Below, piece after piece: positions 1-64,000 of a DNA stretch of 64,000 nucleotides (positions are counted from its first letter, which is position 1; every line of letters starts with the position of its first letter). The position numbers were made by a program, and so were the translations under genes. A model generated the notes under the pieces. The model was not told the origin of the DNA, did not search any database, and was given only the letters and a program-made list of their open reading frames with translations. The stretch comes from a virus: positions 1 to 64,000 of IMG/VR virus record IMGVR_UViG_3300050343_000256; one strand, given 5' to 3'.

Positions 1-59
1 AACACCCCCTCACAGCTCGAATACCGGTCAAACAAAAAAAGAAGTAGGCACTAACAGCA

Positions 60-392
60 ACCGCAGCCGCGACCGCGTTCTCGCTACGCGAGTGAACGCA
101 GTGTCGCTGTGATGCATGTGATAACCGAGGAGTACACGAGTAAGCGACGCGATGAGCGACGCGGTTACCGCGACTGTGTTCGCGCAATTCGCTGCCGCGA
201 TTCCGCTCTCACTCGTGTCGCTGGTTACCTAAGTAAGCGACGCGATCCGCGCAAGCGACGCGTTCATTCGTACAACGATCAGTATTACTTATGCTTCGGC
301 TGCATCCACGCGCCCTCAACAGACACCCCGCACGCTCGCGAATGCGCGATCCGCGGTCCACCACCCCCGCGATGACGCGATACGCGCCCGCC
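60..392. repeat. CG-rich low-complexity repeat tract (AGCGACGCG units), likely non-coding terminal region
   Basis: (TA)AGCGACGCG(AT) near 141, 155, 234 and 253, plus many CGCG/CGCGA; overlapping ORFs are Arg-rich and look spurious. Confidence 0.6.
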
Positions 393-513
393 AAATCTCC
401 TGTTAGTCACTTGACGTTACTGTTCCGTCACGTATCCGTGCCTACCACACCCACCAAATATCATCGCGATTCACATGATTACGGGTGTACACATACAACA
501 GTGCATTCAAATC

Positions 514-699
514 ATGGACTCCGCTTTCTGGTTCGAGATCACTTGGTTCCAATCAACACAGCTCGACATTCACGGCGGACAATACGCACTACTGCTCAGC
601 AGGGATGAATGCCGAGTGGACGACTGCAAAGAGGTGCTGTCCGGTCCCGAGACAGCTCCACTCCATTACGTCTACTCCGACGGCGAAATTCCCTTCTAA
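514..699 (+). CDS. hypothetical early protein
   Basis: ATG 8 nt after box 1; ends just before a terminator hairpin. Confidence 0.6.
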   Translation: MDSAFWFEITWFQSTQLDIHGGQYALLLSRDECRVDDCKEVLSGPETAPLHYVYSDGEIPF

Positions 700-761
700 A
701 TCACACGAGCCCTGGCGAAAGCTGGGGCTTTTTTATTGACCACTTACAACAGTGCATTCAA

Positions 762-1079
762 ATGTCTACAGAGGTTTACACGCTCTTCAAGTACGACACC
801 TGTTGGGATCCAAACCAGCTCGAGTTGATCCCGGTCGGACCGCCAGGCCCTGCGCAGTCAGTGACTTTCAAAATCCTGACCGGCACAGGCGTCGACTGGA
901 ATGGCAAGTCCTTCCCTAGCTGGGACGATGCCTACATCACCTGGACTGGCGACGGCGGTCTGCCAATAGCCGACTTGGAAGATGCCAATTGCTGCGACGC
1001 AGATCGCGTTTCAGCCCGAGACATCTACCGACAGCTTGAAACTCTTGGCTACCAGCGACATCTCCTTGGATCGCACTAA
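762..1079 (+). CDS. hypothetical early protein (MSTEVY...)
   Basis: ATG after box 2; the longer ORF-track start runs through the terminator. Confidence 0.7.
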   Translation: MSTEVYTLFKYDTCWDPNQLELIPVGPPGPAQSVTFKILTGTGVDWNGKSFPSWDDAYITWTGDGGLPIADLEDANCCDADRVSARDIYRQLETLGYQRHLLGSH

Positions 1080-1155
1080 TGACGTACGCCCGCACATCCC
1101 CTCAGTGACTCCGGTTGCTGGGGGGATTTTTAGTGCCCATATTCAACTGTGCATC

Positions 1156-1383
1156 ATGAATTCATTCACCTTTATCTGCGCAACTGTAGTGGCCTCAGCC
1201 ACAGTCACCTGGGGAATCATCCCCGCTATCAATAACAGGCTTCACGCAGATACTGCCAAACAATGCATCACTCACGCATGGCCTGCTGAAAAGCATGATC
1301 TCCGCGTGGACTTCTGCAGAAGCTACGGCTTCAAGACAGAGCCCAAGCAATACATCACCACCAACGCGATCAAAGCGTTCTGA
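1156..1383 (+). CDS. small membrane-anchored protein, paralog A
   Basis: N-terminal hydrophobic helix; C-x3-AW...C-x3-G pattern. Confidence 0.7.
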   Translation: MNSFTFICATVVASATVTWGIIPAINNRLHADTAKQCITHAWPAEKHDLRVDFCRSYGFKTEPKQYITTNAIKAF

Positions 1384-1386
1384 CTA

Positions 1387-1478
1387 CCCACCAAATCCCG
1401 GCGGGGCTTCGCCCCGAACAGCCGGGCTCCGAGACGGCCTGTTTTCTATTAGCCCTGCCAAAAGGTGGGGCTTTTTTA
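1387..1478 (+). repeat. about 90-bp structured element plus terminator, copy 1
   Basis: Near-identical to 1726-1817; differs at 2 nt in the terminator loop. Confidence 0.9.
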
Positions 1479-1504
1479 GTGCCCACATTCAACTGTGCAT
1501 TCAA

Positions 1505-1699
1505 ATGAAGAATCATTGGCCATCCATCACCTTGCTTGCAATGTTTGCGTTACCGGCTGCGTTGTTTGCTTTCATCCCTCACCAAATAGCTTGGCTCGAA
1601 GAAGCCACAGCTGCCGAGTGTAAAGCCAACGCCTGGACAGAAGCCAAAGCTGCTGCCACAAAGGCGTGGTGTATTCATAACGGTTACTCCGTTGAGTGA
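1505..1699 (+). CDS. small membrane-anchored protein, paralog B
   Basis: ATAAECKANAW...WCIHNGY aligns with DTAKQCITHAW...FCRSYGF of 1156-1383. Confidence 0.7.
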   Translation: MKNHWPSITLLAMFALPAALFAFIPHQIAWLEEATAAECKANAWTEAKAAATKAWCIHNGYSVE

Positions 1700-1725
1700 T
1701 CAACCCACCCAACATTCTCTATCAA

Positions 1726-1817
1726 CCCACCAAATCCCGGCGGGGCTTCGCCCCGAACAGCCGGGCTCCGAGACGGCCTGTTTTCTATTAGCCCTGCCGC
1801 AAGGTGGGGCTTTTTTA
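1726..1817 (+). repeat. about 90-bp structured element plus terminator, copy 2
   Basis: Direct repeat of 1387-1478. Confidence 0.9.
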
Positions 1818-1841
1818 TTGACCATTTACAACGGTACATTC

Positions 1842-2273
1842 ATGGGAACTCGTCTCTATCCCAAGACCACTGACCCGAGCAAGCTCGAAAGATTGGCTTG
1901 CGTCTCATCTGGGACCGCCAAGCTAGTTCCTTTTAAAGAGGAGTTGGAAAAGTACTTCTTGAAGATGCGCGAAGGCGCCACCTCTACCGATGAAGACGGT
2001 ATTGAATGGCCGGTCGACACTGAATACGAGTTTTTCAAGCTGTTCTCCGGCTCCAATGTTGATACCTACGAAGGCTTCAAACTTTTTGGCTGGGGCAAGT
2101 TCGACCTCGACCTTGTTCCAAACGACCAGGACCGATACGGCGGTGAGACCACGGACACAGATCTCATGCTCGACATGCTGCTCTCTTCCGGCTGGGATTC
2201 AATGCCTTGGAAGCCAGGGAACCCTGACGTCACCCAGGTGATCCAGCTCTCTGAAGGCTTTTACTGGGTCTAA
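1842..2273 (+). CDS. hypothetical phage protein (MGTRLYP...)
   Basis: ATG 3 nt after box 5; followed by a terminator. Confidence 0.75.
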   Translation: MGTRLYPKTTDPSKLERLACVSSGTAKLVPFKEELEKYFLKMREGATSTDEDGIEWPVDTEYEFFKLFSGSNVDTYEGFKLFGWGKFDLDLVPNDQDRYGGETTDTDLMLDMLLSSGWDSMPWKPGNPDVTQVIQLSEGFYWV

Positions 2274-2367
2274 CCCACCTATCCCCTCATTAGCTCCGGC
2301 TGGTGGGGGGATTTTTAATGCACCACTACAACGGTGCGTTTCAGTTCATTACTTCGCTTGATTACTC

Positions 2368-2859
2368 ATGACCACCAAAACTGACCTCGAAGCACAAGTC
2401 GCTCAACTTCAGGAACAACTGGCTGCTGCCCAGGCTGCAACGCCAGACTCTGCTCCTCGCCTGCCCGGTTTCGCCGGTCGTGTCTGGCTTCCTGAAAATA
2501 TTGACGAGGTTGTAACCAACCAAGATGGAACCACCTGGCAACCCGTCAAATACGGTACAACCAGGAACGGCTCCCGCTATTTCGAATGGAAGGCTCAAGT
2601 CTCTCATTTTGATAAGGAGACCAACAAGCGGATCTACTCCAAGACCCGAATTCCTTTCAAAGCCTGGAACGAACAAGCTAATCAGATCATGAACATGATC
2701 AAAGATGGCACCCGCCTTGTCGACATTACTGCCAACTACCTTCCAGAAGCTTGGTCTTACGAGGGCAAGGTTTACAGCAGGGATTTTTGGCACGTCGTCT
2801 CGGTCGATCCTTTCGTCCGTGATGAAGTAACCGAAGTCCAAGGCGAACTCAACGCTTGA
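2368..2859 (+). CDS. putative SSB-like OB-fold protein
   Basis: IPFKAWNEQANQI...DGTRLVDITA resembles the SSB pattern AW..qA..i...G..V.i. Confidence 0.45.
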   Translation: MTTKTDLEAQVAQLQEQLAAAQAATPDSAPRLPGFAGRVWLPENIDEVVTNQDGTTWQPVKYGTTRNGSRYFEWKAQVSHFDKETNKRIYSKTRIPFKAWNEQANQIMNMIKDGTRLVDITANYLPEAWSYEGKVYSRDFWHVVSVDPFVRDEVTEVQGELNA

Positions 2860-2961
2860 CACATCAGCCCTGCCCTTCACCGGGTGGGGCTTTTTTAGTG
2901 CACCAACACAACGGTGCCACAAACTATTTATCAACCTGTTCACCTTATTAACGTAAATCAA

Positions 2962-3246
2962 ATGACTATTGCCATCCCACAATTGAACATCCAAGACCAG
3001 GCTTACTCTCTCATCGACACACTCAAAGAGATCAACTATCGCAAGCACTATGAGCAAACAATTTCTACCATCTTGCTCATCGCTGCCTGGATAGTTGTCA
3101 TCGCCCAAACCATCTACAAAGGCTGGCAATTCGCCGCCCCTCACATCATCAATGGCGCTCGCCAACTAGCCAACTTCATCGAATCACTTGACGACTCGCC
3201 GCCGCCCATACCACTGATACCGGAGACAGACAAAATCCCCTTTTAG
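2962..3246 (+). CDS. hypothetical membrane protein
   Basis: One transmembrane-like segment; lies between box 7 and a terminator. Confidence 0.6.
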   Translation: MTIAIPQLNIQDQAYSLIDTLKEINYRKHYEQTISTILLIAAWIVVIAQTIYKGWQFAAPHIINGARQLANFIESLDDSPPPIPLIPETDKIPF

Positions 3247-3334
3247 ATCCCAACACTCCCTCTACCCCTGCCCTACCGGGTGGGGGTTTTTTATTGCACC
3301 ACTTCAACGGTGCATTTACTTCGCTAGTTCCTTC

Positions 3335-3523
3335 ATGGCTCTTACACACATCAGTATTCCTCTGTTCGACGCCGCAGTCCAACTCGAGGAGGTCTATACC
3401 GATCACAAGGCTCAAACCTTGACCATCGAGCAAGAAGAGATCCTTGCAGAAGATGCATATCACAAGAGGACAAGCCATGAAAGAAGCTGTGCCCACCTCA
3501 TGGGCAATCAATCAAGCTTCTGA
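3335..3523 (+). CDS. hypothetical protein
   Basis: ORF between box 8 and a terminator. Confidence 0.6.
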   Translation: MALTHISIPLFDAAVQLEEVYTDHKAQTLTIEQEEILAEDAYHKRTSHERSCAHLMGNQSSF

Positions 3524-3618
3524 ATCACGCTCTCCTTACAACGTCGTCTTCTGACGCTTACCCCTGCCGGTACTGCCGGTGGGGGTTTTTTTCGTACAAC
3601 AACTATGCATTACTAACC

Positions 3619-4140
3619 ATGGGAACACGTTCAGCTATCGGCCACGAATTACCGTCCGGCAAGATCAAAGCCGTCTACTGCCACTGGGATGGCTATCCCA
3701 AGCACCATCTGCCAATTCTGATCAAGCACTACAACACGCTCGAGAAAGCAAAGGCACTTATCAAGCCAGGCTCCATGTCCACACTTAGGACCAGAGAAAC
3801 CTGGAACTGCGGCCCTCGACTCAAATACAACGAGACCTATCTCCAGGACCCTGAAGGACTACAGATGTTTCAAGGCGACAGGGAGCCGCAACCCCTGTAC
3901 CACCACGAACGTGGAGATGGTCCCTGGAATGCAACCGACTCCGACTACGCAGATCCACCACATGTGAACGCATCACTCAAGGCTGCCCGTAAATGGTGGG
4001 CTGACTCTTGCTGCGAGCACATGTACATCTTCGAGATCAACGTCGGCTGGATTCACTACGACCTGAACGAACCTGAGCCCAAGCACAAGTTCACCAAGGT
4101 CAGTCAACTTCTATGTAACCAAATAGATCAAAGCCCATAG
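3619..4140 (+). CDS. conserved phage early protein (MGTRS.IG...YCHWDGYP family)
   Basis: Recognisable widespread phage motif of unknown function. Confidence 0.75.
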   Translation: MGTRSAIGHELPSGKIKAVYCHWDGYPKHHLPILIKHYNTLEKAKALIKPGSMSTLRTRETWNCGPRLKYNETYLQDPEGLQMFQGDREPQPLYHHERGDGPWNATDSDYADPPHVNASLKAARKWWADSCCEHMYIFEINVGWIHYDLNEPEPKHKFTKVSQLLCNQIDQSP

Positions 4141-4147
4141 ACTCACC

Positions 4148-4354
4148 TCAGGTTGGTAAGTCCAGGCAATAACCAGACATCCCGTACTCAGGCTCACTGT
4201 TCTCTGGCGCCATCTCATTAAAGTCAGAAACGAGTGACCTGGGTATCAACTTATCCCTACGGAATGCCCTACGCATTTCGTTCAAGTTGAAAGGCGACAG
4301 CCCATCACGGATATCTAATTCCAACTCCGTCCCGGCCAGTCTGAAATCATCCAT
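4148..4354 (-). CDS. hypothetical protein with N-terminal RLAG
   Basis: MDDFRLAG; overlaps the end of 4347-4550. Confidence 0.6.
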   Translation of the reverse strand: MDDFRLAGTELELDIRDGLSPFNLNEMRRAFRRDKLIPRSLVSDFNEMAPENSEPEYGMSGYCLDLPT

Positions 4355-4550
4355 CGATCAATTTCTCAAGCTTGGCCTTGCCAACAATTGTCTCTCCCTG
4401 CTGGTAGTAAAAGCTGTCGGTCTTCCCGGCAGCCTTTAATGCCTTGCAAATGCTTACCCATTTATCAGCTTCCGTATCAACCCAAAGACCCTTATGTAAT
4501 TCATCAGGACTACTCAAGAAATCATCAGTCATCAGGCTGAACAATCTCAT
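4347..4550 (-). CDS. small cyanophage hypothetical protein
   Basis: W..I..AL..AGKTDSFYY pattern. Confidence 0.6.
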   Translation of the reverse strand: MRLFSLMTDDFLSSPDELHKGLWVDTEADKWVSICKALKAAGKTDSFYYQQGETIVGKAKLEKLIDG

Positions 4551-4673
4551 GTTCTTCGCACAATCTAATGCACTCCTTCACAAGCGCATAGTACGAACTA
4601 TCAGTTTTATGACCTTCTTCCAGAGTCAATACAACCCTGGAATACAAGTCACATTCCCACTGCTGGGGAGTAG

Positions 4674-5261
4674 TCATGAAGGCAATACTTGGTCGCGCTC
4701 CTGGTCAACTGCCTGGCCCTGGCTCAGGAAATTCATCAGGTCAATCAAGCCTGCTCCACTTGCAGTTACGCCTAACGAGACACCACTAACAGCGCCAACC
4801 CTGGCGATGTCTCCTTTTGTGCCTGGATCAGCAAGAGCTCCTGCTATTTGCGCTTTTGCCTGAGAAATACCTTCCCTAGTCATAATGCCTGGGCCCTCAG
4901 CACGAGCAATGGTTTCACCCATTTGCTGAAGCTGCCCACTATTCATTTGACCCATGCGCCCTAGCAAGTCCTTGGCTGCGACTTTGGACAAGCTTTCTTG
5001 ATTCAAAGGAGGCCGACCACTGGGGATGCCCATTGACTGAAAAAGGTCACGAGTGTTGTTCGCACTATCACCTCTCCTAAATGACTCTCTACGAATAATA
5101 TCTGCAGCTGCTAAAGCGCGATCGTTCTGACTACGACCCATCGTTGCTTTAAGCCGCCCTGCTTTTTCTTTGTCAGCAACCCCACCGTGCTTTGCGGCCT
5201 CATCCGCAAAATAGTTAATCATTCTCCCTCTATTGCTAGGGATTAAATCTTGTGGTCGCAC
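4674..5261 (-). CDS. hypothetical protein, possibly virion-associated
   Basis: 195-aa ORF; TAGAAT upstream on the - strand near 5290. Confidence 0.65.
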   Translation of the reverse strand: MRPQDLIPSNRGRMINYFADEAAKHGGVADKEKAGRLKATMGRSQNDRALAAADIIRRESFRRGDSANNTRDLFQSMGIPSGRPPLNQESLSKVAAKDLLGRMGQMNSGQLQQMGETIARAEGPGIMTREGISQAKAQIAGALADPGTKGDIARVGAVSGVSLGVTASGAGLIDLMNFLSQGQAVDQERDQVLPS

Positions 5262-5308
5262 GACTTAAATGAGCATTTTCTGTGTTCATTCTAGGTCGTG
5301 TTTTTTTA

Positions 5309-5328
5309 TGCCCCTCTTCAACAGTGCG
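5309..5328 (+). promoter_or_regulatory. CAAC box copy 10
   Basis: TGCCCC-TCTT-CAAC-AGTGCG after a T-tract. Confidence 0.8.
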
Positions 5329-5359
5329 TTTTAGAGGGTTTCACTTCGCTTAATGATCC

Positions 5360-5698
5360 ATGAGCTTTAAATTGCCACGTATTTGGCGCTTTCAATGCAG
5401 GTACTACAACGATCCATCTGATTTCAACAACGTCACGTTCGCTTACGTCGACGAAGACCATCTTGAAAGCGCAATTCAAGTTGGCGTTAAATCAGATCAC
5501 ATTGTCCACCAATTCGGAGAAGACAACAAAGACGACTCGTTCATCGACGAGAAAACGGGTACTACCCACTACGGCAAGTCCCACCCACTAGGCACAGTCA
5601 GCCCTCAAAGGGTGTTTGCAATCAAGAAACGCAAAGAGCGTCAAGAAGCTGAAAAGCTTGCGCATAACGCCGACATTGCTCGGCTGACCAGCACCTAA
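5360..5698 (+). CDS. hypothetical protein
   Basis: ORF after box 10, followed by a hairpin at about 5706-5736. Confidence 0.7.
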   Translation: MSFKLPRIWRFQCRYYNDPSDFNNVTFAYVDEDHLESAIQVGVKSDHIVHQFGEDNKDDSFIDEKTGTTHYGKSHPLGTVSPQRVFAIKKRKERQEAEKLAHNADIARLTST

Positions 5699-7738
5699 CC
5701 CTCTCGGCCCCGGCAGGCGTCATGCTTGCTGGGGCTTGCGCGTCTCCTATTTTCGTGCATCATATGCATGACTGGTCACACGACATGAATGCTAATCCTG
5801 AGATTTACTGCCTTCGCTCTCTCCGCCATGCAGCGGCTGAGCTCCTGGCGCTCATCGAGGCAGAAGACCCCAGCCAAGCATCCACTGGAGACAGCGAAAA
5901 AGCACGACTCATCAGTCAATTCATCCATGACGCAGACGAACGGCTTCAACTCAAGTAACCGCTACCTTCCTCAACTCTATGGCACTGACACCACTCGACT
6001 CCAGGTCACAGACAGAAAGACTGGACTTATCTGTTTGTATAAAACCAAGGATGTCTATCAACAAATTGAGATTATCAAGCATCTCAGGGATCAAAAGCCT
6101 CTGGACTTGGTCCCGTACTGCCTTATCAATCCGCAAGGCACCATCCAATCAACGCCTCGTCGACGAGCTGATTAACCACGTAAAAGTCAGACAACCGCTG
6201 CAAATTCGGTTGCATGCTCATGACGACTACCCGCAAAGAATATCTTTTGACTGCTTCGTCGATCAAAAGATTCGGGTCGTTGAACGCATGCACAAGTTTG
6301 GTGGCAATGCTTGTAAAAAGCTTGCCGCTTTCATGTTGGCTGCCGATGACACAAACCTTGAGGCCCTTATCGACTCCAAAGTTATCTTCGAGAATCTTGT
6401 CTCTAAGTACCTAGACGGTGGGATCTTCGATCGTGGAACCTGACTTCATACTCTGCGAAACGCCTAACAAATACTATTGCTTAACTCCCTTGTCGAACTT
6501 CGGCAAGGAATTAATCAAGCAATTTGAAGGCTATCCAACCCTAGGCTCCGCTCTGCTTCTCAACCAGGAGCAGAGCTTTTTAGTCAATGGACTAATTAAA
6601 CAGCTAGGGCACTCAGTCGCACAAAGAAGTTATCACCATCAGCCGATCTCAACTGACATGCCTGCTGTCAAACCTTCAGCTGCACCAACAGTTGTAAAAG
6701 ACACGCGGTACAAGTCAAGAACGCGCCACTTCACAAGCTACAGCGACAACTTCTTCCCAAACCAAAACGGATCAACAAAATGTTTATCAGACAAAGAATT
6801 ATGTGTAATCCAATCGCTTGAAAACTACCAAGTCGCTAACCCAAGGCTGATTACAGCCTCCCTTGACTCCTTTCAACTGACACCTACGAATGATTATCCC
6901 ATCAACTGCTCACACAACACAGGCTCGCCGCACACCACCAAGATCACAAGAGAAAAGATCAACTAAAAGCAAACGACCTTGCAACAGGTCAAAATCGTAA
7001 GCGAGCCTGGGCGATCCATTAAAGACTGATGGACCGGTGACTGGTATTTCTTCCGCGTAGATCACGGTCAAAGGAATGCAAGGGCAATGGCAATTAACTG
7101 CAGGAGAGGAGCAGATATCTTGGGTTCTAGAGCCATGGAATGCAATGTGCAACTTCTGCAGAAGGTTTCACTTCAACTTCATCAAAGGCGCGGTGCAAGT
7201 TGAGAATGGCTGGGCTCCAGCGCTACGTTCTTCGACAAGGATTCTTAATCCTAGAAGAGCCCGAGCCTGAGGAAGAACCCATGACTTGGTCCCAACCGGG
7301 GCAGGAAGTTCCGGTTGTCGTGCAACCCCAAACACCTAACCAAATCGTGGCTCAGGCATCAGAGCACATGATCAACAGTTGGCTGGCAGTTCGCCAGACA
7401 TATCCAAGAGTTCGCAGGTATTACAGGACTTCGATGACATCGCATTCACGTGGGAAGTCAGTTAAGGGCGCAACTGATCTCTGTCAATCGCAACTCATGA
7501 CATCAAACATCACGCATCAATCACCATCCATCTACCCAGAAGATTATCCAGGCAATGAATGGTACGACGCTGAAATCGCTTACTTAAAAAGTAAACGACC
7601 TGATCCTGACGATCTCGAGGACTCAGACGATGGGCTGTAAGCACCTAACAGTTTGAGTGGCTCGGATCTTTAACTTCCGGGCCTTTTCCTTTTCAGCTTT
7701 AAGCCGAATCATCATGTCTAAATTAATTGCTCGCATGC

Positions 7739-7846
7739 TCAGCCCACCCACCGAGAGTACGCCACTCCTCGGTACACAAAGGTCACTTCACGCAGAACAC
7801 CAGTTCCTGACTGGCGACCAGAAGCTTGCCACTTACGTGTCGACAT
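7739..7846 (-). CDS. DUF4278-like microprotein
   Basis: FVYRGVAY motif. Confidence 0.5.
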   Translation of the reverse strand: MSTRKWQASGRQSGTGVLREVTFVYRGVAYSRWVG

Positions 7847-7943
7847 CTGAAGTCTCTCAAACAGCAACGCCCCCGTCGTATGGCGCTGATGGTTGCGGCT
7901 ATTAAGCCCGACGATTTCTACAACTCTAACAACATTAATTCCA

Positions 7944-8240
7944 ATGATTGCCAAGCTTCATCCCAGGTTCACGATGCTCACAGACGCAAGTCACAAATGG
8001 GTCAAAGTCAGGAAGTCATACCTAGAAGACTTAATTGGCAATGACTGGCGCAAGTACTTCACTTGCTCTAGCTACGAAAGAACTGACTTTGTCTACCTCG
8101 AGGAACAGAAAGACACGGTTACCTTTTTAAAGGAATGCCGCAAGAAAGACATCCACCCTGAGTTTGTCTGCGCCGAACACAAAACAGATCGACCCTCAAA
8201 GATTCGCGGCTACGAACCCTTGGCTCCCATGGATTTATGA
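7944..8240 (+). CDS. conserved phage hypothetical protein (D.sH.W.kV...YLEE.D family)
   Basis: TDASHKWVKV...VYLEEQKD. Confidence 0.7.
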   Translation: MIAKLHPRFTMLTDASHKWVKVRKSYLEDLIGNDWRKYFTCSSYERTDFVYLEEQKDTVTFLKECRKKDIHPEFVCAEHKTDRPSKIRGYEPLAPMDL

Positions 8241-8818
8241 CTTCATCACAAACAGACCAGTCGTTTGTCAAAGATCTATTTGACACATTATTTGGGACCG
8301 TCGATACAGAAATGATCGACCTGTCCGATGACGACACGGCTGGCATTGAAGCTATTGACCTCGAAAAACTAGTCGTAACTGACATGACTGCATCCACTAA
8401 AGACAAGATCTCTGACGAATCAATCAGAGCAGCTCAACGCAAATTTGCCAAGGTTTACCAAGCCTTCTTCGAACAGTGGGAAACCCAGCAAGAACGTAGT
8501 GACTACGCAGACAGCGCTGGTGGTAAAGGCTGGATCGGTTCTCATTCCTGCAGTACTGCCAATGAGCACAGTTCCGTTGTTGCTTGGAGCTCAGACAGCG
8601 ACAAGATCTACACCATGGGACCCAAGTTCTACGTCGCCTTGGCGCGGTGGAACAGAAAAGCAGAGAAAGATGGATTCACTCCAATCAGATTCTCAAACTT
8701 ACACACGACTCCTTACATGCACACAAACTCAGAACGACGCCCCCTTCCCAAGGCAAGCGACTTCTGGAGTGCATTTCACGGTATCGGCGAACCACTTAGC
8801 TTCGCAATCACGTCATGA
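8237..8818 (+). CDS. hypothetical protein
   Basis: 193-aa ORF with ATGA overlaps at both ends. Confidence 0.7.
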   Translation: MTSSQTDQSFVKDLFDTLFGTVDTEMIDLSDDDTAGIEAIDLEKLVVTDMTASTKDKISDESIRAAQRKFAKVYQAFFEQWETQQERSDYADSAGGKGWIGSHSCSTANEHSSVVAWSSDSDKIYTMGPKFYVALARWNRKAEKDGFTPIRFSNLHTTPYMHTNSERRPLPKASDFWSAFHGIGEPLSFAITS

Positions 8819-9459
8819 ACCACTTAACTAAGACAATAACAATCAAGATCAAATCAAATGAACTTGAGCGAATTGATAAGGCAGCAGTAGAGCGCGGAAT
8901 TAGCCGTAGCGCTTTTATGCGTGAATGCTGCTTTAAGACCATAGAAGGGCCTCTCGCGGATAGCAACACTATTCGTTCAATTCTTCAGCGACTTGATCAC
9001 CTTGACACCCATCTACTAGCTAATGAGCTACACCTACACCACACTCCCATCACTCAGCCTGCTGAATTCAAAGTCATCAAGCTCAAGCGCAGTGGTCCCA
9101 GCCCGGTCAATCTGTTTCTTCCTGGGAAGCAGGTAAATGCCTGGCTGACGGTGGGACAAGCAGCGCGATCTCAATCTCTACAAACTTCTATGACTAACTA
9201 CACCACACCCATCACCAGCCTCAACGGCACAAGCCGTTCTGACTTGCATGAAGAATGGCTATCTGCCAGGACACTTCTGTCCCAGGCGCTAGAAGAACTG
9301 AAAGCAGCTACTTGTCATCCAAGAGACTTTCAGTTCCAAGAAAGTGGAGCTTGGGACAAAGCACAGCAAGAGAAGTCAACAGTTCTTGCATACGCAGAAG
9401 ACGCCTTGGATCTTGCGTCCGCATGGGTCGTTGCGACTCAACCTTCTAAGGAGAACTAA
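8815..9459 (+). CDS. ribbon-helix-helix (CopG-like) N-terminus in frame with a second phage domain; internal start at 9190 likely
   Basis: ITIKIKSNELERIDKAAVERGISRSAFMR; later MTNYTTPITSLNGTS...HPRDF. Confidence 0.6.
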   Translation: MNHLTKTITIKIKSNELERIDKAAVERGISRSAFMRECCFKTIEGPLADSNTIRSILQRLDHLDTHLLANELHLHHTPITQPAEFKVIKLKRSGPSPVNLFLPGKQVNAWLTVGQAARSQSLQTSMTNYTTPITSLNGTSRSDLHEEWLSARTLLSQALEELKAATCHPRDFQFQESGAWDKAQQEKSTVLAYAEDALDLASAWVVATQPSKEN

Positions 9460-10177
9460 TGAAACACTTCAAAGTCGCTTACGAGCAACGCCTCTGGATT
9501 AACGGTCACGGCTACTCAACCAGCAGGCACTTCCAAGACATCTACGCCAAAGACATGGACCGCGCCCTGGGCAAGTGGTCTAACCAACAACTCGACAATC
9601 AATCGCTGCTCTGCATTACCGAACAATCATGAACATTCATCTCATCGTCTCCGAGGCTGAGCAAATGGCCATCGTCAATGCTCTTGCTTTCTACAACGAC
9701 ATGCACATGTCGGATACAAACCGACTACTCGCTAAAGGTCACGCATTCCCCGACCTAAATCAATGGCGCACGGTCTTCACAGAAGACAATCGCGGCAACG
9801 ACTGCGAAGGCCCGATCGATCAGCTTGCTACCAAAATCGCTAACTGCGCATGACACTACATGGACTTGTCATCATTCTGAACACACACCTTATCCAACCA
9901 ACCAATGACCCTCTCAACCAACTTCATCGTTAAACTCACAGCAACAAAAGCTTCCCACAAACGTATTGGCTACGTCAACAACTCTGGTGACATAACTGAT
10001 CATATTTTTGAAGCAAGGATTTTTACTTTTAAAGAGCAAGCGCAAGCCATTGCTACTGCCTACTCAAGCAAGTCAAGCAAAGTTTCAGCTCGAGTTATCA
10101 AAGCACCTTCAGTTGGCAAGACACTTGAAAGTTTCAGTCGACACTTAGACAAATGCATTTCCACATCCAACTAACCC

Positions 10178-10513
10178 ATGGAATTCACAGATCAAGACGC
10201 TCTTGACGCGATTGCACGTCTGATGAATGGCAATGAATGGGACTCAGAACTGGTCTCCCAAATTGCTGAAATCATTCATCACACCGGTCGCCCTCTTAAA
10301 GAGCCCGTGTATTTCCACAACACCACTCTTATCCAAGACATCGAGGGCTACCTCGCAGACAACCACACCCACCTATCCGAGCAACAGATCAAAGATGTTG
10401 CCCCCACCATTCAAGGGAAGCTTTCCTATGAAGGCATCTACACCCAGATCGATTCTCTTGTCTTGTATCTTCTGGGTAACTTAGGAGATAGCGAACAGAC
10501 TCCTCCTGAATAA
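10178..10513 (+). CDS. hypothetical phage protein
   Basis: Part of a tightly packed run of small + strand ORFs (9459-10739). Confidence 0.65.
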   Translation: MEFTDQDALDAIARLMNGNEWDSELVSQIAEIIHHTGRPLKEPVYFHNTTLIQDIEGYLADNHTHLSEQQIKDVAPTIQGKLSYEGIYTQIDSLVLYLLGNLGDSEQTPPE

Positions 10514-10735
10514 CTCTGAAGCTTGCGATGCCGCCGCAATCCCGATGTACGACTTACTCGACATCGCCTGTGCTGCAATGGCTGCACTTGAATTAGACCG
10601 TATCAGCGATAAAGAACATGCTTTTAAACATGTAATGAATCGCGTTTACGGCTACATGACTCCTGCCGCCAGGGCGGACTACCAAGAGTGGGTAGAACGC
10701 AAAGGCTGGAAAGAGAAAGAGCAAATCATCCTGCC

Positions 10736-11275
10736 TTAAACGCAGCGAAGCGTGGCCTTTAAATACCACGTTGTTTTGTTGGCGTCAGCCATCAACTCGG
10801 CGAGGTAGTTGGCCACGTCCAAGGCTTTCATTTCGATTGCCTCTGGCTCCAGCTCACAGATCATCTCGCACAAATCACAAAGATTTGCGTGATAGGTCAT
10901 CAGCATGTCCCTGCCGTCATGGCTGGTGACATTGTTGAAACACGCAGGCATCTCATCCTTCAGACCACATGCACACATCGGCATGTAAAAGTCCATCGCC
11001 CGAACAAACTCAGCGATTGTGTCGAACTGTTCCTGGTGAGCTTCATACCTCTCCTTTAGGAATCCATGCACAGCAATGAAGTTTGAACCCTCATAATTCA
11101 GGTGAATCAAGTGTGACTGAGTCTGCATCTCTTTCAAGAATGAAGCCAGTCGCACTAGATCCTGAACCAATGAGGAACAAGGGACCATAGCTTTCTCGTG
11201 AGGCACCACCATTACGCCATCTAAGGCAGTCGCTGGCATGTCAGCGTTATGCATCACAAGAGAATCTCTCAACAC
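10736..11275 (-). CDS. dps: Dps/ferritin-like protein
   Basis: HLNYEGSNFIAVHGFL..RYE....FDTIAEFVRAM ferroxidase-centre pattern; W near the C-terminus. Confidence 0.85.
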   Translation of the reverse strand: MLRDSLVMHNADMPATALDGVMVVPHEKAMVPCSSLVQDLVRLASFLKEMQTQSHLIHLNYEGSNFIAVHGFLKERYEAHQEQFDTIAEFVRAMDFYMPMCACGLKDEMPACFNNVTSHDGRDMLMTYHANLCDLCEMICELEPEAIEMKALDVANYLAELMADANKTTWYLKATLRCV

Positions 11276-11505
11276 AGTTTAGTAACTACAGCTTCAGGCA
11301 AGCACCTCAACATCGCATGAAACGGGAGTCACATTTTTGAGCTCTCTATAAATCTCTATTTTGAGCTTTTGGTCTATGGACTCAGTACGAATCAAGCGCC
11401 TGACTACGGCTTGGACGGAGCTACATTCCATCTCGTAGGAAGCTTGCATAGGCGCAGGTGCCAGCAAAAGCCCTGCAATTAGAAACACTGTCATCTGTAA
11501 ATATT

Positions 11506-11554
11506 AGCTCTGCCGAAAGGTGGAGCTTTTTTTATGCACTTTTTCAACAGTGCA
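11506..11554 (+). promoter_or_regulatory. terminator hairpin plus CAAC box copy 11
   Basis: AGCTCTGCC-GAAA-GGTGGAGCT, T-tract, then TGCACT-TTTT-CAAC-AGTGCA with perfect arms. Confidence 0.85.
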
Positions 11555-11577
11555 TTTTCAATTGATTCCTTCGTTTA

Positions 11578-12243
11578 ATGACTGATTCATCCGTGCTTGA
11601 TTTCATCCCGCAAAACTCGCCCCTCAGAACACTTAATTCTCCGAAAAGCGCATTTGGCTCAAAGCTAATACAAGTAGTCCAACCTGTCATGATCTTTTTG
11701 AGCTTTGAGAGCAGGTTCTACAAAGCCGAAAAGGTCTTCAACAAACACTCAAAAACAAGAGAGTATATCCCAAATGTTCACGGAAAAATCGAAGCAGTAA
11801 CCATAGTCAACCCAAAAAACACACAGCGGGTCAATGTTCAGGGTTCCTGCCTAAACGAAGAGACAAACGAGAAGGAACGCTGGATTCTCTCCTTTTCAAC
11901 TGTGAAGAAGCAACAAACCTACCTGTCTCTTCTGCCAAAGCTAAAAGTCGTTAACTTGCCTGAACAGTCGCTCACAATTCAGCCTCGGCTTGGAAACAGA
12001 GCAACGTTCATGGATGTATTTATCAATGGGGATCCAAGGCAAAGTGTTTACGCAAAGTCGATTGACTGCAGTGATAACGCACTCAACGAGACAGTTAACG
12101 CAATTAGGGAGCAGCTGGGTCTCCAACCGGAGTACCCAGAATGGATGAATCTAAGGACGGATCTTTCCCAGACTCAATCAGTCCCAACCAACTGCGAGAC
12201 CTACTCGGAAGAGCCGGAATCCAGCTCCCAGTCTCAGATCTGA
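11578..12243 (+). CDS. hypothetical protein
   Basis: 221-aa ORF after box 11. Confidence 0.7.
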   Translation: MTDSSVLDFIPQNSPLRTLNSPKSAFGSKLIQVVQPVMIFLSFESRFYKAEKVFNKHSKTREYIPNVHGKIEAVTIVNPKNTQRVNVQGSCLNEETNEKERWILSFSTVKKQQTYLSLLPKLKVVNLPEQSLTIQPRLGNRATFMDVFINGDPRQSVYAKSIDCSDNALNETVNAIREQLGLQPEYPEWMNLRTDLSQTQSVPTNCETYSEEPESSSQSQI

Positions 12244-12704
12244 TCCCCAGGCTGAGCTTCAAAGACAGCAAGCTCGATAGTGGCGGTATCTGCGATTTGC
12301 AGTACGTCATTATCCAGCTCATTCAAAACTCAGAGGACGGGGTTGAGTTCATTCAGCTCTTGACCCTGGCTCTCTACATGAGTGAGCTGTGTTTCACAGC
12401 CATGGAGGGCTCCATCGACGAAGCCAACGAGCTGTACGAAGGAGCAGACAAACTGAGCGTCATCAAAGAGCTTGTAAGCCTTCGGGACTCATTTAAGCGT
12501 TCATTGAGCGAACTCTCGACGATCCATCTAACCCTGATGGCATCAGCAACGTTCGATCGGATCAACCGACTACGCCCATCACTAGGCAGCGCAGCAGGAC
12601 AGAAGGACTTCCATTCCCATCTGCTTCTCAGCGATGCATTACTCGAATCACTAAAACAAACCCGCAAAGACGCGGAACCATTTCTCGACGCAAACCAACC
12701 ATGA
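12141..12704 (+). CDS. hypothetical helical protein
   Basis: 187-aa ORF with ATGA overlap to the next gene. Confidence 0.6.
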   Translation: MDESKDGSFPDSISPNQLRDLLGRAGIQLPVSDLIPRLSFKDSKLDSGGICDLQYVIIQLIQNSEDGVEFIQLLTLALYMSELCFTAMEGSIDEANELYEGADKLSVIKELVSLRDSFKRSLSELSTIHLTLMASATFDRINRLRPSLGSAAGQKDFHSHLLLSDALLESLKQTRKDAEPFLDANQP

Positions 12705-13693
12705 CGATCACCCTCGACCGCAAACTCTTCAAAGGCAACGCAGCTCTTGTTGCTCCTGGCTCAAGCACGACCGAAATCCTTGAATCGGTAGATGCCAACT
12801 TCAACGTCAACGCCGTATCCCCCGAGTTTGGAGGTCGCACCTACAACGACTACAAGCTGTGGCTTCGTTCAGATAACGGCGACTCACTCGGCCAATTCGG
12901 CAACAGAAGGCAGCCGCAAGACCCTCAGGTCATTGGGGACTTCTTCCAAAGCTTCTGCGACAACTCTGAAAAACGCATCTCCTTAGATGTTGTTGGCTCG
13001 ATCAATAAGGGCAAGACCCTTTATATGGCAAGCCGATTGGCTGGTGACACCACACAGCTAAACGATCCGACAGACCTCAGAGGTATGGCGATCAAACGCG
13101 AGGACAGCGAGCACTACATCGCTCGAGCCGATCGCACTGAACACTGGCTCATGCTTCTCGTCCACTACGGCGAAAGCCTCTCAACCAAAGCGGTTGTGTT
13201 CAGCAATGAGCTGGTCTGCACCAATGGCATGGCTCTCAAGACCGTCGACAAATCAATGGTGATTCCGCACCGGTCCTTAGCTGACGGCTTCCAAGTCGAG
13301 CAGATCCTCAACCAAGGCCTCCGCAGCAGCCAGGCCTACATGCTGATGAAAAACCGCTTTCAAAACGAACCACTTCAAATTGCTGATGGCTGCAGTCTCA
13401 TTCGAGAATTCCACGACGATCCAGAAGGCGATAGCCAGGTCGTCAAGAACCTCGAGCGCATCTACCGCTATGGATTAATCGGCGGCGATCTACCAGAACG
13501 CACCAACAACTTCTGGCGTCTTGCAAATGCACACACCCAATACACTTCGCACTCCTATGTGAGCAAGGCTGACCCAGGCAAGACTCTTCTGTCTCAACTG
13601 GAAGGCAGCAAAGCAAGAAGCAACAGGGATTGGATGCAGTTCCTTGAGTCTCAATTCACAGCTGGCGCCGACAGAACCTTAGTCCTCGCCTGA
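12701..13693 (+). CDS. DUF932-family phage/plasmid protein
   Basis: LRSDNG..LG....R.P; LVCTNGM; N.WRL.NA.TQY.SH. Confidence 0.8.
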   Translation: MTITLDRKLFKGNAALVAPGSSTTEILESVDANFNVNAVSPEFGGRTYNDYKLWLRSDNGDSLGQFGNRRQPQDPQVIGDFFQSFCDNSEKRISLDVVGSINKGKTLYMASRLAGDTTQLNDPTDLRGMAIKREDSEHYIARADRTEHWLMLLVHYGESLSTKAVVFSNELVCTNGMALKTVDKSMVIPHRSLADGFQVEQILNQGLRSSQAYMLMKNRFQNEPLQIADGCSLIREFHDDPEGDSQVVKNLERIYRYGLIGGDLPERTNNFWRLANAHTQYTSHSYVSKADPGKTLLSQLEGSKARSNRDWMQFLESQFTAGADRTLVLA

Positions 13694-13722
13694 AGCATCA
13701 GGCAAATAAAACAGAAAACACC

Positions 13723-13755
13723 GCATGAGGGGGTTGCGCACCCCCTTTTTCATGT
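13723..13755 (+). terminator. intrinsic terminator
   Basis: AGGGGGT-loop-ACCCCCT followed by a T-run. Confidence 0.6.
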
Positions 13756-13900
13756 GCAAAATGCGTGCTCAGTCTTTCGACATCATCCTTGTGCTTCCCA
13801 CCAGCCATGCAACGTATGACCAGCAGAAACAGTGAACGCCTACTTGGTGTGTCAGTCCTGATTGCCTCCCTCACAGCATTCTTTGTCAGCCCTTGGCCTA

Positions 13901-14302
13901 ATGACCGCATCATTCTTCAACAAAGAGAACGCTCAACTCAGGAGGTGTACTCAATGCGGATCGATGAAGGTGTTCGTAGTCGAATGCAGACACAGTTCGA
14001 TATACGGACTTGACGCAAAAGCGAGACGTCGTCGTCTTAAATGCCAAAAATGCGGCCATCGAAGTACGACAAAAGAAATAAGCAAGGACTTGTTAGATCA
14101 TCTAATTGGATGTCACCGAAATCTTGAAAAGATTAAGGCACTAACACTTGCGCAATCAACCAGCAAAGCGTCGCCCCCCAGGTCGTTATGCAGAAACTGC
14201 ATCTTCAATGAGAACCATAGCTGTTCATTGGAACTGCCTGAGTTCAAAACGAAGGAATCAGCGGATTGCTCCATGCATCAATACATACCAACATCATCAT
14301 GA
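13901..14302 (+). CDS. NrdR-like zinc-ribbon protein
   Basis: CTQCG...VVECR...RRRRLKCQKCGHRSTTKE plus a second Cys cluster; no ATP-cone. Confidence 0.7.
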   Translation: MTASFFNKENAQLRRCTQCGSMKVFVVECRHSSIYGLDAKARRRRLKCQKCGHRSTTKEISKDLLDHLIGCHRNLEKIKALTLAQSTSKASPPRSLCRNCIFNENHSCSLELPEFKTKESADCSMHQYIPTSS

Positions 14303-14379
14303 AAACAAAGACCACTGGTAACAAGTTTCGACCAACACGTCTTCTCGCGAGAACGTGCCATAACTGCAGGGTCAGGCTC

Positions 14380-14460
14380 ATGAAAACACGACCAAGACAA
14401 GCATCTGGAGCTACCAAGTTCTTGGTGTACAGAGGACTGAGGTACGAGTGGAAGCCATGA
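14380..14460 (+). CDS. DUF4278-like microprotein (start uncertain)
   Basis: FLVYRGLRYE. Confidence 0.45.
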   Translation: MKTRPRQASGATKFLVYRGLRYEWKP

Positions 14461-15025
14461 GAAGTCTTCACTACCACAAGAACTCAGAAACGATCATTGC
14501 CGAGGCTAAATTCAAAGCCCTTGAGGCAATACGCAAAAACGATCCGACTCAACTAACTAAACTACAACGTGCTTTTTACGATGCCAATCACCCAGACTCA
14601 AGGTCACCAGTACACGGAACGTGTCGTCAGCACACAAATCAGAGGCCTTCTATCCGCTGCCAGGGAGTACATAAACCAAAAAGATGTAAAACCAACTGAG
14701 CATATAGACCAAACCGATAGAAGCAAAGGAGGCGCACGATGAGCCACGAGACAGTAAGGCTGCAAAAACTAGAAGAGCAAATGAAGTCCTTGGCATACGA
14801 ATTCGCCAACATCAAAGAGACACACAACTACAACGTCAAAAGATATACCTGGATATCAGAGAAGTGCGACAGGATACAGAAAGAGTTTGACGAGCTCAAA
14901 AAAGGTGACAGCAACCTAGAAACCGTTTAACCGCTTTCCACTGAGATAGCTACCCCGCCGAAAGGTGGGGTTTTTAAATGCTGTATTTCATTTACTAAAA
15001 TGGATAAATCTATTCTCTCCAGGCA

Positions 15026-15613
15026 ATGACATTCAGACTAGCTGGAGAAGCTGTTAATACTCCTCGGGAAGTCTTAGTAGCCGCTACTCCAATGGAGATG
15101 AGAGGATTGCTAGATGACTTCACGAATGAAACCATTAAAGGCAATATCTCTCCCGATGCATTTACTAGTGGTTTATTGACACTAGGCGAAGCCGGACACT
15201 CGCCTAATTTTACAGCTCGCCAAATCAAGAATACATTGAAAAATCCTTTAGCAAGAATGTTAGTAGAAAGCCCTGGCATGGCCAAGCAAATGGCAGAAAG
15301 CTCGGTTGGGCTTTTGGATCAGTTTGGAATTAATAGCGACGCAGCTAAAAGCTATATCGGCCCTGGCATGAAATTGCTAACACAAGCAAAGAAAGATGGA
15401 ATCCTTAAGTCAGACGTAACTGACGAAGAGGTTGCTCGGGAGATTCAACGTCCGCTTCACTCAGCCCTCCAAAGCTGGCATAAAGATAATAAAGATAATC
15501 AACAACTACACGACTATCTAGGCTCCGAAAATCCTGGCTGGAATCCGACAGGTCAGGAAGGGCCTATCACGAGGCAAGAAGCCTTGATGATTCCCTTCCT
15601 TAAAGGATATTAA
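15026..15613 (+). CDS. hypothetical protein with N-terminal RLAG
   Basis: MTFRLAG; preceded by a terminator hairpin and TAAAAT rather than a CAAC box. Confidence 0.7.
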   Translation: MTFRLAGEAVNTPREVLVAATPMEMRGLLDDFTNETIKGNISPDAFTSGLLTLGEAGHSPNFTARQIKNTLKNPLARMLVESPGMAKQMAESSVGLLDQFGINSDAAKSYIGPGMKLLTQAKKDGILKSDVTDEEVAREIQRPLHSALQSWHKDNKDNQQLHDYLGSENPGWNPTGQEGPITRQEALMIPFLKGY

Positions 15614-15637
15614 AGGTCTTAATTAATATTTTTTTTA

Positions 15638-15682
15638 ACCCGCCGGAAGGTGGGTTTTTTTGTGCCCTCTTTCAACGGTGCA
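15638..15682 (+). promoter_or_regulatory. terminator hairpin plus CAAC box copy 12
   Basis: AACCCGCC-GGAA-GGTGGGTT, T-tract, then TGCCCT-CTTT-CAAC-GGTGCA. Confidence 0.85.
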
Positions 15683-15684
15683 TT

Positions 15685-16335
15685 TTGAATTCTCATCTCA
15701 AGCTGAACTCTGGTAATCGAAAAACCGGACCAATCGCTGTATCAACAACCAGCTGGGAAAGCTGCAATAGATCCTGTGGAGCATGGGACGATTGCTACGC
15801 ACGCAAGGGCTACTACACGAAGTTGCATGGAGACAAAGTTACCAATGGTGATAGAGGAACATCTCCAGATCACTTCATCAAACAAGTCTCCGCTATCAGA
15901 CCAGGCAATATGTTTCGCCACAACGTCGGTGGCGATTTATGGCATATCAACAATGTCATTGATAAGCCTTTGCTCAACAAATTAATAGCGGCTGTTCAGC
16001 ATTTATCCCATGCCTGGACGTACACACACCACGTACTTACCGCACAAAACCTGCTCTCTATACGGTGGGCGAACAAGTCGGGCTTCACGATCAACGTCTC
16101 TGTTGAATCAGAAGCAATAGCAGCGAAGCGGTTCAAGCAGGGTTTACCCGTGTGCTGCATCACTCAAGGGAAGCCTGAGTCATTTACTAGCCATGGCGTT
16201 CAGTTCAAACGCTGCGAGCACCAGCTTGACGGCGTTCCGAAAGACCAAAGAACACAATGCATTGGCTGCGGTAACGGAAACCCATTGTGCTCGCAAGCCG
16301 ATCGAGATTTTGTAATCGCTTTCGAACTGCACTGA
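15685..16335 (+). CDS. conserved Cys-rich phage protein (Gp88/DUF7227-like)
   Basis: SGNRKTGPIAVSTT...C..SC.....CYA; RHNVGGD; WTYTH; C..C.....C. Confidence 0.7.
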   Translation: MNSHLKLNSGNRKTGPIAVSTTSWESCNRSCGAWDDCYARKGYYTKLHGDKVTNGDRGTSPDHFIKQVSAIRPGNMFRHNVGGDLWHINNVIDKPLLNKLIAAVQHLSHAWTYTHHVLTAQNLLSIRWANKSGFTINVSVESEAIAAKRFKQGLPVCCITQGKPESFTSHGVQFKRCEHQLDGVPKDQRTQCIGCGNGNPLCSQADRDFVIAFELH

Positions 16336-17297
16336 CTAGACAACAGCCCATACCCCTCTTACACTTCGCAAGACATGTCTCTCAACTCATGCCCAAAGTC
16401 ACCATCAGCACTCCAGTCAAAGCCATCGAAGTCGAAGCAAATGCAACGACGATCGAAGACGTCTGCAGGGTCTGCAGAGCTAATGGTATCCCATTCAAGC
16501 TCAACTACAACGCAGGCAAACCAATCTACCCGTCGTTCATTTCAAGGGGGCCACGATTGGTTCGTTAGATATTACGCATGGGTAAACATGCAAACCCATC
16601 CACCTGACACGATCATCGTGATCCAAGGGATGGAGGGGGCTTTACATGAATGGCGTAAATACTTTCAACACATATACAAACTAATCAATCATCTAGAAAA
16701 ACAATCATGTCACAAGGAAAAGCTGCATACGAAGTTTTCAAGTTCGTAGGGCATTTCTGCCACGAGAGCCTGCATCATTCGGCGACACCTCAGCTACTTG
16801 AGGTGCTTCACCGAAACGACCCTGAGCAGATTCAAGTAAAAATTGAGACTGAGGACGCGGGTGAGACCTTTGACGCTGTCGTCGAAATGAAACTCATCCG
16901 CGTTGAGGAACACCGTTACCAACGCCCAGATAGCGAGCGCAACGAGCGGGATAGAAAGTACGCAAGACAAAGCAAGAAGCTCATCGCTCAACATGCTCTT
17001 AACGAATTTCATTGATATCGGTATTCTATTCCTACACATATTTGAAGGAATTGTGTACCTGAATTAAATAACTAGGCTGTACAGCCAGAGGGCAGAATTT
17101 GGATAACAGAAAAGCGATCCTTGTACGCACAGACACTCGAGAAGCACTCGACATTAAATGGCGCCCGTGCATTGCTGATGACGAGCTTGAGTATGCCAAC
17201 GCACGTCTTGAGCAATGCCGGATGCCTTACAGGTGGCGGTGGGTTGACAGGCTGACTAACTTAGCAGGAGCAATCAATATGAACGATCTTTCGCACG

Positions 17298-17927
17298 ATG
17301 CTGCAACTAAACTCCGCTCTAGTGGCAATAGCGGCTGAATTCACAGGCAAGTTTGCTCCTTACCAAGCAATAGAGATTGGACCTGCACCTGGTGGTGGAG
17401 CTTACGTCAGCTCAACAGACAAAGGAAAAATTGCGTGCCTGGCCTACGACGCCAGCGCGACAATCGACGAAACGATCAGGCTCCTACCAGCCCCGGAGCT
17501 AATCAAGTGCTGCCGTGGAATCAAAACGGCAGAAAGGCAGCTGATGATTGAGGGCAATAATGCGATCGTCACTACGTTTCGCAAGTCAACGCACGAAAAG
17601 AAAGAGATCATCATCAGTCGTTCCATTTCTGATTTCCCACCACTTGCGTCAGCCGTCAAAGCTTGTATCGATCGCTGGTCATCACAGCCAGCCGTCAGCG
17701 CTACCGCTGGCAGATATGAATCTTGGTATATCGAACGAGCCCTAAGAGGTTTGTCATCAACTGATGATTCCATAATTCTGTCTGCATTTGATGGTGGTCC
17801 ACTGCGAATTCAAACTGACGCAGGCGATGTCGTGATTCTTGTAATGCCCCAAACAGCAGAAATGATACCTTCCTTACCAGAATGGTTAAAAGAATATGCT
17901 GACGGCGTGAAAGATCTTGCACAATGA
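17298..17927 (+). CDS. beta-sliding-clamp-like protein (partial)
   Basis: STDKG..A; DFPPL; GPLRI......ILVMP. Confidence 0.5.
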   Translation: MLQLNSALVAIAAEFTGKFAPYQAIEIGPAPGGGAYVSSTDKGKIACLAYDASATIDETIRLLPAPELIKCCRGIKTAERQLMIEGNNAIVTTFRKSTHEKKEIIISRSISDFPPLASAVKACIDRWSSQPAVSATAGRYESWYIERALRGLSSTDDSIILSAFDGGPLRIQTDAGDVVILVMPQTAEMIPSLPEWLKEYADGVKDLAQ

Positions 17928-17966
17928 CTGCCACTCGGTAACTTGATTGCACAACGCAACTAAACC

Positions 17967-18626
17967 TTGGCCCATTCCGTCATTGTCGTTGCTTTGGCTG
18001 CTACTCCTACTGCTTCTGTCGCCAATGGCAGAGAAGTTTTGGAATGCTACGCGCAAACTACCGGCAAAGAACCAGTAAATCTTCTGTTAAGGGTCCGCAA
18101 TGGATCAGCTGCAGCAAGTGCTTTCGCAACCAAAGCGACCGGATCTCACCTTCTTGCATCAGGGGACTTAATCCTGAACGACCCGAGCGGGTCTTCTGTT
18201 CTATTCATGAACATGTTTTCTGATGCAATAGAGAAGCAGTACATCAACGAAACAACAGTTGTTGGAAGATTGACAGGAGAAGGTAAATCTTCTCCCACAC
18301 AGAAAAGTGCTCGTCGATCTCTAGCTGTTAATCGGTATCCCAACCGTGATGAAGAGGTAACCGACTGGTTTCAACTGCGGGGGTTTGGCTTTCTCATGGA
18401 GAAGCTCATCAAAGCTCCTAGAGGCTCGTTGGTTCAAGCACAAGGCTGCTTAGAGCAGAAGACAAACAAAGATGGCAAAAGCTATCTGGAACTGAAATGT
18501 CGCTCTCTTCGTGTCCACAACAAAGGCAAAGGACAGAGCAACCAAGCGGAAGGCACGTCCGCATCTGGCTACGACGCCGAGTCATTCAATGGCTCACCTG
18601 AAATGTCAACTGACTGGAGCAACTAA
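17967..18626 (+). CDS. ssb: single-stranded DNA-binding protein with two OB folds
   Basis: VVGRLT...LAVNR...TDWF....FG.....KAPRGSLV...G.L; acidic tail. Confidence 0.8.
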   Translation: MAHSVIVVALAATPTASVANGREVLECYAQTTGKEPVNLLLRVRNGSAAASAFATKATGSHLLASGDLILNDPSGSSVLFMNMFSDAIEKQYINETTVVGRLTGEGKSSPTQKSARRSLAVNRYPNRDEEVTDWFQLRGFGFLMEKLIKAPRGSLVQAQGCLEQKTNKDGKSYLELKCRSLRVHNKGKGQSNQAEGTSASGYDAESFNGSPEMSTDWSN

Positions 18627-19351
18627 TGGGATTTTTCCCCGACGATTACAAGCGCGAATCCGACTCCGCCCCAGGTGGCAAGAGCGAACCCAATCCAAAA
18701 TATTTTCAGTTCGACACCAAGAATCTTCAGGATGGTCAGTCGATCAGCTTCCGTCCCTGTGGTCAATTTGAAACCGGTCACGTCTGCACTGGCTTTCAAT
18801 ATTTCACGATGGACGGCAGGATCAAACGTTTTCCAAAGTACCCAAAGGAAACATCTGACATCGGTCTAACCTGGGCAGCCAAGAATGCATCAGGCAAAGA
18901 ACTTGACGATCTAGTCAAAGAGGGTAAAGACAAAGACAGACCTAAAAAATTTCTTAGCTTTGTGGCGTTCTTTCCAGATAGGAAAGATTTTGTGTGCGTC
19001 ACAATTCTGCAAAAGAAAGTCCGCGCACTGCTCGAAGACATACTTGACATGGAGGACTACGTGTTCCTCCCATCAGGTGTCGCAAATTTCACCCTGACCG
19101 CAAAACGGAAAGGCGAGAAAATTGAGACCACTTACACCTTGGCTCCAGTCCTCAAGACGCCATCGGCAGCCTTCGAAAAGAAATGGACTGATTACCAAAA
19201 CCAAGTCTGGCTTCCAGCTCTATACGAGGGTGCAGATCCATTCGACGGCAAGCCCGATAGCGGCAAAACGCAAGGGCTCCCACCCTCAAGGCAAGACGAG
19301 CTTGGCGCTGACCACGAAGTCGCAACAACCGGAATGAGCGAAGACTGGTAA
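18626..19351 (+). CDS. ssDNA-binding/recombination protein (gp32-like)
   Basis: Pattern KRKGEKIETTY.L.P...LYEGADPF; adjacent to SSB. Confidence 0.55.
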   Translation: MGFFPDDYKRESDSAPGGKSEPNPKYFQFDTKNLQDGQSISFRPCGQFETGHVCTGFQYFTMDGRIKRFPKYPKETSDIGLTWAAKNASGKELDDLVKEGKDKDRPKKFLSFVAFFPDRKDFVCVTILQKKVRALLEDILDMEDYVFLPSGVANFTLTAKRKGEKIETTYTLAPVLKTPSAAFEKKWTDYQNQVWLPALYEGADPFDGKPDSGKTQGLPPSRQDELGADHEVATTGMSEDW

Positions 19352-19377
19352 TAACTGGATAATTATCTTGCATAACG

Positions 19378-19403
19378 AAAGAGCGCCTCAGGGCGCTTTT
19401 TTG
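19378..19403 (+). terminator. intrinsic terminator
   Basis: AAAGAGCGCC-TCAG-GGCGCTTTTT. Confidence 0.7.
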
Positions 19404-19467
19404 TTGTCATGCACGACCAGGCGTACTAAGTTGCAGGACACACAACCACACAACCACACAACCACAC

Positions 19468-19851
19468 ATGAAAAAGGTACAAGTATCCATGTCAGAACAC
19501 GACCATGCAGTCCTCAAGGACTACGCGAACGCCTTCGGCATGACGATGTCTGAAGTGCTTTACGAGGCCAGCAGGCACCACATTCATAAGCACTCAAGAA
19601 GCTGTGGATTTATCTCCGCTCTCTTCGAATTCAAGAAGGTCGTCCGAGACAAAAGACTCGCAAAGGACTGCTATGGCTTCCCTTGCTTCGCTTGCAATCA
19701 CTCCACTGCCTGCCGGACTGGGTTCTACAAAGGCGGCTGGGAGATGGATCCGCAAGTTCAGCAGTACATAGACATGCACCAACCTCAAAACAAAGTCAAC
19801 GCAGAAATCCCGTTACGCCCGGAAGACGCAGAAGCGCTAGCCGCTGTCTGA
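19468..19851 (+). CDS. RHH plus Cys-rich putative regulator, paralog 1
   Basis: RHH-like N-terminus; CYGFPCFACNHSTACRTGFYKG. Confidence 0.65.
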   Translation: MKKVQVSMSEHDHAVLKDYANAFGMTMSEVLYEASRHHIHKHSRSCGFISALFEFKKVVRDKRLAKDCYGFPCFACNHSTACRTGFYKGGWEMDPQVQQYIDMHQPQNKVNAEIPLRPEDAEALAAV

Positions 19852-19985
19852 CAAGTTGCAAGCGAATGAAATAATTCGCATGTGGCTGGACACCTCTACC
19901 TATAAACACTCTTGATCAGGTTTACCCCATGACCCAAGCGCCAAAAGCCTTGGCACAATTGCAAGACGAGGTCGCAAGCTGAGCT

Positions 19986-20396
19986 ATGCACGACGATGAC
20001 ATTGTCAGGGTGACAGTCACCATGACGCGCAAACAACACAAGGCGCTTAAGCAGTACGCCAGCTTCTTCGGGCAAACTCAATCAGAGATTGTGATGGATT
20101 GCCTTGGATATTTCTGGAATAAGCACTATATATTTTGCACACTGACTCAGCAGATTTTCCACAATCTGAAGCTAGCGCCGGACAGAAGACGGCAAAAACC
20201 CTGCTATGGCCATCATTGCCATCAATGCACTAAAAGCGTTGAGTGCCGGACTGGCCTGTATCAGGGAGTTGTTCACGTAGACGAAAGCTGCCGTCCACTA
20301 ATGACAGACGACGGCAAACGCAGTCTTATCAAATTTCAGGTATCACATCATCAGACCCCTCAGTGGACAGAGGACGTGAACGGTAATGTTTCTTAG
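19986..20396 (+). CDS. RHH plus Cys-rich putative regulator, paralog 2
   Basis: CYGHHCHQCTKSVECRTGLYQG. Confidence 0.65.
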   Translation: MHDDDIVRVTVTMTRKQHKALKQYASFFGQTQSEIVMDCLGYFWNKHYIFCTLTQQIFHNLKLAPDRRRQKPCYGHHCHQCTKSVECRTGLYQGVVHVDESCRPLMTDDGKRSLIKFQVSHHQTPQWTEDVNGNVS

Positions 20397-20482
20397 TCAT
20401 ATAAACGAGCGAGATTCCTCCAAACATCGTATCAATACTGGGCTTTTCGCCTATTATTGACCCATCAACAGGAGGTCTCGCC

Positions 20483-20761
20483 TTAATCGAAAGATCTATC
20501 AGTCAAAGTCTGCCTAATTTGCTTGGCTTCTTGACTCCAGTCTTTCAAACCTCCACCGCTTAGGTTCCTGGCAGCTTCATGAGCCAGGTATCTAATTACT
20601 GAAGGATGAGTTACCAAGGCCTGCTTTGCCAGCATCTGGGTAATCTCCAAAAGCTCTAGTCGATCGAGCTTTTCAATCTTTTTGTTGAATTCAGCCAGTC
20701 TTAATTGCTCGCCTACGGTCGGCTCGATGACATTTTCGGTCACGGCCTCAGGATGATGCAT
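20483..20761 (-). CDS. NblA-like protein (divergent)
   Basis: TVGEQLRLAEFNKKIEKLDRLELLE resembles the NblA pattern LslEQqF....f...v..lsre. Confidence 0.4.
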   Translation of the reverse strand: MHHPEAVTENVIEPTVGEQLRLAEFNKKIEKLDRLELLEITQMLAKQALVTHPSVIRYLAHEAARNLSGGGLKDWSQEAKQIRQTLTDRSFD

Positions 20762-21164
20762 CTTATTTTTTTTACATTTCTTTAATCAAACTAGCGACGA
20801 TGACCCCAAGCATTCACCAAGGGAAGTTTCGGCGTGCCTTGAAAGGCAACCCCTTCCTAAAGACAGCAACGAGTAACTTCTACTTGGTGCAAGTAACTGA
20901 GTCATCAACCAGTGAAGACGATATCGAAGCACTGCATCAATTAGTAGCGGATCAGACGATCAGCTTTTTTGAGTACATTGAAGAATCTAAAGTCATCGTC
21001 ATTGAGACCGAGTCAAGAACTGCTTCTCGCGGCACTGAAACGTGCATCAACCAAAGAAGACGTTCGAAACCTGTTGGACACATATGGCCACGAACCAGTG
21101 TCTTCTGCATGGAATCATCTTGATTCGATTGACAAGGCTGCGTTGTCTCTAGTCAGAGTTTTCA

Positions 21165-21611
21165 ATGGATTCCTTCTCCATGACACTGGATCAGAACCTG
21201 ACCCTGTTCGAGACCAACAAACAAATCCTCAGTGAACTAAAGAACACCAATATCCAACTGCGTCAGGTAGTTATCTACCAACAGCAGACCTGCGAGCAGC
21301 TACATGCGCTCAATCAATTGATGCAGGGGTTTACTAATAACGGTGCCTCCTTAAACGGTTACATCCCTGATGCTTTCGTTTCGGCCTATGTTTCTGTCCT
21401 TGGGCCTGTACTTGCAAAGCGCCTAGATAAAGACGACATTGGTCTAGAGGAACTAATGAAAGGAGCAACGCTTTTAGCAAGGCGATTGCTCGAAGAACTC
21501 AACGCTTACAGGAGTGAGCAAGAAGGTCGAGACGTACTGGCTGATGTGTTGGCAAACTCCAACGATCCTTGGGAGCGACCAGACAACGCACCATCCGAGC
21601 TTGAGTCGTAA
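21165..21611 (+). CDS. hypothetical protein
   Basis: 148-aa helical ORF. Confidence 0.65.
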   Translation: MDSFSMTLDQNLTLFETNKQILSELKNTNIQLRQVVIYQQQTCEQLHALNQLMQGFTNNGASLNGYIPDAFVSAYVSVLGPVLAKRLDKDDIGLEELMKGATLLARRLLEELNAYRSEQEGRDVLADVLANSNDPWERPDNAPSELES

Positions 21612-21614
21612 GTC

Positions 21615-21643
21615 TTGCACTCTGCAAGACAAGCTGCTAATCT
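21615..21643 (+). promoter_or_regulatory. sigma70-type promoter
   Basis: TTGCAC-17 nt-TAATCT; overlaps the GTCTTGCA/TGCAAGAC dyad. Confidence 0.6.
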
Positions 21644-21644
21644 T

Positions 21645-22030
21645 AGGGCCATCGCTACGTATATAGCGGTGACCTAGGCATCAAGGTGTCTGACAATCAC
21701 TGTGATGATCCATGCGCAGTGATTGGGGTTTGGAGTGTCTCACTCTCTTCAAGCCTTGCGAGGATTCAAGGGGCTCGCTCAGACACACGTAGTAGCTTGT
21801 GTAAGTCCTTAAGAATCAACTGCGCGTTGAAGCCATAAGTAGATAGAGGTGGTCAGTCCTCAGCCTTTATCTGCTTTGCTCAAGTAAGTCGCAAACCTTT
21901 TCATAAGTCACCAGCGTTTAGATGACTTACTTAAATAAGCAGACATACTGACAGCGAGAGCCACGCAACCGGCGACAGCAAGGAAACCCATGAGTTTTAA
22001 TGCGGGTAATCAAGGGAATATTCCCTGAAT
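21645..22030 (+). ncRNA. candidate large structured ncRNA (about 380 nt)
   Basis: No ORF of 60 aa or more; at least 8 hand-identified helices including nested ones; upstream promoter. Confidence 0.65.
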
Positions 22031-22077
22031 AATCTAGTGCAACAAAATCGTTACATTCATTAAAAGCTTCGGCGTTA

Positions 22078-22845
22078 ATGGATGAACCAACAAGGTTCGA
22101 AATAGATGGTGCCAGGCACTACCGAACTGATAAGCCTGGAAAAATTTACCCAAGTGTGACGACTATCCTCGGCAAAACTGCGAGCGAACATTCCAAGAAA
22201 ATTCTGGCCAACTGGGGCAAGAAGAACCCCGGCGGAATGGAGAAGGCAGCGGCCAGAGGCACTGCAATACATAAAGCCTGCGAGGATTACATTCGTGGCT
22301 TTCCTGTTGACGTACCAGATGACTACCTGCCGTTCTGGCGAGGCATCAGCAAACACTTGGATAAATACGATTACTTTGTATGGTCTGAGAAACCGCTAAA
22401 GCCAGAGTGGAATTACTGCGTTGGGCATGACGGAATTGCCAGGGTCTGGAGCCACGAATACGGCTTCGTCGGTTGCCCAGATATCGTAGGAGTGAGAAGT
22501 GGGGTTGTTATCCTGGGAGATTTTAAAACCTCAAACCAACCTTATTGCCGGTACTACGGTAAGGAGAATCCAGTATGGAAAGCCAACTTTACTGGCTGGA
22601 GCAAATTAAACAAATGCGGTCTGCAGCTCGGTGCTTACGCCCTTGCGGTCGAGGAGACTTTGGGACTCAAAGTGGACTGTGCGCAAATAATTGTTTCCAC
22701 GCCAGAGATCGATCAGTCGTTCATGTTCCAAGGCGACGAGCTATCTAGGTTTCAAACGAAATGGCTTCAACGAGTCAGGCGCTACAAAGAGCTCAAGGAG
22801 ATCGAGCACCAGGAGGAAATTGAGCGGCAAGCTAATGAAAGCTAG
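22078..22845 (+). CDS. PD-(D/E)XK exonuclease
   Basis: YPSVTTIL; RGTAIH; G.PD; DFKTS; QLGAY. Confidence 0.9.
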   Translation: MDEPTRFEIDGARHYRTDKPGKIYPSVTTILGKTASEHSKKILANWGKKNPGGMEKAAARGTAIHKACEDYIRGFPVDVPDDYLPFWRGISKHLDKYDYFVWSEKPLKPEWNYCVGHDGIARVWSHEYGFVGCPDIVGVRSGVVILGDFKTSNQPYCRYYGKENPVWKANFTGWSKLNKCGLQLGAYALAVEETLGLKVDCAQIIVSTPEIDQSFMFQGDELSRFQTKWLQRVRRYKELKEIEHQEEIERQANES

Positions 22846-22879
22846 ACGAATTTAGAATAATGGATATTACTAACTGATA

Positions 22880-23626
22880 GTGTCTAATAACTTTCTCCCA
22901 ACTCTCTACGACGCACGCAACAATCGACTATTTGGTGCTCGCCCTGATGGCACATATGCTTACGTAGATCCCAACCCCACGACAAGGAATAGTCAGAACC
23001 CTGACTACATTTACGTTTCAGATACAGAAAATATAATCGAATTCGAAGTCCCAACAGGGAAGCATTACGTTGTTTACCTACCTGATGGGACCCTCGATAA
23101 TTACATCAATAACTCTTACCCAACTAACAGCGAAATCCAAGTCGTCAACATCGGACAGGGCTCGCTCGAGGTCATTTTCTTTGGTTATACCTACGAACCC
23201 AAGTCTGTAAACGGCACTCAGCTCACCGGCCAATGGGCGGAAGCAAAGCTGCGATGCCGTGGCGAAAACGACTGGATCGTCAATGGTCAAGTCGGACCAT
23301 CAAACGCCAAGAATTACTCAGTAGTCAACAGTGGTTCTGGCGCCTACGCTTTTACCGGCGAGGGCCTCACAAGCGAGTCAAATCCAAGCTTGACACTCAT
23401 GGTGAACCAGGAACTTATCCTTACCGTGGACGCCACTGGACATCCACTATGGATAAAAGATGTCGGAGAGACTGGCGAAGGGACTGCAAGTATTGATGGT
23501 GCGGGACCTGTCGATAACAACGGCGCACAAACAGCGGTTATCAGGTTCCGTGCGTTCACTGCTGGCACTTACTATTACAACTGCCAGTACCACGCTGGAA
23601 TGAGGGGAACAATTACGGTCAGCTAA
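22880..23626 (+). CDS. probable virion protein with C-terminal cupredoxin-like domain
   Basis: GHPLWI...YYYNCQYHAGMRGTITV. Confidence 0.65.
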   Translation: MSNNFLPTLYDARNNRLFGARPDGTYAYVDPNPTTRNSQNPDYIYVSDTENIIEFEVPTGKHYVVYLPDGTLDNYINNSYPTNSEIQVVNIGQGSLEVIFFGYTYEPKSVNGTQLTGQWAEAKLRCRGENDWIVNGQVGPSNAKNYSVVNSGSGAYAFTGEGLTSESNPSLTLMVNQELILTVDATGHPLWIKDVGETGEGTASIDGAGPVDNNGAQTAVIRFRAFTAGTYYYNCQYHAGMRGTITVS

Positions 23627-24253
23627 TTAACCCAGAGCAGCTTTCGCACTAAAGGCTGCAGTGATGTCCTCGGCAGTCTCGTCAAGAATCCAGGCGAAAC
23701 TCTCGACGCAATCATTGTCAAACTTTCCGTGCGACAGATCTTCCAAAACTTCACCTGTCAACCCAAGTTTCGTGAGAATTTTCTGGCTGACATTCTTAGC
23801 TTTTAGCTGCTCAGCTGGCCATGTATAAAGAGGGTCTTCATGAACGACCTCAACGTTTTCAGCAAAGGGGAGACTGTAAGCATCACTCGCACTGGCCGCT
23901 GCGAGGATCTTTGGCATATCAGCTTGCACGCTTTCCTTGCGTATCCAAGACGTTACATCCTCAATGGTTACCTGTGATACATATTCTCCTGTCTTGTAGT
24001 AAGCACTCAATGCAGTCAGGCTGACCCCTAAGGTCTTTGCAAGGTTCTCCTGAATCTCCAAACCGACCTTGAAAGGCGATATAGAACCCCTCAAATACTT
24101 TGTCAGTGTTCCAATCGTGATCGATATTTCAGCACACAACTCTCGCTGCGACAGCCTGTTGGTGATCATGCTTTGCTTTAACGCATTAACAAAGCGTTGA
24201 TTGACCTCAGAGCAACTGTCGTGTGTTAGGTGTCGTTCGATTTGCGCGTTCAT
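23627..24253 (-). CDS. XRE-family HTH regulator (repressor candidate)
   Basis: LSQRELCAEISITIGTLTKYLRG...LAKTLGVS. Confidence 0.75.
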   Translation of the reverse strand: MNAQIERHLTHDSCSEVNQRFVNALKQSMITNRLSQRELCAEISITIGTLTKYLRGSISPFKVGLEIQENLAKTLGVSLTALSAYYKTGEYVSQVTIEDVTSWIRKESVQADMPKILAAASASDAYSLPFAENVEVVHEDPLYTWPAEQLKAKNVSQKILTKLGLTGEVLEDLSHGKFDNDCVESFAWILDETAEDITAAFSAKAALG

Positions 24254-24475
24254 GAAAAGAAGTTTACGACCAACCGCAATAGGCGTGAATGCCTAGCAGC
24301 CTCACTTTGTACATCACTTTTTATAGCTGAATGCGAAGGGTAGTAGTACAAGGCTTTATACGTTTTTTGCATTTCCGTCAGAAACACGCACTATCGGGAT
24401 CAAAGCTCGTCTTACGCATTGATTGCCAAGAGCAAATAACTCGCCATAATCGAGGTGACATGTCACTCATTTTGT

Positions 24476-26973
24476 ATGCCAGACCAAAGTTGTATCGTCG
24501 AATACAGTATTCATAGCACCTGCTACCAGAAACGTCATAAGAAAAGTGATTTTTCGGACTCTTGGTCCCGTGATTGGCAACCAAAGGAAACCCCTTTAGA
24601 GGAACTCAGGGACTGGGTTGGATCTGGTATGGCTTTCATTGGTGCTCGAATGTCCTCACACCATAGGTCCAGCAGTGCGTTTGAGTGCAGCGATCTTGCA
24701 GTTGTTGATATCGACCACGGCTTGTCGATCAAAGAGTTTCTCGAACACCCACTAGCTGCAAGTGCGGCCTGGTCATATACACGAGCTCTCGCCATGGCCA
24801 AATGCCGGAAGATCGATTTCGAGTCGTGTTCAGACTGCCGCAGCGAATCCACGATCCTGAAATCTATAAGGGTGTCGTCACCCTTTTGATCAGGTCACTC
24901 GGCAGTGATAAGAGCTGTTCTGACCCCTGCCGCATCTTCTATGGCAGCGATCCAACAGAGCATATTTTGTGGCAGCCAGAGGCTCAACTACCTGATTCAA
25001 TTCTTGACGCTGCGGAAGATCATGCTCGGAAAATGGCAGCGCGAGCAGCTGTCTCTACAAACACGATTGATCAGCAATCAATCGACCAAGCCGTCTTCGT
25101 TCTCGAGCAAGTCCTCGAGCCGACTGTTGATGGAGACCGAGACAGATTCCGATGCATCACCGCATCAGCAGCAACTGCTGGCTCAGCACTGTTTCCGGCC
25201 TGGAGCGACTGGGCGAGCAGAGGGCATCACGGCAAAGGAAAGAATGCAAAACAATCAACTGAGAAATTCTTCAGAGGATTCCGTGGTTCAGGCCTCGGAA
25301 CTCTGTTTTTCTGGGCATCAAAAGAGGACCCTGACTGGAGATCCAGGCTCCCTGCAGAGCTTCGACGATCCAGTGAAAGCTCTTCCCAATGCTTTGGGTC
25401 GGCACTTGGTTATGACCACAGCGATTTCATTGGAGATCCTGATGATGATTTCTTCTATGAGGGACCAACTCCCAACACCGGAACCACTCAAGGTCTCTTT
25501 GACGCCGAGCGCCCATGGACCCAAGTGGCAGTCATTGAAAGACCGCCGGTAGAAGCACCGCCTATCAACACGAGTGATTCAGATGACGACGATGGAGGCG
25601 ATGGTTTCGGGGGTGATAACGAACCGCCTACAGAAGAAGGAGTTCCTCGAGTTCGAGCTGGTCGGGGCAGACCTCGCGGAGATGGTGAGGTTCAAGTTGT
25701 CGTCGATATCAAAACGAGACTGCAGCGCCTCTATCCAGGCTTGCGAATGAACTCCATGTCTCAAGACTTGGAATATGGATCAGTCGAGAAACCAATCAAA
25801 GTTGACGACGCATCAACCGCTTATGTCCGCATCAGCAATGGGGCGGGGCAAGTATTCCCAAAGACGCTTACTTATGACACCGCTTTAATTGTCGGCAGAG
25901 AAAATGCCTATCACCCAGTTACCGCCTACCTAGAGAAGTGTGCCCTTAAAGGAGAGACCTGCGGCTATTTCGATCGGATCGCATCGGAGCTACTCGGACT
26001 CAGGGGCGACGAGCTCACTAATCCAACGATGCCCTGCGGGAATCTGCTCGCCGATGTGATCATGAAACGCTTTCTGGTGGGAGCCGTTGCTCGAGTCTTG
26101 GAACCAGGCTGCACTCATGACTGGATGCCGATTCTCATTGGCTCTCAGAACTCAGGCAAGACAACATTTTTCCAATACCTCACTCCTCCTGCTCCTGACT
26201 CACCGGGTTCCCACCCTTGGGTAAGCACTGTGCAGCAAGGGATCAATCTCCTGAAGGACCGGCCTCACATCCTCCACGCAGGCTGGTTGGTTGTTATGGA
26301 TGAATGCGAGCGCTATTTCCGGCGTCAGTACACCGAGGAGCTCAAAAACATCGTCTCAATCGGAGTCGATCGCAGCGCAAGAAAATACGAGAACGAACGC
26401 AACTTCCTCCGCTCCTTTGTCCTAGCTGGTGCAACGAACTCAACCGATTTCCTGGTCGATCCAACCGGTAATCGCAGGTTCATGCCAATCGTCGTTGACG
26501 GCAAAGTTCCCAGCAAGGAAAACCCCAACATCCGCATCATTGACCTGGACCGTCTCAAAGAAGACCGGGACAAGATCTGGACGTCTGCGTATCAGGCCTA
26601 TTTAGATAAACCGGTCCATACCTTCAGCAGCTATGAGCTGTCGTTCATGAAGGAGTATATGGAAACGTTCCAGTCAGATAGTCCTCTGGAGTACCAGCTT
26701 GACCTAGTTATGACGACCAAGCACTCGGGTGAGCATGGCTCCGACCAAAGGAAGCAGCGGTACTGGCTGATGGCTGATCTCTTTGAATGGCTCGAGATCC
26801 CTCTCAAAGAGGAACGGTCCATGGCTCGACACATCTCAGACGCCTTGAAGAAGAAGGGATTCACAAAGCGCCGTGTCAAGGTGCGGGGCAAGGTTCTCAA
26901 TATGTGGCTGACAAGCGATCCGCTTTACAACGAGAGCCTTGGATCCGCTGCTCCGATGTCTCGAAACTGGTAA
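24476..26973 (+). CDS. primase (AEP-like plus PriCT-2) / VirE helicase, split by a -1 frameshift near 24780
   Basis: VDID...YT|TSSRH..DRFRVV across the frame change; Walker A GSQNSGKT; MDECE; DPTGNRRF. Confidence 0.85.
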
Positions 26974-26974
26974 T

Positions 26975-27375
26975 ATGAGACTGTTGTGAGACGGGACTCA
27001 TCTGAGACTCATGCCATTCCCTTGCTGGGAGTGGCTTTTTTATTTAGGGGCTGATCCAATCACCTGCTGGTTTGCTATCAAGACACCGCTTAATCGCTGT
27101 TCACGATATGAGTCTCATCAGGTGACACTAGGTGCCATGCTCCTACAACCTTTCTCCAGGAAAATAAATTCAAATCACCCTTCTTTTCTTGCTGTCTTCC
27201 CTCTAGCGAATAGCTTTCATTTCGCTAGACTCATCACACGATTGGAAGCGGTTTCTTGGTTGTCCGTATAAACCAAGAGGGAAAGGAATTACCTGGAGAA
27301 AGGTGGGAGGCACGCGACACCGCATGTCACCTGAAAGGAACCCAGTCATATCAACGGATCTGCGGTGACATGCCA
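26975..27375. other. candidate replication origin
   Basis: TGAGAC/GACTCA iteron-like repeats and a GCATGTCACC/GGTGACATGC inverted repeat directly after the helicase. Confidence 0.45.
27013..27044 (+). terminator. intrinsic terminator
   Basis: GCCATTCCC-loop-GGGAGTGGC-TTTTT. Confidence 0.7.
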
Positions 27376-27528
27376 AACGGGCAGGTTACAAGATCTGCAA
27401 AGGAGGGCAAACGCATTGCAGCGCAACGAGTTACGGCGAACTGCATTTGACAAAATGACAACTAAAACCAAAACAGCTTGCAAAACGCCTGACATCTTTT
27501 ACTATTCCGGCACCAGCGAAGAGCATCC

Positions 27529-27822
27529 ATGGCAAATCTGACAATCAATCACCCCCTGTACGCAACTGATCGAGAGATAGTGGATGGGCTCCTCGCTCAA
27601 TCGCAGCCAGACACGCTCGCACTCAGTCATGCAGGGCGGCTTTTCATCCGGTATGAAGGATTCCCTGGCGCATACGATATTAAAGAAGACTTGGCCAAAT
27701 GCCTAAACAATTGGGGCATGGATCGGGATCAAATGAATGCATCCTGCATCAAGCTTTGGGGCGAAGGGTTTCGACCTGGCGATGCCTCAAATGAACTTTC
27801 TATAGGCTCTGGCGCAAGCTAA
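27529..27822 (+). CDS. DUF3288 family protein
   Basis: HPLYATDREIVD...RLFIRYEGFPGAYDI..DL...L..WG. Confidence 0.85.
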   Translation: MANLTINHPLYATDREIVDGLLAQSQPDTLALSHAGRLFIRYEGFPGAYDIKEDLAKCLNNWGMDRDQMNASCIKLWGEGFRPGDASNELSIGSGAS

Positions 27823-27824
27823 CG

Positions 27825-28082
27825 ATGAACGGATCATTCGAGATAAAAGCCATGCTGCGTAGCACTGAGCCTTCCTGTCATGTGCTTCTCGAATGTCAAA
27901 GGGCATTAGAAGCCAGCAAAGACATTAAGCTCCACCGACTTATCGGCCAAGCATTGGATCGCTGGGGAATTTCGAAGGATGAACTGAGGATACGGAATCG
28001 CCTATGTGAGCTGGACTTTAATGCTTCTCCAGTTTCCGAAGCCTGCTCTCGTGATCTTGCAATCGAGTATCAAGGGCATTAA
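27825..28082 (+). CDS. degenerate DUF3288-like paralog
   Basis: ALDRWGISKDEL resembles CLNNWGMDRDQM of the preceding gene. Confidence 0.4.
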   Translation: MNGSFEIKAMLRSTEPSCHVLLECQRALEASKDIKLHRLIGQALDRWGISKDELRIRNRLCELDFNASPVSEACSRDLAIEYQGH

Positions 28083-28224
28083 TATCCTGGCCAATATCAA
28101 TACGAAGCAATTGGACTTCTTTTAATATTGCTTCCATACCGCGCTGCATTTTGCCTTGCTCGAACGCCATGCGCCACAGAGCTCCAACAGCAGCAACACC
28201 AATAAGAGCACCAACTTCAAGCAT
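28018..28224 (-). CDS. small transmembrane plus coiled-coil protein
   Basis: Hydrophobic N-terminus; RLQDHESRLRKLE. Confidence 0.6.
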   Translation of the reverse strand: MLEVGALIGVAAVGALWRMAFEQGKMQRGMEAILKEVQLLRIDIGQDINALDTRLQDHESRLRKLEKH

Positions 28225-28264
28225 TTTATTTGCTTGTATTTTCTCCTTCTATTCTAAGAAGAAC

Positions 28265-28771
28265 ATGGACAATCTTCGTGCTCCAAAAGCTCCAACTCAT
28301 TGGGATCAAAGATTTCTCGTCATCGCTTCTCACTTTGCTGGCTGGTCGAAAGATCCATCCACAAAAGTAGGCGCAGTAGCGGTACGCAATAGAAGAATTC
28401 TTGCGCAAGGGTACAACGGACTACCCGCTGGAGTTTCTGATACAGAGGCGAGACTTATGGACCGGACGACAAGACTTGCGATGACTGTGCATGCAGAAAC
28501 CAATTGCATCTGTCATGCCGCACAGAACGGAGTGTCGTTGATTGCAGCCACCATGTATGTATGGCCTTTGATGACATGCAGTAACTGCGCATCAATGCTG
28601 ATCCAGTCAGGAATTATCAAGGTAGTGGTTCCAAACTTTGTAGAGCCGCAGCGCTGGCAGGATTCATTTGACCTAGCTCGAACGATGTTCCTAGAAGCTG
28701 GAGTTTCGGTTGACCGAATCCCAATGTCAGGCCCAATCAATCCAATGGAAGAAGATGATTCAGCGCTCTGA
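28265..28771 (+). CDS. dCMP deaminase
   Basis: SKDPSTKVGA; GYNG; HAE.N; C..C. Confidence 0.9.
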   Translation: MDNLRAPKAPTHWDQRFLVIASHFAGWSKDPSTKVGAVAVRNRRILAQGYNGLPAGVSDTEARLMDRTTRLAMTVHAETNCICHAAQNGVSLIAATMYVWPLMTCSNCASMLIQSGIIKVVVPNFVEPQRWQDSFDLARTMFLEAGVSVDRIPMSGPINPMEEDDSAL

Positions 28772-29396
28772 AATAGCAAGCAACGAAAAATGACTAACCT
28801 ATCTTGCAGAGCGCAAGACTTCTGATTAATGTTGGCTTTACAGGTTGGACATCGAATCCTGCATAAGGTCACCGGCCAGGCAGGGTTTGTGACGTCCGCT
28901 TCTTCAGCCACTGGCTGGAATAAAGGATTAGTCACCGTCACACTTGAAGGTTCAACGCGATCGGAAGATTGGCCTCTAAGCCAAGTCCGCCTTCGCCAAA
29001 GCTCTGAGCAGCTGGCAATTCATGGCGGCGAGTTCATTCCACCAAAGGGTTTTCCCCTAAATACAAAATGAGCACAAAAGAGTCAAGACGACAGGCGCCG
29101 CGCTTTGGTATTGGCGACCGTGTCGTCGAGGTAAAAAACTTTGGCGACCACTGTATTCGGCCAAGTCATCCTGACTTTGAGAAAATTACACGGATGATTC
29201 ACCACCGCCGGCAAGGCTGCGTTGTCGGATTTAAGACAGCGAAGAACACTCGTGGCCATGCCATTAATTATGCGCTTGTGATTTGGGATCAATTCAAAAC
29301 ACCAACTCAACACTGTGTGTCGAGATTGCGCCGAATGGAAGCACCCGAAACTGTCAACGCATGAAATCGATACATTCTCAGCATTAGGAATCACAT

Positions 29397-30086
29397 ATGG
29401 CACAGTGGCCGCTACCACCTGATCTGCATTCAAGAACAGAGGCTGGTCCGCTGTGCCCTTTCAGCGACCACTCCCTTGGGAGTAGAGACGGACGAATCGC
29501 GAGATATGACGACAGCCATGCTTGCGTGAGATGCGTCTCAGCACTAACAGAGGGAAGGCTGACTCTGGATGTTCACAAGATTCACCGCAATCATCGTCGT
29601 CGTTTTCTCGAGTTCTGGTCGTTCGTAGAAATAAATGAACCAGATGAATGCTGGCCATGGCGAGGCAAGCAGCATTCAAAGACTCACTCTACATATTTCT
29701 CTATCCCACGATTCTGGGGAAGCGCACGTCAATACTCCGCTCAGCGTGCTGCTTTCTGGTACAGCTGGGGTGACGTTGGGAGACTTCCCATTAAGGCAGT
29801 TTGCGGAAATAATCAGTGCTGCAATCCGTTACATCTGAAAGCAAAGGGAGTTCCCCACTTTCATCACAACAGACATATGAGCAAAATTGACTTGGAGTAC
29901 AACTCAAACAAACTCGAGCACGATACGCTTTTATTCTTAGAAGCAACCAAGGAGAAAGACTCAAGACGCTTTGAAAAGATTCAAAAAACCAACAAGCTCT
30001 GGATTGATTTCCGGATGTCATCAGACAAGCCAGTCCAAATTGAAGACCTGATAAAGGCTGCGATGACAGAAGAAGACAGTCCTTAG
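29397..30086 (+). CDS. HNH/His-Cys-type endonuclease-like protein
   Basis: DECWPWRG...VCGNNQCCNPLHL. Confidence 0.65.
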   Translation: MAQWPLPPDLHSRTEAGPLCPFSDHSLGSRDGRIARYDDSHACVRCVSALTEGRLTLDVHKIHRNHRRRFLEFWSFVEINEPDECWPWRGKQHSKTHSTYFSIPRFWGSARQYSAQRAAFWYSWGDVGRLPIKAVCGNNQCCNPLHLKAKGVPHFHHNRHMSKIDLEYNSNKLEHDTLLFLEATKEKDSRRFEKIQKTNKLWIDFRMSSDKPVQIEDLIKAAMTEEDSP

Positions 30087-30130
30087 AATTAGTCAATTAG
30101 AAAAGAAACTTACACAGTACGTTTAGAGCT

Positions 30131-30829
30131 ATGGGATCAAGCGCAAACTACGACACCAGAACAGGCAATTCAAACAACTACGATGCAGGGCATTGGGGAA
30201 AAGGCAACTTTGATATCAAGGAATTAGCCGAGCGCTATGGCCTTGACACCAGTAATCCAGGCAGAACAGAGCATGACATCTACGGGAAAGATGCAGATGG
30301 CAATGAGGTCTACATTGGGCGATCCAATATGGGCATGGCGTCCAACAAGGATCTAATCAGAGCACACTCAAATCAAGCGCATCCAGATGAGGGCGATCAT
30401 TTCGCTGAAGGCTCAAACCTAAGCAGCAGTGGAGATATTCGAGGTGCAATTCTCAATCAATGGAATAGAGGTGCAGCTGCTAAAGCAGAGCCAGAGCCAG
30501 AGCCAGAACCCGACCTTGTCCTTGAAGAGTCGACTCAAAAGTACAAAGACACTCGACTAGATCTACCTGAAAACGCGCAACCAGAATTCGGTTACTCAGA
30601 CGACGTTTACAAGGACGCCATCAGCCACGGAGACGATTTAAACAAGCACTATGCACGAAAATTTCTTCCAAGTCTTGAAGCAGAAGCGAAGCTGACTGCT
30701 CACGAGATAGGAAGAAGCGGCCTAAAGCACATGCAAAATATGAAGGGCACAGTCGGAGGGCAACTAGGTGACGGAAAAGATTTGTTTGAGTATTACGCCA
30801 ACTATTTAAATGACGCCTACGACGCGTAA
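30131..30829 (+). CDS. hypothetical protein with EP-repeat linker
   Basis: 232-aa ORF; TAGAAT upstream. Confidence 0.65.
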   Translation: MGSSANYDTRTGNSNNYDAGHWGKGNFDIKELAERYGLDTSNPGRTEHDIYGKDADGNEVYIGRSNMGMASNKDLIRAHSNQAHPDEGDHFAEGSNLSSSGDIRGAILNQWNRGAAAKAEPEPEPEPDLVLEESTQKYKDTRLDLPENAQPEFGYSDDVYKDAISHGDDLNKHYARKFLPSLEAEAKLTAHEIGRSGLKHMQNMKGTVGGQLGDGKDLFEYYANYLNDAYDA

Positions 30830-30900
30830 CAATTCTTTGCACGACTGAGCAAGCATTTTGCACGACAACCCGGTAACTTCTGCTCAGTTGCATTTCCGAC

Positions 30901-31626
30901 TTGGAAGCCCCGGCATTCGAACCGTTCAAAGCCACTTTTGTTGATGGCAATCAGTTCCCCCAGCGATTGGCCTATACGGCTTTGCATGCTGATTACTCAG
31001 AGAACTTTTCTGATAGCAGCGAGCTCCCTGAAGACAAAGCTGGACGAATCGTTGTTGATCGATTACTGAAGGGCGGCAAAGGCCACTGGGGGCCTCTCGA
31101 GCACCCGTCCATGAGCCTGATGCTTAGGGCAGATCACAACACCATGATGCAGCTGCGAACTCACCGCGTGGGCTGCACGTTCGATTATCAGTCAATGCGG
31201 TATAGCGGTGAGCGCATTCGTAAATGTGCCCAACGAAAAATCAGGCCTGAAGAAGTCTTTTACGTGCGGCCACCTGGCACTTATTGGGACCGCCAGGGCG
31301 ATAAATATATCTGGACAAATAGTCAAGCCGAAGAGACATTGGCGATGTGTCTTTCGTCTGCAATTGATTACGACCGTCTACGACAATCAGGAGCCTCAGA
31401 AGAACACTCGCGGTCAGTGCTGGCAACTGGATACCTTCAGCATGGGCTAGTAACTGGAACGCTCAGGTTCTGGCTTCATCTTCTAGATGTACGAGCGAAA
31501 GCCGATGCTCAAATGGAAATTCGAGACTTAATGAACTTAATCGAGTTACAAGTTCAGCGCTGGGTCCCCGAAATATGGGGATGGTATCAACAACACCGCC
31601 ACCACAAAGCACTACTCGCTCCGTAA
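30901..31626 (+). CDS. thyX: flavin-dependent thymidylate synthase
   Basis: GHWGPLEH; QLRTHR...QSMRY; AQMEIR. Confidence 0.92.
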   Translation: MEAPAFEPFKATFVDGNQFPQRLAYTALHADYSENFSDSSELPEDKAGRIVVDRLLKGGKGHWGPLEHPSMSLMLRADHNTMMQLRTHRVGCTFDYQSMRYSGERIRKCAQRKIRPEEVFYVRPPGTYWDRQGDKYIWTNSQAEETLAMCLSSAIDYDRLRQSGASEEHSRSVLATGYLQHGLVTGTLRFWLHLLDVRAKADAQMEIRDLMNLIELQVQRWVPEIWGWYQQHRHHKALLAP

Positions 31627-31879
31627 ATGCCATTGAACGCCACTCGCAATTCCATTGTTATGGATCAAATAAAAAAAGCTGAACTCTATGGTCCCGTAAA
31701 AACTGACGAGACCGAACAGCAGATCATGCTGATATCCGCTTACGGAGAGTTGCAGGCTTTCTGCCAAGCGACACAAGACAATCCGTGGCAACGCGAACTA
31801 CGAGGTACTGCACAAGCTGCGCTGTTAATCGTGGACAACCTTCTCGACACTTTTGAATCTTTAAGGGATCTTAGAAAAA

Positions 31880-32323
31880 ATGATTAGACCAGAACCAATT
31901 GAAATGCTTGCAAGCTTGTTCCCAGAGCTGCTTAAGGCGAAATCAAAATCTGAACGCGAATCTACAGTCAAGTACAGCCTTCTGGCTTCTGAGGTTGTAT
32001 GCCTGGACCTAATCCGACTATTCGACCAGGGCCTGCAGCGCTATGGCCGTGGCGTCTTGGTGATGCGTCTAAACAAGGGAGCAAGGGACTCAACCTATCT
32101 CACTAATAACGACTTAAGCCAGGACTATGAAATAGCTAAAGCTGATGGCGACAAGAAGACGGCTGAGGCCTTGAAGCAGGTAATCAAATTGATCGACAGC
32201 ACAAATCCTGAGAAGTGGGCAATTCTGATGCGTGTCGACAATTCAGGTATCTCTGCGATGCGAATCAACCGAGAAAATCCGACTGAAAACCTCGAAGCAA
32301 AATTGGAGCAAATCGCAGAATGA
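31880..32323 (+). CDS. hypothetical protein
   Basis: 147-aa ORF in operon. Confidence 0.65.
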   Translation: MIRPEPIEMLASLFPELLKAKSKSERESTVKYSLLASEVVCLDLIRLFDQGLQRYGRGVLVMRLNKGARDSTYLTNNDLSQDYEIAKADGDKKTAEALKQVIKLIDSTNPEKWAILMRVDNSGISAMRINRENPTENLEAKLEQIAE

Positions 32324-32416
32324 GTGACTCCAGTCTTGGCTATTTCACAGTTGGCATATTACTGGGCCTGGTAATTGCCATCACAGCCGATCTTGCACTC
32401 ACACCCTTAATGGCAT

Positions 32417-33049
32417 ATGGGGGTTGAACATCGGATCGAGCTTGGCCCTCCAAAGAATTTAGTGGAAGCCGCTAAAGCAGTGATGGGGGCAATCGACTTT
32501 GACCCCTTCTCTACAAAAGACATTAATCGTCTTGTTCAAGCGGCAAGGTTCTTAGACAGAGACCGTGACGCTGAGCCAGAGATTGCGCTTGAAAACGTAT
32601 TAGCTCCTGACTGGGATCTACCTGGAGAGAAACGAGCCTTTATCGCACCAGCTCATGGGGCTCAGTGGAGTCGCAAACTGATTAATAAAACTCTGCGGGA
32701 ATACCAAAGAGGCAGAGTTGATCAGGCTGTTATCTGGATAAGCAATAACGAAACGCTTACCAAAGTCCCCTGGATCTGGAATTTTCCAGTCTGCATACCA
32801 TTCAAGCGATTACGTGCAACATGGTATGACGACGAATTGGAAAAATTTAAGAACACAGTCCCTGCAAGTTGGTCATCGGTTGTTTATCTGCCGCCTTCAG
32901 ATCCACAACGCTTTCATTCCAAGGTCTCGCTTTTTCATGCCTCATTTTTCACGATGGGCGCGATCATCTTCAACGAGATGAGCGGGCACACTGACTGGGA
33001 AAAAGCTTACGAGCTAGGCATGAAAAAGAAATACAACTATTACACCTAA
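32417..33049 (+). CDS. phage adenine-methyltransferase-like protein with atypical catalytic motif
   Basis: AKAVMGAIDFDPFS; FIAPAH where NPPY is expected. Confidence 0.6.
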   Translation: MGVEHRIELGPPKNLVEAAKAVMGAIDFDPFSTKDINRLVQAARFLDRDRDAEPEIALENVLAPDWDLPGEKRAFIAPAHGAQWSRKLINKTLREYQRGRVDQAVIWISNNETLTKVPWIWNFPVCIPFKRLRATWYDDELEKFKNTVPASWSSVVYLPPSDPQRFHSKVSLFHASFFTMGAIIFNEMSGHTDWEKAYELGMKKKYNYYT

Positions 33050-33477
33050 TGCTCTTACCATTTTCACATTCGGAATTAGATGAGTTCTGCATGCCGGACG
33101 GGGAAATTTTCTACGTCTTGCGCTCTATCGTGTACGACTCATGGCTTACATGGCAAGACGCACTGCCTGAGCCAATAGAACAGAGAACGCTGCTTAACGA
33201 AGACGTAGTTTCTAATGTCGTCAAGTTGGCATCTTCTCTTCATTCGTTTCATCAAAGCCTTCCCGACTATCGACCTCTTACAAAAACACCTTTTAAGGTG
33301 ACTCGATGGTGGGACCCAGACGATAGAGATGAACGCTGGAATAGCGGATCCGCTTGTTTATTTTCAATGACAGACTATTCTGCCACTGATTTAGTACGGC
33401 TGATTCAGAAGAAGACAGAGCTAGCAGTAACACCAGTATCTAAGCGCTACGTTGAGGCATACCTTCCTGACTCGTAA
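33049..33477 (+). CDS. hypothetical protein with weak peptidase-M15-like pattern
   Basis: NVVKLA..L...PFKVTRWW; no metal-binding His seen. Confidence 0.4.
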   Translation: MLLPFSHSELDEFCMPDGEIFYVLRSIVYDSWLTWQDALPEPIEQRTLLNEDVVSNVVKLASSLHSFHQSLPDYRPLTKTPFKVTRWWDPDDRDERWNSGSACLFSMTDYSATDLVRLIQKKTELAVTPVSKRYVEAYLPDS

Positions 33478-33658
33478 AAGGTTTGTACGTAATACTGAAC
33501 TTTGTAAGCTCATTCTTTACGACCGTTGTCCTGTCCTGCGCAGATCCAGTCAACTGGGACAACTGCTATCCGCCTGACAAGTGGCTTGTCCCTTGGATAC
33601 ACGATGTGGTCCACTTGCATAAAGATGGCGCTTATCACGAAGAGAAATGTGCGCTAAA

Positions 33659-34132
33659 TCAATAAGCGGAATAAGTACCACCACTTAGACCACTCAACCC
33701 AGTCGAGTCCAGACCAGTTGAGTCGGCCTTGGGCTCGTCATCAAAATCGTCTCGATCTTTGCTGAACTGTCTATCGATCATTGCTTTGCGCTGCTCAGGA
33801 TCGAATTGCTTGCCAATCCATGACTCCTTGCGAGCACCGAAGCGGCCAGTTCCTTGCTGATCAAAGATCTTACGGTTATCGGCTTGCTTGGCTTGGCGCT
33901 GCTGGATAACACGAGTACCGGTTCTTCTGCCTTCTAGAGATTTTCTTCCTCCTGTACTGCCACCATAATTTTCGGCCTTACGTGCCGTAGCTTTGATATT
34001 GCTCATGTAACGACCAAGCAAAGCTTCACGTTGATCTACGGTTTTATTAGAAGCTTTGACTCCGTTATAGAAGCGCATCCCTGAATATCTTCTATCCATG
34101 ACCAGTCTTTTTATCTGAGGTATCCACGACAT
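33659..34132 (-). CDS. hypothetical basic protein
   Basis: 157-aa ORF. Confidence 0.55.
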   Translation of the reverse strand: MSWIPQIKRLVMDRRYSGMRFYNGVKASNKTVDQREALLGRYMSNIKATARKAENYGGSTGGRKSLEGRRTGTRVIQQRQAKQADNRKIFDQQGTGRFGARKESWIGKQFDPEQRKAMIDRQFSKDRDDFDDEPKADSTGLDSTGLSGLSGGTYSAY

Positions 34133-34170
34133 ATCACATACGTCTCATCTATCCTAGTTCTAATAGCAGA

Positions 34171-34515
34171 ATGTTCTTGACGGTGAAGACGCGATACGAC
34201 CTTATCCCCTTCAAATCCATAGGAGAAATCGCAGACGTTCTCGCCTATGGAGCTGATAAATACACAGCCAACAACTGGTGTCGAGGCACAAACTGGGGCC
34301 GGTATTTCGCTGCTCTGTGCAGGCACATCTTTGCCTGGTGGGCTGGAGAAGACAAAGACCCAGAGACTGGCTTCTCCCATCTCGCTCATGCAGGGTGCTG
34401 CTTGATCTTCCTAATGGAATATCAACGCAATCAGTGGGGAGAAGACGATCGCTTCTCCGGTCCCGATGGGAAACACTTCACTAAATACGACGGTATCGAT
34501 TTAGATCTCAGCTAG
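34171..34515 (+). CDS. dATP/dGTP diphosphohydrolase (DUF5664)
   Basis: RYDLIP...GADKY..NNW..G...RH......ED.DPETG.SHLAHA. Confidence 0.88.
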   Translation: MFLTVKTRYDLIPFKSIGEIADVLAYGADKYTANNWCRGTNWGRYFAALCRHIFAWWAGEDKDPETGFSHLAHAGCCLIFLMEYQRNQWGEDDRFSGPDGKHFTKYDGIDLDLS

Positions 34516-35128
34516 TATGAATCGCTCTTGCGTTGAAGGCAATAGACCACCGCTCACCCTCACCTTTGAACGGACCTACCGAATGCTGCTGTAAAGCAGG
34601 GAACACATAGAAGTCTCGCTCAACAGGTGTAAACGTAGTTTTCATTCCCATTTGGAACTTGTCTGGGTTGAAGCTTTCTGGCCCATGGAATTCAATACAG
34701 CCTCCTTGTTGTTCCAAGATTTGCTCCGGTACTTTTAGATACAAAACACCAGAAAATTCTTGACTATGAACATGGGGAGGGTTGTAATCACCAGCCTCCT
34801 GCACATTCAGCCACATATCATTTACTTGGATTGAATATGTACCTGCAGTCCAATACATTTGCCCCATAAGCGGCCAGTCTTTCTTGGATTCTTCAATCCA
34901 ATCGACGCATGACTTGCTAAAGAGAATGTCTAGCTCATTCCACGTGAAATGATTGGTTGGTATTGCAAGCTGCTGCTTAAGGCTCCCTGCAAGATCGTTC
35001 GATTTGTCAATGGCATCCGGGCTATCTATGAGCTCTTCACAGAGGACAACTAGATCCTCATGCAGCACTTCGCTGATCACACCTTTCCCGACGTTCCTCG
35101 GGAACAAGTGAAACATTTTCGCAAGCAT
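34508..35128 (-). CDS. 2OG-Fe(II) oxygenase
   Basis: WLN....DYNPPHVH...SGVLYL; FP....H.V; RWSIAFN. Confidence 0.9.
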   Translation of the reverse strand: MLAKMFHLFPRNVGKGVISEVLHEDLVVLCEELIDSPDAIDKSNDLAGSLKQQLAIPTNHFTWNELDILFSKSCVDWIEESKKDWPLMGQMYWTAGTYSIQVNDMWLNVQEAGDYNPPHVHSQEFSGVLYLKVPEQILEQQGGCIEFHGPESFNPDKFQMGMKTTFTPVERDFYVFPALQQHSVGPFKGEGERWSIAFNARAIHTS

Positions 35129-35481
35129 TACTCTGGAGCGAACTGACTATTTAGTTGGTTCATCCGCTCACCAAGAGCAGCAAGCTGTTCATTGATCTTC
35201 TTATTCATTGCAGCAGGTGTCTGTTCGTTCCCACCGAAAACTGCTGATTGCCTAGCAATCTGCTGTTGCTGCTGTTGCTGTTGTGCCATTCGTTGGGCCT
35301 CGATCTGAGCTACTTGCTGAAATGCGCTCTGCACTTCGTTTCGGGTAATCAGCTCAGGAACAGATTCTTCGAGCAATGCAAGTCGCTTACTAAGTTGACC
35401 GCTACGAAACACGGCGCTCATTCCTTGCCCGGAAAGAACGCCGATCAGCGCAGCTAGCGCTCCAATTGCAACTGAGCCCAT
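35128..35481 (-). CDS. membrane protein next to the endolysin (lysis accessory candidate)
   Basis: N-terminal transmembrane segment, coiled coil, poly-Q. Confidence 0.55.
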   Translation of the reverse strand: MGSVAIGALAALIGVLSGQGMSAVFRSGQLSKRLALLEESVPELITRNEVQSAFQQVAQIEAQRMAQQQQQQQQIARQSAVFGGNEQTPAAMNKKINEQLAALGERMNQLNSQFAPE

Positions 35482-35513
35482 GAATAAATATGATTCTCAG
35501 CTGAATGTAACAA

Positions 35514-36152
35514 CTAAAGACCTACGATCTCCCTGACACGATTCAAGACATTACCTATAGCCCCAAAGCGTTGTACCTCTTCGGGAGGGATATTTTTCAT
35601 TTTATCCATTGCCATTCTGTTCTTTCCCGCAGGTGATGAAGGCAAGTTGAGAGAAGCCCCTCCCATGTTCTGATACTGACCTCCATACACTGCTTGCAGC
35701 TCGTTAAGAGACTTGCCCCCTTGGCCGTAATACGAGGTGCCTGTTGCTGCTGTGGGGAATGATGCCCATTCCGGAGCTAAGGCATCAGCTACCCTCTCGC
35801 TCATCCCGTCACTTGTAATTACATCCAAGCCTCCCAACCCTTGTAGCCGGCGATCCGCTAACGCCAACGCAGCAATATCTTGATTGATCGGAGAGAAATC
35901 GTTGAGGCCTAGGCTTTTCGCCAAGGGCTCATATGTCGTGCTTAGGAATTGGTACGCTCCTGCCGCATCGCTAGAAAGGCCATTACCAGATTGAATAAGC
36001 CGTGGGTGCCTACTTAAATCATTAAACTTGGCACCTGTGAACATGGTGTTATAACCATCCTCCCCCGCTGTCCCTTCAGCGAACCGTATCGTTTGCAGAA
36101 GCTTTTGCCCCGCAGGAGTATTTCTAAATTGTTCGTAGTAACCCCTACTCAT
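35514..36152 (-). CDS. lambda-R-like lysozyme/transglycosylase (endolysin or virion lysin)
   Basis: TIRFAEGT; SDAAGAYQFL..T; FSP.NQD; EWASFP. Confidence 0.9.
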   Translation of the reverse strand: MSRGYYEQFRNTPAGQKLLQTIRFAEGTAGEDGYNTMFTGAKFNDLSRHPRLIQSGNGLSSDAAGAYQFLSTTYEPLAKSLGLNDFSPINQDIAALALADRRLQGLGGLDVITSDGMSERVADALAPEWASFPTAATGTSYYGQGGKSLNELQAVYGGQYQNMGGASLNLPSSPAGKNRMAMDKMKNIPPEEVQRFGAIGNVLNRVREIVGL

Positions 36153-36486
36153 TGTCTACGCCTAAAACAATTTCGTCCATGTCCAACTCCATTGTGGCAG
36201 ATTCATAGACATCCTTTATGTAATTAACAGCTTCTTCTTCTGTAGGTTCGTAGCCAAATATTGATTCCAGATCTTCCATGCTGTCAGGGGAGAAAGGATC
36301 CCTTTGCTCATCAACCCGGAAAACTATTCCAGCCCCTCTACTGAATTCCATGAAGCTCTGCTTCAGCTGAAACCTCACCTCCCAACAACCCAGCAAGGCT
36401 TCGACGAGTTCCTCCCTGTTGAGATCTTTCGCTTCTAGCTCGACCCGTTTTAGGATGAACTTCTGTTCTTGCGTTAGTTCGTACAT
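36145..36486 (-). CDS. nblA: NblA-like phycobilisome degradation protein with acidic extension
   Basis: ELTQEQKF.L..VE......NREEL...L. Confidence 0.6.
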   Translation of the reverse strand: MYELTQEQKFILKRVELEAKDLNREELVEALLGCWEVRFQLKQSFMEFSRGAGIVFRVDEQRDPFSPDSMEDLESIFGYEPTEEEAVNYIKDVYESATMELDMDEIVLGVDNE

Positions 36487-36859
36487 TTAAAGCCTCGCCG
36501 ATTGTCCAATGCGTCGAGATGGGCGCGACCCACGCGGACACCTTGTCGGCTCGCTTTTGACAAAACCAAGACGTCGACCTCCACCAATCTAAGTAATTCG
36601 GACTAGACCCTTTGGCCCGATTGCAGCGAACGCAGCATGGAACGATGTTGGTTCGAGCCCATCGGTCACCGCCCCACCTTCTGGGTAGAACGTGATCCAA
36701 TGTCATTTCCAATGTAGTGCCTTCAGAATCTTGGGATCGACCGCAGTAAGCGCATCCGTCCCAGGCATCTTTTATTGCTTGCCTATATCTTCTGATCGCT
36801 GCCCTTGGTTGCAAATCTTGCAGAGTGATTATGTACCACTCGGGATGTTCAGGCGTCAT
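36338..36859 (-). CDS. HNH endonuclease
   Basis: CAYCG; TLDHVLPR..GG; NIVPCCVRCNRAKG. Confidence 0.9.
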   Translation of the reverse strand: MTPEHPEWYIITLQDLQPRAAIRRYRQAIKDAWDGCAYCGRSQDSEGTTLEMTLDHVLPRRWGGDRWARTNIVPCCVRCNRAKGSSPNYLDWWRSTSWFCQKRADKVSAWVAPISTHWTIGEALNVRTNARTEVHPKTGRARSERSQQGGTRRSLAGLLGGEVSAEAELHGIQ

Positions 36860-36924
36860 AAGCTAGCAATAGCTATATGGCAACCCTAAATATATTTTTT
36901 AGTGAACAAAATACATCAACACCC

Positions 36925-37050
36925 AAGCTCGATTAGCCTGGGCATTCGACTTAATTCTTCCAGGTGCGGCTAAGGCCCCATCAAAACCTTGAAGTCCTTA
37001 CGGATACTTCACACCTGGAGGCTCAGAGGCTTCGCCACCCCACCGAGCTC
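36925..37050 (-). ncRNA. candidate structured ncRNA (about 125 nt)
   Basis: 9-bp closing stem and nested helices with a GNRA loop; promoter immediately upstream. Confidence 0.65.
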
Positions 37051-37054
37051 CCAA

Positions 37055-37083
37055 AGCATAGCGAGTAAGCATGCATAGTGCAA
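37055..37083 (-). promoter_or_regulatory. sigma70-type promoter
   Basis: TTGCAC-17 nt-TATGCT. Confidence 0.65.
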
Positions 37084-37096
37084 GAGCTTTCTCGCA

Positions 37097-37133
37097 TAAA
37101 AAAGCCCCTCTGGTGGCGGCCAGAAGGGCTTTC
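37097..37133 (-). terminator. intrinsic terminator, possibly bidirectional
   Basis: A6-GCCC...GGGC-TTT hairpin after the OMP-like gene. Confidence 0.7.
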
Positions 37134-37146
37134 GTTTTGAATGCTA

Positions 37147-37506
37147 CTAGAACGAGTACTTGGCTCCGAGCTTAGTGCCGTAGGAATTAAGCTCGTCTCC
37201 GGTCAAAAATGCTGCTTCCCAATAGGCAGAAAGCTTTTCGGTGACGCCAATACTGCCGCCCACCTTGCCGCTGAGTTCTACCTCCCCGTCAGCTCCTGCA
37301 GGAGTCACGTAGGCCGGTCCAGCCTGGGCGTAGACAGCCATTGCGCCGAGCTGGCCTTCAGCACCAATGGCCAGCTCAGTGATCGCACCGGAGTGGTCTT
37401 GTCCAACGAATCCGTCGTTGCGTTCGCCGTTCACGTAGAAGCCACCGGCTTGGGCGGGAATAGCCAGGGCGAAAGCACCGGCCAAAGCGAAAATAGATTT
37501 AAACAC
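37147..37506 (-). CDS. small outer-membrane beta-barrel-like protein
   Basis: Signal peptide ending AQA; amphipathic strands; C-terminal KYSF. Confidence 0.75.
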   Translation of the reverse strand: MFKSIFALAGAFALAIPAQAGGFYVNGERNDGFVGQDHSGAITELAIGAEGQLGAMAVYAQAGPAYVTPAGADGEVELSGKVGGSIGVTEKLSAYWEAAFLTGDELNSYGTKLGAKYSF

Positions 37507-37615
37507 TGCGTAGGTAAAAATACGTCAATACAATTTTAGTAATAATCTTGCGTTATGAAATCCTTGTCATGCGGACAAGCAATCGCTACGCTGCACGACA
37601 AGTCACACACGGCGC

Positions 37616-37891
37616 ATGACCGATAACGCCACAGCTGCTCGGCTCCGTCGAGAGTTTTACCTTGCCAAGGCGCAAAAGGTCCGCGACCGCCCTGGGCTCA
37701 AGTACTCATTTACTGAGAACGGCAAGATACGCTTCGGCTTCGCTTCAGGCAGCTGCAAGCGCCAGATTCGTGATGCTGTGCTGAAGGCTCACCCCGACGC
37801 CACTTTTATTCCGTCAGGGTCACACCTTCCTCGGTCGTCACAGTCGTTAAAGAGTGACCGCCCTCTGCAAGCAGCTCATAAGCGGCACTGA
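37616..37891 (+). CDS. small basic protein convergent with the integrase
   Basis: Own promoter-like TTGTCA-17-TACGCT at about 37564. Confidence 0.5.
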   Translation: MTDNATAARLRREFYLAKAQKVRDRPGLKYSFTENGKIRFGFASGSCKRQIRDAVLKAHPDATFIPSGSHLPRSSQSLKSDRPLQAAHKRH

Positions 37892-39581
37892 AGTCGATTG
37901 GCTGCCAGTCGATCTCCCCCTCGCCAATCGAAAGGCCAAGAAGCAATGCTTCGCTGTCGACATGAATGCCAATGCCGAGTTGCTTTAAAGCTGCATTGGC
38001 TTGATGACGTTGCTCCTGAGAGCTAGTTCCGTTAATTAGATCAAACTTCAGGGGTTCAATAATTGTCTCCACAGCTTCGAGAGCTAATGGATTTTCGTTC
38101 CTCGACAGCTTGGCCCGTATATCAGCCAGCCGTATGTCGACACTTCGCTCTTCCTGATCTTTGTCTGCGATCCGATGCTGCAGAGTGCTGAAAATACTGT
38201 CGAAAGCTGGACCTCCAATTTCAGCGGCACGGCCAATGCTTTCCTGAATGTTTAAACGTTCGGTGTTGACCTGTTCTTTCTTAAGTAAAAGTCGATCTAC
38301 TTGAGATCGCAGGTTCACAGCTTCTCCTTCTACGTTTCCACTGCCGCTTAATTGCAGCAAGGAATTTAGGTTTATCCGGGACAAGACAATTGCCAATACG
38401 TCACGCATCGGCAAGTAGGGACGTCGACATTCTTCGCTGTTCATTCGTGAGCGACATGCGATATATCTGATCAATGCATTCGGTGGATGGCCTCCGACAC
38501 ACGTGGACATCGAGCCGCCGCATGCACAACGAGTCAGGCCGCGCCCAATCCAATGCATCTTGGTGTTTGGGCCTGGACGATTTTTTGTTCTATTCCGAGC
38601 GGCGATGATCGAGATCACTTCTTCGACTTCTCGCTTTGGAAGAACAGGAGGAAATACGCCCTCAACGATTTCTTTTGGCTCTTGCGCAGCTCCACGAACA
38701 ACGCCTTGCTGAGCGCGTGGGTCGTAGTAATTACCACTGCCATCCTTCAGCTCTCCATTTGGACCCCGCTTAAGAGGCTTCCACGCCCCTTTCGGCTTGA
38801 TCGCTACAGCTCCATAAATCTGGTGTGACGCACGGATCATTGAAGAGAGATTGCTAGCCGTCCACATAGATGCCTTCATCGGCTTGTGGCCCTCTTCGTT
38901 GAGAACTTTTGCCGTCTGCGAGTACCCGTAATTCTTAAGCAGTTCCATCGCCTTGGCGATAGCAACCGCCTTTTCGTTCAGCTCCCAACGCTGACGCTTC
39001 TCATCCCAGCTCACCCAACAAGGAGCGTTTTGCTTCTTCCTGCTTACAACACCACTGGCTAATTGTTTACGAACCTCTTCCCAGTTGTATTCCTGTCGAC
39101 GCGCAAGCCGCAGCGAATACTCATGAGCAGCTTGACATTTCAGGACCAGCATTATGAGTGCTGCGCCATCCCCATCGATTTTCTCTTTGTTGTAAAAATT
39201 ATTGTCTTCTATCGTCACGATCGTGACGTCTGCGTTGATGAGCCTTAGGAAGACTCCTTCCAGCGCCTTGCGACTCTTCATCCGAGATACCCGATCGACA
39301 GCTTCGATAAGAAGTACCGGGTTAGTACCAAGCAAGCGCCGATCAGCCATCTCTAGAAAGCGGTCCAGGGGGCTTCCTTTCCGCATGTGCTTGGCGTGAT
39401 ATGCCGATTTACCTGGATCGCTTAGCGCTCGATCGTCAGCCAGTTCGAGCCCATGCCGATCGCACCAGTTGAGAGCGTCGGATCCCTGCCGGGCAAGGCC
39501 AGAACCTTTGGTCTGAATGATATGAGAGACCCTCTCGAAAGACCAGATCGTGCCTGCCTTGAAGCCCAGATCTCTGTCCAC
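37806..39581 (-). CDS. large serine recombinase (integrase)
   Basis: FERVS catalytic Ser; DRVSR; recombinase domain; C.CG...C Zn ribbon; coiled coil. Confidence 0.92.
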   Translation of the reverse strand: MDRDLGFKAGTIWSFERVSHIIQTKGSGLARQGSDALNWCDRHGLELADDRALSDPGKSAYHAKHMRKGSPLDRFLEMADRRLLGTNPVLLIEAVDRVSRMKSRKALEGVFLRLINADVTIVTIEDNNFYNKEKIDGDGAALIMLVLKCQAAHEYSLRLARRQEYNWEEVRKQLASGVVSRKKQNAPCWVSWDEKRQRWELNEKAVAIAKAMELLKNYGYSQTAKVLNEEGHKPMKASMWTASNLSSMIRASHQIYGAVAIKPKGAWKPLKRGPNGELKDGSGNYYDPRAQQGVVRGAAQEPKEIVEGVFPPVLPKREVEEVISIIAARNRTKNRPGPNTKMHWIGRGLTRCACGGSMSTCVGGHPPNALIRYIACRSRMNSEECRRPYLPMRDVLAIVLSRINLNSLLQLSGSGNVEGEAVNLRSQVDRLLLKKEQVNTERLNIQESIGRAAEIGGPAFDSIFSTLQHRIADKDQEERSVDIRLADIRAKLSRNENPLALEAVETIIEPLKFDLINGTSSQEQRHQANAALKQLGIGIHVDSEALLLGLSIGEGEIDWQPIDFSAAYELLAEGGHSLTTVTTEEGVTLTE

Positions 39582-39595
39582 GTCCCAAACCGGTA

Positions 39596-39643
39596 ATGTA
39601 CTTCGATCACCGTAGTGAGGACACTGCCACCGGTCAAGTACAT
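39596..39643. other. candidate attP site
   Basis: 48-bp dyad: ATGTACTT/AAGTACAT outer arms, AGTG/CACT inner arms, central GG. Confidence 0.6.
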
Positions 39644-40142
39644 CGCTTAAGTGCCTGGTATCACTACATCCAGGGCCAACTAATTACTACATCTCCCTTC
39701 CAGAGCTCGGGGTCGATGGGAGTCTTCTTGACATAATTTCTAAATGCCTGCTGAAATTCAGCCAGCGGCATCCCGACATTTTTCGCCGCATGGGCGACAT
39801 TTGTTTGGCCTCTGTAGCAATCGTGCAGGGCTTCCTCCAGAGAGGTAATCATCAAGAAAAATCCGTAGAAAGAACGCTAACGATTTCGCTAAGGCCTACT
39901 CGGCACTGCCCCTGGATTTAGCACTCCATATTTTCAAGGTTGTAATCCAGTAGACATCGGTAAACCTGATCCTTTTTCTTAACGAGAAATGCTTGCTCAG
40001 CTGGGTCCCCTCCAGGCCAGAGCTCAAGCGCCTTGCATGTCGTTCTGTACTCAAGCCTGAGGCTGTTAATGCAGTAAGAGAAACTAGCGACTGGCTGAGA
40101 GTCCATTACTAATAACAATTAGTTGAGTTCATCACAGTTATT

Positions 40143-41015
40143 TTATGGAATCCTAATGTCAATGTCATACGGCTTGGGCTTGAACGGTGACAAATACAAG
40201 GCTGCACGCGCTGCTCGAGTCAGCGGAGATGCGGTTGAGTCTTTACCAGCGGCGTGCATTTTTTGCTTGTAGTTGCGACTGTCCGCAGGAGGACGCATCA
40301 TCATTCTCTCTGGCGTGTTTTGCTCTTCTGAAATCAAGTTATTAAGTCGAACCTTGGCTTCAGGGTCGTAGATGCTTTGGACCTGCAGCAAGGCCTTGTC
40401 GGGGCGGAAGGAGCCTGAAACAAGATCGGGATCCTCTGCCTCATTGACCATGTCGTAGGTATCTTTAATTCGAACAGAACCGTCATCACCGACGTCAGCC
40501 ATGAAACGACCCAGCGTCTGCGTAACAGCTTTGTCGCTTGTCAATCCGTAAGGATTAACAGGGCCAGACGTCGGCACACCAGGCCCCGCTTTCATAGTGA
40601 TTTTCTGAACGGGTTCTTTACTAAGGCCTCCAGGGAACAGTGAGTCAAAGTCCCCGCTTCGCGCTGCTTGGCTCTTTCGCAGCCTTTCAGCAAGCGATTG
40701 GTCCAAGGGGGTGACTTCGGGAAGCCCTAGCTGTTTGTTTTCCAGCTTGCGTGCATCGGTTTTTGCTTCATCAACCATGGCTGCAAAACGAGATTCCTCT
40801 TCTGGGCTCATCAGGAACAAATCTCGAGCGACTTCTTTGGTGTCGACATATTCGACAGTCTGATCAGGCTGTTCCGTAGCCGCCCTGAGCGAACGGATTG
40901 TTGAGTCATCAAGCTCCAAGCTTTCATTGCCGACACCAGACACGTACCTAAGGAACAGGTTCATGCGGTCGGGAAGAATATTTAGAGCATGACCTGCCAA
41001 ACGCTTTAAGGGCAT
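40143..41015 (-). CDS. hypothetical protein with N-terminal RLAG
   Basis: MPLKRLAG; TLGRF......V...DTYD. Confidence 0.7.
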   Translation of the reverse strand: MPLKRLAGHALNILPDRMNLFLRYVSGVGNESLELDDSTIRSLRAATEQPDQTVEYVDTKEVARDLFLMSPEEESRFAAMVDEAKTDARKLENKQLGLPEVTPLDQSLAERLRKSQAARSGDFDSLFPGGLSKEPVQKITMKAGPGVPTSGPVNPYGLTSDKAVTQTLGRFMADVGDDGSVRIKDTYDMVNEAEDPDLVSGSFRPDKALLQVQSIYDPEAKVRLNNLISEEQNTPERMMMRPPADSRNYKQKMHAAGKDSTASPLTRAARAALYLSPFKPKPYDIDIRIP

Positions 41016-41021
41016 CTTTAC

Positions 41022-41309
41022 TTACCAGGAGTAATTACAGGACCAATAGCCAGGCGTCGTCTTATCTTTTTTCTCTGAACAATTGTGGCGACTGCGAAAG
41101 TTTTTTCTCCGATCAGCATCACCATGACCGGAGCCTTTTTTTCCGCCCTCGGAATGATGCTCCATATTTGGATCACCAAAGCGGACGATTTTATCTTTAC
41201 CGTTCTTGTCTTTGACTAAGACTGCAAACTTCTTATTTTCGCCAGGAGTTTTTTTGGGCTTGTTGTAGCCACTAAATACTTCTCCTGCATAGCGAATTTT
41301 CTTGCTCAT
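41022..41309 (-). CDS. conserved basic phage protein
   Basis: KIVRFGDPNM...RRKNFRSRHNC...GYWSC..W. Confidence 0.8.
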   Translation of the reverse strand: MSKKIRYAGEVFSGYNKPKKTPGENKKFAVLVKDKNGKDKIVRFGDPNMEHHSEGGKKGSGHGDADRRKNFRSRHNCSEKKDKTTPGYWSCNYSW

Positions 41310-41512
41310 GATTTACTCCGGTACGCAGTGGCACGCCGACGAGCCTCCGCTGCTGCCTTTGTGTTCTTGACCTGATGATTCACTGGCTTGCCTTTCGACG
41401 CACGCTTCTTCTTGTCGTCAGTCGCTTTGCGCTCCTCTTTCGTCATCGAGGCCCAGGCTGCCTTGGGGAGGTAACGCTCTGTACGACCTTTCTCGCGTGC
41501 TTTATCAGTCAT
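41306..41512 (-). CDS. DUF5872-like C-terminal half
   Basis: RYLPKAAW..MT..E.KAT..KK. Confidence 0.65.
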   Translation of the reverse strand: MTDKAREKGRTERYLPKAAWASMTKEERKATDDKKKRASKGKPVNHQVKNTKAAAEARRRATAYRSKS

Positions 41513-41874
41513 TAAAAGGGCATGTCCGAATCATTGGGTACAAGGTTTTTTGATTGCAGGTAACTTGCAATGCGGACAATTTGCTCAGCCGCTGCTCGCT
41601 TCGTCTCAGGCGTTTTTAGGTATTCCGGTCCTTGGCCACTAGGGTCTACATATCGATAATCTGGATTAGCGCTAAGGGCCTCTAGGATCTGACGAAGTTC
41701 CAACTCATGGTCTGCAATCTCCTGGATCGATGGTGATTCGACCATGCCGTATTGGTCGTAACCAAGATCTTCGTCCGATAAATACATCGGTCGACCCTTT
41801 GCATCTCGACCACCCTTATCTTCAGCCAAAAGCCGAAGGACATCAACATTGCCAGCCAGACGTTGAGCAATCAT
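41512..41874 (-). CDS. hypothetical protein with N-terminal RLAG
   Basis: MIAQRLAG; stop/start overlaps on both sides. Confidence 0.7.
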   Translation of the reverse strand: MIAQRLAGNVDVLRLLAEDKGGRDAKGRPMYLSDEDLGYDQYGMVESPSIQEIADHELELRQILEALSANPDYRYVDPSGQGPEYLKTPETKRAAAEQIVRIASYLQSKNLVPNDSDMPF

Positions 41875-42101
41875 TATTTCTTCCCCTCGTACTCCTCTTT
41901 AGTCTGCCAATCTTCTTTGGACCACTTACTTAATTTATTGCTAGAAGATTTCTTCCCTTCATACTGACCACCTTCCTGTTTGTAATATTTAGTGGCAAGT
42001 TGCATCGCACGAGCAGAATGCCCACCCATTTTTTTCTGGGCTTTAGCTTTTGCTTTTGCCCAAAGCTCGGGGTTCTTTTTCTTAGCAGTACCGTCTGACA
42101 T
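41874..42101 (-). CDS. DUF5872-like N-terminal half
   Basis: HSARAMQLA...YK..GG.Y.G...L.KW..EDW.TK. Confidence 0.65.
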   Translation of the reverse strand: MSDGTAKKKNPELWAKAKAKAQKKMGGHSARAMQLATKYYKQEGGQYEGKKSSSNKLSKWSKEDWQTKEEYEGKK

Positions 42102-43072
42102 CAGGAAAAACGCTGGTTGTAATAATCACGAGTCGAATTTGTCAGCCCACGAGTTAATTCGCCCCTGTTCCGCTTGAGCTGACCAGGGACGTAATTCTTA
42201 GCGGAACCTGTACTGCCGCTGATAGGTTTCACCACGCTTGAGGATTCAGCATCGCCAGGTGTCGGACCAGCTGAAGTTACGTCCTGAACAGATACCGATG
42301 TTTTAGGCCCAGAGGAGATTTGATCGCCACCAGTATCAAAAGTTCCAGTAATATTTTCTGGCACATCTCTAGGAGACCCGTCTTCATTAAATGTACTAAT
42401 TCTCCCTGAGGCTGAAATGGGAACCGTATTAGGCATGCCCCCACCTTCGGCAACAACCTCGTTGAACTTGTCTTGATATTGCTGCGGAGCGTTGCTTGCC
42501 GCCTTAGCCCGAATGGACTCGACGTATCCAGCAGGGGCCTGGTCGCCAGGCTTCAATGAACGTAGTGGATGGGTGCTTTCCTTTGCAGCCCTGTCGTCTT
42601 TAATCTTTTTAATCGTTTTTTCGTAAGAGCTTAGTTGTGGTCCAGCTTCGACATCAGCTTGCACTTGCGAATAGTAAGCATTGTCCCGATACTTGGGGGC
42701 AACGTACTTTGAAGGCCCGACACTGGAACGCTTGGGACTCGCTACTGCCTCCTCAATGGATTCACCAACATAACCAGCTTTCCTGATCTGGTTATCATCC
42801 ATCCCCCTGTATTTAGCTTGCAAGTAAGCCGCTTTGCTCGTGGCTCTCGCTCCTCGGAATGGATTGTGATACTGCTGAAAACTGGCATGATTTCCGCCCG
42901 GTGTTTGGGCGTACATGTCTTGTTTCGCCGCATGAATCTCTGCATTATGTTCTTTATGCGCTTTTGCAAAGTTGGCCATCCTGGCCCAACCGTCAACCGC
43001 ACCTTTATTAAGTTGTGCTTGACGCGCCTTAACCTTGGCCATGGCGGCGTCATAGCGGGAATAGTTAATCAC
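42101..43072 (-). CDS. low-complexity putative internal virion protein
   Basis: 323 aa; ends YYNQRFS. Confidence 0.65.
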   Translation of the reverse strand: MINYSRYDAAMAKVKARQAQLNKGAVDGWARMANFAKAHKEHNAEIHAAKQDMYAQTPGGNHASFQQYHNPFRGARATSKAAYLQAKYRGMDDNQIRKAGYVGESIEEAVASPKRSSVGPSKYVAPKYRDNAYYSQVQADVEAGPQLSSYEKTIKKIKDDRAAKESTHPLRSLKPGDQAPAGYVESIRAKAASNAPQQYQDKFNEVVAEGGGMPNTVPISASGRISTFNEDGSPRDVPENITGTFDTGGDQISSGPKTSVSVQDVTSAGPTPGDAESSSVVKPISGSTGSAKNYVPGQLKRNRGELTRGLTNSTRDYYNQRFS

Positions 43073-43110
43073 TTAATTTGCCCTCGGCTTGTTTATCTTG
43101 AGTTGCCATA

Positions 43111-43440
43111 TCAGACTCCTTTTAAAAATCCAGGAAGCGCTGTCTTGCCTCTAATTTGCCTGTGCTTTTCTTCTGCTAAACCACTATTAGGAAGCTCCTC
43201 AAGGGCTTGTTTAGTCATGTATTCCAATCCACCCCGGCGTGGATTGATTTGACCGTAGTCTCCACCACGGAAACCACCTGCGACTAGCTCACCGGAGAGG
43301 GCATCAAGAAAACCTTCTGCAATAGCCTCCTCCATAGCAGCATCTTGCGGCCTAGCGCCCTGGGCAGCTTCACCCATATAGACAACAACGTCAGGACTCA
43401 GTCCTAACCCTGCTCCTGCCAATCGCGAAACAGAGTTCAA
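43111..43440 (-). CDS. hypothetical protein with N-terminal RLAG
   Basis: MNSVSRLAG; TAGAAT upstream. Confidence 0.65.
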   Translation of the reverse strand: MNSVSRLAGAGLGLSPDVVVYMGEAAQGARPQDAAMEEAIAEGFLDALSGELVAGGFRGGDYGQINPRRGGLEYMTKQALEELPNSGLAEEKHRQIRGKTALPGFLKGV

Positions 43441-43472
43441 AATACAACGGTCTAAGTATTGACACTATTCTA

Positions 43473-43688
43473 TTATTTTTTAACACCCAAACCTTTTTCC
43501 AGCACTGGCCTTAGCTCAGATGCAATGGGAAAATGCCGAAGCAAAGCTCTGGCTTCCCGGCGTATTTCGCCAGGAACGCGAGGACTTTCCTTGGTATCTG
43601 TAAGTCTCAGGAGAAAATCCCTAGTCGCAACCACAGCACTGACCTGCTGCATTGGATTGGAAATGAAACGACGAACTCTTTCAAGCAT
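43473..43688 (-). CDS. BPSL0761-family protein
   Basis: TRDFLLRL....PRVP.EIRREAR.LLRHFP. Confidence 0.75.
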   Translation of the reverse strand: MLERVRRFISNPMQQVSAVVATRDFLLRLTDTKESPRVPGEIRREARALLRHFPIASELRPVLEKGLGVKK

Positions 43689-44182
43689 CTTTCAAATGCC
43701 AGTTACGAACTTCTTGATCAGCAGCTTCTTCACCAATGAGAAGGCAGTGAGCTTTATACAGACCCGTATATGTACTGCGAAGGCCTAGAGGCGCTTTTTC
43801 TCTGTTGTACAGGTTGTAAAGATACTGGATATGTGCGGCCCTATTTCTTTGCAGCTGTACGTCCGACATCAGAGATAAATGCTTTTCGAAAGCCTAGGCA
43901 CTCACGAGCCGTGTCAGGCAATCAAATCGAAAGACTATTGCCATAATGTGGTGAAAATCCACGGTCCCATGACGAAGCCGACGCCAATCGAGATCGATGA
44001 CTTCTACAAAACATGGTGGCTTGAAAATTACATGACGCCATTAAACAGGACCCCCATGGGGCTTGTTGAATTCGCTGAGGCTTTTCATGACAAGTATTGC
44101 AGCACTCAGGAATCAAGCGACTGCATAAAGCCAGGATTGACGGATTAAAAGTTTCTAGACTTGGCACAGCAAGTTACACGTC

Positions 44183-44326
44183 ATGTCTAGCGAACACCTC
44201 GCTCTGATTGCCATCATCGTGGCAGCAGCAAGCGAAATCATCGGGATGAACAAAAAGCTCAACAGCAACAGCGTTGTTCAGCTTGTCTTGTCTGGCTTGA
44301 AGTCAGCTTTCCCGAAAAAGAAGTAG
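44183..44326 (+). CDS. holin-like microprotein (not in the ORF track)
   Basis: MSSEHLALIAIIVAAASEIIGMNKKLNSNSVVQLVLSGLKSAFPKKK. Confidence 0.55.
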   Translation: MSSEHLALIAIIVAAASEIIGMNKKLNSNSVVQLVLSGLKSAFPKKK

Positions 44327-44409
44327 ACATGCGGTGACGAAAAACTGCTTGGGACTCATCATTCCAAGCGGCTTCGTGGCGTAGCTTGTCGCCTCTTCGC
44401 CGTCTCAAA

Positions 44410-44697
44410 ATGTCCATCGAACAAACGGTTAAACCCAAACCAAAGACAAAAGAAAATAAATTTGAATGGGCCGACGAGGGCGTATCTGTTCTTGTACGAG
44501 TCGTCATCCTGGGCTGGTCAGCAGCAATTCTGACCCTCAACTATGTAACTGTCCCAGGGATCCCACAAAAGAATATAGATCCGACTTTTATTGCCAGCGT
44601 CTTCACAACGACCTTGACGACATTCGGCGTCATGGCAGCTAAGAAAAAAGAAGAGAAGCAACCCGAACCCCAAAAAACTGAAGGCCTTACCAAATGA
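44410..44697 (+). CDS. two-TM cyanophage membrane protein
   Basis: ILGWSAAILTLNYV...IDPTFIASVF. Confidence 0.7.
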   Translation: MSIEQTVKPKPKTKENKFEWADEGVSVLVRVVILGWSAAILTLNYVTVPGIPQKNIDPTFIASVFTTTLTTFGVMAAKKKEEKQPEPQKTEGLTK

Positions 44698-45209
44698 AAA
44701 AGCATCTCATTGTCTTAGCAGTGATTGGAATGGCATCGGCAATTCCAGCTCATGCTGATATCACTCATCGAATCCAGACATCGGTCCAGATGTCAGTTGA
44801 CGCTGCTGCCTCTGCGGCGACCAGAATCGGTAGCACCTATTCAGTCAGTGGTTCAAACTTGACCACGACAGATGGAACGACTGCAGGCAACATCGGAAGA
44901 CTGGGAACACTTTCATCTGGTAGCGGTGTTGGCTTTACTGGTACAACCGCCTCGGTGAAAGATGCAGGAGAAAGCTTTAACTTTGCCGAGACGTATATCG
45001 AAGGCGATGCGCATCATGCCGGTAGCTCTGTTTCATCAGGTGTTGTCGGAACTCTTCCCGTCTACGGCGTGACGGTTACTCAAGCTGGCGGTGTGGCAGG
45101 GAATCTAGCCGGGACCATCGGTACAGACGGGGCTATGACCTTGACTCCAGGGGGAGCAGGCACTTCTATCACTGGGCAGCACGTGAGCGAAATCTCTATT
45201 TTTAATTAG
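44694..45209 (+). CDS. exported Gly/Ser/Thr-rich protein
   Basis: Signal peptide AHA-DITH. Confidence 0.7.
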   Translation: MKKHLIVLAVIGMASAIPAHADITHRIQTSVQMSVDAAASAATRIGSTYSVSGSNLTTTDGTTAGNIGRLGTLSSGSGVGFTGTTASVKDAGESFNFAETYIEGDAHHAGSSVSSGVVGTLPVYGVTVTQAGGVAGNLAGTIGTDGAMTLTPGGAGTSITGQHVSEISIFN

Positions 45210-45214
45210 TCATA

Positions 45215-45646
45215 ATGCTGATCTTTTTCTTGGCACTGTTTGCAATAACCGCAAACGAAGCGAAAGCTGTCCCAGTAGTGCCCTCATTTACACAAGGAAG
45301 CATGAATTCCCATACGGAAACGAGCACTAAAATAACCGAGCTCATTAAGTCTGTAGATTACAACACAGGTTATACGTACTCAGTCAGCGGAGAGAATGTT
45401 GCACCAAGCTCTGGGCGAATAAGTCCAAACGCTGCCGCAACAAACATCCAAGTTGACGCGGAGACGCAAGCAACGTGGACACAAGCAGATTTAGCCAGCA
45501 AGCCGGATTGGAAGATCGTCAGCCCTGGCGGCAGCTTTCAATTCGTCGAACATTACACAGCACCGGGACTGGCAAACGTAACCCTGATCGATCGAACAAT
45601 CGAGACGCAAAGCGTAACCGATACCGTAAGTATCTTTCAGCGCTGA
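45215..45646 (+). CDS. exported protein
   Basis: Signal peptide AKA-VPVVP.F.QG. Confidence 0.7.
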   Translation: MLIFFLALFAITANEAKAVPVVPSFTQGSMNSHTETSTKITELIKSVDYNTGYTYSVSGENVAPSSGRISPNAAATNIQVDAETQATWTQADLASKPDWKIVSPGGSFQFVEHYTAPGLANVTLIDRTIETQSVTDTVSIFQR

Positions 45647-46404
45647 TTGCAATCTGTGTGACACCAACTTCCGCCTTCGCCAACAACGTAGGCGGAGTTA
45701 GTGCAACAGCTAACCCTATTGCCCAGTCATCTTCTTCAGTACAGAACCAGGCCATTCAGGTACTGCAGGGGCCGTACATCAACTCTGCGGTCACAGCGGG
45801 AGTTCAGTGCCAAGGCCCGACACTAAATATCACCCCGTTTGTGACGCATTCGCATTCGTATCAGATGCCATTCGAGGGGGTATACCAAGAGCCGGTGTAC
45901 AACACAATTGATATTGTCGGCGCTTTCGATGAAGACGGGAATGCAATACCTGACGGAATACCAGACAACGGCTGGGGCAGTGTTGCTTACTACAAGCCAG
46001 TGAGAACCGGGCAAAAGGCAAGCAACAACCTGAACCTAGGTCTGTCAGCAACGGTTTCATTCCCTCTTGATGGTGGGATTCAAGAGCGTTGCAAAGCTGC
46101 AATGAGTACTCAAAACAAGATTCAAGAGCAGATCCTTGCTAACAAAGCACTTGATTACACCTTGGCTCGATTACGTCATTGCGGTGAACTCAGCCAAAAG
46201 GGCATTCAGTTTGCAGCCAACTCACCGTTTTATACGGTCTGCTCTGACGTGATTGCCAACCCGAAGAGAGTCAGCATTGCGCCTCATAAGCATGAGGTCA
46301 CAATTACCCCATCAGATCTCGGGCTTGACGAATCAACTGATTCCTTGAACGCTGGGCAAGGGTCCTCTCCCGAAGCGATCGAGGTTTCACCTGTTTCCCC
46401 ATAG
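45475..46404 (+). CDS. exported Cys-containing protein (true start probably later)
   Basis: AFA-NNVGG..ATANP; CQGPTL. Confidence 0.7.
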   Translation: MDTSRFSQQAGLEDRQPWRQLSIRRTLHSTGTGKRNPDRSNNRDAKRNRYRKYLSALIAICVTPTSAFANNVGGVSATANPIAQSSSSVQNQAIQVLQGPYINSAVTAGVQCQGPTLNITPFVTHSHSYQMPFEGVYQEPVYNTIDIVGAFDEDGNAIPDGIPDNGWGSVAYYKPVRTGQKASNNLNLGLSATVSFPLDGGIQERCKAAMSTQNKIQEQILANKALDYTLARLRHCGELSQKGIQFAANSPFYTVCSDVIANPKRVSIAPHKHEVTITPSDLGLDESTDSLNAGQGSSPEAIEVSPVSP

Positions 46405-47059
46405 CTTTTTTAATCTTGGCAATGATCTTTTTGATCATTGGCTTAATTAGTTTTAGCAAAAAATTAGATATTGGCTTAGCTAATAGTGCAGATACCGTTG
46501 CAATAATTGCAATCGTCGCAGTAGTCGTTGCAGCCTCGAGTGGCGGCAAATATTGCGTTACTGTCTCAATAGCTTTATTTTCTGGTTTCGCAACTGTAAT
46601 ACATTTGCCTTTCACTAGTATCTCTTTGTCTTTGCAACGAGGCTTTGAACTACTACTATTTTCAGTATTAGCAGTATTAATCGAATGCTTAGGCGTTGTC
46701 ATTGCAGGGGGTATAGCTGGTGCTTCGGGCTTGTCCGCCTCTGCATTGCCGCCAACTTTCGGAACTTCAGTCTTTGGATGAATTACGCTTAGCTCTGGCG
46801 TGTAATTCATTGAATTAAACGTTGGCATTCCTGCGTCACAGAAAATTGCAACTCGAGACGGATCGTTCTCAGTTAACGCTGGTGACAACTCCGAATCAAT
46901 ATGAGCCTCAACGCATCCAGGCATTTGAATGATTGGCAGCTGCATGCTGACACCATCTGGCAGGGACGGAATGGCTTCCGTGTAGAAGCTGATCGGAATA
47001 TCCTTTATATCTACGTCTTTAACGGTATTAGCATTTATGCCAATATCCGGTATGGACAT
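46304..47059 (-). CDS. membrane protein with basic C-terminus
   Basis: PIIQMPGCVEAH; transmembrane segment near the C-terminus. Confidence 0.7.
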   Translation of the reverse strand: MSIPDIGINANTVKDVDIKDIPISFYTEAIPSLPDGVSMQLPIIQMPGCVEAHIDSELSPALTENDPSRVAIFCDAGMPTFNSMNYTPELSVIHPKTEVPKVGGNAEADKPEAPAIPPAMTTPKHSINTANTENSSSSKPRCKDKEILVKGKCITVAKPENKAIETVTQYLPPLEAATTTATIAIIATVSALLAKPISNFLLKLIKPMIKKIIAKIKKAMGKQVKPRSLRERTLAQRSRNQLIRQARDLMG

Positions 47060-47318
47060 TATTTAAACACTGGTAGTCCAGTCATAACCTTGCCACCTTT
47101 CGGCATAAGTTTTTCTTGAGACTTAAGCAAGTCAGTTTTCATGGCTTCCATATCTTTCGTGATATAACCAAACTCTTCCGTCAATCTTTCTTCGACTTGA
47201 AGAGCAACATCAGCCTGAAACAGCATAAGCTTCGCCAGTACAGTTTTATAAGCCCCATAAAAAACCAAGTTCAATGCGACTAAATTTGCAGTAACTAACA
47301 ACTTAAATATTAGATTCA

Positions 47319-48437
47319 TTATTCTGATCCGTCAACAATTATTCTGGCGTATTGAACAATTACCAAGCCATCGCCACCGGCAGGAACTCCAGTCATTTTG
47401 TAATACCCAGTACCACCACCACCACCGGCATTACCGCCTGATCCGGGCTGAGCGTAGCCAGGAGAACCACCACCACCACCAAGCATCCCTCCATTTCCAG
47501 AATTTGGTGGATACTCAGTGGTGGTATATTTTCCACCACCGCCACCACCAGCTCCAGGCCCACCGTCAGTGCCAGGAACTTGCTGTCTGTAACTGCTTTT
47601 TACGGTGTACATACCTGATGTTCCACCACCACCGCCTAAAAAAATTAAATTTGCATCGATAATCGAATTACCTTTACCTGATTCGCCTCTTGATTGGCAG
47701 CCATCTCCATAAGTGGTGTAATTCATAGAAATGCATCCAGAGCTGCCGCCGGCTCCTGAAAGTCCACCACCTGCCGGGTCGGGATGGTAGGAAGTCGAAG
47801 GAGACGCATTCTTCGGACATGTACTCATTGAGCCGCCACCTGAGCCCCCTGTGTAGTTTCCATTACTACCTACTCCTCCAATTCCGCCACCACCGCCACC
47901 TGCATATGTACTGCCTGAACCACCGGCAAAACCATCGCTAACTCCATAAGGAGCAGGGGCCGAACCGCCTCCGCCTCCACCTGCATTGTTAGAAGCAGCG
48001 TAATAACCACTTCCTCCAGATCCACCTCTTTTATTTACATCTCCACCGACACCTAGTCCGCCAACTCCATAACCACTAGAGCCTTGATTGGCCGTATTAA
48101 ATGAACCTCCATTTCCACCAGTCGCAGAGCAGTGACTGCCAAAACTTGAAGATCCTGCAACTGCATTGGCATTATTTGTGCCGCTGCCAATCGTTACCGC
48201 TTCGGTACTACCAAGTGCGCTTACGTCAATCAATTTGACCGCAAGTCCACCACCACCTCCGCCATACGCAGTAGTGGGAGAAAAACTGTAGTAGTCGTCT
48301 CCCATACCTCCAGCTCCCCAGACATGGACCAAGACTGGCTTTGTTTCGTCTATGTCAGAAGGCTTTGTCCATGTGAATGAACCTCTGCGAGTATAGATTC
48401 TGTATTCGTTGTATAAGTAAGAATTAAAATTCGCCAT
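47319..48437 (-). CDS. glycine-rich tail/fiber protein, type B copy 2
   Basis: MANFNSYLY; VHVWGAGG; GGDGLVIVQY. Confidence 0.75.
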   Translation of the reverse strand: MANFNSYLYNEYRIYTRRGSFTWTKPSDIDETKPVLVHVWGAGGMGDDYYSFSPTTAYGGGGGGLAVKLIDVSALGSTEAVTIGSGTNNANAVAGSSSFGSHCSATGGNGGSFNTANQGSSGYGVGGLGVGGDVNKRGGSGGSGYYAASNNAGGGGGGSAPAPYGVSDGFAGGSGSTYAGGGGGGIGGVGSNGNYTGGSGGGSMSTCPKNASPSTSYHPDPAGGGLSGAGGSSGCISMNYTTYGDGCQSRGESGKGNSIIDANLIFLGGGGGTSGMYTVKSSYRQQVPGTDGGPGAGGGGGGKYTTTEYPPNSGNGGMLGGGGGSPGYAQPGSGGNAGGGGGTGYYKMTGVPAGGDGLVIVQYARIIVDGSE

Positions 48438-48438
48438 C

Positions 48439-49563
48439 TCAGGCCACCTTGTACTGAATAATAATTAGGCCATGTCCGCCAAATCCGGGATAGCTGGTAG
48501 CACCACCACCACCGCCAGCGCTACCTCCATATCCTGCAGAGTTTTGTCCAGCAGCTCCACCACCACCGCCAAGGATTCCACCACCGCCGGCAACTAGGTA
48601 GGGATTGACTTCGCCATGGGTGCCGCATCCACCACCACCACCACCAGGGCCCCCTGGTGCGCCTGATGAATAAGCAGTTCCACTGCTGACCAACTTGGAA
48701 GTTCCGCCACCTCCACCACCGCCGCCAAACAAGATCTGGTTAGGAGTAAGTTTTACGCCTCCATCTCCTGATTTTGCGGGTGTCCCGTTACCGCCGCCGT
48801 AAGTGACATAGCCGTAATAGAGGCAACCTCCTGATCCACCGCCTCCTAATAAGCCTGGACCTCCATTACCGCAAGCGGCATACGAGCTGTTATCTGCGTA
48901 TTGTCCTGCCCCAGCGGATCCACCGCCTCCGCCTCCTGTGTAAGACCCGTATCCACCAGGCCCTCCGATTCCGCCTCCGCCGCCAGCGCCATACGAGCTA
49001 GTACCGCCACCGGGGAAGCCATCAGAATCGCCATAAGGAGCAGGGGCTGAACCACCACCACCACCGCCACAGTTAGTACCTGTGGAGTAATACGCACTGC
49101 CACCTGTTCCACCACGCTTATTAATATCTCCGCCGATACCTAGTCCGCCAACACCCCAATTAGCCCCAGAACCTTGATTGGCAGTGGAATTACTACCACC
49201 ATTTCCGCCAGTCGCAGAACAATGAGACCCGAAAGATGAAGATCCGCCTGTACCACTTGTCGACTGGTTTCCTGTGCCAATTGCTAAAGATTCAGAAGAA
49301 CCTAAGGCGCTTGCATTTATGTATTTAACGGCGAGTCCGCCACCGCCTCCCCCATAGAGACTACTACTACTACCTCCAGAGCCTCCAGCTCCCCAAACAT
49401 GAACAAGAATTCTCGATCCATCAACTAAACCAGCTGGCTTTTCCCAGGTTATAGAACCTGGATGCCAAAACATTTCAAATTTATTAAATTCTCCTGGGAG
49501 TCCGCCACCGCCGCCGCCGCCGCCTCCGCCTGATCCACCTGTGCCCGGAAATCTTCTGCCCAT
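48439..49563 (-). CDS. glycine-rich tail/fiber protein, type A copy 2
   Basis: MGRRFPG; GGHGLIIIQYKV. Confidence 0.75.
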   Translation of the reverse strand: MGRRFPGTGGSGGGGGGGGGGLPGEFNKFEMFWHPGSITWEKPAGLVDGSRILVHVWGAGGSGGSSSSLYGGGGGGLAVKYINASALGSSESLAIGTGNQSTSGTGGSSSFGSHCSATGGNGGSNSTANQGSGANWGVGGLGIGGDINKRGGTGGSAYYSTGTNCGGGGGGSAPAPYGDSDGFPGGGTSSYGAGGGGGIGGPGGYGSYTGGGGGGSAGAGQYADNSSYAACGNGGPGLLGGGGSGGCLYYGYVTYGGGNGTPAKSGDGGVKLTPNQILFGGGGGGGGTSKLVSSGTAYSSGAPGGPGGGGGGCGTHGEVNPYLVAGGGGILGGGGGAAGQNSAGYGGSAGGGGGATSYPGFGGHGLIIIQYKVA

Positions 49564-49628
49564 TTAATTAATTAACGCGCAACAATTGAGCGTCGGCTCT
49601 TGACTAAGTTTAGCGGTTACAGGAATTA

Positions 49629-50741
49629 CTAAGATTCGTGCAATCGTGCGTACTGGATGATAACAAGACCATCTCCGCCTTTTGGCGCTCGATATGACGA
49701 ATAGCCGTTCCCGCCTGATCCACCAGCATTGCCGCCGTCAGCAGAGGTGTAGCCACTGCCAGAGGCACCACCGCCGCCACCAAGAACTCCGCCGCTGCCG
49801 GGGCTTTGGAAAACGTAGTTTGCTGCATCGCTATGGCCTGTCCCCCCACCTCCAGCACCGGGGCCTCCACATGTGCCATGTGCGTGAGCATTGCCGTTAC
49901 TTGTGAAATTCATGCCGCCAGTGCCACCTCCGCCCCCGAAAAAGATTTGATTGGGGGTAAGGATCATTCCGCCTTTTGCATTTTCTGGCTCTTGCGCTAC
50001 GCCGCCGCCGTAAGTTGTGTAGTGATGCCTGGGGGCGCCACCACTGCTCCCAGCCCCGAAAAGCCCACAACCACCTGGAACTTGGTTGTAAGAACTGCTA
50101 GGAGATGCTGAAGACGCAGGTGCAGACATCGAGCCGCCGCCAGAACCAGCGACATAACTCCCATTAGTACCTGATCCCCCTATACCTGCTCCACCGCCAC
50201 CTGCATATGTACTGGCTGAACCACCGGTGAAACCATTACTAGTTCCGTAAGGAGCAGGGGCCGAACCGCCTCCGCCTCCCCCGGAATTTGAGTTGGTTGA
50301 GAAATAACCACTGCCACCTGTTCCACCACGCTTATTAATATCTCCGCCAACGCCCATCCCGCCGACAGCGTAATCAGCCGAAGAACCTTCATTAGCAGCG
50401 GAATATGCGCCGCCATTTCCGCCAGTCGCAGAACAATGAGACCCGAAAGATGAAGATCCGCCACGGGCATTGGAATTATTACTACCTAAGCCGCAGACAA
50501 CAGTTTCGGTAGAGCCAAGTGCGCCCACATTAACCAATTTGACAGCAAGGCCACCGCCACCACCACCATTGCGAGTTTTGGTTGATTGATGATAATTTGC
50601 GCAACCTCCCCCACCAGCTCCCCAAACATGCACCAAGATTGGCTTTGATGCATCTATATCAGATGGCTTTGTCCAGACATGAGCGCCTTCAAACGAGAAA
50701 ATCTCAATAGCTGTATAAAGATAGGAGTGAAAGTTAGCCAT
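49629..50741 (-). CDS. glycine-rich tail/fiber protein, type B copy 1
   Basis: MANFHSYLY; GGDGLVIIQY. Confidence 0.75.
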   Translation of the reverse strand: MANFHSYLYTAIEIFSFEGAHVWTKPSDIDASKPILVHVWGAGGGGCANYHQSTKTRNGGGGGGLAVKLVNVGALGSTETVVCGLGSNNSNARGGSSSFGSHCSATGGNGGAYSAANEGSSADYAVGGMGVGGDINKRGGTGGSGYFSTNSNSGGGGGGSAPAPYGTSNGFTGGSASTYAGGGGAGIGGSGTNGSYVAGSGGGSMSAPASSASPSSSYNQVPGGCGLFGAGSSGGAPRHHYTTYGGGVAQEPENAKGGMILTPNQIFFGGGGGTGGMNFTSNGNAHAHGTCGGPGAGGGGTGHSDAANYVFQSPGSGGVLGGGGGASGSGYTSADGGNAGGSGGNGYSSYRAPKGGDGLVIIQYARLHES

Positions 50742-51890
50742 TTACGCGATTACTTTGTACTGGATGATGATGAGGCCGTGACCACCTCTTCCAATCGTTA
50801 CTGAGCTAGGTGAATACCCGGCGCCGCCACCGCCGCCGCCGTTACCGCCAGCACCTGCATACTGATTTTCACTGGCGCCTCCACCACCGCCAAGCATTCC
50901 TCCGTTCCCTGCGTAGTACCTGAAGGCATGCCCATTAGTGGAACCCATGCCACCACCACCACCGCCAGGGCCTCCATCAGCTGCGTTAGCTCCTACGTGA
51001 TATGTAGAGCGAACAGCAGTTGTAGAACCGCCGCCACCTCCACCGCCAAACCATATGAAGTTTGGCTCGATCAAGGCACCACCTGACCCAGTGGTCGCAT
51101 TAATACCAGCACCACCGCCGTAGCTGTAATAGAGATAATCAGTAGACGCGCCTACTCCTCCAGAACCATCCCAACCGGGCCCGCCTTGAGCGCCGCCACA
51201 ATAATTTTGGAAAGCATCACCACCGCGACCGCACGATCCACCGCCGCCACCACCTGCGTGATTAATAGATGTTCCGCCTTCTCCACCTATGCCCGCACCT
51301 CCTCCCGCTGCCGAGGTCGAAGTTCCGCCCCCTCCGCCGTAGCCATTTCGCAACCCGTCAGGATGTGGAGCTGATCCGCCACCTCCGCCTCCTGCATTAG
51401 TCGATCCTCCGTTATAACCAACGCCTCCAGTACCACCTCTTTTATTTACATCTCCACCGACACCTATTCCGCCAATTCCATAACCAGTAGAGCCTTGATT
51501 GGTAGTGTTATAGCATCCACCATTTCCGCCAGTCGCGGAACAATGAGAACCGAAAGATGAAGATCCGCCTAAAGTACCTGGATTTGAATTGCCAAGCCCA
51601 ATAACCAAAGACTCAGTAGCTCCAAGGCTTCCTACGTCGATGTACTTAATAGCTAACCCACCGCCGCCTCCTCCATGTCCAATTGGAGTGCCTTGGTTTC
51701 CTCCACTGCCTCCAGCGCCCCAGACATAAACACGAATACGATTACCACCTAAATTAGATGGCTTCGTCCATGTGAAACTACCAGCGTGACTGTAAGAGCG
51801 AACCATATTAAATTCGCCGAGGCCGGCTCCGCCGTCCCCGCCGGCATTACCGCCACCGCCACCGCCGCTGCCAGGAAATCTGCGTCCCAT
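50742..51890 (-). CDS. glycine-rich tail/fiber protein, type A copy 1
   Basis: MGRRFPG; GGHGLIIIQYKV. Confidence 0.75.
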   Translation of the reverse strand: MGRRFPGSGGGGGGNAGGDGGAGLGEFNMVRSYSHAGSFTWTKPSNLGGNRIRVYVWGAGGSGGNQGTPIGHGGGGGGLAIKYIDVGSLGATESLVIGLGNSNPGTLGGSSSFGSHCSATGGNGGCYNTTNQGSTGYGIGGIGVGGDVNKRGGTGGVGYNGGSTNAGGGGGGSAPHPDGLRNGYGGGGGTSTSAAGGGAGIGGEGGTSINHAGGGGGGSCGRGGDAFQNYCGGAQGGPGWDGSGGVGASTDYLYYSYGGGAGINATTGSGGALIEPNFIWFGGGGGGGSTTAVRSTYHVGANAADGGPGGGGGGMGSTNGHAFRYYAGNGGMLGGGGGASENQYAGAGGNGGGGGGAGYSPSSVTIGRGGHGLIIIQYKVIA

Positions 51891-51893
51891 CCT

Positions 51894-52319
51894 TTAATCC
51901 AATACTGAATTAAGCTTGTCTACGGACGATTGAGAAATAGTTTTTGCTGCAAGCAGATCGGCGATCAAATCCTTATTATCTGCATCATCGTATTGGTAGT
52001 GATTTGTGTCTTGCATGAACTCAAGAAGTTCAACCACGTCTTCATCTGTGCTGGCTTTAAGAGCTTTACGCTCAATCCGAGTGAAACACTCTAAAAATTG
52101 CTGTCGAGTGATCCTCCGGTCAGTTTCTTTGACGATTGGAGGAGGCTCGGGAGCTACGTACTTAGTTACCTTCCCATCAGCGACAGTGTCGCCAGGCTCG
52201 GACCCATCAGGCAGGTCGACAAACTGTTTCGCAAGATCTGGGTGGAAGCTGGTAGCTACATCTCCAGAACACGTTTCAAGAACAATTCCGTCTTCTGCAA
52301 GACGACCTTTAATAGACAT
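51894..52319 (-). CDS. tail-fiber-associated protein
   Basis: FHPDL; ITRQQFL..FT..ER chaperone-like pattern. Confidence 0.55.
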   Translation of the reverse strand: MSIKGRLAEDGIVLETCSGDVATSFHPDLAKQFVDLPDGSEPGDTVADGKVTKYVAPEPPPIVKETDRRITRQQFLECFTRIERKALKASTDEDVVELLEFMQDTNHYQYDDADNKDLIADLLAAKTISQSSVDKLNSVLD

Positions 52320-52320
52320 A

Positions 52321-52656
52321 TCAGGACTCCAAGCCGTAAGCAACGAATGAAAGACTTCCAGCGCCAGAACCGACAATCAATCGGGCGCCAGATTCAAGAG
52401 TTACGCCAGTTCTCTCCATTGCAGCATTAGCGCCCAAAGAGAAGTCAAACTCAATGTAATATTGCGTAGCGATTGCGCCAGAGCTGGCAGATTCTGAAGC
52501 AGGAACAACCGCAACCCGTACAGTGTCAGCCGCTGCAGACTGATTGCAAACTGACAAGATCAATGTTGTCGTCGCAGTCGCAGTAACTAAAGCCGTTGAT
52601 GCATAGGTTGGAGCGCCACCGCCGGGTTTCGAGGTCCCCTTAATACCTGAAGCCAT
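52321..52656 (-). CDS. small virion structural protein
   Basis: VCNQ...VRVAV...YIEFD......ERTG. Confidence 0.65.
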   Translation of the reverse strand: MASGIKGTSKPGGGAPTYASTALVTATATTTLILSVCNQSAAADTVRVAVVPASESASSGAIATQYYIEFDFSLGANAAMERTGVTLESGARLIVGSGAGSLSFVAYGLES

Positions 52657-52872
52657 GTAATAAAAGCGATCAGTCGGGCAGATTCACTGCCTCTTCTCCT
52701 AAGTATAAAGTTTATTAGCTCTGCTCGTTTTCCGCTTGGACATGTGAGCGTAATTGCTGCCTGGAAATGATACGCTCTCCAGGTGATTGCCTGTTCACAG
52801 CGTTTACTCTTTTCTTGCGAGCAGTAAGCGCCCGTTGCTGCTTAGCCTTTTGTGCAGCAGCTCGTTTAAACA

Positions 52873-53601
52873 TTAGCCGGAAAGACCCATGAAGAACGAA
52901 TACTGCTTATCAGCAACAGAGGACGTGTACTCACCAGCAATTAGTCGTGTCCACTCGGAAGACTCAGGAGCTGTGCCAGGGTCGGCAGTGCTGTTCGAAG
53001 TGTGATCTGTCAGGCAAATGAAGTGATCGAGGTTAGGCGCAGTACCTGTCTGAACTAGATCACCTTTGAAGTAATCAGTACTAGTGGCATAAACAGTACG
53101 ATTTTCAGTGCCCTGTGCATACCGTTCCCAGTTACTGCCTGACAAGTCTGCTAGGAAAGTCCCAGCTGACGTGTGATTGGTAAGGGCTCTGTAGCTCTGC
53201 CCTAAATAGACAACTGAATCGTCTTTTTTATAGGCAGTAGCGGTAACCCAAGTGCCTCGGAAGTTGTAACCACCTACGAGAACTTCCCAGAAAGAAGCAT
53301 TGGGCGGGATTTCATTGGTACTCGCGGCAATTGCTCTATAGCTCGAACCGCCTTGGATTACGACATCATTGACTTGATATGCAGTCGCTGAGCTCCAAGC
53401 ACCCTTGGCCGCTAGGCCTGATACCATCAGCGACCAATACGTGGTATCGCTTGGCGCATTCCCTACAGTTGCCGAAACATTGATGTAGCAGTAAACATTG
53501 CCACCATACTTGACAACATCGTTGTACTCGTACTGAGTAGTTGCAACGTAATCTCCTCGGTACTGAAAACGAAGCTTGCCGAGATCAATAATAGTACTCA
53601 T
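52873..53601 (-). CDS. tail fiber protein with carbohydrate-binding-like repeats
   Basis: Four G.W...T.Y..D.V...G..Y repeats. Confidence 0.75.
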   Translation of the reverse strand: MSTIIDLGKLRFQYRGDYVATTQYEYNDVVKYGGNVYCYINVSATVGNAPSDTTYWSLMVSGLAAKGAWSSATAYQVNDVVIQGGSSYRAIAASTNEIPPNASFWEVLVGGYNFRGTWVTATAYKKDDSVVYLGQSYRALTNHTSAGTFLADLSGSNWERYAQGTENRTVYATSTDYFKGDLVQTGTAPNLDHFICLTDHTSNSTADPGTAPESSEWTRLIAGEYTSSVADKQYSFFMGLSG

Positions 53602-53863
53602 ACGATCTCACAGTTCAGGTGTCCGAGGTTTGCTGTTGACCAGCTAAAATTCAAAAGCTTGTCAGACCACACAGTTGCCTTGTAGTCCTCAATATTGATT
53701 ATAGAAAGGTCAGGCTGCTTGAACTCTGAACCTCCTGGGTTTCTAACGATCTGAAGATTGCCCGTAGCGACATTCAGATTAAAACTGTATGAGTTCTTAC
53801 CAGCCGGGGGAGCGAACTCATGAATTTGAGGGCTTACGACCTCTTTAATTAACTGGATAGACA

Positions 53864-54211
53864 TTAGACGTCTTCGTAAACAGAGAGCCAAACGACGAAC
53901 GTGTCAACGGAATTGCCATCAACGGTGGGGGCGTCAGACTTGACAATGTCCTCCGCACCGAGAACCATCTTCTCCATGCCAGTCAGTCGCTTTTGTTCGC
54001 CTGGGCCAACACGCAGATTCTTTGCCAAGTAATAATCGTCAGATCCGATAGTTACAAGTAAGCTGATAGGCAGCTCGAAATCAGAGACATTCGAAACAGT
54101 CAAACCAGTGACGACAGATGTCATCGAGCTGGGAACGGTGTAAACCGTCGTCGCTGAAGGTGCAGACGTTGGACTACCGACAGATGCCTGAAATCTTTTA
54201 AAAGTTGCCAT
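53864..54211 (-). CDS. small virion structural protein
   Basis: TVYTVP....VV.GL.VSN; K.VL...D. Confidence 0.6.
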   Translation of the reverse strand: MATFKRFQASVGSPTSAPSATTVYTVPSSMTSVVTGLTVSNVSDFELPISLLVTIGSDDYYLAKNLRVGPGEQKRLTGMEKMVLGAEDIVKSDAPTVDGNSVDTFVVWLSVYEDV

Positions 54212-54708
54212 CAACCAAAAGCAAGAATATCTGTCACAGAAAGCTGTGAACCCATCACAACCCAACTATTCGTTGAGCCTGCTATGTACATGCTAAAGGT
54301 CCCAAGCAAAGGCGAATACCAGATATCGCCTTGCATCATTCCCGAAGACGGGGCAGCATCCTGAACGAAAAATGTCATCTGACACGGCACCCATTCCACC
54401 GTGCTCGCTAAGTAGACCTGTAGAAATCCATTTGTAGTGTCATACCAAAGACTTCCATTCGCTGGGGTGGTAGGAGCCGTGGGAGACACAACGACTGATC
54501 CACCTCCACCACCACCGCCGACTGACGTCCAACTAGCACCGTCGTAAACCTTTAGCAGATTATTGGCAGTGTCAAACCAAAGATCACCGGTAACTGCAGA
54601 GCCAGGAGCGGTCCCTTGACTAGGAACATTTCCCCCTCCTTCGACTCGATCTGTTGCAGATATCTCTTGAGGATATCCATTGACAAGAACTAAGGGATAA
54701 CGATTCAT
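54211..54708 (-). CDS. tail fiber-like protein
   Basis: Three AP....G.LW.DT repeats. Confidence 0.7.
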   Translation of the reverse strand: MNRYPLVLVNGYPQEISATDRVEGGGNVPSQGTAPGSAVTGDLWFDTANNLLKVYDGASWTSVGGGGGGGSVVVSPTAPTTPANGSLWYDTTNGFLQVYLASTVEWVPCQMTFFVQDAAPSSGMMQGDIWYSPLLGTFSMYIAGSTNSWVVMGSQLSVTDILAFG

Positions 54709-55280
54709 CAGGTAGTGAGCATTGGGGGCAAAGGCTGGACGTCCATAACGGTGTCTGTGATGGCTTGCCCAACCAAGACTGAATAGATGCCACCACCCCC
54801 TGGGGCAGTGGTTGTTTTACCACCGTCGACATCTAAAAAATAATCAGAACCAACTTCAAGCCCCGTATAACCATCAAAAGGACCTCTGGCTACGATCGTT
54901 ACCGGCAGGCCTGCCTCGGCGGCTGAATTTTTAGCGACTCCAACAATGTTGGCTTGTTCTCTGCTGAAAATATTAGTTGCTTTATACGCTCGTCCATCAG
55001 AAGCTTTGACATAGATCGCATCACCAGACGCGAATGTTTCACCAGATGTAGAAGGGACAAGCGTGGCTACTGACTGAGAGCCAGATCCACCACCGCTGAT
55101 GGCAAGCTGTAGGTCAATTAACGCCTGAATAATGCCAGCGGTATTAGCGGGATATGCCTTCAATGAACCTCCAGCGGCTTGGATGCAAGTTGTAATTGCT
55201 GCAATAATGCCTGACGTGTTTTCAGCAAATCGCCCCTGGAATAATGGGGTTACTGAAGGATTAAGAGGCTCTGTTGTCAC
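54708..55280 (-). CDS. virion structural protein
   Basis: GE....GD..Y....G.A.KA; GL..G..YFL. Confidence 0.6.
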   Translation of the reverse strand: MTTEPLNPSVTPLFQGRFAENTSGIIAAITTCIQAAGGSLKAYPANTAGIIQALIDLQLAISGGGSGSQSVATLVPSTSGETFASGDAIYVKASDGRAYKATNIFSREQANIVGVAKNSAAEAGLPVTIVARGPFDGYTGLEVGSDYFLDVDGGKTTTAPGGGGIYSVLVGQAITDTVMDVQPLPPMLTT

Positions 55281-55316
55281 GGCTTAAAAAATGCCTCCTC
55301 ATGTATTCTATTAAAA

Positions 55317-56747
55317 TCACGGAACAATTACTGGACTGCCTGGATCGCCTGGGTCAAGAAAACTAATGACAGGGTATTCGACTCCACCTTTCGAAACTGT
55401 CTTACTGAACGAATTGGTTGATTGATTAAAAGATTGCAGGCTTTGGGTTCCACGTTCCATCCACCAATCATTATTTCTGCACCAGCTTGAAAGAGGTTCA
55501 GCTTTATCGTTCCACAGCATTGGCGCAACATTCGGTCTGATATTGTCACGAACGTCACCACCTGGGAAAATAACGAGCCCCGATGATTCCGCAAGAGTAA
55601 GAATAAACCTGTCCCAACTAAGTTGACGATTACGAAAATACGACATGAACTCGTCGGGTTTCATCGACCTCTCTGATTCAGACAGAAACTCAAGAAAGTC
55701 TCTATCGGTCTGAGTGGGGTAATCATCTGGCTCGAGCCAAGGACAACCGCAGGCCCACCTTTGAGCATGAATATGCTTGCACTCACGTCGATCGTCGCGC
55801 CTGTTTCCAAGCGATCTCCACTGCCTGTAATAACCAACACCTTCTTTTTCCCAAGCCGAAAAGACGCTCCTGTTGGCATTTGGCAATGGAAATGTTTCGA
55901 GCGTTGCCTTTGGCTCAGGCGAATCTAAGTTCGCTAAAGCGCCCCCCAGGTGATCAGGGCAGCAACAGAAGAACGAGAAAGAAGAACACAAGTGCCGACT
56001 GCCATCCGTTCTCCATGTCGGAGGCTCTTCGGGGTCGTACTTCTCTTTCGACCAATACATGGTCTTATTACGCTCGACACGTCTATACGGCCTGGACAAG
56101 TCGAAAGTCAGTGTCATGCTGCCTAAGCTGACGCCGATCAAAGTAAAACCCAGACTGCCTACATCCTTGCGGACGAGGTCATCAGGGAAATTAGGGCCAC
56201 TAGCAGAGTCTTCGAAAACATCGCCAATAACCGAGTAAAAAATAGCAAGCTGATCCGTGTTGTACTGGGAGGAGACGTTGTAAGTAAAGGTATGTTTTGT
56301 CGGGTCAGGGTCGGCATTGTTAATCGTAATATCAGATGACTGGATAGCGCCAGGGAACATAAAACTACCCCTAACTCTGGTAGCCACGTACCATGTATTT
56401 TCTGGGCTTACATCACTAGGGAAAAGGGTTACAACTTCTTTACTTCCTTGAGAGTTGATCTCATCAGTAAGAGAAGCATTGGCGTTATGAAAACGTGCAA
56501 GGATGTTGAGTTGCAAGTCGCCCCAAGTCCTCCCTTCACCGAAATAGTATTCCTGGCCAAGTTTCCAGCGCTTGTAATCAGACTGACGGTTGTATTGTTC
56601 AATGATCGTAGGAAACTGAATTGATCCATACTGACCAAGACCAGTTTCTGCGTTTGGATATAACCCCTTTGCCCTGCGCTTGACACTTTTCTTGAATGGG
56701 CGGAGGGCAAAGCTATTGCCCATGTCGGAGCCAAGGCCTTTAGCCAT
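55317..56747 (-). CDS. 476-aa protein with SWIM-like Zn finger
   Basis: CCCPDH...ECKHIHA. Confidence 0.65.
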   Translation of the reverse strand: MAKGLGSDMGNSFALRPFKKSVKRRAKGLYPNAETGLGQYGSIQFPTIIEQYNRQSDYKRWKLGQEYYFGEGRTWGDLQLNILARFHNANASLTDEINSQGSKEVVTLFPSDVSPENTWYVATRVRGSFMFPGAIQSSDITINNADPDPTKHTFTYNVSSQYNTDQLAIFYSVIGDVFEDSASGPNFPDDLVRKDVGSLGFTLIGVSLGSMTLTFDLSRPYRRVERNKTMYWSKEKYDPEEPPTWRTDGSRHLCSSFSFFCCCPDHLGGALANLDSPEPKATLETFPLPNANRSVFSAWEKEGVGYYRQWRSLGNRRDDRRECKHIHAQRWACGCPWLEPDDYPTQTDRDFLEFLSESERSMKPDEFMSYFRNRQLSWDRFILTLAESSGLVIFPGGDVRDNIRPNVAPMLWNDKAEPLSSWCRNNDWWMERGTQSLQSFNQSTNSFSKTVSKGGVEYPVISFLDPGDPGSPVIVP

Positions 56748-56749
56748 TC

Positions 56750-57481
56750 CTATCTGAATCGAGACTGGTAATACCCGCTGGTAGAACCAGATGAAAGGCC
56801 TTGACTAGGTGCTTGCGTAGGCCCTCGCTGCCTTTGTGTATTAGTCTGCATTCGCTCAACAACAGGGCCTTTTCTGTTTAAAACGCTGTCAGTTAAACCA
56901 CCTTCTGCCTTAACTCTCTCGGTCAATGATTCATTGTCCCCTGCCTGGAATCTTGGACCTCCCGCCGCAAGTCCTCCAGCTCCTCCGCCTGTCGTCGCGT
57001 TCGAGCTTGTAGTGCTCGCGCCGCTTCGCAATGACTGCAGCTGCCTACCAACCGCCTCATTGCGATAACGCTCTGCTTCGTCGTTAGCCTTGTCGTAGTC
57101 AGCAGACTTTGTTTTAAATTGATCTTGCCAGTCATCTGATTGCTTCTTGTATTCAGCCGACTGAGCTAATGCACCTTGATATTGATTGGTGAGATTGTTG
57201 ACTTGTGATTGATAGTTTGAAAGCTGACTTTTGTATCCAGATATTTGACTTTCATACTGATTGCGTACACTCGCCGCTTGCTGCTGGGCTTGCCGCTGAG
57301 CTGCGGCTCCCGCATTGACTGCGTTAGCAGCATCCCTAAGCCTCCAGCCAACACTAAGACCTGAGCCACCAACGGCAGCTGCGATTTGCTGCGGAGAGTA
57401 ACCATCATCGATGGCTCGATCCCAGGAGCCCATTCCGGTTCCGCCGCCAGGCCCTTTGTACCTTGTAAACCAATTAGCCAT
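56750..57481 (-). CDS. coiled-coil putative internal virion protein
   Basis: C-terminal half paralogous to 58671-59450; ends YYQSRFR. Confidence 0.7.
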   Translation of the reverse strand: MANWFTRYKGPGGGTGMGSWDRAIDDGYSPQQIAAAVGGSGLSVGWRLRDAANAVNAGAAAQRQAQQQAASVRNQYESQISGYKSQLSNYQSQVNNLTNQYQGALAQSAEYKKQSDDWQDQFKTKSADYDKANDEAERYRNEAVGRQLQSLRSGASTTSSNATTGGGAGGLAAGGPRFQAGDNESLTERVKAEGGLTDSVLNRKGPVVERMQTNTQRQRGPTQAPSQGLSSGSTSGYYQSRFR

Positions 57482-57483
57482 GA

Positions 57484-58668
57484 CTAACCAAACCGAGACG
57501 AGTAGTAATTACGAATACGGCCAGAAGTTAATTTGCCAACATTGCTATCAAGCTGCTTAATCTCGTTCCTGGCTTCAGCTTGTACCTTAATCGGCTCGAC
57601 GACGGCATTATTATCTGCATCGCCAGGAGCCGGTGCCTCGGAGGTGGGTTCTTCAGCAACTGCTTTTACCGCCGAACCCACAGTGCCGACCGGAGCTTGA
57701 GTGGGAGTACCACCACCACTTTCGACAGCTTTATTAAATGTGTCCTTATACCTTAATTCTGGTGGAGTGTTATCAGTCCCTGCAATGGCGTTGCCTCTTG
57801 CGTCGACGCTGGGGAAAGCGCTGTTGTAACCGTTCTCACCTGTAAAGCTTTTCCACTCAGGCTCCGAATAAGAGCCATACTCCGCTTGGCTAGGCACCGA
57901 TCCATAGTTGGACATAGTCTCGCCGTCGCTCTCACCACCAGCCACGAACAAATAGTTGCTCGAAAAAGGCTTGTCGATTAGACGGTTATAGGCGTCTTTA
58001 GGAAGTAAGACAGGCCTAGATCTTCTATCGCCAGCTTGACCAGAGTATGAATACTCTGTGTTATCAGGGCGCTGCTTTCCTTGGGGTCCTGTGTAATAAG
58101 TCTTGCCGGCCATTACACCCAGCTGATCAGCAGCTTTGCCGCCAATTGTGACACCTGACGCAGCCAATGTTGAGCGAATTTGAGCATCGGTATACCCCGA
58201 ACCTCTAGCCCGCGCTAAAGCCGAGGCCCCAAAGCCTCCATTCCCCATCGAATCATTGGTAGCACTGGAAAAATTGGTCGGGTCAAAGAATCTTCCGGTT
58301 TGCGGAAGGCCCCGATTGGCAGAATAATCAGCACCGCGATTAGCAGCATTGCTAAACATCGCCTGCGCTTTAGCGCCAACTGTGTAGCCCTTCTGCGCTG
58401 CTTCGTTTTGAATCTGCTGCAAGCTTTTGCCTGCATCCATCTGCTGCTGGACGTAAGTGGCGCCAATGCCAGTCCTTTGGGCTGGGGCTGGAGCGGGGGC
58501 AGGGGCGCCTCCGCCTCCACCACCACCGCCGCCAGACGAAAACATCGCTGCAGCTGCTGGGCCAATTTGATATCCATTAGCAGCAGCTTCGTTTTGAATA
58601 GAAGCCATTGACCGACCTGCGGCCATTTGCCTTTGGACGTAGCTTGCGCCGATGCCTGTTCTTGCCAT
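57484..58668 (-). CDS. repeat-containing putative virion protein
   Basis: RTGIGA.YVQ.QM repeat twice; ends YYSSRFG. Confidence 0.7.
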   Translation of the reverse strand: MARTGIGASYVQRQMAAGRSMASIQNEAAANGYQIGPAAAAMFSSGGGGGGGGGAPAPAPAPAQRTGIGATYVQQQMDAGKSLQQIQNEAAQKGYTVGAKAQAMFSNAANRGADYSANRGLPQTGRFFDPTNFSSATNDSMGNGGFGASALARARGSGYTDAQIRSTLAASGVTIGGKAADQLGVMAGKTYYTGPQGKQRPDNTEYSYSGQAGDRRSRPVLLPKDAYNRLIDKPFSSNYLFVAGGESDGETMSNYGSVPSQAEYGSYSEPEWKSFTGENGYNSAFPSVDARGNAIAGTDNTPPELRYKDTFNKAVESGGGTPTQAPVGTVGSAVKAVAEEPTSEAPAPGDADNNAVVEPIKVQAEARNEIKQLDSNVGKLTSGRIRNYYSSRFG

Positions 58669-58670
58669 GA

Positions 58671-59450
58671 TTAACCGAAGCGGGAAGCGTAATAACCGTT
58701 TGTGGAGCCGGAAGCTAACCCTTGGTTTGGATTACCTTGAGGTGCGGTCTGGCGGCGTTTAGCGGTAGACATCTTCGCCACAACTGCCCCCTTAGATGAC
58801 AGTGCACCACTCTCTGCAGTTATATTTTTCTCAACATCAATGCCATCATCACGTGAAGTTTGATACTGAGATCTACCACTAGCTAATCCACCTTGCTGGG
58901 CTGTTGAATTAGAGCCACCAGAGGTAGCTCCAGACTTCATCGCACGAAGCTGTTGCCCAACCGCTTCATTCCTATATCGCTCGGCCTCATCACGAGCAGT
59001 CTCGTACTCTTGTGATTTAGTAGTGAACTGATCCTCCCAGTCACGCGCTGAAGTCTCAAATTCACCAGCTTTAGTTTGCCAAGTTTGGACTTGCCCCAAG
59101 GCATCATTGTATTGATTCTGTAACCCACTAACTTGATTCCGATAGTCACCAATCTGACTTTCAAATCCTGCGATCTGGCTTTGGTAACCACCAAGCTGTG
59201 CCTGTAAGGCAGCATTTGCAGCTTGCGCACTCGAAAGCTGGCCGGCTTGTGCTTGAGCTTGCCGCTGAGCGTTTTGGGCCTGCGTAGAGCGTCTGTTACG
59301 GGCTTCAGATGAATTCTGAATATCAGCGGCTACTTCATAGATATTATGCCCTGAATTCAGGCGATTCATGTAGTGGTCGTAGCCGCCTTGATCAGGAGCA
59401 CGCCCTAAATAGTTTTGATACCATTCTCTAATATTGGCGTCGTAACTCAT
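58671..59450 (-). CDS. DUF4214-like domain plus coiled coil
   Basis: YQNYLGRAPD.GG...Y; NSSEA; ends YYASRFG. Confidence 0.7.
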   Translation of the reverse strand: MSYDANIREWYQNYLGRAPDQGGYDHYMNRLNSGHNIYEVAADIQNSSEARNRRSTQAQNAQRQAQAQAGQLSSAQAANAALQAQLGGYQSQIAGFESQIGDYRNQVSGLQNQYNDALGQVQTWQTKAGEFETSARDWEDQFTTKSQEYETARDEAERYRNEAVGQQLRAMKSGATSGGSNSTAQQGGLASGRSQYQTSRDDGIDVEKNITAESGALSSKGAVVAKMSTAKRRQTAPQGNPNQGLASGSTNGYYASRFG

Positions 59451-59986
59451 TAAAAGAATCCTCCTTGTGCGAAGACATGAACTCGAGTAGAGGAGCTGGG
59501 TGCGGTTAGCGCAGCACTTACTCCTACGTATAAAACTGCACCAGATGGGACATATAAACCGGTATTCTTCTTGTCTGTCTCTGAAGCGAACGTCGTCGTC
59601 GTTGCAGCGGGTCCTGCCAAGTTAGGGACAGGAACGCTTAGTGGCGGGAGTGAAATATTAGTACGCTCGCCAGCAGCACTTGAGCTAATTGCATTACTGG
59701 CGACTACGACTGTATTGGCAGAAGTAATAGATGACGCTGAACCCGCAATACTTAGAAAAACAAGAACATGAGCTGCTGTAGTACTAGCCTCATTGGACAT
59801 AATTGACAAACTGTCAACTACTGCACCATCATTGCTCAAACAATCAACAAGTAAGACACAGCCGCCTCCGTTTGGAGTGTTGTAGTCCGTAGCTGTGGTC
59901 AGTGCTGCCGCGCCGCCGAGCGTTGCGAACGAATGCAGCGGTCTGTCAACCAGCAGCGGCATCTTATTAGAACTACTGGTTGCCAA
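59450..59986 (-). CDS. virion structural protein
   Basis: beta-rich; ends VFAQGGFF. Confidence 0.65.
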   Translation of the reverse strand: MATSSSNKMPLLVDRPLHSFATLGGAAALTTATDYNTPNGGGCVLLVDCLSNDGAVVDSLSIMSNEASTTAAHVLVFLSIAGSASSITSANTVVVASNAISSSAAGERTNISLPPLSVPVPNLAGPAATTTTFASETDKKNTGLYVPSGAVLYVGVSAALTAPSSSTRVHVFAQGGFF

Positions 59987-60038
59987 GGCATCTCCTCTTC
60001 TTTAACTATGTTACTTAATTGATTCGATCGATATTTAA

Positions 60039-60545
60039 TCAAGCAGGTCGTTTCTTGCCGCCTCTTGGTTCATTACGTCGTGCACCTGTACCGAATGCTG
60101 ACATTCCAGTATTCATTCCACGAGGCGGATCCATAGACCTAGGAGTGCTCATCTCAGAGCCAGGACCTGGTGTCTGAAGAAAGTTTGGTTTGTCAACATC
60201 TTTTGCTATTTTTGATCCATAGCCGTAACCGCCCCACTGGGTAGGACGCTTATAAGTGGGACCTTGGGCTCGCTCTATCCGCTCAGCATCACCGTAAGGA
60301 TTGCGACTGAATACAACGTCAGCATCGGACTCACTATTAGGAGCGAACCGAGAAGCAACAGGAGTGAATGTCTGATAGTTGGTGGGATTATTAGGAACAC
60401 CATCTTTAGTTGCTGAGAAAAAATCCTGAGCCTCCTTATGGCCTTTTGCATCCATGTACCACTCATTTATCCGAGCTTGGCGCTTAGGCCCTTCACGGTT
60501 CTTGAAGAAGTCGGTGCTTGAATAATTTCGCTTTGAATTAGCCAT
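60039..60545 (-). CDS. hypothetical late protein
   Basis: In the late operon. Confidence 0.6.
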   Translation of the reverse strand: MANSKRNYSSTDFFKNREGPKRQARINEWYMDAKGHKEAQDFFSATKDGVPNNPTNYQTFTPVASRFAPNSESDADVVFSRNPYGDAERIERAQGPTYKRPTQWGGYGYGSKIAKDVDKPNFLQTPGPGSEMSTPRSMDPPRGMNTGMSAFGTGARRNEPRGGKKRPA

Positions 60546-60548
60546 GAT

Positions 60549-61370
60549 TTAAAAAAGACGTTCAGCTTCTGCTGCGTTCTGAAAATGCTTTCTCATTGTT
60601 TCTCGAAGCGTATTCATTCCATTGAGCCCAGGAATGCTTTGAGCTTCTGGGTTTTGCAGCTCACTAGTCTTTTGATTATTGCTCTCGGTAATCCGCCCCG
60701 TGCCGCCCATGATCGCTGCGGCATTCTTTATTGCTGCTGCCTGGTCTGCGCCTGCGGTCATGCCGTTTGCAAGAACGCTATTGGCATCACCTGAACCCTC
60801 ACCTTCGTATGAGTTGCCGAACTTCTTGTTGTATTCACGCATCGCCAAAGCTGGATTGGCCTTAGCCCAAGTCTCCATGGGGCTGCCCTTTTCGTAGCCA
60901 AGGGCCTCGATGATTTCGGGATTAGCGCCAATACCAGCTTGACGTTGCTGAGTATTGAACTGGGCTAGTCCAGCGGCATCACCGCCGTAGCTGTTGGTCC
61001 TGGCAGCTTCGAGGATTGCCTTACCTTCATCAGTACTCCAGATGTCAGCACCTGGGGCGTACTGCTGCCTCATTGAGGTCAGCGCAGAATCACTGGAGTT
61101 GGCATCGTCACTGCGAACTGGAGGTTTTAAATCATTAGGAGGTGCTGGCTTGTCAAATTCAGCAGCTAGACGCTTAATCGCATCCATGTCCAGGTCAGCG
61201 CCCTGGTCGTCACGGCCCGAAGAGTCGAGTACCGCCTCTGTCGGAGAAACCGGCTTAACAGGTTTTTGCCTGTTAGTGCGTGAGTACCCGTCAGGGTTGC
61301 GATTATTTATGCCGCCGCTAATGGCGTCAAAAATTTCACCAAGTAATGTGCGGCTATACCGTTCTGCCAT
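60549..61370 (-). CDS. hypothetical late protein
   Basis: In the late operon. Confidence 0.65.
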   Translation of the reverse strand: MAERYSRTLLGEIFDAISGGINNRNPDGYSRTNRQKPVKPVSPTEAVLDSSGRDDQGADLDMDAIKRLAAEFDKPAPPNDLKPPVRSDDANSSDSALTSMRQQYAPGADIWSTDEGKAILEAARTNSYGGDAAGLAQFNTQQRQAGIGANPEIIEALGYEKGSPMETWAKANPALAMREYNKKFGNSYEGEGSGDANSVLANGMTAGADQAAAIKNAAAIMGGTGRITESNNQKTSELQNPEAQSIPGLNGMNTLRETMRKHFQNAAEAERLF

Positions 61371-61373
61371 GAG

Positions 61374-61859
61374 TTACCTCCAGTTCATTGATCCTTGGGC
61401 TTGCATCACTCGAGTGCCCACGGCAGTGTCTGCGGGGCCTGGTACGGACATGATGAATTCCGAACCAGCTCTGTCGTAGGCGTAGCGCCTAACTTCATCG
61501 CGGCGATAATTAGCCACGTACAAGACTTCGGCGAGACGATCACACTCACGTGTGTAAATCTCCCAGTAATCTTTGTCCGCTTTTAACGGCTCGGACTGGA
61601 AGATTGCACGATCCGTGTCACCCGTAATGCGCTCGACACGACTGGGCTGTGGCTGATCTTCAACGCGAAAAACCTGCGAAACCTTAAAAGATTTATCGCA
61701 GCGATCCATGTGTTCCAGGATGCGCGAATAGAAATAACTATCCGGCACTCTGGCCATCGCCTCTTCCAGACGGGCAATATCACCCGCCGGGAGGTTAGCT
61801 CCGACGTTGTATCCCAAATGGAAGCGACAACGGCTTTTGTCGTAGTCGTTGAGCTCCAA
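61374..61859 (-). CDS. putative head-completion/adaptor protein
   Basis: DKSR.RFHLGY pattern; position downstream of the capsid genes. Confidence 0.5.
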   Translation of the reverse strand: MELNDYDKSRCRFHLGYNVGANLPAGDIARLEEAMARVPDSYFYSRILEHMDRCDKSFKVSQVFRVEDQPQPSRVERITGDTDRAIFQSEPLKADKDYWEIYTRECDRLAEVLYVANYRRDEVRRYAYDRAGSEFIMSVPGPADTAVGTRVMQAQGSMNWR

Positions 61860-61894
61860 TGTTATTCAGCGACCTTTCAGTAATTCTATGCGAA

Positions 61895-62326
61895 TCAGTC
61901 GATGTAAATTAAGTCAGCTCCGATCACCTCGTCCCAGTCGACACGACCGATCTTTTTAAGCTGCTCAAGATTCTTGAATCGTTCGCCAGGAAGAGACAAC
62001 CTCAGCTCAACAATCTTCTTAGCCGTTGCGTAGCCGATGCCTTTGACATGCTTGGCGATACCTTCAGCAGTACCGAGATTGAGATTCAATCTCGTGTCGG
62101 AAGGAATGATTGTTTCGGGAAGCTTGTCTTCGTCTACTTCGACCTCTGCACTCTGAGGTTCGATTGAGACTCCAGTTCTACCTTTCCCCGCCTCGTAGCC
62201 GACTAAGTCAGCAAGAGCTACATAAGCAACTGCCCCGCTGGAGTTCTTCACCATTGCCCACTCTTTGTCGTGGTGTGAAATGAACTCGACCAACTGGCCA
62301 GTCTTGGTGTTTTGAAACAGCGCCAT
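61895..62326 (-). CDS. helix-hairpin-helix DNA-binding protein
   Basis: LNLN.GTAE.I...KGIG...AKKIV..R....F..LEQL. Confidence 0.8.
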   Translation of the reverse strand: MALFQNTKTGQLVEFISHHDKEWAMVKNSSGAVAYVALADLVGYEAGKGRTGVSIEPQSAEVEVDEDKLPETIIPSDTRLNLNLGTAEGIAKHVKGIGYATAKKIVELRLSLPGERFKNLEQLKKIGRVDWDEVIGADLIYID

Positions 62327-62335
62327 ACATGCAAT

Positions 62336-62367
62336 AAAAGAGGGCGGCTGGTGGCCCAGACGCCCTC
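62336..62367 (-). terminator. intrinsic terminator after the capsid operon
   Basis: GAGGGCG...CGCCCTC-TTTT on the - strand. Confidence 0.65.
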
Positions 62368-62390
62368 ATACTAGAGAAAAGATTTGAGAA

Positions 62391-63038
62391 TCAGCTCTCA
62401 GTCAAGTAAGGCAGCATCGTGTTATCGGCGCTGGCTACTTCGTCATCGAGATAGTACGAGACTTCACAGATGATTGGAGTGCCGCCAGATGCAGTAGAGC
62501 TCAGAGTGTTAGAGCTGGCTACGTTGCCTGCGGATGTGCAGAGGAACACTTTCAGCGTCAGATCGCTGGAAAGAGTTGCACCTGCAGCGCTGCTTGCTCG
62601 GCCAGTGCCAGGAGCAATAGTTGTACTTGCAACGGTCAATGAAGCGGCCACAGTACCGAGAGCGGTAGCGGCGATTTGACCAGTTGCAGTTGCAGTTGCA
62701 GCTGAAGCAAGCTTCAAGGTCTCGGTGTTAGTGCCAACGAGACCAGAAGTTGCAGTGCCTACGCCTTTTTCTTTGCGAGTGTCAGACACACGCAGTCCAA
62801 GGGAATAAACAGTTGCGCCCTGAGGCACAGTCAGTCCAGTGATGTCAGGGCGAACCTTGTCATCAGCACGCATGTCGGGGCTAGGGATGACAACGTCGAA
62901 TGACGCTGCACCAGTAGAACCAACGAGCGCATAACCAACCTTGTGGTAGTACACACGGCCAGGAACGGCTACAACAGGCTGACCCTGGTAGCTACTCAGA
63001 TCGGTAACCCAGTTACCGGGGAAAATTTTCTTTGCCAT
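62391..63038 (-). CDS. putative capsid decoration/minor capsid protein
   Basis: Ala/Thr-rich; directly after the major capsid gene, with AGGAG RBS. Confidence 0.6.
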   Translation of the reverse strand: MAKKIFPGNWVTDLSSYQGQPVVAVPGRVYYHKVGYALVGSTGAASFDVVIPSPDMRADDKVRPDITGLTVPQGATVYSLGLRVSDTRKEKGVGTATSGLVGTNTETLKLASAATATATGQIAATALGTVAASLTVASTTIAPGTGRASSAAGATLSSDLTLKVFLCTSAGNVASSNTLSSTASGGTPIICEVSYYLDDEVASADNTMLPYLTES

Positions 63039-63054
63039 TGTTTAGTTACTCCTA

Positions 63055-63501
63055 TCAATAAACGAAGGAATAAGCAATGGTGATGAAGTCGCGGTTAAGC
63101 ACTTCAAAACCAGCAAACAGCGACCAGATCATGATGATGAATCGTGAGAAATCATCATTGTTGTTCAACAAGATCTGAGCGTTGTTACCACCAATGCCAA
63201 CGCCGACTGCCTGAGGACCGAAGAAAATCATCGGAGCAGCAGTGGTCACCGTGTTGGTGATCGATGCGTCGTTAACAGTTACTTGCAGAGATTTCTCAGC
63301 AAGGTTGGTGGATTCAAACCAGCGAACTCCCTCAAATAGGAATCCCGTAGGCATGATTGGCTGTCCAGCCACGAAACCAGCCTGTCCGTAAGCGGGACCC
63401 ATGCCATAGAAGAAGTTGGCATTAGGAGCCTGCTCAGGTTGCAGGGGGTTGACCATGCCATTACCCGCGTAGCGAGCAATTTCACGGAAGGCGTCATTCT
63501 G
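63055..63501 (-). CDS. major capsid protein, 3' exon
   Basis: 149 codons, QNDAFREIARY...FEGVRWFESTN...FFGPQAVG...DDFSR...W. Confidence 0.85.
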   Translation of the reverse strand, partial: QNDAFREIARYAGNGMVNPLQPEQAPNANFFYGMGPAYGQAGFVAGQPIMPTGFLFEGVRWFESTNLAEKSLQVTVNDASITNTVTTAAPMIFFGPQAVGVGIGGNNAQILLNNNDDFSRFIIMIWSLFAGFEVLNRDFITIAYSFVY

Positions 63502-63757
63502 CAGTGTTGTTATCCCAGAAGCTCTTTATCTCCTGGTTCTCAATCTTTGTCATCGATTGAGCTCAGACTATATCTTCATCCCTGTGGGATGGAGGGCACT
63601 CGTGGATCCATTACTGAGTTTCCTCTCGGGATCTAGTCGTTGAACCTTCCAGATTGTGATCTGGCTTGGCTGCTGATTCCCCGAATGTGTGAAGGGGTCC
63701 CAGCAATTCACCCTCTGTTCACCCGGCTGTTACCAACCGAGGGCGCAAGAATCGTTT
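63502..63757 (-). ncRNA. group I self-splicing intron (256 nt, no homing endonuclease)
   Basis: P AATTGCTGGGA, Q AATCAGCAG, R TCAACGACTA, S AAGATATAGTC; exon ends in U, intron ends in G; removal restores the frame. Confidence 0.93.
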
Positions 63758-64000
63758 ACGCAGGTGCATCATTGCAGTTGGATCTGCAATGCAACGGTAA
63801 TAACCATCAGCAAAGGTTGGGACGTTGCGCTTCCGCATGTCCTTAACAACCTGCAGCAAGTCTGTCTTTACGTCAAACTTGGCTGATTCACCGGCTGCGT
63901 AGTTAAGGAACGGAGCGGCGGATGCCTTGGTTTTGCCGAGTGGGTAGTAATAACCACCAGCATTATCGCTAGCAGGACCAGCAGCTTCTGCTTTGAAAAG
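63758..64000 (-). CDS. major capsid protein, upstream exon (continues beyond the window)
   Basis: 81 open codons ...DMRKRNVPTFADGYYRCIADPTAMMHLR. Confidence 0.85.

Follow-up and report, generated by a model that had tools for sequence, protein, structure and literature searches.

A group I intron without an ORF of its own, here called intron B, interrupts the gene predicted to encode the major capsid protein of an S-EIV1-like marine phage, and the same site is occupied in some relatives of this phage and empty in others. The intron lies on the minus strand, both of its borders can be placed to the nucleotide, and its removal leaves an intact reading frame. We consider it very probable that this is a genuine intron of the IA type that is removed by the standard group I pathway. 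The stretch of DNA analyzed (the window) is 64,000 bases long and corresponds to bases 1–64000 of the 84,978-bp virus record IMGVR_UViG_3300050343_000256; the numbering of the record continues that of the window. The record bears direct terminal repeats and has a completeness rating of 100%, and its source is a complete 85-kb S-EIV1-like marine phage. Among 50,697 deposited phage records, Synechococcus phage S-EIVl (KJ410740.1; S-EIV1 below) is the sole relative, and the host, judged from this kinship only, is probably a cyanobacterium.

The capsid gene is laid out as three exons (18, 678, and 447 nt) with introns A (210 nt) and B (256 nt) between them; the features are collected in Table 1. 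The spliced coding sequence of 18 + 678 + 447 = 1143 nt has 380 codons and 0 internal stops, and its DNA shares 93.2% identity with that of the closest intron-less gene. Exons 2 and 3 each match the PHROGs family phrog_1357, "major head protein", with E-values of 1.5e-6 (profile positions 58–223) and 1.8e-6 (profile positions 249–344), respectively; the two matches are collinear. The uninterrupted S-EIV1 ORF matches the same family at E 1.4e-19, and phrog_267 at 3.7e-4. Upstream, on the same strand, are genes for a large terminase (phrog_38, E 5e-71) and for a 741-aa virion structural protein, and the Atlas language-model neighbors of an intron-less capsid homologue include clusters with Phage_capsid_3/4 (score 0.97), which we treat as a lead only. 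Pfam gave no match to the exons or to full-length intron-less capsid proteins, and a search of solved structures (PDB) by sequence, using a profile of 26 capsid homologues, gave none either. AlphaFold2 models of the capsid protein had a mean pLDDT of 31.5 from the single sequence and 40.1 from a 26-row alignment, both too poor for use. The assignment of the host gene as that of the major capsid protein is thus a well-supported prediction that rests on the PHROGs and Atlas features. In KJ410740.1 itself, positions 60859–62010 (+; locus L004) hold an intact 383-codon major head protein ORF where the record annotates an antisense ORF (60784–61545) and a partial ORF (61540–62010).

Table 1. Coordinates of the split capsid gene, of the elements of intron B, and of nuclease-like genes; positions above 64000 are those of the record.
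Feature	Position	Strand	Remarks
Exon 3 (last) of predicted major head protein gene	63055..63501	-	QNDAFREIARY...AYSFVY + stop, 148 codons; ORF frame
Exon 2, part in window	63758..64000	-	Continues to 64435 in record
Exon 1	64646-64663	-	ATG TGG ATT GAT AAC GAT, MWIDND, 18 nt; beyond window's end
Intron A	64436-64645	-	210 nt, ORF-less group I; beyond window's end
Intron B	63502..63757	-	256 nt, ORF-less group I, subgroup IA type; RF00028 and intron-less homologues
P1 with 5' splice site	63743..63761	-	Rfam alignment
In-frame UGA stop, 12 codons into intron B	63719..63721	-	...HLR KRFLRPRLVTAG*; ORF callers end gene here
Catalytic core P3, P4, P5, P6, P6a, P7, P7.1, P7.2 (GAAA loop), P8	63566..63715	-	
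P7	GACUA 63638-63634 with UAGUC 63570-63566	-	
Peripheral hairpins P9 (CUCAAUC/GAUUGAG) and P9.1 (CCAGGAG/CUUCUGG)	63515..63561	-	
Terminal G 63502 and exon-3 start	63496..63502	-	
HNH-type endonuclease gene, candidate 1	29397..30086	+	PHROGs phrog_1872/3593/826, E 1e-13 to 3e-8; no Pfam match
HNH endonuclease gene, candidate 2	36338..36859	-	Pfam HNH and HNH_5 above cut-off
LAGLIDADG_2 gene	64748-65455	+	PF03161, 36.4 bits vs cut-off 25; motif GLLGLLLTDGSL
LAGLIDADG-type weak paralogue, overlapping, without acidic motif residue	65349-65936	+	Paralogy E 7e-6

On the minus strand, exon 2 ends with ...ATG CAC CTG CGT at 63758, and exon 3 begins with CAG AAT GAC at 63501. The exon 2 frame enters the window at 64000, passes through ...ADPTAMMHLR, and then reads 12 codons of the intron to a UGA; a second frame, QNDAFREIARYAGNGMVNPL...AYSFVY*, spans 63501 to 63055. 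In S-EIV1, both exon translations (exons 2 and 3) match adjoining DNA within a single uninterrupted 383-codon ORF, to which exon 2 is 77% identical. At least 598 stretches in IMG/VR code for relatives of exon 2; the 80 best of these were retrieved. When both exons were compared by tblastn with the 79 loci holding both (L054, which ends before exon 3, was excluded), 0 bases separated exons 2 and 3 in 78 of the 79 loci, as in S-EIV1, compared with 256 in the window's genome. Because the exons adjoin in these 78 loci, the junction lies at R|Q, across which the homologues are collinear. In the one exception (L051), a homologous intron of 371 nt is inserted at that same phosphodiester bond. IMG/VR was also searched with a degenerate pattern that combines the final four bases of the intron with the start of exon 3; this search found three contigs from other samples (that of L051, L086, and L087) with introns of 370–371 nt at site B that are 71–74% identical to intron B. 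Three segments of these longer homologues are missing from intron B: 67 nt that extend P1, 31 nt close to the 3' end, and part of P8. Site B is therefore occupied in the window's own genome and in L051, L086, and L087, and it is empty in 78 loci. The longest ORFs internal to intron B are of 47 and 31 codons, which leaves no room for a nuclease in its 256 nt.

A preliminary description of this DNA, made from the letters alone, had placed a group I intron at 63502..63757 (-) in the capsid gene, lacking a homing ORF and causing ORF callers to truncate the gene, and had given its splicing product as MMHLR-QNDAF. All of the elements it listed were found in their places, the length of the internal ORFs and the UGA at 63721–63719 agree with the second and third of these claims, and the ORF frames and the intron-less homologues both yield the predicted product in frame.

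The Rfam group I model RF00028 matches the window at 63539–63767 (-) with 66.8 bits, above the gathering cut-off of 50 (E 9.1e-15, model positions 1–253). This is the sole match at gathering score to any Rfam family within the 64-kb window, and the whole record holds two RF00028 matches. The P, Q, R, and S elements that had been noted in order are each present in the sequence (P AAUUGCUGG, Q AUCAGCAGC, R GUUCAACGACUA, and S AAGAUAUAGUC), as are P7, a P1 with the U-G pair, and the terminal G. In P1, exon GCGU (63761–63758) together with intron AA pairs with UUGCGC (63748–63743), with the wobble U63758-G63746 at the splice site, and 6 of 6 pairs are retained in 4 of 4 homologous introns. For P10, exon 3 AGAAU (63500–63496) can pair with intron AUUCU (63752–63748, i.e., intron bases 6–10). 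In the three relatives with introns of 370–371 nt, exon 3 starts CAAAAUGAU and the intron has AUCAUUU beside its GCGC guide (a pairing drawn by eye); that is, the guide sequence follows the exon, with CAG/AUUCU in the window and CAA/AUCAUUU in the relatives.

The fit between the guide sequence and the exon ends of this same gene also bears on whether the interruption could be an assembly artefact, a chimera in which the intron of another phage was joined to this capsid gene. The record does come from a metagenome, and intron-less relatives with a 99% identical exon-2 protein circulate; nevertheless, we find a chimera scarcely credible, as homologous introns occupy the identical site in three contigs of other samples, and in a public run, a DNA contig of 388 nt reads through intron B and across both junctions with 0 differences (although this run may be the source sample itself).

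P7.1 (GAUCC/GGAUC) and P7.2 (GAG/CUC, GAAA loop) lie between P7 and the 3' strand of P3. Such an insertion is the criterion for subgroup IA, and intron B is thus placed in that subgroup. P2, P7.1, and P7.2 are named as class features in a passage of a 2014 review (PMC3984707). A 71-pair structure (P1–P9.1, including P2) was drawn on the window's own sequence and scored on an alignment of four sequences, three of which are 89–99% alike; 96.5% of the 284 cells were paired, and 21 of the 71 pairs had changed on both sides, i.e., in a compensatory manner. None of 500 shuffles equaled that covariation. Structures slid by 1–3 columns gave 33–47% paired cells and 0–3 double-changed pairs, a control that the true structure, having been drawn from the window's sequence, is favored to beat. 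The pairs altered on both sides fall in P2 (4/7), P7.1 (4/5), P7.2 (2/3), P9 (4/7), and P9.1 (2/7), and also in P5, P6a, and P8, and P4, P6, and P7 are invariant across the four sequences. Mismatches are confined to one U-C in P3 in three of the four sequences, one broken pair each in P6a and P8 in three of four, and one in P7.1 in a single sequence. Folding by energy only independently recovers P4, P5, P6, P6a, P8, P9, and P9.1, with an MFE z-score of -2.91. Intron B is an ORF-less group IA intron with a conserved, co-varying structure.

This conservation weighs against the idea that intron B is a decayed remnant no longer able to splice, in which case the record would represent a defective genome variant with a dead capsid gene. 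Such decay does occur in the family: one intron-A copy (L078) is without its 3' end and three exon codons; furthermore, the RNA contigs described below provide no evidence of splicing. However, the helices of intron B stay paired through the 21 compensatory changes, both of its splice sites, its terminal G, and its P10 are intact, the exons contain neither a stop nor a frameshift at 93.2% DNA identity to the nearest intron-less gene, and the record is a complete genome with terminal repeats. We therefore think a dead intron very unlikely.

In the standard pathway, the pre-mRNA would fold into P1–P9.1, and a free guanosine held at P7 would attack after U63758, the U of the U-G wobble in P1. The 3' OH thus exposed on the exon would then attack after the terminal G63502, with P10 holding exon 3 in place, and ...CUGCGU would be ligated to CAGAAU.... 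We infer this catalysis, its timing, and the route of spread discussed below. As the 380-residue protein needs both introns removed, virion production is predicted to depend on splicing. Public RNA runs, provided as assembled contigs only, were compared with the gene: in X12, contigs fall on the exons but on neither of the introns, and X16 has contigs over intron A. None of the RNA contigs joins across either intron, and they are uninformative for or against splicing; moreover, intron-less relatives in the same waters would confound any RNA junction. One 305-nt contig of X16 matches 54 bases of the intron B core (63599–63652, equivalent to 655–708 of locus L001) but has unlike flanks; it presumably represents another group I intron, from a different organism in the sample.

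Splicing might instead require a protein, in that the intron is real but is removed only with help from a host factor or, for example, from one of the LAGLIDADG-type proteins, whose genes lie 85 bases upstream of the capsid start, in the role of a maturase. It is well established that LAGLIDADG maturases can assist the splicing of group I introns, and a LAGLIDADG_2 gene, with a paralogue that is without the acidic residue, adjoins the intron-bearing gene. An "intron-encoded endonuclease maturase" is also named in a portion of PMC7886860. On the other hand, the LAGLIDADG pair is equally common beside intron-less genes (35 of 38 positive loci are without a 5' intron), three intron-bearing loci are without the pair, and the intron B core has all of the standard helices with few mismatches. 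Obligate dependence on a helper consequently seems unlikely to us, and we prefer the standard pathway outlined above.

The second RF00028 match in the record lies just past the window's end and is the stronger of the two (64445–64674 (-), 86.2 bits). This intron, A, sits after codon 6 of the capsid gene, 680 bases upstream of intron B. A census of site A could be made for 77 of the 80 loci (L017, L050, and L055 were excluded because they are too near a contig end), of which 69 are uninterrupted and read ATGTGGATTGATAATGAT|TTTCCNAAR, i.e., MWIDND|FPK. The borders of intron A follow from these 69 intron-less relatives, which read straight through. In the window's genome, the site reads ATGTGGATTGATAACGAT, followed by 210 nt ending ...ACACG and then TTCCCTAAG, and the predicted join of exons 1 and 2 is GATAACGAT|TTCCCTAAG, yielding the N-terminus MWIDNDFPK. 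A U precedes the 5' splice site of intron A, its last base is a G, and an in-frame UAA occurs two codons in. Introns A and B are only 50% identical and hence belong to different intron families. The "P1" that the Rfam alignment gives for intron A (UCGAUCCAU/GUGGAUUGA) was rejected, as it has no exon U-G pair, includes the start codon, and occurs in intron-less relatives; by eye, the P1 of intron A is AUAACGAU/GUCGUUGU. A hairpin UCGAUCC AUGU GGAUUGA at ~64650–64672 (-), likewise noted by eye, has the capsid start codon in its loop and recurs in intron-less relatives; it may affect the start of translation and account for the conserved first 20 bases. The defective copy of intron A in L078 (3832–4024) is without its last ~15 bases and the exon codons FPK, and this is either a decayed intron or one using a new 3' splice site that would give MWIDND-LLGAE.

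The occurrence of introns at the 5' end could be surveyed without bias, since the query, exon 2, is interrupted by neither site. In eight of the 77 loci, the first 19 bases of the coding sequence contain an intron, at one of three positions: after nt 18 in L078 and L082 (the window's own type, 97% identical), after nt 19 in L047, L049, and L051 (74–80% identical to the own type), and after nt 12 in L030, L057, and L068 (another family). Three sites are thus located within 8 bases. Rfam matches above the gathering score were obtained in L030, L047, L051 (two), L057, L078, L086 (three), and L087, and RF00028 found no match in six intron-less control loci. The capsid gene on L086 (IMGVR_UViG_3300025110_002272) contains three group I introns, at 1–212, 835–1204, and 1564–1829, which occupy site B and the Phe codons of HDF|AKQ and DDF|SRF. 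The introns at the latter two positions (sites C and D) share 62–65% identity with intron B and 73% with one another, such that a single family, comprising the window's intron B and the L086 introns at C and D (62–73% identity), is found at three sites of the same gene. Within the S-EIV1 clade, 13 of 80 loci (L100, L110, L117, L119, L121, L137, L138, L145, L152, L153, L158, L164, and L167) have, according to an nhmmer intron profile, a further intron immediately upstream of residue 4, where the first exon is apparently different; this sample was gathered with a full-length protein query that favors unsplit genes and so gives no intron frequencies for internal sites. Across the lineage, the capsid gene has at least six intron sites, at least three intron families, and up to three introns per gene.

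An intron without a nuclease gene could be mobilized by a free-standing enzyme, and the preliminary description proposed two HNH genes, at 29397 and 36338, for this role. Both are real HNH genes, but nothing ties them to the intron: homologues of candidate 1 (62–63% identical) and of candidate 2 (43–46% identical) occur in the contigs of L042 and L036, two near-complete relatives whose capsid genes are without an intron at site A or B. The LAGLIDADG-type pair is oriented divergently from the capsid gene. Among the 62 relatives whose upstream flank reaches at least 1300 nt, 38 have the LAGLIDADG gene, irrespective of introns, and a 5' intron is found in 3 of the 38 loci with the gene versus 3 of the 24 without it. 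Given the HNH genes in intron-less relatives and these LAGLIDADG counts, no nuclease is linked to the introns by its distribution. A PDB search by sequence found no match for either LAGLIDADG-type ORF. The pair evolves faster than the capsid gene, with 77% identity compared with 99% for exon 2 (L005–L007).

The patchy presence of introns among close relatives indicates gain or loss by events at the DNA level. Their spread may have gone by recombination between co-infecting phages, cleavage by a trans-acting nuclease, or reverse splicing, among which the data do not decide; mismatches relative to the nearest intron-less allele show no clear pile-up at the intron sites of the kind that co-conversion would leave. 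Several families and sites, one family at three sites of one gene, and no nuclease that tracks the introns would together suggest that introns hop between sites by reverse splicing, directed by short stretches that match the guide sequence, and then spread by recombination during co-infection. Reverse splicing as a route has long been proposed and is rarely documented in nature. That the capsid gene of S-EIV1-like phages is an arena for nuclease-less introns moving by themselves is a speculative reading, and we lean against it.

Group I introns of phages mostly reside in genes of DNA metabolism and, in cyanophages, in psbA. The td, nrdB, and sunY introns of T4 belong to subgroup IA2, reside in genes of nucleotide metabolism, and carry endonuclease ORFs. 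Intron B shares with them a P7.1/P7.2-containing core, the U-G pair of the 5' splice site, and an early in-frame stop, but it differs in being in a capsid gene and in having no endonuclease ORF. The orf142 gene of Staphylococcus phage Twort is said to contain three self-splicing group I introns, reportedly the work of Landthaler and Shub in 1999, and it too is one phage gene with several small introns; the host gene and phage group are different, however, and splicing in Twort was reportedly shown by experiment, whereas that in the S-EIV1-like phages is predicted from sequence. A group I intron that interrupts the lysin gene in phages of Streptococcus thermophilus, reportedly described with its deletion derivatives by Foley et al. 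in 2000, provides a parallel for one late-gene site with length variants (here 256 and 370–371 nt), again in another gene and phage group, and without the occupation of further sites in the same gene that is seen here. Lactobacillus phage JCL1032 is also said to have group I introns in two late genes.

A blastn search of intron B against the 50,697 phage records returned no close relative, only matches to the core, in 17 records and with a coverage of 22–58%; among them are Acinetobacter, Bacillus, Campylobacter, Clostridium, and Escherichia phages and two uncultured-phage records, with one match located in a terminase gene. Terminase-gene introns are described, in the sections available, for Shewanella phage KASIA, with splicing by RT-PCR (PMC8541194), and for the Jug phages, where metatranscriptomes back 37 of 76 introns (PMC12880540). 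A case of collaborative homing, in which an ORF-less cyanophage psbA intron is paired with an adjacent free-standing endonuclease, is attributed to Zeng, Bonocora & Shub 2009 in an excerpt of the review cited above (PMC3984707). The LAGLIDADG gene beside the capsid gene is reminiscent of such pairs, but this neighbor differs in its LAGLIDADG type and in not being associated with introns (3/38 vs 3/24).

The statement in the preliminary description that a capsid location is uncommon for a phage group I intron holds for the older phage literature, and the word "capsid" is absent from the 2014 review of bacterial group I introns (PMC3984707). It is not unprecedented, however: among the crAss-like phages, MCP genes of the Delta and Zeta groups contain group I introns, with one gene in five fragments, according to the accessible text of Yutin et al. 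2021 (PMC7886860). Capsid-gene group I introns are thus already published for crAss-like phages, and intron B adds to a known kind. As far as that text goes, the two cases share tailed phages from metagenomes, a split major capsid gene, and the possibility of several introns per gene. The crAss-like introns were found via intron-encoded endonuclease domains in gut phages of Bacteroidetes (PMC7886860, same sections), whereas those of the S-EIV1-like phages are 210–371 nt long, have no ORF, belong to an aquatic lineage, and are polymorphic among very close alleles. In a literature search over passages of main texts other than the S-EIV1 paper, no description was found of an intron in the capsid gene of a cyanophage or of relatives of S-EIV1.

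The general understanding of group I introns is unchanged in principle by these findings, but there are practical consequences. Gene callers fragment the capsid gene, because its ORF stops 12 codons into intron B and exon 1, at just 18 nt, would escape any ORF caller, and capsid-based marker surveys and annotations of this widespread aquatic lineage would accordingly miss or truncate it; at least 598 related loci are present in IMG/VR. Capsid production would, on the predicted pathway, depend on ribozyme activity, which would be a possible point of control, or a weak point, late in infection. In this lineage, small ORF-less introns are present in some natural alleles and absent from others, with many of both kinds at known positions, which makes it convenient for studies of endonuclease-free spread. 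Further along the record, between the head-assembly genes and the capsid gene, ~4 kb (66334–70607) is absent from S-EIV1 at that place; it contains three plus-strand genes, one of them for a phrog_240 head protein, and then a 399-residue endolysin-like gene on the minus strand.
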